This document shows, piece after piece, positions 1-16,143 of a stretch of 16,143 nt of DNA (positions are counted from its first letter, which is position 1; each line of letters opens with the position of its first letter). The translations under genes were made by a program, and so were the position numbers. Below the pieces are notes generated by a model. It saw only the letters and a program-made list of their open reading frames with translations, was not told the origin of the DNA and did no database searches. Source of the stretch: a virus (taxonomy: Duplodnaviria > Heunggongvirae > Uroviricota > Caudoviricetes); the IMG/VR virus record IMGVR_UViG_2660238511_000011, one strand, 5' to 3'.

Positions 1-1461
1 ATGAAAAAATTACTGCGTCTTTTTTTCCCGCTCTCGCTGCGGGTACGTTTTCTGTTGGCAACGGCAGCGGTAGTACTGGTGCTTTCGCTTGCCTACGGAA
101 TGGTCGCGCTGATCGGTTATAGCGTCAGTTTCGATAAAACTACGTTTCGGCTGTTACGTGGCGAGAGCAATCTGTTCTATACCCTTGCGCAGTGGGAAAA
201 CAATAAGTTGCATGTCGAGTTACCCGAAAATATCGACAAGCAAAGCCCCACCATGACGCTAATTTATGATGAGAACGGGCAGCTTTTATGGGCGCAACGT
301 GACGTGCCCTGGCTGATGAAAATGATCCAGCCTGACTGGCTGAAATCGAATGGTTTTCATGAAATTGAAGCGGATGTTAACGATACCAGCCTCTTGCTGA
401 GTGGAGATCATTCGATACAGCAACAGTTGCAGGAAGTGCGGGAAGATGATGACGACGCGGAGATGACCCACTCGGTGGCGGTAAACGTCTACCCGGCAAC
501 ATCGCGGATGCCAAAATTAACCATTGTGGTGGTGGATACCATTCCGGTGGAGCTAAAAAGTTCCTATATGGTCTGGAGCTGGTTTATCTATGTGCTCTCA
601 GCCAATCTGCTGTTAGTGATCCCGCTGCTGTGGGTCGCCGCCTGGTGGAGTTTACGCCCCATCGAAGCCCTGGCAAAAGAAGTCCGCGAACTGGAAGAAC
701 ATAACCGCGAATTGCTCAATCCAGCCACAACGCGAGAACTGACCAGTCTGGTACGAAACCTGAACCGATTGTTAAAAAGTGAACGCGAACGTTACGACAA
801 ATACCGTACGACGCTCACCGACCTGACCCATAGTCTGAAAACGCCACTGGCGGTGCTGCAAAGTACGCTGCGTTCTCTGCGTAGTGAAAAGATGAGCGTC
901 AGTGATGCTGAGCCGGTAATGCTGGAGCAAATCAGCCGCATTTCACAGCAAATTGGCTACTACCTGCATCGTGCCAGTATGCGCGGCGGGACATTGCTCA
1001 GCCGCGAGCTGCATCCGGTCGCCCCACTGCTGGACAATCTCACCTCAGCGCTGAACAAAGTGTATCAACGCAAAGGGGTCAATATCTCTCTCGATATTTC
1101 GCCAGAGATCAGCTTTGTCGGTGAGCAGAACGATTTTGTCGAGGTGATGGGCAACGTGCTGGATAATGCCTGTAAATATTGCCTCGAGTTTGTCGAAATT
1201 TCTGCAAGGCAAACCGACGAGCATCTCTATATTGTGGTCGAGGATGATGGCCCCGGTATTCCATTAAGCAAGCGAGAGGTCATTTTCGACCGTGGTCAAC
1301 GGGTTGATACTTTACGCCCTGGGCAAGGTGTAGGGCTGGCGGTAGCCCGCGAAATCACCGAGCAATATGAGGGTAAAATCGTCGCCGGAGAGAGCATGCT
1401 GGGCGGTGCGCGGATGGAGGTGATTTTTGGTCGCCAGCATTCTGCGCCGAAAGATGAATAA
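1..1461 (+). CDS. phoQ: Sensor histidine kinase PhoQ of the PhoP/PhoQ two-component system, complete, 486 aa
   Basis: ORF 1..1461 from ATG to TAA (1459-1461). Two N-terminal hydrophobic segments flank a periplasmic domain with the acidic patch EDDDDAEM. H-box [11 protein letters not shown] and HATPase motifs DNACKY, DDGPGI and GQGVGL are present. The protein is recognised from memory as enterobacterial PhoQ. Confidence 0.95.
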
Positions 1462-1579
1462 ATATGTCCTTTTACCACTACATCAAGTCATTGATTCGAT
1501 CAAACAATTTTCATTGAAAAAGTGCCAAAAATCGCAAATTGACTACACCATTAACTACACCGTTCGGTGCACTGTATGA

Positions 1580-1615
1580 AACAACGTGGAACAAATAGAC
1601 ACAAGAAATATACAG
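1580..1615 (+). promoter_or_regulatory. Copy A of the repeated motif AACAACGTGGAACAA followed by 10-bp-phased (C)ACAA repeats
   Basis: The 15-mer at 1580-1594 is identical to 9138-9152. AACAA-like units start at 1580, 1590 and 1600. Confidence 0.4.
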
Positions 1616-1970
1616 GCGGGTAATCTTTCCAGGGGGAAGCGCACCAATTCATGAGGGGCGTTAATGTCGATATGGGGATCCCCATAACGGGGCTACCGGA
1701 TTTTTTTTCCGGTTAACCTTTAATCAGGCTGGTGGGTTTTACATACCCTTGATCACCGTAATGATGATCCAGATGTGCACCTTTTCCACCAATGGCGGAA
1801 AAGCTCCAACCGTAACGATGATCGCTATGGTTGCCTCGATGGTCTGCGTGGTCATTATGACCGTTCAGCCAGTGACCTTAATCAGAATTTTTCGCTAAAA
1901 AATGACGTTGGCCACGTCATCCGGAAAGCACAAAATCACGTCGATTTTTAATGAACGGTTAAACCGTCTT

Positions 1971-2010
1971 TTTGTCACGGTGTGTCACTGGTTGTCACTC
2001 TCCGTCACGA
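1971..2010 (+). repeat. Four direct GTCAC repeats at exact 10-bp phasing
   Basis: GTCAC at 1974-1978, 1984-1988, 1994-1998 and 2004-2008. The aligned decamers are tttGTCACgg, tgtGTCACtg, gttGTCACtc and tccGTCACga. Confidence 0.45.
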
Positions 2011-2257
2011 TTGAGGTGGTGGTCATTCTGCCCGACCGCGCATTTTTGCGCTATCGGGAATATCAAACAGTTACCTCGCCGACTTCCTCAAATTGAGGTT
2101 TCCGAAAATATCAGAGCGGGTTAGCGATTAAGCTGACGAGTAATTAAACTGCGAAAATTTCGTAGTTTCTGAATATATTCCGGCCTGCTGGTTAACAGTC
2201 CTCAGATGTGAGGGATGTAGCCAGCGCAATTTTGCGCTTTGCTTTAATCTCAGTGAG

Positions 2258-2539
2258 TTACCGCCGTAACCGCTCCGGCTTCTTCCAGTGGTACGTGATT
2301 TTCTCCTTCTCCCGATACAGTTCAACGCGGCGATTGTAGGCCAGCATTTCCAGAACGCGGATCCGTATGTCGCGCATATCCGCATCATTAAGCTGGATAC
2401 CATCACGGCGCATCACCTCAGCAACAACACGCGCATAATTTTCGGCTGTCACGCTGTCCGGCTGCGTGGTCTGTTCGTCAGCCTGCTGGCTGATTCCAGA
2501 GACGCGGCGGATTAATCGCAGTATTTCGGCTTCTGTCAT
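2258..2539 (-). CDS. Hypothetical protein, 93 aa, last gene of the packaging operon
   Basis: ORF begins 13 nt after the terL stop, with a GAGGT-like ribosome-binding site about 8 nt upstream of the ATG. No family recognised. Confidence 0.5.
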   Translation of the reverse strand: MTEAEILRLIRRVSGISQQADEQTTQPDSVTAENYARVVAEVMRRDGIQLNDADMRDIRIRVLEMLAYNRRVELYREKEKITYHWKKPERLRR

Positions 2540-2552
2540 GCTGCTGACCTCA

Positions 2553-4214
2553 TTACACCCCGCTAAATTCTTCCAGTTTCTGGCGGTGGCTGTCGCTTAT
2601 ATCAAAAGCAAAATCCTCATGCTCTGCCTGGAATGTACCAAACGCCATCAGCGCCGCTACGCTCGGGTCTATCTTGTTCGGTGATTTTTTCTTGTTCGGC
2701 TTGATATTGGCGTTCGCGTCACTCTGCATCACGACGTTACTCATCGACCAGGACAACACCGGATCGCCACGATGCACAATCACCCTGCGGTTAACAAAAA
2801 CTTCGAACGATTTCGCCGCCGGACTGAATCTGAGGTAGGTTTGCGGGAACGGCTCCACCTCAAAACCAGCCCCCTGTAATTGCGTCCTGAGATGCGTGGC
2901 GTTCCACGTATCAAAGCCCACCAGCCTGATATTAAATTTCTCCGCATCCTGCATGATGTCATCTCTGATCCGGTCGTAATCAATGCAGTCACCTGGCGTT
3001 GTGCGTATCCAGCCCGCTTTAGCCCACTGGCGATAGACAGCGCGGTTTTTATTGGCGGGGTTCTGTAGCTGGAACTCCGGCAGATAATGACGGGAAATCA
3101 GCATAATGGTTTTACCGACCGGAAAGGCATAGCATACGCTGGAAATATCGCTGGTTGATGATAAGTCCAGCCCCGCGTAACACTCCTGACCGTGTAAATC
3201 TTCCTCCGTGAACGTTCCGGCACACTCAGCCCATGCACCATTACCCATCCACGGGGTAGTCCCCTGACACCAGATATTAAATCGCTTTGTCATCATCTCC
3301 ACCCACTGCGACGGAATACCCCGCGCTTTCTGGATGGTTGAGGCCAGTTTTTCACGATCCACGGAAACATCAATATTAGGGTTCGCCTTTATCCACATCG
3401 CCGGATCATCAACCTCGTTTTCGTCGTCCAGTTCGTAAATCAGTACAAAAATTGAATCGTTGACCTCTTCGCCGTCCAGGATCTGGCAGCAATAATCATA
3501 GTGCTGTTTACAGGCTGAAACGACGTTACTGCCCGATGTGGTAATGGCAAATAACAGCCCTTCGGGACGTGCGCCCATCCCCAGCTCAAGCGCGGAATAA
3601 ACGCCGTTATCGGGGTGTAGGTGGTATTCGTCCACGATGGAAAGACTGGGGTTTGTCCCCTCGATGGTTGCCGCTTTTGCTGCCAGCGGCTTTAACAGGC
3701 TGTTGCTTTTCGGGTGTATCACCTTATGCGCCTGAATATTCACCCGCCTGCGTAACGGTCGGGATAAAAGGCACATCTGACGCGCATTATCAAACACGAT
3801 CCGCGCCTGGTCACGGCTCACCGCTGCGGTGTAGATATCCTGCTGACCGTTCTCCATAATCAGAAACCAGTTAGCCAGAATCGCGGCGGTCGTGGATTTC
3901 GCATTTTTGCGCGGCACTTCGATAAAGGCGCTCGTGTATTTGCGCCGTCCGGTGGCCTTAACCTTAAAGCCGAGGATGCACGCAAAGGCGAACTGCTGCC
4001 ACGGCTCCAGCTCAATGGGTCTGCCACGCATCGGTCCTTTTACGTGCGGGCACACCCTGGAAAAGGCAATAAACCGCTCCACAACCTCACGATCGAACGT
4101 GTAAAGGGGGCTTTTAAGGTCCGAAAAGTACCGTTTAACAGCCTGTTTTAACCGTTTACAGGCCGGAATTTTGCCCGTTTTTACGTCTTCTGCGTACTTA
4201 TTCCAGGCGGTCAA
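2553..4214 (-). CDS. terL: Terminase large subunit (Terminase_1-type ATPase/nuclease), 553 aa
   Basis: Length, Walker-A-like segment VPRKNAKST and overall resemblance to phage large terminases. Its start overlaps the terS 3-prime end. Confidence 0.9.
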   Translation of the reverse strand: MTAWNKYAEDVKTGKIPACKRLKQAVKRYFSDLKSPLYTFDREVVERFIAFSRVCPHVKGPMRGRPIELEPWQQFAFACILGFKVKATGRRKYTSAFIEVPRKNAKSTTAAILANWFLIMENGQQDIYTAAVSRDQARIVFDNARQMCLLSRPLRRRVNIQAHKVIHPKSNSLLKPLAAKAATIEGTNPSLSIVDEYHLHPDNGVYSALELGMGARPEGLLFAITTSGSNVVSACKQHYDYCCQILDGEEVNDSIFVLIYELDDENEVDDPAMWIKANPNIDVSVDREKLASTIQKARGIPSQWVEMMTKRFNIWCQGTTPWMGNGAWAECAGTFTEEDLHGQECYAGLDLSSTSDISSVCYAFPVGKTIMLISRHYLPEFQLQNPANKNRAVYRQWAKAGWIRTTPGDCIDYDRIRDDIMQDAEKFNIRLVGFDTWNATHLRTQLQGAGFEVEPFPQTYLRFSPAAKSFEVFVNRRVIVHRGDPVLSWSMSNVVMQSDANANIKPNKKKSPNKIDPSVAALMAFGTFQAEHEDFAFDISDSHRQKLEEFSGV

Positions 4215-4816
4215 GCTCGTCCTCTTCTTCTGTTTCCGGTGGATTTTTACGGCGGCTTATCGGGTCAAAACCGAGCAAGGAGGCCATTTTTATCATCACT
4301 CTTTCAGCGTCGGATTTTGCGCTTAATGCGGGGTTTCTGCTCTCGCCGCCCTGACTGTTAACAATGCTGAACCCGCGCGCCGCAAGGTCTGCAACGGCTT
4401 TCCGGTAAATGGAGTAGTTGACGCAATACAGTTCCAGATTGCTCCAGTCGGCGGGGGTCAGGTCTCCCCGTTCCGCAAGCTGCCGCGATTTTTCCCGCCA
4501 CTGCTTCACGGCGATATCATCCAGGTAGGCGGGGGCGGGGTTGTCCTGAAAAAGCCCCCCNNNNNNNNNNNNNNNNNNNNNNNNNNNNNNNNNNNNNNNN
4601 NNNNNNNNNNNNNNNNNNNNNNNNNNNNNNNNNNNNNNNNNNNNNNNNNNNNNNNNNNNNNNNNNNNNNNNNNNNNNNNNNNNNGGTTAATCGCTTCGCT
4701 GTGATGCGTTCTGCGCGTCCTGACGCTTTATCTTTATGCCCTGTTTCCTGTGTCTTCCATGCGTCACGCTGCCTTATAAGTCCACGGATAAGGCGGTTTT
4801 GTTCCCGCTCATTCAT
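4198..4816 (-). CDS. terS: Terminase small subunit, P27-family-like, interrupted by an assembly gap of 124 N
   Basis: The C-terminal part (4198..4560) reads PAPAYLDDIAVKQWREK...LELYCVNYSIYRKAVADL...GGESRNPALSAKSDAERVMIKMASLLGFDPISRRK, typical of P27-family TerS. The reading frame is open up to the gap edge. An N-terminal fragment (ATG at 4816, MNEREQNRL...) runs in frame into the other gap edge and overlaps the HNH stop. Confidence 0.6.
4561..4684. other. Assembly gap (124 N) inside terS
   Basis: Run of N characters. Confidence 0.99.
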
Positions 4817-5249
4817 CAGCGTCATACATCCAGTTATTGCGGTTAGCAGCCCGTTCTTCCTCTTCACGAAATCCACCTGCGGCACGCTTGCTTTTTGTTG
4901 CCGGATCAAGCCATTTCGTTTTCTGGTTATGACACGCCTGGCACAATGGTTGATGGTTCCATTCGGGCCAGAAGAGAACATCATCACCGCCATTAATCGG
5001 GATAATGTGATCCACCACCACGGCGGGCGTATATATCCCCTTCTCAAGGCATCGCACGCATAACGGGTTTTTACTCAGATACATGGCGCGGTATTTGTCC
5101 CACTGTCTGGAATATCCACGCGCGCGGCGGTGTCCTCGTCTGGCATCCTCTGCACGCCATGCCGCCCGCCTGTGCTCCTCACACTTGCCGGATTTAACGC
5201 GCCTGTTACAGCCTGGTTCTGTGCATCGTCTTAATGGTTGCCACGGCAT
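4809..5249 (-). CDS. HNH endonuclease, phage packaging-associated, 146 aa
   Basis: Cys pairs and the DHIIP...N...CxxCHNxKT motif. It sits directly upstream of terS/terL, and its start overlaps the upstream stop as ATGA. Confidence 0.85.
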   Translation of the reverse strand: MPWQPLRRCTEPGCNRRVKSGKCEEHRRAAWRAEDARRGHRRARGYSRQWDKYRAMYLSKNPLCVRCLEKGIYTPAVVVDHIIPINGGDDVLFWPEWNHQPLCQACHNQKTKWLDPATKSKRAAGGFREEEERAANRNNWMYDADE

Positions 5250-5545
5250 CAGTACCCCCCCACATCACGGTAAGCCGTCCAGAGTGCGCCTATCGTCATG
5301 GGTACGCGTGTTTTTGCGTTATCCGCGACAATCTGGCGATTTTCATACAGGTGAGCGATAAACATCATGCAGCCAATCTTTATGGCTGGCGTGAACGCCA
5401 GCCCGTCATCAAAGCGCCTGCCTATGTGTATCTGGCACGCCTCAAGCGATGCGGCAATGTATCCGCTGATTAACTGGTCTTCATCGTCGCCATCGATGCG
5501 GCAATGGAGTTTCACTTCTTCCAGGGTGATAAGTTCTTCTGTCAT
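5249..5545 (-). CDS. Head-tail connector protein, gp6-like, 98 aa
   Basis: N-terminal LTLEEVKLHCRIDGDDEDQLI signature of gp6-like connector proteins. The gene is translationally coupled on both sides. Confidence 0.75.
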   Translation of the reverse strand: MTEELITLEEVKLHCRIDGDDEDQLISGYIAASLEACQIHIGRRFDDGLAFTPAIKIGCMMFIAHLYENRQIVADNAKTRVPMTIGALWTAYRDVGGY

Positions 5546-5943
5546 TTTTCCGCGCCCTCACGACAAAGAATTTCAAGGCGTGTCCTGGCGGCATCCGGCA
5601 GCGGCTGCCCGATGATATTCAGTACACGCCCCGCCAGCGNNNNNNNNNNNNNNNNNNNNNNCAGCGGCTGCCCGATGATATTCAGTACACGCCCCGCCAG
5701 CGGCCCCGTACTGACCTTTATCCGGCTGGTGGCGTTGATGTCCTTCCGGTACCGTATCCAGATCCTTACGGTACCAATCGCCAGCTCTGCGCCCGATGAA
5801 ATGGCCTCCTTGCTGCTGACCATGTTCACGCTTGCCCAGAGTGTGTGACCGTCCTCCCACGTTTCGAGTATTTCGCCGGTTATATCCCTGGTCTGTTTCA
5901 GGGTCTGAATCGTTATCCTGTCACGCAGTCGCCCTATGTTCAT
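5542..5943 (-). CDS. Head-tail adaptor / head-closure protein (SPP1 gp16-like); contains a 22-N gap flanked by a duplicated 41 bp
   Basis: MNIGRLRDRITIQ...WASV...VRIWIRYRKDI pattern. The likely start is the ATG at 5943 overlapping the portal stop. The ORF track start at 5985 is probably an upstream extension. Confidence 0.7.
   Translation of the reverse strand: MNIGRLRDRITIQTLKQTRDITGEILETWEDGHTLWASVNMVSSKEAISSGAELAIGTVRIWIRYRKDINATSRIKVSTGPLAGRVLNIIGQPLXXXXXXXXLAGRVLNIIGQPLPDAARTRLEILCREGAEK
5640..5661. other. Assembly gap (22 N) flanked by a perfect 41-bp direct repeat (5599-5639 and 5662-5702)
   Basis: N-run; the identical sequence cagcggctgcccgatgatattcagtacacgccccgccagcg lies on both sides. 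Confidence 0.95.
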
Positions 5944-7151
5944 TCCGGTTTTTCTCCCTCGCTGATTTTTACTTCCTGTTTCCATGCCTGGCTGAACTCA
6001 TCACCACCATCACGCGGTGACAGCCCTTCACGTTCGCGGGCTTCGTTCGGACACATAACGTCGGATTTTATGCCGCGCTCATAGGTGGCAAAGCGTTCGC
6101 CAGGTGTGGCCCGTAACAGGTCCGCGCTGTCAAACTCCACCTGATACCGGATACCAGGTACAGGCGAGGCCACCAGCAAGGCGTTTTTTATCTGCTGCTC
6201 AAAGTTCGCCAGCCACGGGCGCATCGTCATGGTGAGAAATGCGCGGCTTGCCTCGCTGAAGTTGCTGTAGGTGCTGTTGCTGTATTCCTGCAAAAAAATC
6301 GGCGAGACGTTGAACATTCGGGCGATGTCTTCAATGGTGAAGCGACGGGAGGCCAGCCATTCGGCATCCTGATTACTCATGCCCAGCTGCTGATAGCTCA
6401 TCCCCCCTTCAAGGATGGGCGTTTTTCCGGCGTTTCTGGCCCCTTTGTAGCGTTCCAGTGCGGCTAATGCCTGTTTGCCCTTCACGCCGTCCAGCCATTC
6501 GCCTGACGTGATAACCCCTGCCGCCATCATGCCATCACGCATCACGCTCGCGCCGTGGCGTTGTTGGGCCAGCCCAAGCCCCAGCGATTCGCGGCAGATG
6601 GTTACAGGTGAGCGCCCCATAAAACCGTCATCCGTGGAGTAACGAAGGTGGAGAACCTCCCACGGTAAATAGTTGCGGGTGTTTCCGGTGTAGGCGTCAG
6701 TGATGCAGTAGCGCCAGTTATGATCACCTGTCTGATCCACGTTCACCGACTGCGGCGGGTAAGGATGTAAAGCCGCCGGAAAACCATCACGCCCCCACTG
6801 AATAACCGCATAAGCATTACCACTTAACAGGCAGTAGCGGATCATCATTCGCTTAAACTGGTAGGGTGTCTGCCACGCGTTCGGGCGCTCGTTGAGGATG
6901 TGATCGACCGGATGAGAATCAAGCCATTCGCGGGCCTCCTTCCCCTTCTCATTGCGTACCAGGTACAGGTAACACGGCATGGTAGCCACCGCGTCAGAGA
7001 TGACCGTGACGGCGTTCATGACGGCGGGGAGTGATTCCGCTGTCCCAGATGATACGTACTCACCCGCCCCCGTGTTCGATGTGCCGGCCAGCGCCATAAA
7101 TTCATCAAGCGTCATGCTGCGCTGCTCTTTTTTTCGTCTGAAAGGCCACAT
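5940..7151 (-). CDS. Portal protein, HK97 family, 403 aa
   Basis: Size and conserved portal core (ILEGGMSYQQLGMSNQDAEWLASRRFTIEDIARMFNVSP). Confidence 0.9.
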   Translation of the reverse strand: MWPFRRKKEQRSMTLDEFMALAGTSNTGAGEYVSSGTAESLPAVMNAVTVISDAVATMPCYLYLVRNEKGKEAREWLDSHPVDHILNERPNAWQTPYQFKRMMIRYCLLSGNAYAVIQWGRDGFPAALHPYPPQSVNVDQTGDHNWRYCITDAYTGNTRNYLPWEVLHLRYSTDDGFMGRSPVTICRESLGLGLAQQRHGASVMRDGMMAAGVITSGEWLDGVKGKQALAALERYKGARNAGKTPILEGGMSYQQLGMSNQDAEWLASRRFTIEDIARMFNVSPIFLQEYSNSTYSNFSEASRAFLTMTMRPWLANFEQQIKNALLVASPVPGIRYQVEFDSADLLRATPGERFATYERGIKSDVMCPNEAREREGLSPRDGGDEFSQAWKQEVKISEGEKPE

Positions 7152-7152
7152 A

Positions 7153-7725
7153 TCACACCCCCGCTAAATCCGCCCACCAGCGGCGATTATCCGCACGCGG
7201 CATTTTTTCGGGGTGCTGCTCATACAGGGAACGGCGGGCCAGCTCCACGCCGGAATCGGGGTAAGCCGGTACCGATGTAACGGTAATTTCGTACAGTTCC
7301 GCCACCAGCACGGTGCGCACGCATGGATCTGTTGTGGTATCCCATACATCCTTACGGGAGCGAAAGCCAAAGCTCATCCCCGAGATGTCCCCACGCTTAA
7401 CCAGTTCGATAACGTCGCGCCCTGTACTGGGATCCGGTGGGGTCAGTTCAAAGCGTAACCCTGTTTCGTCCTCTTCCAGTTTCAGCGTGCCGGAACGGGT
7501 GCGCCCCAGTAACATGCTGTGGTCATGCTCATACAGGCCGCGAACGTCATTACCCGCCGCAAGCCATTCAGTAAACGCCCCCCGCTGGAATTTTTCGTAA
7601 AACTCACCCCATAACAGTTCTGAAAGCTTATCCCAGCGAACAACGTAGCCCGTCAGCGTACCGGCTCCGCTGGTGGTGATTTCCGATGACCGGATTTCCA
7701 TACTCTTCATAATTTTTTCACCCAT
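7153..7725 (-). CDS. Prohead maturation protease, HK97 family, 190 aa
   Basis: Size, position between the capsid and portal genes, and a conserved His-containing segment (YEHDHS). Confidence 0.85.
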   Translation of the reverse strand: MGEKIMKSMEIRSSEITTSGAGTLTGYVVRWDKLSELLWGEFYEKFQRGAFTEWLAAGNDVRGLYEHDHSMLLGRTRSGTLKLEEDETGLRFELTPPDPSTGRDVIELVKRGDISGMSFGFRSRKDVWDTTTDPCVRTVLVAELYEITVTSVPAYPDSGVELARRSLYEQHPEKMPRADNRRWWADLAGV

Positions 7726-7734
7726 AAAACACTA

Positions 7735-7754
7735 AAGGGGCTTTTTAGCCCCTT
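7735..7754 (-). terminator. Intergenic hairpin (8-bp stem AAGGGGCT/AGCCCCTT) 10 nt after the capsid stop; candidate partial terminator
   Basis: Perfect 8-bp stem with a 4-nt loop, followed on the minus strand by a moderately U-rich stretch before the protease start. Confidence 0.4.
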
Positions 7755-7764
7755 CTGTATGCTG

Positions 7765-8094
7765 TTAATCGTCGTCTTCCGGCAGTGCCAGAATCTTGAT
7801 CGCGTTCGAATCCACCACGCCACCGCCTAAATATTTTTGCGTGAAAATTTTGATGAATCCTGGTTCTGTCAGGTTGTCCGGTCTGGTGCGAACACCTGTT
7901 TCGTGATCAACAATGTAGTAACCGCGTTTGAAGTCACCCAGGGCAATAACGTTATCAGGCATAAACTCCAGATATTCGACCGGAAGGCCCAGCAACGTAT
8001 CAGGATCACCCGCCTGTAAACGGTCGCGCCAGATATAATCACCGTTCGCGTTCTTCACCTTCTGAAGTTTTGCCGCCGTCGTGGAGTTAACCAC
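7765..8094 (-). CDS. Major capsid protein (HK97 fold), C-terminal fragment downstream of an in-frame TGA
   Basis: Same frame as ORF 8095..8970. Translation VNSTTAAKLQKV...TLLGLPVEYLEFMPD continues the capsid protein. Confidence 0.8.
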   Translation of the reverse strand: MVNSTTAAKLQKVKNANGDYIWRDRLQAGDPDTLLGLPVEYLEFMPDNVIALGDFKRGYYIVDHETGVRTRPDNLTEPGFIKIFTQKYLGGGVVDSNAIKILALPEDDD

Positions 8095-14204: not shown

Positions 14205-14350
14205 ATGCCTGAAAAAACCCAATTTTGTGGTTTTCCAGTTTCACCAGGGCGAACGAATCCCCGCCCACGTTCTGGCGTATATTCAATCTTCATGGTTATA
14301 GCTCTGTGTTCAGATGATTGATGTGTGGCGGCTGCGTGCCGCCAGCGTGA

Positions 14351-14539
14351 TTAATGAACTGCCTTGCAGCTATCCTTCCAGGCCAGAACCTCGGATAAAG
14401 ACCAGCCAACGGAACGACCGCCAAGTTTACGACGTGATGGGAATTGTCCGGCCTTTTCCAGGCGGTAGCGGCATGAGCGGCTAAGGCCTGTTAGCTTTTC
14501 GCATTCTTTTTCACGTATAAACCGATCAGTGCTTAACAC
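14351..14539 (-). CDS. alpA: AlpA-family excisionase / transcriptional regulator, 62 aa, GTG start
   Basis: IREKECEKLTGLSRSCRYRLEKAGQFP...GRSVGWSLSEVLAWK matches the AlpA/Vis helix-turn-helix pattern. A strong AGGGGG ribosome-binding site lies 4 nt upstream. It sits next to the integrase. Confidence 0.85.
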   Translation of the reverse strand: MLSTDRFIREKECEKLTGLSRSCRYRLEKAGQFPSRRKLGGRSVGWSLSEVLAWKDSCKAVH

Positions 14540-14700
14540 TATTGCCCCCTTTCGTTTCTTAAAGAGTTATTTCGTGTTCTATTGCGTTGGGATGTGTCTG
14601 ATTGTGTCAGGATGATTCAGAGTTGGCAAATGTTGAGGCCGTATGGTTTACAGAAAGAGGAATAATCAGGATAAAATCCTTTAAATTCATGTTAATACAA

Positions 14701-14730
14701 AGGCATAAAATATTGTTTCATGCCTTTTTT
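14701..14730. terminator. Hairpin AGGCAT-13 nt-ATGCCT with T-run; candidate terminator between int and alpA
   Basis: 6-bp stem followed by TTTTT on the plus strand and by a weaker U-rich tract on the minus strand. It may terminate the int transcript or a plus-strand small RNA. Confidence 0.35.
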
Positions 14731-14820
14731 CTCGCTATTTAAAGAGTGATTCGCTAGTGTATAAAAAATCAGTAACACATTAAAAATCAGCTACTTATAA
14801 ATCTGCACACTTTTTCACCT

Positions 14821-14870
14821 CTTGTTCGTAGTTGTTCCGCTTTGTTGCTCATTGTTGCACGTTGTATCTG
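14821..14870 (-). promoter_or_regulatory. Copy C of the motif (ACAACGTGCAACAA) with 10-bp-phased AACAA repeats, minus-strand orientation, just after the int stop
   Basis: Forward-strand TTGTT at 14823, 14832, 14842 and 14852, and TTGT at 14862. The reverse complement of 14852-14865 is ACAACGTGCAACAA, 13 of 14 identical to copies A and B. Confidence 0.45.
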
Positions 14871-14913
14871 TTCGCATATCCAGTATGCGCATACTGAAAA
14901 AACACGAAAAAAA

Positions 14914-16143
14914 TTATTTTCTTCTGGCTACTGGTAGCGTGGTTACGTTTTCATGTGTTCCCGCCAGTATCCCTAACCGCTCCGTCCACATATCCAGCGC
15001 ATTGCGTTTAGCATCCAGATAACGGGAATGATTATAAACTCGCTGCATTCCTGGCATCTGGTGGCCTGTAAGCTGCTCCACGACGTGAGGATCCACGCCT
15101 AAATCGTTCAGCATCGTTGTAAAGGTGCGCCGGATGTCATGTAGTGACCAGTGAGGGTGATTTAGCCTCCTGTGCGCTAATCTGCCGTACTGCGACACGC
15201 TTGTTTCCTGTTTCACTTCCCCCAGCAATAAGCCCGTGTGCCTGTTCTGCTCCACCAGCTGCGTGACGAACGGCAGTATTGCTTCCGGTATGGGCCGGAA
15301 TATTGCCACCTTCGTTTTGCTGTGTTCTTTCGGCACGGTCCAGAGCATTTCGGTAAAATCCCACTCGCTGATCTCCGATAACCTCAGTTCTACCGTCCGG
15401 CATCCGAACACAATCAGGAGGCGGATTAACGCGATGTAGTAGGGGGAGAATATTTTTTTGTCCAGTGCCTGCAATAATTCGCCCAGTTCTTTGGTGCTTA
15501 AGACACGCTCGCTTATATCCGGTTTTTTCCCAACGTCCGCCACACTCATATCATCAAGAACGTTGCTGATTGCATAGCGCCGCCTCCGGCAGAACTTAAG
15601 CGCCTGTTTGCACGTCTGTAGCAAGAATCCGGCAGTAACAGGCGTTCGCTTTGCCACCTGGTCAAAACAGGCCAGCCAGTGCCGTAGCTCGCATTTATCC
15701 AGCGGCATAGCACCAATGTGCTGTATTACGTGATTATTAAGGCGCTTTTTCAGGGCGGCATAATCCACGCGGTTTTCCTTTGCGTACGACTCAAGCCAGT
15801 AGGTGAGCGCATCGCCAACCGTTACCGGCTTTAACGCTTCCTGTACGGTGTAATTAAGCTCATGACGTGGATTTTTCCCCTCTGCCAGCCATGCGCGACA
15901 CTGGGCGGCTTTTTCCCTGGCTGATTTCAGGTTCAGATCAGGATAATTTCCCAGCTTAATGCGTTCCGGTGGTGCCCCCCTTCCCGTTCCGGCCCTGTAA
16001 GTGAAATACCAGGTTAAAAGGCCACTGGTTGAATGCCTGACGCTCAGGTTTCCACCGTCATTAAGAAAGGCTGTTTTTTGGGCGGGTGTGCCGTTGATTT
16101 TCCTCAGCTGTGTATCGCTCAGTTTGTTAAGTGCTCTGCTCAT
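14914..16143 (-). CDS. int: Tyrosine recombinase / integrase, P4 family, 409 aa; start codon is the last 3 bases of the window
   Basis: N-terminal arm-binding-type domain (LSDTQLRKI...GGNLSVRHSTSGLLTWYFTYR...), C-terminal catalytic region with HDIRRT and the tyrosine-containing RVYNHSRYL. Confidence 0.9.
   Translation of the reverse strand: MSRALNKLSDTQLRKINGTPAQKTAFLNDGGNLSVRHSTSGLLTWYFTYRAGTGRGAPPERIKLGNYPDLNLKSAREKAAQCRAWLAEGKNPRHELNYTVQEALKPVTVGDALTYWLESYAKENRVDYAALKKRLNNHVIQHIGAMPLDKCELRHWLACFDQVAKRTPVTAGFLLQTCKQALKFCRRRRYAISNVLDDMSVADVGKKPDISERVLSTKELGELLQALDKKIFSPYYIALIRLLIVFGCRTVELRLSEISEWDFTEMLWTVPKEHSKTKVAIFRPIPEAILPFVTQLVEQNRHTGLLLGEVKQETSVSQYGRLAHRRLNHPHWSLHDIRRTFTTMLNDLGVDPHVVEQLTGHQMPGMQRVYNHSRYLDAKRNALDMWTERLGILAGTHENVTTLPVARRK

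Follow-up and report, generated by a model that had tools for sequence, protein, structure and literature searches.

The interval described here spans positions 1462-2257 of the window (the whole stretch of DNA that was analyzed, 16,143 nucleotides). It lies between phoQ, whose stop codon is at 1459-1461, and a minus-strand gene for a 93-amino-acid protein. The ORF map, the annotation of relatives 94-97% identical to the window, and Pfam and PHROG matches give a gene content of int-alpA-primase-SSB-PerC-capsid-protease-portal-connectors-HNH-terS-terL. The element thus combines int, alpA and a primase/replicase module with its own HK97-type packaging and capsid genes, has no tail or lysis genes, and measures about 15 kb, which is the gene content of a capsid-forming PICI (cf-PICI). 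The copy in the window looks defective (nonsense codon in the capsid gene, start of terS deleted), and the recombination and spacer elements listed below may no longer work in this damaged island. By position, the features in and around the interval are:

1460-1469, no strand: att core AAATATGTCC (crossover region), its first two bases being the end of the phoQ stop codon; the host/island junction follows 1469
1477-1484, plus strand: core-proximal arm-type site, degenerate (ACTACATC; exact ACTACACC in relative L001)
1484-1496, minus strand: IHF consensus WATCAANNNNTTR (AATCAATGACTTG), between core and arm sites
1538-1561, plus strand: pair of arm-type repeats (ATTGACTACACC and ATTAACTACACC) to which the Int arm-binding domain may bind
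1579-1615, minus strand: phased array TTGTGT-N4-TTGTTC-N4-TTGTTT (motif A), candidate AlpA/RDF boxes
1616-1694, no strand: G-run-rich segment with palindrome TATGGGGATCCCCATA (1671-1686), kept only among islands of this integrase type
1672-1685: palindrome ATGGGGATCCCCAT, inside the preceding segment
1695-1713, no strand: hairpin ACCGGA-T7-TCCGGT; the length of the T-run differs between relatives, which shifts reading frames
1716-1898, no strand: overlapping ORF relics, a His/Gly-rich minus frame lacking a start codon (1716-1877) and a hydrophobic plus ORF (1749-1898)
1718-1740, plus strand: block TTAATCAGGCTGGTGGGYTTTAC with Chi octamer GCTGGTGG at 1728-1735, invariant in 8 of 9 aligned spacers
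1738-1765, plus strand: promoter-like match TTTACA-16-AATGAT, its -35 being the 3' end of the Chi block
1894-1920, minus strand: hairpin ATGACGT-N5-ACGTCAT with a U6 tail, where the late (capsid/terminase) operon may terminate
1955-1975, plus strand: hairpin ACGGTTAAACCGT followed by CTTTTTGT, terminator-like, convergent with the hairpin at 1894-1920
1974-2008, plus strand: four GTCAC pentamers in exact 10-bp phasing (1974, 1984, 1994, 2004)
2030-2075, plus strand: repeat unit a, strong hairpin CCCGACCGCGCATTTTTGCGCTATCGGG (fold z = -4.2) followed by a match to the IHF consensus, TATCAAACAGTTA (2061-2073)
2053-2223, no strand: indel-polymorphic segment bordered by 15-bp repeats GCGCAWTTTTGCGCT (2038-2052 and 2224-2238), containing a near-palindrome CTGCGAAAATTTCGTAG and a hairpin CCTCAGATGTGAGG
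2086-2098, inside the preceding segment: hairpin CCTCAAATTGAGG of unit b, followed by a degenerate IHF box
2215-2262, plus strand: repeat unit c, hairpin AGCGCAATTTTGCGCT with a T-rich tail (2223-2248), terminator-like on the plus strand
2258-2539, minus strand: gene of the 93-amino-acid protein (phrog_1561), last gene of the late operon, anchoring the conserved spacer module

In island-free E. coli, phoQ is followed after 76 bp by roxA, in line with the original prediction, which had expected a host gene shortly after phoQ and placed the island junction within a few tens of bp of the phoQ stop codon. The window departs from the island-free sequence 8 bp past that stop, and the majority of E. 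coli genomes align to it no further than 1469. The empty site of strain KSC207 reads GAATAAATATGTCC/ATACTTCACGC (slash, junction), the window AAATATGTCC/TTTTACCAC, and the int-side junction in two relatives (L001 and L004) GATAAAATATGTCC/ATACTTCAC. The 10-bp sequence AAATATGTCC is present in attB of L002, at 1460-1469 of the window and at the int-side junction of L001 and L004, where a direct repeat had been anticipated. The int-proximal arm of the window's own island lies outside the window, and the core direct repeat is seen in the 94-97% identical islands. Because relatives integrated at tqsA carry the DNA from 1489 onward without an adjoining phoQ, all of 1470-2257 is island DNA, as had been proposed. 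Its G+C content is 44.6% in the interval, compared with 50.2% in the whole window. The boundary of the island is thereby placed to the base, at an attachment site (phoQ/roxA) common to the two best-studied E. coli PICIs, EcCIEDL933 and EcCICFT073, the prototype islands of strains EDL933 and CFT073 (bioRxiv 10.1101/2022.09.08.507074; PMC6092414). A criterion in the literature is that PICI attachment sites are never occupied by prophages; what identifies phoQ/roxA as such a site is its use by these two prototypes. Between islands integrated at phoQ and at tqsA, the integrases show a 10% divergence that is concentrated in the first 60 residues; our expectation had been that att specificity would show up as differences in the core-binding or catalytic domains, and the divergence sits N-terminally instead.

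The interval contains no convincing gene, as predicted. No RefSeq annotation lies under this DNA among the matches listed of the 1179 genomes that carry part of it, and the three ORFs or frames tested had no Pfam or NCBIfam match. Searches of libraries of billions brought up just 2, 9 and 7 predicted proteins, all sporadic. Reading frames are broken or shifted by indels in L003, L005, L006, L007 and L008, and with broken ORFs and almost no homologues neither relic is a convincing gene, including one for a small protein or type I toxin. The tRNA and ncRNA scans proposed with the original prediction both came back empty in the interval (ARAGORN for tRNA; Rfam at the gathering threshold and at E up to 5). 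The sRNA Esr41 of EHEC, considered as a possible match, is located in SpLE1/OI-43, and a preprint on the Pas sRNA makes no mention of PICIs or phoQ. A search for oriT among 72,556 plasmid records gave 5 matches, none of them a known oriT likeness and all 5 typed non-mobilizable; 4 share this spacer DNA over 175-655 bases, and the remaining match is weak (60 bp, 80% identity). Homologues of the neighboring 93-amino-acid protein are all annotated as 'hypothetical'. AF2 models it as a bundle of three helices (pLDDT 70.5), for which neither PDB nor BFVD gave an informative fold match; tblastn found no relic paralogue of it in the spacers, and a search for related loci with this protein returned only two.

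The interval is also dense in palindromes, as had been noted. It holds 11 perfect stems (at least 6 bp, loop of at most 9), compared with 1.96 +/- 1.41 across 300 dinucleotide shuffles that never attained this number, and the count is the highest among all 796-bp frames in the window. Every motif singled out beforehand (the ACTACACC pair, motif A at 1580-1615, the palindrome at 1672-1685, the T7 hairpin, the GTCAC array and the terminator-like hairpin) was recovered where it had been placed. The hairpins and arrays are non-random.

The segment from 1460 to about 1620, or to 1694 at most, appears to be one arm of a recombination site. Of the suggestion that the interval holds the second att arm and/or the packaging site, the arm stands for the first 150-230 bases; the packaging site is not supported, as detailed below. 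Attachment sites (attP) of the lambda and P4 type consist of a core, arm-type Int sites, IHF sites and Xis/Vis sites. The island resembles them in its short core, identical in attB and both junctions, its direct-repeat arm sites flanking the core, its IHF consensus between core and arms, and the phased array of a second motif adjoining the arm sites; the integrase has an N-terminal arm-binding domain, and int adjoins one arm, with sites over its promoter region. It differs in that both arms have the entire 75-bp module, arm pair together with phased array, in the same orientation, in that the phased motif also occurs at two promoter-proximal internal places, and in that the island sites are predicted ones.

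The predicted IHF site between core and arm sites is found at a fixed position, with varying N4, in 7 of 7 arms of the phoQ/tqsA type, with about 0.04 expected per spacer in shuffles. The ACTACACC copies at 1542-1549 and 1554-1561 are the sole exact ones in the 16 kb when both strands are searched. In the islands seen whole (L001, L003 and L004) the pair occurs exactly twice, once per arm, and it is also present in the arms of PICIs with other att sites (L017 and L018); where the att type differs, the pair is kept but stands at a changed distance from the TTGTTY array. These predicted sites on both sides of the core go together with an integrase that carries an arm-binding domain (PF13356, Arm-DNA-bind_3, E = 2e-17), and alpA is encoded in the island. 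The 75-bp module at 1537-1611 recurs at 77% identity directly upstream of the int ATG in L001. TTGTTY arrays, of which 200 shuffles produced 0, are found at four places: in this arm, in the int-proximal arm of relatives, at 9137-9162 (minus strand) before the capsid gene, and at 14822-14867 (plus strand) between int and alpA. The array between int and alpA is oriented opposite to the other three. The outermost segment, 1616-1694, is nearly invariant in the window, L001, L003, L004, L005, L008 and L013, and islands with other integrase types (L006 and L007) diverge left of 1694.

In the arrangement that we propose, the 10-bp core would be followed by an IHF bend site, phased A-tracts, the ACTACACC arm sites and the 10-bp-phased TTGTTY array. 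The two (ancestrally three) ACTACACC sites would be bound by the arm-binding domain of a P4-like tyrosine integrase, and the island AlpA would bind the TTGTTY array as a directionality factor and activator. The arm motifs recur in both arms; which protein binds which motif is a putative assignment, and the two could be swapped or wrong. We infer AlpA boxes from the placement of the arrays, which are found over the int promoter in the int-proximal arm, ahead of the capsid operon and between int and alpA, and from published genetics, in which PICIs need AlpA to excise and AlpA activates its own gene (PMC6092414, PMC11773190). In EcCICFT073, Fillol-Salom et al. (2018) saw no effect of AlpA on the activity of the int promoter (PMC6092414), which speaks against AlpA being simply an activator at the int-side array. 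If the motifs are indeed AlpA boxes, they would account for helper-induced AlpA setting off excision and late expression together. The interval thus offers candidates for three items that are undefined in the cited PICI literature: the Int arm sites (ACTACACC), the AlpA operator (phased TTGTTY) and the end of the late operon.

The remainder, 1695-2257, is a mosaic spacer common to PICIs with unrelated integrases and packaging modules. Its part up to 2176 (1694-2176) is 96.7% identical to a different PICI whose neighboring gene is merely 89% identical. The spacers of L006 and L012 carry extra genes. The spacer would thus be a slot that holds cargo genes in other PICIs and is empty and eroded here, although the 96.7% versus 89% identity could mean constraint on an unrecognized function rather than erosion. 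The Chi block, invariant in eight of the nine aligned spacers, differs by one flanking base in the ninth, that of CFT073 (TCAATCAGG). The exact Chi octamer 5'-GCTGGTGG-3' is present as a sequence match, and all spacers examined have at least one Chi in the same orientation (12 on the plus strand versus 1 on the minus strand).

Three hairpins have the form of intrinsic terminators and are candidate terminators: 1955-1975 and 2223-2248 on the plus strand, and 1920-1894 on the minus strand. A terminator consensus scan found 2 sites with 1.6 expected, which is not above chance. The minus-strand hairpin, with its 3 G-C pairs, is weak, and L017 has a degraded version. In L003 and L017 the variant ATGGTTAAACCGT of the hairpin at 1955-1975 keeps its pairing solely as a plus-strand U-G wobble. 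On this sequence evidence, 1695-2257 would be a termination and insulation zone in the eroded cargo slot. Late-operon transcription would stop short of attP and int at the convergent hairpins (about 1920-1894 on the minus strand, 1955-1975 and 2223-2250 on the plus strand), which would also keep phoQ read-through from entering the late operon in antisense.

Altogether, the interval is probably the non-coding, int-distal end of a capsid-forming PICI that belongs to the EcCIEDL933 family and is integrated at the phoQ/roxA site; this end is made up of an att arm and a mosaic spacer. As a feature it is of an ordinary kind, though some of its details are undescribed. EcCIEDL933, the prototype cf-PICI (L005; bioRxiv 10.1101/2022.09.08.507074), likewise has its att site directly after phoQ, the same gene order ending in terS-terL and the 93-amino-acid gene, the Chi block, and an att arm kept from the core to about window position 1866 at 88.5% identity. 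In place of window positions 1867-2035 (the GTCAC array and both convergent terminator-like hairpins), however, it has up to five hairpin and IHF-box units, in a spacer of 857 bp; the island of the window differs from it further by the nonsense codon in capsid and the deletion at the start of terS. EcCICFT073, the prototype Gram-negative PICI (L013; PMC6092414, PMC6739421), shares the att site, the integrase type, the 93-amino-acid gene and a homologous unannotated spacer of 555 bp with arm motifs and Chi block. It differs in being a classical PICI that uses helper capsids, with rppA and with two lambda-type cos sites (exact GGGCGGCGACCT) upstream of the 93-amino-acid gene, and in lacking terS/terL/HNH and the GTCAC array.

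The GTCAC array was matched in none of 200 dinucleotide shuffles, with 2 mismatches allowed; 229 of 5426 E. coli genomes carry it. Wherever its surroundings were examined (window, L001, L004, L007, L014, L017 and L018) it stands downstream of the 93/94-amino-acid gene, with differing integrases, and all 5 substitutions among the window, L017 and L018 fall between pentamers. Further along, unit a (2030-2075) repeats unit c (2215-2262), which runs into the stop codon of the 93-amino-acid gene (2258-2260), and the segment 2053-2223 is missing in L004, exactly between the two 15-bp repeats. Together, the array and the hairpin/IHF-box units mark a region of gain and loss of PICI cargo genes. A replication origin was rejected for the array: the iterons of the island are TCTACC/GGTAGA at 10380-10628 and are unlike GTCAC. 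We also dropped matS, which we take to need inverted GTGAC/GTCAC, and Pho boxes, presumably of 11-bp period, both unfit in geometry; integron attC, whose R'/R'' boxes we take to be absent; and CRP half-sites, Ter sites and REP/BIME elements, whose geometry presumably does not fit either. Any role of the array is putative. A larger proposal is that the phased TTGTTY motif is an AlpA operator coupling excision, autoregulation and late transcription, and that the module after the 93-amino-acid gene (the GTCAC array plus tandem hairpin/IHF-box units with covarying stems) is a nucleoprotein assembly serving as insulator, 3'-end processing site or cassette-capture site, the two forming an undescribed cis-regulatory system of Gram-negative PICIs; we regard this as speculative, with a low but real chance of being right.

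A smaller function has been weighed for the center of the spacer, namely a plus-strand transcription unit with the promoter-like match at 1738-1765, an RNA of about 200 nt and a terminator at 1955-1975, which would encode a hydrophobic toxin-like peptide (MIAMVASMVCVVIMTVQPVTLIRIFR) or act as a regulatory RNA, perhaps with an antisense partner that ends at 1894. Its -35 lies inside a near-invariant block and the -10-like hexamer persists in divergent versions, but the promoter match is 9/12, within chance expectation. The terminator retains its pairing through U-G wobble on the plus strand only, and 1704-1868 is more widely shared than any other part of the spacer; the 3' half of the unit (1870-1975), however, is absent in EDL933, CFT073 and L008. 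Although the peptide of the 26-codon ORF stays hydrophobic through all 7 nucleotide changes that separate L003 from the window, all substitutions are non-synonymous in both overlapping frames, and the ORF lacks a clear ribosome-binding site, is stopped in L006, startless in L008 and divergent past codon 16 in EDL933. Gene calls for it amount to a sporadic handful in libraries of 5.8 billion and 1.84 billion proteins, and Rfam is without a match even at E = 5. This makes such a unit unlikely.

That the spacer beyond the att arm is functionless debris (decayed cargo-gene relics, recombination scars and leftover terminators) seems to us just as doubtful. Among relatives the spacer measures between 510 and 1170 bp, with indel polymorphism at short repeats and frame-shifted ORF relics; the repeat units resemble the 3' flank and stop codon of the 93-amino-acid gene, short fragments are similar to the lambdoid roi and R genes, and the rest of the island is decaying. 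Yet PICIs that differ in integrase and packaging module keep one order of elements, 8 of 9 spacers have the Chi block unchanged, and every carrier retains the GTCAC pentamers intact amid changing surroundings. The hairpins, too, persist between units even as their sequences differ.

Least probable is that the interval contains the cos or pac site of the island with the GTCAC array or the G-run palindromes as terminase recognition elements: the phased direct repeats and IHF-like boxes beside palindromes do recall the logic of lambda cosB, where R sites are interleaved with IHF sites, and 1616-1694 has the G-run/C-run style of the candidate cos, but 1462-2257 holds no lambda cosN (GGGCGGCGACCT-like) within three mismatches, its alignment to lambda cos scores 25, inside the shuffle range (mean 21, maximum 31), and its similarity to the HNH-terS intergenic region of relatives is not significant (shuffle range). 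A resemblance to lambda cos seen by eye at 2028-2052 gave nothing above chance in local alignment and the cosN search. The GTCAC array is missing from EcCIEDL933 and EcCICFT073, both transfer-proficient, and the exact lambda cosN copies of EcCICFT073 flank rppA and are not in its spacer. The packaging-site lead is thus unsupported and very probably wrong. In HK97, cos lies between HNH and terS, whereas the interval is downstream of terL; the island family has the same HNH...terS arrangement with a similar G-run...C-run motif in the gap. The candidate cos of the island is between HNH and terS, at about 4528-4690, some 2.5 kb from the interval and partly masked by N and partly deleted in the window. 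For a Klebsiella cf-PICI, the 16.5-kb record obtained from an induced lysate begins 22 bp ahead of terS, and the G-run...C-run motif forms its end.

In E. coli strains lacking the island, 76 bp separate phoQ from roxA, the next gene. The query matched 5426 of 5426 genomes, 57 of which cover at least 80% of it, and most genomes among the matches listed end at window position 1469. The empty site reads GAATAAATATGTCC joined to ATACTTCACGC, the window GAATAAATATGTCC joined to TTTTACCAC, and two related islands, L001 and L004, have GATAAAATATGTCC joined to ATACTTCAC at their integrase-side junction. Comparison of these three junction sequences gives AAATATGTCC (1460-1469) as the core, which overlaps the phoQ stop codon. 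The original prediction had placed the island junction close to this stop codon and had suggested looking for the att direct repeat at the other end of the island; the alignment with the island-free site bears out the placement, and the core is present at the int-side junction of L001 and L004. Close relatives inserted in tqsA align from window position 1489 onward without an adjoining phoQ. Therefore, the entire 1462-2257 interval is island DNA, as had been supposed. The island lies to the right of phoQ, with its genes nearly all on the minus strand, in this order:

1-1461, plus strand: phoQ
2258-2539: 93-aa gene, the first island gene after phoQ
2553-4214: terL, then terS and an HNH endonuclease gene
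next: head-tail connector, portal, prohead protease and HK97-type capsid genes
then: PerC-like gene, SSB gene and D5/primase-type replicase gene (10629-12377)
then: small genes and alpA (14351-14539)
14914-16143, minus strand: tyrosine integrase gene (int)

The right edge of the window is exactly the integrase start codon. This gene content is that of a capsid-forming PICI (cf-PICI), a satellite family published with EcCIEDL933 as the prototype (bioRxiv 10.1101/2022.09.08.507074). The EDL933 island is also located directly after phoQ, and so is that of CFT073, EcCICFT073, the prototype Gram-negative PICI (PMC6092414). The interval is almost identical to that of Shigella flexneri SFBU1023 (2 mismatches). 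In kind, the feature is ordinary: it is the end of a satellite of a known family, on the attachment-site side. Some of its details are undescribed and testable: the sites in the arm, the arrays proposed as AlpA boxes, the GTCAC array, and the units of hairpin and IHF box.

All motifs named in the original prediction were located in the interval at their predicted positions, and they are not due to chance. The exact octamer ACTACACC occurs in the whole window only at 1542 and 1554, the fourfold GTCAC pattern was obtained in 0 of 200 dinucleotide shuffles with two mismatches tolerated, and the interval contains 11 perfect stems with 6 bp or more (1.96 +/- 1.41 in shuffles), the top value among all frames of the window. 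The interval had been judged to hold no convincing gene, and annotation, family, homologue, and relatives' frame checks all argue against coding. In the records listed from the 1179 genomes that carry part of the interval, no RefSeq feature lies under its DNA; Pfam and NCBIfam searches of its ORFs gave no family match, and the tRNA and Rfam scans of the interval were empty. A His/Gly-rich minus-strand frame lacking a start codon (1716-1877) matched 2 predicted proteins among 5.8 billion, and a hydrophobic plus-strand ORF (1749-1898) gave 9 matches, plus 7 among 1.84 billion representatives. In relatives, the copies of both frames are broken by 1-nt indels, stops, or divergence, and the T run in the loop of the 1695-1713 hairpin varies in length, resulting in a frameshift.

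The proposal that the interval contains an att arm was correct. The arm extends from 1460 to about 1620, at most to 1694, and includes:

1477-1484: degenerate arm-type site, exact in L001
1484-1496, minus strand: IHF consensus WATCAANNNNTTR
between the IHF consensus and the arm-type pair: phased A-tracts
1538-1561: arm-type pair ATTGACTACACC/ATTAACTACACC
1579-1604, minus strand: motif A, TTGTGT-N4-TTGTTC-N4-TTGTTT, with 10-bp phasing

The evidence is comparative. A second copy of the 75-bp module formed by the pair and the array, 77% identical and in the same orientation, directly precedes the int ATG in the other arm, and every island covered in full has exactly one ACTACACC pair per arm. In 7 of 7 arms of this type, the IHF consensus keeps its place and is variable at its four N positions (chance expectation of a match, approximately 0.04), and the integrase carries the arm-binding domain PF13356. 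In the PICIs at bioD and clpS (L017 and L018), the pair and a GAACAA x3 array are both kept at a changed mutual distance. These arm motifs are candidate recombination elements, and we infer the pairing of proteins with individual motifs. Positions 1616-1694, including the GGGGATCCCC palindrome, are conserved only among islands of this integrase type. The integrases of the phoQ-site island and of the tqsA-site island L003 (18509-19738) are 90% identical, with the differences clustered in residues 1-60 (the arm-binding domain); the cores of these islands differ (AAATATGTCC versus GCTGTTAT) and their arm sites are nearly the same.

TTGTTY arrays are also found at 9137-9162 (minus strand), after a terminator and approximately 20 bp before a weak -10 preceding the capsid gene, and, with five units, at 14822-14867 (plus strand), between int and alpA. 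None occurred in shuffles. Because PICIs require AlpA to excise and AlpA stimulates its own expression (PMC6092414, PMC11773190), we propose these arrays as candidate AlpA boxes, putative operators of this master regulator. Against a simple version of this proposal count the inverted orientation of the array near alpA relative to the other three, and the fact that int promoter activity is unchanged by AlpA in EcCICFT073 (PMC6092414).

From 1695 on, the DNA is common to PICIs with other integrases and other packaging modules, and the classical PICI L007 is 96.7% identical to the window over 1694-2176. All PICIs sharing this spacer have its elements in one common order:

1695-1713: hairpin ACCGGA-T7-TCCGGT, the first spacer element
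1728-1735: Chi within the block TTAATCAGGCTGGTGGGYTTTAC, invariant in 8 of 9 aligned spacers (in CFT073, a single flanking base is changed)
after the Chi block: ORF relics
1920-1894, minus strand: hairpin followed by U6
1955-1975, plus strand: terminator-like hairpin
1974-2008: GTCAC x4 array
2030-2075, 2081-2125 and 2215-2262: three degenerate hairpin/IHF-box units, each about 45-50 bp long and made up of a hairpin, TTYCSGAAA and WATCARNNNNTTA

The third unit extends over the stop codon of the 93-aa gene. Up to five such units are present in EDL933 and three in the related element L006; the stems differ in sequence from unit to unit and retain their form. L004 lacks 2053-2223, a gap that falls exactly between 15-bp repeats GCGCAWTTTTGCGCT. 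Spacers are 510 to 1170 bp long, and since the L006 spacer contains a Q-antiterminator-family gene and that of a Klebsiella cf-PICI a 765-aa gene, the spacer is a cargo location in such islands. The GTCAC array was found in 229 of the 5426 genomes, always downstream of the 93/94-aa gene in the contexts examined, and 5 of 5 substitutions among three lineages fall between the pentamers. EcCIEDL933 and EcCICFT073, both transfer-proficient according to the literature, lack the array, which is therefore unnecessary for the life cycle. From these sequence features we infer that the spacer probably serves for termination and insulation and lies in a cargo slot that has been emptied and is eroding. 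In the excised circle, it would end the late operon ahead of attP and int; it would also block phoQ read-through from entering the late operon antisense. In L006 (NZ_AP042616.1, 2750-2960), perfect palindromes TTACGAAATTTTCGTAA, each followed by CCTTGTTCCGGYGGGG, recur and look like operators of a dimeric regulator; the window has one decayed copy of this type, CTGCGAAAATTTCGTAG (2149-2165).

The island contains 13 Chi octamers in 14.7 kb (1470-16143), approximately 1 per 1.1 kb, a density several times that of E. coli on average:

plus strand: 1728, 5725, 7669, 11590
minus strand: 2918, 6170, 7174, 7302, 9714, 9976, 11329, 14091, 15252

Nine of the 13 are on the gene-encoding strand. This abundance may protect linear or concatemeric DNA of the satellite from RecBCD. 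The Chi-containing 16-mer GCCCACCAGCCTGATA is identical at 2916-2931 and 14089-14104, both within genes, and has a near-copy in opposite orientation in the Chi block of the spacer (1723-1740).

The interval had also been put forward as a packaging site, which is not supported: a search of the interval for a lambda-type cosN found none, alignments of the interval with lambda cos scored inside the shuffle range, and it has no significant similarity to the family's HNH-terS region, the candidate cos region. In EcCICFT073, two exact cosN copies lie on either side of rppA, upstream of the 93-aa gene (PMC6739421). By analogy with HK97, the cf-PICI cos would sit between HNH and terS, and this gap in relatives has GGGGTGGGGGGCGTTTTCAGGACAAACCCGACCCCGCC, in a G-run...C-run style like that of the HK97 cos region. 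A Klebsiella cf-PICI record of 16.5 kb, obtained from an induced lysate, starts 22 bp before terS and ends within a GGGGTGGGGGGCGTTTTCAGGACAAACCCGACCCCGCC-type motif, moderate evidence because its authors may have re-oriented the record.

The island copy in the window itself looks defective. The capsid gene has an in-frame TGA at 8095-8097 where relatives have TGG (Trp), and a deletion between two CCCCGCC repeats, also present in S. flexneri SFBU1023, removed the terS start (MARPPK) plus about 95 bp upstream and thus left terS without a start codon. The candidate cos motif GGGGGGCTTTTTCAGGACAACCCCGCCCCCGCC (4528-4560, minus strand) runs straight into terS codon 7 and lies beside an N run. The capsid TGA and the terS deletion suggest that the island can no longer package itself. 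This N run (4561-4684, 124 bases) covers the expected cos place, where the Shigella relative has 61 bases. A second one (5640-5661, 22 bases), with the same 41-nt sequence on each side (5599-5639 and 5662-5702), looks like an unmerged assembly gap. Two identical copies of the 23-nt AAAAAGCCGGATTGCTCCGGCTG (9182-9204 and 9545-9567) read as terminators on the minus strand and bracket a 100-aa ORF (9223-9525). Dense iterons (T/G)TCTACC / GGTAGA(C/T)AG in both orientations occupy 10380-10628, downstream of the primase gene, and are likely the replication origin of the island.

Follow-up and report, generated by a model that had tools for sequence, protein, structure and literature searches.

We wanted to know which function could explain a short run of regularly spaced repeats near one end of a phage satellite. 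The repeats lie in the window, i.e. the whole 16,143-nucleotide stretch of DNA analysed here (IMG/VR record IMGVR_UViG_2660238511_000011), which corresponds to E. coli/Shigella chromosome containing phoQ, followed by a capsid-forming PICI satellite that is inserted between phoQ and roxA. An earlier note on this DNA had reported four GTCAC direct repeats at a 10-bp phase and had interpreted these as a cooperative binding array, for which it named two possible kinds of binder: a winged-helix response regulator resembling PhoB, and the integrase or AlpA of the island.

The description of the array itself was confirmed. The GTCAC cores start at positions 1974, 1984, 1994 and 2004 of the plus strand, with a start-to-start spacing of exactly 10 bp, and the region reads TTTTT-GTCAC-GGTGT-GTCAC-TGGTT-GTCAC-TCTCC-GTCAC. 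The word GTCAC as such is not enriched in the window, where it occurs 25 times versus 25.7 expected. Three phased copies (allowing at most one mismatch) were obtained in none of 200 dinucleotide-preserving shuffles, and the window contains two overlapping matches to this pattern. The T that had been included in the proposed repeat unit (TGTCAC) precedes the core in three of the four units. The features of the window referred to below are the following (coordinates; strand; description):

1-1461; phoQ (PhoQ open reading frame), with its stop at 1461
1470-1490; no strand; chromosome/island junction, directly after the phoQ stop
1538-1615; plus strand; probable att-arm recombination sites, consisting of paired ATTRACTACACC (1538-1561) followed by phased GAACA-type repeats
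about 1836-2037; no strand; facultative cassette made up of the left flank and the array, cleanly present or absent in islands that are otherwise homologous
1955-1967; small hairpin ACGGTTAAACCGT, overlapping the left anchor
1964-1973; plus strand; left anchor, CCGTC plus a T-tract (4-6 Ts in relatives), with the array always directly 3' of it
1974-2008; plus strand; GTCAC array, four cores at a 10-bp phase with spacers GGTGT, TGGTT and TCTCC
1974-1978, 1984-1988, 1994-1998 and 2004-2008; plus strand; the individual GTCAC cores, all within 1971-2010
2038-2257; no strand; five modules of the type "variable palindrome plus conserved tail", between the array and the ORF93 stop and absent in the basal form
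2258-2539; minus strand; ORF93, 93 aa, last gene of the late operon, phrog_1561 (annotated as function unknown), homologue of c1504
10380-10620; no strand; own origin of replication of the island, RTCTACC/GGTAGAY iterons (at least 11, in both orientations) around an AT-rich core, directly downstream of the primase gene
10629-12377; minus strand; D5_N/primase-helicase, the replication protein of the island
14914-16143; minus strand; tyrosine integrase (N-terminal domain: Arm-DNA-bind_3), located at the island end opposite the array

All 5,426 complete E. coli genomes match the window only up to about position 1470, and islands located elsewhere match from position 1491, which places the junction between these positions. 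A near-identical sister island (L001) is bounded by phoQ and roxA, with roxA beyond the integrase. The genes of the island are on the minus strand and encode, besides the 93-aa ORF, TerL, a P27-family TerS and an HNH nuclease, head-tail proteins, a portal, an HK97 protease and a major capsid protein, as well as the D5_N primase-helicase, a DUF4222 protein and a tyrosine integrase with an arm-binding domain. This gene set is typical of capsid-forming PICIs, or cf-PICIs (bioRxiv 10.1101/2022.09.08.507074). EcCICFT073, the prototype Gram-negative PICI, occupies the same roxA-phoQ site; its last gene, c1504 (annotated as function unknown), is a homologue of ORF93, and c1503 is rppA. Probable recombination sequences are present near the ends of the island. 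The att/integrase motif ACTACACC is present at both ends, and sister islands have the att-arm block at their integrase end too. Moreover, both ends of L001 and of EcCICFT073 carry paired ATTRACTACACC plus GAACA-type repeats at about 70-140 bp from the junction (five matches versus 0.57 expected).

The GTCAC array is present as a single copy per island. It is downstream of the gene that ends the late operon, and about 500 bp separate it from the integrase-distal end of the island. When the window was compared with 60 related loci, this end region proved to be modular. The att-proximal arm (about 1470-1835) is common to most islands, and three islands (L253, L259 and L283) match positions 1470-1835 and resume at about 2038, so that exactly the cassette is missing. 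Alignment breakpoints in related islands fall at 2009 and 2038. What appears to be the basal form is a five-unit array, present in L003, L004, L043, L068 and L143, that ends 6 bp from the ORF93 stop. In other forms there are four units, either accompanied by a degenerate GTCGC or resulting from the loss of exactly one 10-bp unit. Across differing left flanks, CCGTC plus the T-tract is the sole conserved sequence to the left of the array; a search with the anchor pattern CCGTCTTTTN{0,2}GTCAC yielded mostly chance matches, the pattern being too short. The DNA 5' of the array is AT-rich in both flank types (about 33% GC over 45 bp, plus the T-tract), which is a short and modest stretch. The array itself is unstructured, and the fold z-score of -4.25 stems from the neighbouring hairpin modules. 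An RNA element in the 3' UTR was rejected, because there was no Rfam match at E<=1 and the array lacks structure.

ORF93 is the only gene that always adjoins the array, and it is the last gene in islands with three different packaging modules. Its product has a basic C-terminal tail and contains no Pfam domain; the AlphaFold model is of low confidence (pLDDT 68) and gave no significant structural match, and tblastn gave no match among named phage genomes. Since its PHROG is also without assigned function, ORF93 was rejected as a recognisable DNA binder; it was likewise rejected as a relic of an initiator DNA-binding domain, as it did not match the initiator-family HMM. A scan of genome contigs with ORF93 returned a single Shigella locus, and over ORF93 plus the array the window shares 100% identity with a chromosome of Shigella flexneri (L005). 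The end region gave no DNA match in the phage collection.

We then considered how widespread and how conserved the array is. The array block is present in 228 of the 5,426 complete E. coli genomes, at 255 chromosomal places and always with at least 90% identity, and it is found at four insertion sites (roxA/phoQ, clpS, yifB and yejO). The conservation in related islands that had been suggested as a check of the earlier proposal was borne out: the block recurs with four or five units, always in the 10-bp register, and gain or loss of a unit always involves 10 bp. Among ten cassette haplotypes, none of the 20 core columns is variable, compared to 3 of the 15 spacer columns and 37 of the 126 left-flank columns (29%); by Fisher's exact test, the flank differs from the cores with P=0.002 and from the array as a whole with P=0.014. 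In addition, the four sites that vary between the five array variants are all in spacers (P of about 0.026). The invariance of the cores next to a variable flank indicates that the cores and their phase are under constraint, and the array is not a recent product of slippage, since its spacers are all different from one another. The same array block is retained although its left or right surroundings take at least three different forms. It is nevertheless optional, because 26 of the 50 usable ORF93-bearing islands lack it. No island gene separates all array-positive from all array-negative islands by its presence; the best candidate, a 101-aa ORF, is found in 12 of 24 versus 1 of 26, and this association probably reflects linkage. 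We conclude that the array is modular, with constrained cores, and that it is independent of the integrase, the replicon and the packaging type of the island.

We next analyzed where else such arrays occur. IMG/VR and metagenomes were scanned for the exact pattern GTCAC(N5)x4, which gives a comparison set ascertained by the GTCAC motif itself; the counts are those among the matches listed. Among these matches, satellite-type arrays always adjoin an ORF93 homologue, downstream of its stop. The largest other group consists of at least 31 E. coli viral contigs that have six GTCAC units (spacings of 10, 10, 10, 11 and 11 bp) plus one inverted copy. This array lies inside the 5' part of a gene encoding a 345-aa initiator, which is preceded by cI/cro/YdaS/YdaT-like genes and followed by a lambda-P-like loader gene. 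The 345-aa protein belongs to phrog_1408 ("replication initiation protein") and has a DnaT-type C-terminal domain. In named phages such as Evi, Tritos, vB_EcoS-640R1 and others, genes of this type are annotated as replication protein O or replisome organiser. In a Qin-like prophage variant, four GTCAC units have been kept through an in-frame 21-bp indel. The location fits the lambdoid arrangement, in which the origin lies within the initiator gene (the lambda ori in gene O).

In total, at least 187 distinct arrays were found among the matches listed, 132 of them within an ORF of at least 90 aa, and every recurrent annotated PHROG family among these 132 listed ORFs is a replication initiator. 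The tallies among the matches listed are 25 for phrog_3729, 17 for phrog_1408, 9 for a DnaD-like loader and 9 for phrog_9474, and several O-like and replisome-organiser families are also represented among the listed spanning ORFs. Because the repeats encode a shared peptide, the repeat-encoded residues were masked before an iterative HMM search. After masking, 50 of the 132 listed ORFs formed one homologous superfamily in which GTCAC is always on the coding strand; the copy number is 4-6 in 48 of these 50 members, and the two outliers have 11 and 18. The same arrangement is present in an unrelated GC-rich phage (L027), between the genes for SSB and the DnaB helicase. A period of 10 nt places the motif in all three reading frames, which argues that the constraint acts on the DNA and not on the protein. 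Phased GTCAC repeats are therefore a practical signature for origins inside the genes of a diverse phage initiator superfamily.

Lambdoid prophages with the E. coli initiator type are common. The type is present in 2,186 of the 5,426 E. coli genomes (40%), in 634 of them at 90% identity or more, and 124 array-bearing genomes also carry it, versus 92 expected (from a union of 2,290 hits; hypergeometric P=8e-6), which is a weak association, as the excess is small and confounded by phylogeny. A 16-mer, GTCACGGCGTGTCACT, is common to a satellite variant (L002/L029) and the iterons of E. coli phages. The T-rich flanks of the satellite arrays score -2.5 to -4.6 against the pooled phage-iteron profile, and random GTCAC sites in the window score -2.0 on average; this mismatch is qualified by the fact that the phage profile is shaped by coding and GC content. 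Searches by tblastn and with the family HMM, ORF93 included, revealed no initiator homologue in the window or in sister islands, and no coding remnants of an initiator gene flank the arrays. The array is thus an orphan: the satellite encodes no matching initiator. In array-negative islands, iterons of other initiators were not found at the position of the array.

Several other functions had to be weighed. The earlier note had suggested an arm-type array for the island integrase or AlpA, and there are arguments in favour of arm-type or excisionase sites: the array is at the integrase-distal end, where the P-arm Xis and Int sites of lambda are also located, the integrase carries an arm-binding domain, and excisionases often bind three or four helically phased direct repeats. 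However, in every island examined the array and the junction are 500-700 bp apart, versus a distance of about 200 bp or less from the core as expected for arm sites; the array is a single copy, and ACTACACC pairs plus GAACA repeats occupy both arms near the junctions. Moreover, L271 and L308 have integrases that are 97-98% identical and lack the array, and the array is found at four insertion sites, with integrases that are 87-100% identical. The likeness to lambda-type attP arms and Xis/excisionase arrays is therefore limited to phased direct repeats in the integrase-distal arm, whereas the array differs in being far from the core, in being single-copy, in not co-varying with the integrase and in that both ends have an arm motif of their own; we consider such a role very improbable. 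The other binder named, a PhoB-like regulator, fared no better. The island adjoins phoPQ, and the OmpR/PhoB family typically uses direct repeats spaced by about one turn of the helix, both of which would fit a host response regulator acting on a nearby promoter. Yet the PhoB box is CTGTCAT with an 11-bp repeat, and GTCAC at 10 bp is also unlike the PhoP, CreB and TorR boxes. The only promoter-like site in the region 1440-2600 (1738-1765) is upstream of the array and none is downstream, the basal array runs up to the end of a convergent gene and not to a promoter, and satellites at unrelated chromosomal sites carry the array as well, which makes this regulatory role extremely improbable. The island's own origin was rejected as well, because an RTCTACC field is already present beside the primase gene and the array is independent of the replicase type. 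Indeed, L001 has a RepA helicase/replicase with CTCACTT iterons and yet an identical GTCAC array. Finally, a packaging site deserves hardly any credence, whether in the form of R elements like those of cosB or of a pac site that the small terminase or Rpp would recognise. In its favour, the terminase genes are located upstream of the array, phased repeats are known targets of small terminases, and the left flank has short matches (TTTTCGCTA, ATGACG) to the sequence right of cosN in lambda and EcCICFT073. These matches fail a formal alignment, in which a 22-nt gap falls over the cosN of EcCICFT073, so that there is no cosN near the array (R elements of cosB would be expected within about 50-170 bp of one); the left flank was accordingly rejected as a degenerate lambda-type cos. 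The cosN sites of sister islands lie elsewhere: in L282, L289 and L315, lambda-identical cosN sites flank rpp upstream of ORF93, as in EcCICFT073, with the array downstream. In addition, TerL proteins that are 99% identical occur with and without the array (L253, L259), and the array is also present in islands of the DUF1441/Rpp type. For HK97-type HNH-dependent terminases, cos is expected between the HNH and terS genes (in part PMC6739421).

Two further explanations do not assign the array to a phage protein. It may be a site for a satellite or host protein, with ORF93 as the prime candidate, that serves a function internal to the satellite, such as regulation at the 3' end of the late operon, maintenance of the excised circle or an accessory packaging step. 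Every satellite-type array listed is downstream of an ORF93 homologue, 6-16 bp from its stop in the basal forms; ORF93 is kept as the last gene across three packaging modules and has a basic tail, and the cores are under constraint. Against this, the 26 array-free islands among the 50 usable ones show that ORF93 does not need the array, its sequence and predicted structure offer no recognisable domain or structural match, no satellite gene fully follows the presence and absence of the array (the best reaching 12 of 24 versus 1 of 26), and a literature search yielded no E. coli regulator that recognises phased GTCAC repeats. We regard this explanation as rather unlikely, though it ranks second. 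Alternatively, the array could be a functionless relic, which arose by recombination with a phage origin or by slippage and is hitch-hiking in a recombination-prone variable region. The surrounding region is indeed mosaic and rich in indels; the array is missing from about half of the islands and from the experimentally studied prototypes, and all carriers are closely related E. coli/Shigella elements. A relic is nonetheless hard to reconcile with invariant cores in a cassette in which 29% of the surrounding columns vary (P=0.002), and with a block that persists in at least three different left or right contexts. Furthermore, the arrays are not flanked by initiator coding remnants, and slippage alone would give identical spacers, whereas all spacers differ. 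An origin as a mere relic therefore appears improbable.

The explanation that we tentatively prefer is that the array is a selected, cis-acting protein-binding site, namely an orphan iteron array of the type found in phage origins, which is predicted to be bound in trans by a phage initiator. This is suggested by the constraint on the cores, and by the fact that the roles of own origin, att site and cos site are filled or excluded. It is further suggested because phased GTCAC marks phage origins, the potential partner is abundant and a 16-mer is shared, and because there is a precedent in oriR of phage SPP1, no island gene co-varies perfectly with the array and no initiator homologue is encoded. 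Some observations speak against it: the link to phage origins consists of a 5-bp core and its phase, the comparison set was ascertained by the motif itself, the T-rich flanks of the satellite units do not fit the pooled phage profile, the AT-rich stretch beside the array is short and modest, array-negative islands have no iterons of other initiators in its place, 46% of the array-bearing genomes have no resident prophage of the cognate type, and the cassette is missing from both prototypes that have been studied, EcCICFT073 and the O157 island. The known cf-PICI helper HK106 has the same in-gene architecture with another iteron (TTGTCCAACGG at 11 bp); this helper of the prototype cf-PICI thus lacks a GTCAC array, which also counts against a phage initiator as the binder. 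As to the cooperative binding proposed earlier, that part still fits the data as a predicted site, because the cores are invariant, copy number changes in whole 10-bp units and phage origin iterons use the same core and phase; both binders named for it found no support.

Binding by a phage initiator, and its outcome, are predictions made from sequence comparison, which can be outlined as follows. In a cell bearing the satellite, early genes would be expressed from a lambdoid phage or prophage whose replication is of the Evi/Tritos/Qin-like type. Its O-like or replisome-organiser initiator, which would normally act on 4-6 in-gene GTCAC repeats spaced by 10-11 bp, would then become available and might bind the four or five GTCAC units of the satellite cooperatively, on one face of the helix. 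One possible outcome is that the loader and DnaB would be recruited, resulting in phage-driven initiation from an extra, helper-coupled satellite origin. In the other, the initiator would be sequestered, or titrated, on the satellite.

It is possible, although we lean towards doubting it, that some E. coli satellites carry a portable mimic of the origin of a helper or competitor phage, which would serve either as a second, helper-fired origin or as an initiator sink. Cross-talk between PICIs and their helpers is understood for induction, capsid size and packaging, and satellite replication is assumed to be autonomous (pri/rep-ori). If true, an optional cassette would add an interaction at the level of replication, with an initiator that is found in 40% of the E. 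coli genomes, and this would help explain which phages mobilise which islands. An origin mimic would be the replication-level counterpart of the cos/pac piracy by satellites, and an initiator sink would damp phage replication. In the literature searched, we found no description of a borrowed replication-origin site on a PICI with its own replicon, or of the GTCAC array itself. Origin iterons are known; an orphan copy as an optional cassette on satellites that have their own replicon would be new.

The array can be compared with several known systems. The replication origins of PICIs and SaPIs (pri/rep-ori) are satellite-borne as well and consist of clustered short iterons that serve a replication initiator, and the pri-ori arrangement is functional in EcCICFT073 (PMC6092414). 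The PICI origin, however, has a different motif in both orientations and an AT-rich core, and it co-varies with the replicase, which the GTCAC array does not. The closest likeness is to the in-gene iterons of the Evi/Tritos/Qin-like initiators (phrog_1408/3729), which have the same GTCAC core in direct orientation, a phase of 10-11 bp and 4-6 copies. The satellite array has at least four phased direct repeats and shares the core of these phage origin iterons, but it is not located by an initiator gene: it is non-coding, without an initiator gene nearby, has T-rich flanks and appears to lack a marked AT-rich unwinding element. A cluster of iterons away from the initiator gene, for a protein that also binds an in-gene origin, is known from SPP1, whose replisome organiser gp38 binds direct repeats in oriL, inside its own gene, and in the distant oriR (PMC6316719). 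The difference is that oriR is on the genome of the initiator itself, whereas the satellite cluster would be on another mobile element and would be served in trans. Small cis-acting sites through which a satellite gains access to the machinery of its helper are known for P4, for cos-SaPIs that carry the cos of the helper, and for cos1 of Rpp-type PICIs (PMC6739421, PMC6092414). These borrowed sites concern packaging (cos or pac), whereas the site proposed here would be a replication origin.

The region between the GTCAC array and the flanking genes, and the rest of the window, contain the following elements (window coordinates; strand in brackets where assigned):

1538-1615, a ATTRACTACACC pair and, next to it, phased GAACA/CGAACA repeats
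1972-2124 (+), 50-aa TTG-start ORF (VTVCHWLSLSVT...) reading straight across the array
2038-2257, stack of five modules between the array and the stop codon of ORF93, the last gene of the late operon
1728, 2918, 5725, 6170 and 7174, example Chi sites (GCTGGTGG)
4561-4684 and 5640-5661, two N runs (masked sequence)
7765-8970 (-), major capsid gene with an in-frame premature stop at ~8092-8094
9760-10065 (-), small ORF of 101 aa (MSEPKFGEKFYKHNGRITILQ...)
10380-10620, replication origin of the island itself, adjoining the primase gene on its downstream side

In each module of the 2038-2257 stack, a short palindrome precedes a semi-conserved tail such as TTTCCGAAAATATCA..GGGTTAG, and the tail of the last module overlaps the 3' end of ORF93. 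The palindromes all differ in sequence (GCGCATTTTTGCGC, CCTCAAATTGAGG, CGAAAATTTCG, CCTCAGATGTGAGG and AGCGCAATTTTGCGCT); one of them is similar to a lambda ori iteron (TCCCTCAAATTGGGGGA). An equivalent region is present in the related islands L001-L004, in the E. coli CFT073 locus (L327) and in most loci containing ORF93, with the number and order of the palindrome modules differing from island to island. These modules could be terminators for the + strand or recombination scars.

The paired ATTRACTACACC and phased GAACA/CGAACA repeats are also found in the sister island L001 (16240-16320 and 31575-31650) and at both ends of the island in L327. The block is located ~70-140 bp from both island junctions in identical orientation, and its repeats are likely to be the sites at which islands of this PICI family bind the arm-type domain of the integrase, a directionality factor, or both.

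The capsid stop changes ..KNAVWVVN.. of L001 into ..KNAV*VVN.. in the window and, judged from this sequence difference, the window's copy of this capsid-forming satellite is probably unable to make its own capsid. The 101-aa ORF, for which a Pfam search gave no match, was found in 12 of the 24 array-positive islands versus 1 of the 26 array-negative ones (uncorrected P=2e-4). This is the strongest association between a gene and the array among the islands compared, and it probably reflects linkage inside one island lineage.

The longer N run falls in the HNH-terS intergenic region, which is the expected site for cos of an HK97-type, HNH-dependent packaging module. In L327, two cosN sequences identical to that of lambda (GGGCGGCGACCT) were detected:

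17559 (+), cosN
18298-18309 (-), cosN

These mutually inverted sequences flank rppA of EcCICFT073; around the copy on the upstream side of rppA, the order cosQ-cosN-cosB-Nu1 is the same as in lambda. The same cosN arrangement is present in the related islands L282 and L289.

Chi occurs 13 times in the 16-kb window (9 on the minus strand) versus 0.59 expected from shuffled sequences, none of 200 shuffles containing 13 or more; this frequency is several-fold higher than the E. coli average. The excess may shield linear or concatemeric satellite DNA against RecBCD.

The origin at 10380-10620 has an AT-rich core surrounded by no fewer than 11 iterons of the RTCTACC/GGTAGAY type, which occur in both orientations; L001, which encodes a RepA helicase, has CTCACTT iterons at this position. 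Another repeat region is present in phage HK106 (L328), a cf-PICI helper:

32680-32780, TTGTCCAACGG repeats phased at 11 bp in two groups of three, inside replication gene gp51

An AT-rich stretch follows these repeats, and the region is presumably the HK106 origin, making gp51 a further case of short phased iterons within a lambdoid initiator gene. There is no support for the 50-aa ORF across the array being a gene. In genuine phage initiator genes, the same DNA repeat as that of the array encodes a VT..H..S.. peptide.

Follow-up and report, generated by a model that had tools for sequence, protein, structure and literature searches.

The 16,143-nucleotide stretch of DNA analysed here, which we call the window, very probably carries an integrated capsid-forming PICI (cf-PICI) of the EcCIEDL933 type in the form of a decayed allele, which runs from position 1460 onward between phoQ and roxA, with its genes on the minus strand. 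Judged by its likeness to EcCIEDL933, the prototype cf-PICI of Alqurainy et al. (10.1101/2022.09.08.507074), the element is an allele of that prototype and thus an ordinary member of an already known kind; the family and its prototype at the phoQ/roxA locus have been in print since 2022. The sequence-only reading had already taken the element for a capsid-forming PICI, and the gene set, the att bounds and the likeness to EcCIEDL933 all support it in this. The stretch should be annotated as an EcCIEDL933-type cf-PICI whose capsid gene is disrupted, rather than as a cryptic prophage or an unknown island.

Boundaries and gene content of the element

The boundaries were set by comparing the occupied site with the empty site of E. 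coli K-12, which reads AAATATGCCC and in which a single ATATGCCC lies in the 75-bp phoQ-roxA spacer. In the window the att core overlaps the stop codon of phoQ, and the start of the element, previously placed at 2258, was moved to this core. The right end lies outside the window and was read from copies that differ from it by 2–3 substitutions over 10.5 kb (L005 and L006 have a few 1-base indels as well). In loci L001 and L003–L006 the same 10-mer stands 172–181 nt beyond the integrase ATG, equivalent to window positions 16315–16324, and the near-identical copies (at least 99.8%) continue after this 10-bp att repeat with roxA, pepT and potABCD. Past the integrase, roxA, pepT and potA are found in L004–L006 (at least 99.9% identical), in Shigella flexneri SFBU1023 (L003) and in E. 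coli RM6927 and EDL933, followed by the rest of the pot operon in those loci that extend further, and no tail or lysis genes were found beyond the integrase in any of them. Thus, where the sequence-only reading had proposed to look beyond 16143 for adjoining tail or lysis genes, siblings and relatives have host genes, and the att direct repeat it had suggested searching for brackets exactly this integrase and head module. TRACTACACC sites are also in excess (five found, 0.5 expected): the tandem pair near the left boundary is mirrored by two copies at the other end, just upstream of int.

The features are, in window coordinates:

1460–1469, no strand: left att core AAATATGTCC, where the element begins; shares bases with the phoQ stop codon (1459–1461)
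1540–1561, plus: tandem pair of TRACTACACC repeats, probably bound by the integrase as arm-type sites
2258–2539, minus: 93-aa protein with no assigned function (phrog_1561), last gene of the packaging operon; 93.5% identical to its EDL933 counterpart
2553–4214, minus: large terminase TerL, intact, 553 aa (TerL_ATPase and TerL_nuclease)
4198–4524 (4509 with the GTG start), minus: small terminase TerS, 5'-truncated (Terminase_4, P27 family)
4528–4541, no strand: junction of the 98-bp deletion, at a 7-bp CCCCGCC microhomology
4561–4684, no strand: run of 124 N, corresponding to 61 real bases in siblings
4685–4825, minus: visible 5' part of a 60-aa ORF between HNH and terS (gene calls in siblings)
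4809–5249, minus: HNH endonuclease (Pfam)
5249–5545, minus: gp6-like head-tail connector/adaptor (Phage_connect_1)
5542–5943, minus: head closure/completion protein (Phage_HCP), 112 aa in siblings; window copy broken by an artefact
5640–5661, no strand: run of 22 N flanked by a 41-bp duplication, a scaffold join that interrupts the head closure gene
5940–7151, minus: portal protein, intact, 403 aa (Pfam, E = 3.6e-88)
7153–7725, minus: HK97-type prohead serine protease (Peptidase_S78)
7765–8922, minus: major capsid protein gene, HK97 fold (Pfam), a pseudogene in fragments of 275 and 109 aa
9223–10340, minus: accessory genes phrog_1957, phrog_994, phrog_27268 and phrog_1231 (PHROGs, no assigned function)
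10388–10615, no strand: replication origin, immediately past the 3' end of the primase gene; its ten GGTAGAYAG iterons occur in either orientation
10629–12377, minus: primase-helicase, 582 aa (D5_N, DUF5906, Pox_D5)
12374–12673, minus: DUF4222 protein (Pfam)
12679–12912, minus: 77-aa protein (phrog_2196, PHROGs)
12982–13390, minus: phrog_2512-like gene, frameshifted, split in the poly-G tract 13137–13144
13338–13538, minus: Icd-like small protein (NF033153), 95% identical to EDL933
14351–14539, minus: AlpA-family regulator (Pfam, E = 5e-18)
14914–16143, minus: tyrosine integrase of the P4 type (Arm-DNA-bind_3 and Phage_integrase), intact, 409 aa; the window ends with its start codon triplet

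This inventory bears out the earlier gene list: every class named there (int, alpA, primase, and the head and packaging genes) was recovered on the minus strand at about the expected place, by Pfam matches that exceed the curated cut-offs. The integrase, AlpA and the primase-replicase, expected of a cf-PICI at its integrase-proximal end, are found there, all three above the curated Pfam cut-offs. Pfam also recognises 8/8 of the head and packaging markers (capsid, prohead protease, portal, adaptor, connector, HNH, TerS and TerL), and all 11 functions on the SatelliteFinder list of core cfPICI markers (PMC10085698) are present in canonical order, in a module that is not intact since its capsid gene is a pseudogene and its terS is 5'-deleted. 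The "full" capsid and terminase set described from sequence thus holds for the presence of the marker genes and fails for their integrity. The iteron origin described by the primase was likewise recovered, its ten sites following right after the primase stop. The window has 13 GGTAGAYAG-like sites in all, these ten among them, against a chance expectation of 3.0; in 200 shuffles the count always stayed below 13. Finally, as had been claimed, tail and lysis genes, which count as forbidden components of a cf-PICI, are absent: Pfam, PHROGs, NCBIfam and PADLOC gave no match to tail, holin or endolysin families for any ORF of the window.

A cf-PICI is expected to span about 10–15 kb, to be bounded by att repeats and to occupy the site of the family; the element measures ~14.7 kb between its att copies, with the two assembly artefacts subtracted, and its site is that of EcCIEDL933. 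Two other classes were considered and rejected. A complete temperate HK97-like prophage has tail, lysis and lysogeny-control modules adjoining the head module in a genome of ~40 kb, and does not agree with ~14.7 kb between att sites lacking tail and lysis genes. A classical PICI that forms no capsid is excluded by the element's own portal, connector and head-closure genes, which are exclusion markers for PICI in SatelliteFinder.

Lesions in the capsid and terS genes

The capsid gene has an in-frame TGA at 8095–8097 where relatives have TGG (Trp276). All seven near-identical siblings that were read share this TGA, and at least two of them are complete chromosomes (CP026765.1 and CP058589.1); the truncated 275-aa product is recorded in 1,821 assembly blocks. 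The exact 81-mer containing it occurs in none of the 349 complete E. coli genomes that have this capsid segment.

Alignment with EDL933 and RM6927, together with a reading of the window itself, reveals a 98-bp deletion with its junction at 4534/4535. It takes the native ATG of terS, the ribosome-binding site and ~80 nt upstream, which are presumed to be the terminase-binding side of cos, cos being placed solely by where one linear database record (LR881103.1) begins and ends. TerS retains a complete Terminase_4 domain (profile positions 3–97 of 98), and the remaining possible starts are a CTG at 4524 and a GTG at 4509, from either of which TerS could be translated. One sibling (L007) was aligned base by base over the deletion, and L007–L010 are all gap-free with the window across the junction. 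A third lesion is the frameshift in the phrog_2512-like gene, whose poly-G tract 13137–13144 has eight G in the window and seven where the gene is intact.

Both N runs are assembly artefacts. In siblings the first covers the 3' end of the 60-aa ORF and a conserved GGGGTGGGGGG motif, and three mismatches to siblings lie within 25 nt of this gap.

Many public assemblies, which form a near-clonal set, have the same capsid stop and terS deletion; among titled records, one from Shigella flexneri comes closest (2 mismatches in 377 bases). Shigella is a lineage known for gene decay, and the lesion pattern fits the vertical inheritance of a dead satellite in a decaying lineage, the link to Shigella being drawn from that one record. 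It is a small point that a family of satellites known for its wide horizontal spread can also leave behind, in such a lineage, dead copies that are passed on vertically. A detector that relies on markers would nonetheless rate a copy of this kind as a complete "Type A" element. The decayed copy raises no new question on satellite function.

Predicted consequences and alternative readings

In intact members of the family, as the prototype papers show for EcCIEDL933, a helper prophage turns on alpA, and the island excises via its integrase and replicates from its own origin with its own primase-helicase. Its capsid protein, protease and portal then build small T=4 HK97-fold capsids; its HNH, TerS and TerL cut cos DNA and package it into them, and its head-closure and connector proteins dock tails of the helper phage. 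HNH is a terminase accessory protein in HK97-type cos packaging. Helper induction, small capsids and helper tails were shown for the prototype alone, whereas for the allele in the window we predict that capsid production and transfer fail. Because the capsid reading frame ends at codon 276 and terS lacks its start, its ribosome-binding site and the upstream DNA, this copy is predicted neither to build capsids nor to package or transfer DNA without outside help, and it is probably immobile. Excision and replication may still be possible, given that the integrase, AlpA, the origin and the replicase are intact. AlpA is the activator required for induction in Gram-negative PICIs (10.1101/2022.09.08.507074).

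It is improbable that the copy is nevertheless a fully functional cf-PICI, which makes its own small capsids and needs tails alone from a helper. The 11 markers in canonical order would fit such an element, as would the integrase, AlpA, portal, protease, HNH and TerL, which are full length and 97–100% identical to the prototype, but both the TGA at capsid codon 276 and the loss of the terS start region argue against it. In EcCIEDL933, mutating each gene of the packaging module, including capsid and terS, abolished transfer and left replication unaffected; gene 1792 is the exception, since its mutation severely reduces transfer without abolishing it (10.1101/2022.09.08.507074). On the basis of gene order, the 60-aa ORF between HNH and terS is probably the counterpart of gene 1792. 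Alternatively, the capsid stop and the other lesions might be draft sequencing or assembly errors in an element that is really intact. The window does come from a scaffolded draft, with its two N runs, a duplicated 41-bp contig end and three mismatches near the first gap, and sequencing errors can produce frameshifts like the one in the poly-G tract. Independent assembly of the seven siblings that share the TGA, the number of blocks with the truncated product, and the recurrence of the 98-bp deletion in L007 and its gap-free surroundings in L007–L010, however, make such an origin very unlikely.

Also very unlikely is an ordinary HK97-like prophage remnant that has lost its tail and lysis genes and was never a satellite. 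Its head and packaging families are indeed common to HK97-like phages, and the window copy does show decay. Yet the same att-bounded layout of 14.7–15.5 kb recurs at this site in EDL933, RM6927 and the Shigella-like siblings, each time flanked by host genes immediately beyond the two att copies, and the P4-type integrase, AlpA, D5-type primase and iterons make up the regulatory and replication half of a PICI or P4-type element. Moreover, the head module has no close match among 50,697 phage records, and the prototype EcCIEDL933 was shown by experiment to be a helper-dependent satellite (10.1101/2022.09.08.507074).

The decayed cf-PICI thus remains the preferred reading. In enterobacteria the UGA stop is leaky, and its decoding by near-cognate tRNA-Trp would put back the wild-type residue, so that a little full-length capsid protein may be made. 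We see only a slim chance that this capsid-null, terS-deleted allele persists in well over a thousand assemblies by still doing something, and not just by clonal inheritance; it might interfere with helpers as an inducible replicating element, be complemented by another cf-PICI acting in trans, or yield a trickle of wild-type capsid protein by UGA-to-Trp read-through.

Comparison with EcCIEDL933 and other relatives

EcCIEDL933, from E. coli O157:H7 EDL933, shares the roxA-phoQ site, the gene order and the att flanks with the window element, and both lack tail and lysis genes. Across the nine-gene packaging module, protein identities are 93.5–100% (~97–100% for the eight with named functions): 98.2–98.5% for the capsid, 97.4% for the protease, 97.8% for the portal, 96.9% for the connector, 99.3% for HNH, 100% over 103 aa for TerS and 98.7% for TerL. 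For the integrase the identity is 99.8% and for AlpA 98.4%. PDB 9GYI, which He et al. state to be the EcCIEDL933 capsid (10.1101/2025.02.11.637232), matches the capsid protein of the element at 98.4% identity over 385 aa. The same study found that the capsid substitutions K290D, E319K and R345D abolished transfer; all three positions lie downstream of codon 276.

Besides the lesions, namely the stop at W276, the 98-bp deletion in the terS/cos region and the poly-G frameshift, all of which belong to the window copy, the differences from the prototype lie in the replication and accessory genes alone. The replicase is a 582-aa D5_N/DUF5906 protein here and a 710-aa DUF927 protein in EcCIEDL933, and just the N-terminal 225 aa align (53%). 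The accessory block at 9223–10340 lacks the SSB and PerC genes that EDL933 and RM6927 carry there, and the spacing from alpA to the primase differs from EcCIEDL933. The best E. coli match is the cf-PICI of RM6927 (NZ_CP074742.1; 96% identity over 89% of the window), which shares the site, the primase family and the DUF4222 gene; its capsid (TGG) and terS are intact, and a longer series of small genes separates its alpA from its primase gene. A cf-PICI at the same site is also found in ~55 other complete E. coli genomes.

The HK97-like cos phages share the HK97-fold capsid, which also matches the RcGTA capsid (PDB 6TB9, E = 1e-46), as well as the S78 protease, the portal, the gp6-like connector and the HNH-assisted terminase. 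They differ in module order, which here runs from capsid through portal, connectors, HNH and TerS to TerL; moreover, the element lacks tail, lysis and lysogeny-switch genes and is about one third the size of a phage genome. A search of 50,697 phage records for a close DNA match to the head module found none; it gave three hits, the best being 78% over TerL alone. One of the three is a 16.5-kb cf-PICI-like record.

With classical Gram-negative PICIs (EcCICFT073 and EcCIED1a) and P4-like satellites, the element has in common the P4-type integrase, AlpA-dependent induction, its own primase-replicase and origin, small size and helper dependence. Those satellites, however, reuse the capsid proteins of the helper and lack a portal, TerL, adaptor and connector of their own, the "forbidden" PICI markers of SatelliteFinder (PMC10085698), whereas the window element has all four.

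Gene content of the island

The window opens with an intact phoQ, and all plausible genes beyond it are encoded on the minus strand. Pfam searches support, above curated cut-offs, all of the functions that an earlier sequence-only reading had assigned to the integrase, AlpA, primase, head and packaging genes.

Genes of the window. All minus-strand genes listed are above the curated Pfam cut-off. Percentages give the identity to the counterpart in E. coli O157:H7 EDL933, which carries EcCIEDL933, the prototype capsid-forming PICI (cf-PICI).
1-1461, plus: phoQ
14914-16143, minus: P4-type tyrosine integrase; 99.8%
14351-14539, minus: AlpA; 98.4%
10629-12377, minus: D5_N/DUF5906/Pox_D5 primase-helicase
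7765-8922, minus: HK97-family major capsid protein; 98.2-98.5%
7153-7725, minus: S78 prohead protease; 97.4%
5940-7151, minus: portal; 97.8%
5542-5943, minus: head-closure protein
5249-5545, minus: gp6-like connector; 96.9%
4809-5249, minus: HNH endonuclease; 99.3%
4198-4524, minus: P27-family small terminase (TerS); 100% over the retained 103 aa
2553-4214, minus: large terminase (TerL); 98.7%

The iteron origin claimed by the same reading is real. The window contains 13 GGTAGAYAG-like sites compared to about 3 expected by chance, a number reached in none of 200 shuffles, and 10 of the 13 are clustered in 10388-10615, directly past the primase stop codon. The remaining small ORFs have no match to tail, holin, endolysin or defence families in PHROGs, NCBIfam and PADLOC, and PADLOC assigns none of the small accessory ORFs to a defence system. 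They correspond to phage families of unknown function, except for one Icd-like and one DUF4222 protein. A 248-aa ORF rich in Cys, Ser and Arg (13547-14293, minus) takes up most of the interval from alpA to the icd-like gene, a stretch of about 700 nt that is 89% conserved, and its EDL933 counterpart is labeled a hypothetical protein in RefSeq. We rejected this ORF as a real gene, since it has no family match and since its substitutions relative to two relatives (10/20/18 and 10/19/16) show no third-codon-position excess. Rfam searches with E-values up to 0.1 detect no RNA family across the window, not even in this 700-nt stretch, and a promoter scan finds sites no more numerous than in shuffled sequence.

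Two further features were seen in non-coding sequence. Two identical copies of a terminator-like hairpin, AGCCGGAGCAATCCGGCT with a T run behind it, lie on the minus strand of the accessory region, at 9186-9203 and 9549-9566, 363 nt apart, one after a 74-aa gene and the other after a 53-aa gene. Moreover, about 170 nt in the non-coding tail of the island (2053-2223), which may be a small duplication or insertion, are missing from E. coli RM6927 (NZ_CP074742.1), which has a cf-PICI at the same site, and EDL933 has diverged over the same stretch. It is flanked by the near-identical palindromes GCGCATTTTTGCGCT (2038-2052) and GCGCAATTTTGCGCT (2224-2238).

Boundaries and attachment sites

In E. 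coli K-12 the spacer between phoQ and roxA is only 75 bp long. The window begins to diverge from K-12 right after ...GAATAAATATGTCC, and in RM6927 host sequence picks up again after ...GATAAAATATGTCC, 172-181 nt upstream of the integrase ATG. These two points therefore define the att core as the 10-mer AAATATGTCC, or as 14 bases with two mismatches permitted. The left copy, at 1460-1469, overlaps the phoQ stop codon and is the true start of the element, about 790 bp earlier than position 2258, where the sequence-only reading had placed it. Since neither tRNA nor tmRNA genes are found in the window by ARAGORN, the att site lies outside any tRNA gene.

The right att copy is located beyond the window and was recovered from near-identical copies. 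Identical copies of the integrase protein are recorded in 698 assembly blocks, and of TerL in 8,909. We read seven sibling loci (L004-L010), which are 99.8-100% identical to the window over all overlapping sequence. Moreover, species-representative genomes were scanned for an exact match to the last 64 bases of the window, which recovered one close copy, in Shigella flexneri SFBU1023 (L003; 2 mismatches in 377 bases). In L003 and in L004-L006 the right core is found at window-equivalent 16315-16324, and the direct repeat proposed as a check of the boundaries is thus present. Beyond it, these four loci continue with roxA, pepT, potA and then other pot genes, and no tail or lysis genes follow the integrase, in line with the proposed absence of such genes contiguous with the element. 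Corrected for two assembly artefacts, the element is about 14.7 kb long. Finally, paired TAACTACACC-type repeats lie inside both island ends, at 1540-1561 and just upstream of the integrase gene in L003-L006 and in a relative (L001). The 58 bp that contain them are 81% identical from one end to the other, and the repeats are likely arm-type integrase-binding sites.

Lesions in the capsid and terminase genes

The genes of the full capsid and terminase set postulated from the sequence are present, but two of them are not intact: the capsid gene carries an in-frame TGA and terS has a 5' deletion. The TGA is found at 8095-8097, where RM6927 has TGG and where PDB 9GYI, the capsid of the prototype EcCIEDL933 (He et al., 10.1101/2025.02.11.637232), has Trp (Trp276). 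When read through the stop, the capsid protein is 98.4% identical to 9GYI over all 385 residues. The TGA is shared by seven of seven siblings, and the 275-aa capsid fragment is recorded in 1,821 assembly blocks. Of the 349 complete E. coli genomes having the capsid segment, none contains the exact 81-mer with the TGA. Thus, the TGA is not a sequencing error but an inherited nonsense mutation specific to this lineage. Selenocysteine insertion or programmed recoding was rejected as an explanation, since the relatives all have Trp (TGG) and a single G-to-A transition accounts for the change.

Compared to EDL933 and RM6927, a segment of 98 bp between two CCCCGCC repeats is missing from the window and its siblings. 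With it, terS has lost its ATG, its first codons and its ribosome-binding site, along with about 80 nt of the intergenic DNA upstream. In the best eight E. coli genomes listed, the junction aligns as two pieces 98 bp apart, and these genomes are therefore undeleted.

The head module has no close match in ordinary phages among 50,697 phage records. The sole small record matching it is LR881103.1 ('Escherichia phage vB_KppS-Ant', 1-16548), a 16.5 kb sequence entered as a phage derived from an induced prophage. No Pfam family matches its 765-aa gene, which is labeled 'tail length tape measure protein'. The record is probably a packaged satellite genome, because it has the cf-PICI gene order starting with terS. 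This linear record stops at ...GGTTTTCAGGAC and begins again 22 nt ahead of terS, and the motif GGTTTTCAGGAC is conserved just upstream of the 98-bp deletion. Together, these ends and this conservation suggest, short of proof, that cos lies in the GGTTTTCAGGAC/terS region and that the window copy no longer has the terminase-binding side of it.

A G8 tract (13137-13144) breaks a 121-aa phrog_2512-like gene (12982-13390, minus) into two ORFs. L004 also has G8, and L005 and L006 have G7 with the gene intact; the difference could reflect slipped-strand variation, or else a sequencing error in the homopolymer. The runs of N, in turn, are both assembly artefacts. The 22-N run (5640-5661) lies between two copies of 41 bp that is single-copy in the siblings, and duplication and Ns together lengthen the head-closure gene by 63 nt. 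The 124-N run (4561-4684) takes the place of 61 real bases. Within 25 nt of the first gap, the window has a cluster of three mismatches to the siblings, as would be expected of a contig end of low quality.

Relation to the EcCIEDL933 prototype

Helper prophages, e.g. HK106, induce the prototype via alpA (10.1101/2022.09.08.507074). The island excises and replicates autonomously, its protease-processed capsid protein forms T=4 capsids of about 47 nm with room for about 15 kb, its own HNH, TerS and TerL package the cos DNA, and its adaptor and connector proteins decide which helper tails are attached (10.1101/2022.09.08.507074; 10.1101/2025.02.11.637232). Single mutations in the packaging-module genes abolish transfer and leave replication intact, the exception being gene 1792, whose mutation only severely reduces transfer (10.1101/2022.09.08.507074). 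Moreover, transfer is lost when K290, E319 or R345 of the capsid protein is changed (10.1101/2025.02.11.637232), and all three residues are beyond codon 276. In the window copy, integrase, AlpA, origin and replicase would still allow the island to be induced, to excise and to replicate. Its lesions predict, however, that capsids are not assembled and DNA is not packaged, which would leave it immobile. Two caveats apply: a low level of UGA read-through would put Trp back into the capsid protein, and TerS may be translated from a GTG or CTG start.

The phoQ region of EDL933 contains the same island at the same site and in the same orientation (roxA, integrase ... TerL, 93-aa gene, phoQ). The replicases differ, however: EDL933 has a 710-aa DUF927 protein, whereas the 582-aa protein of the window is of the D5 type, and the N-terminus alone aligns (53%). 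The accessory genes are SSB and PerC in EDL933 and four unknown small genes in the window. These differences are a mosaic typical of such islands. RM6927, the closest complete E. coli genome, is 96% identical over 89% of the window, a level that no other complete E. coli genome exceeds, and it shares both replicase type and insertion site with the window. The capsid type is present in about 350 of 5,426 complete E. coli genomes. The cf-PICI family, with 11 marker genes and without tails and holins, has been published already (PMC10085698; 10.1101/2022.09.08.507074), and so has its presence in Shigella flexneri. What the sequence-only reading observed is thus for the most part correct, and its assignment to the capsid-forming PICIs was right, as the element is att-bounded, lacks tail and lysis genes and encodes EcCIEDL933-like proteins. 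The element is a degraded allele of the published prototype at the published locus.
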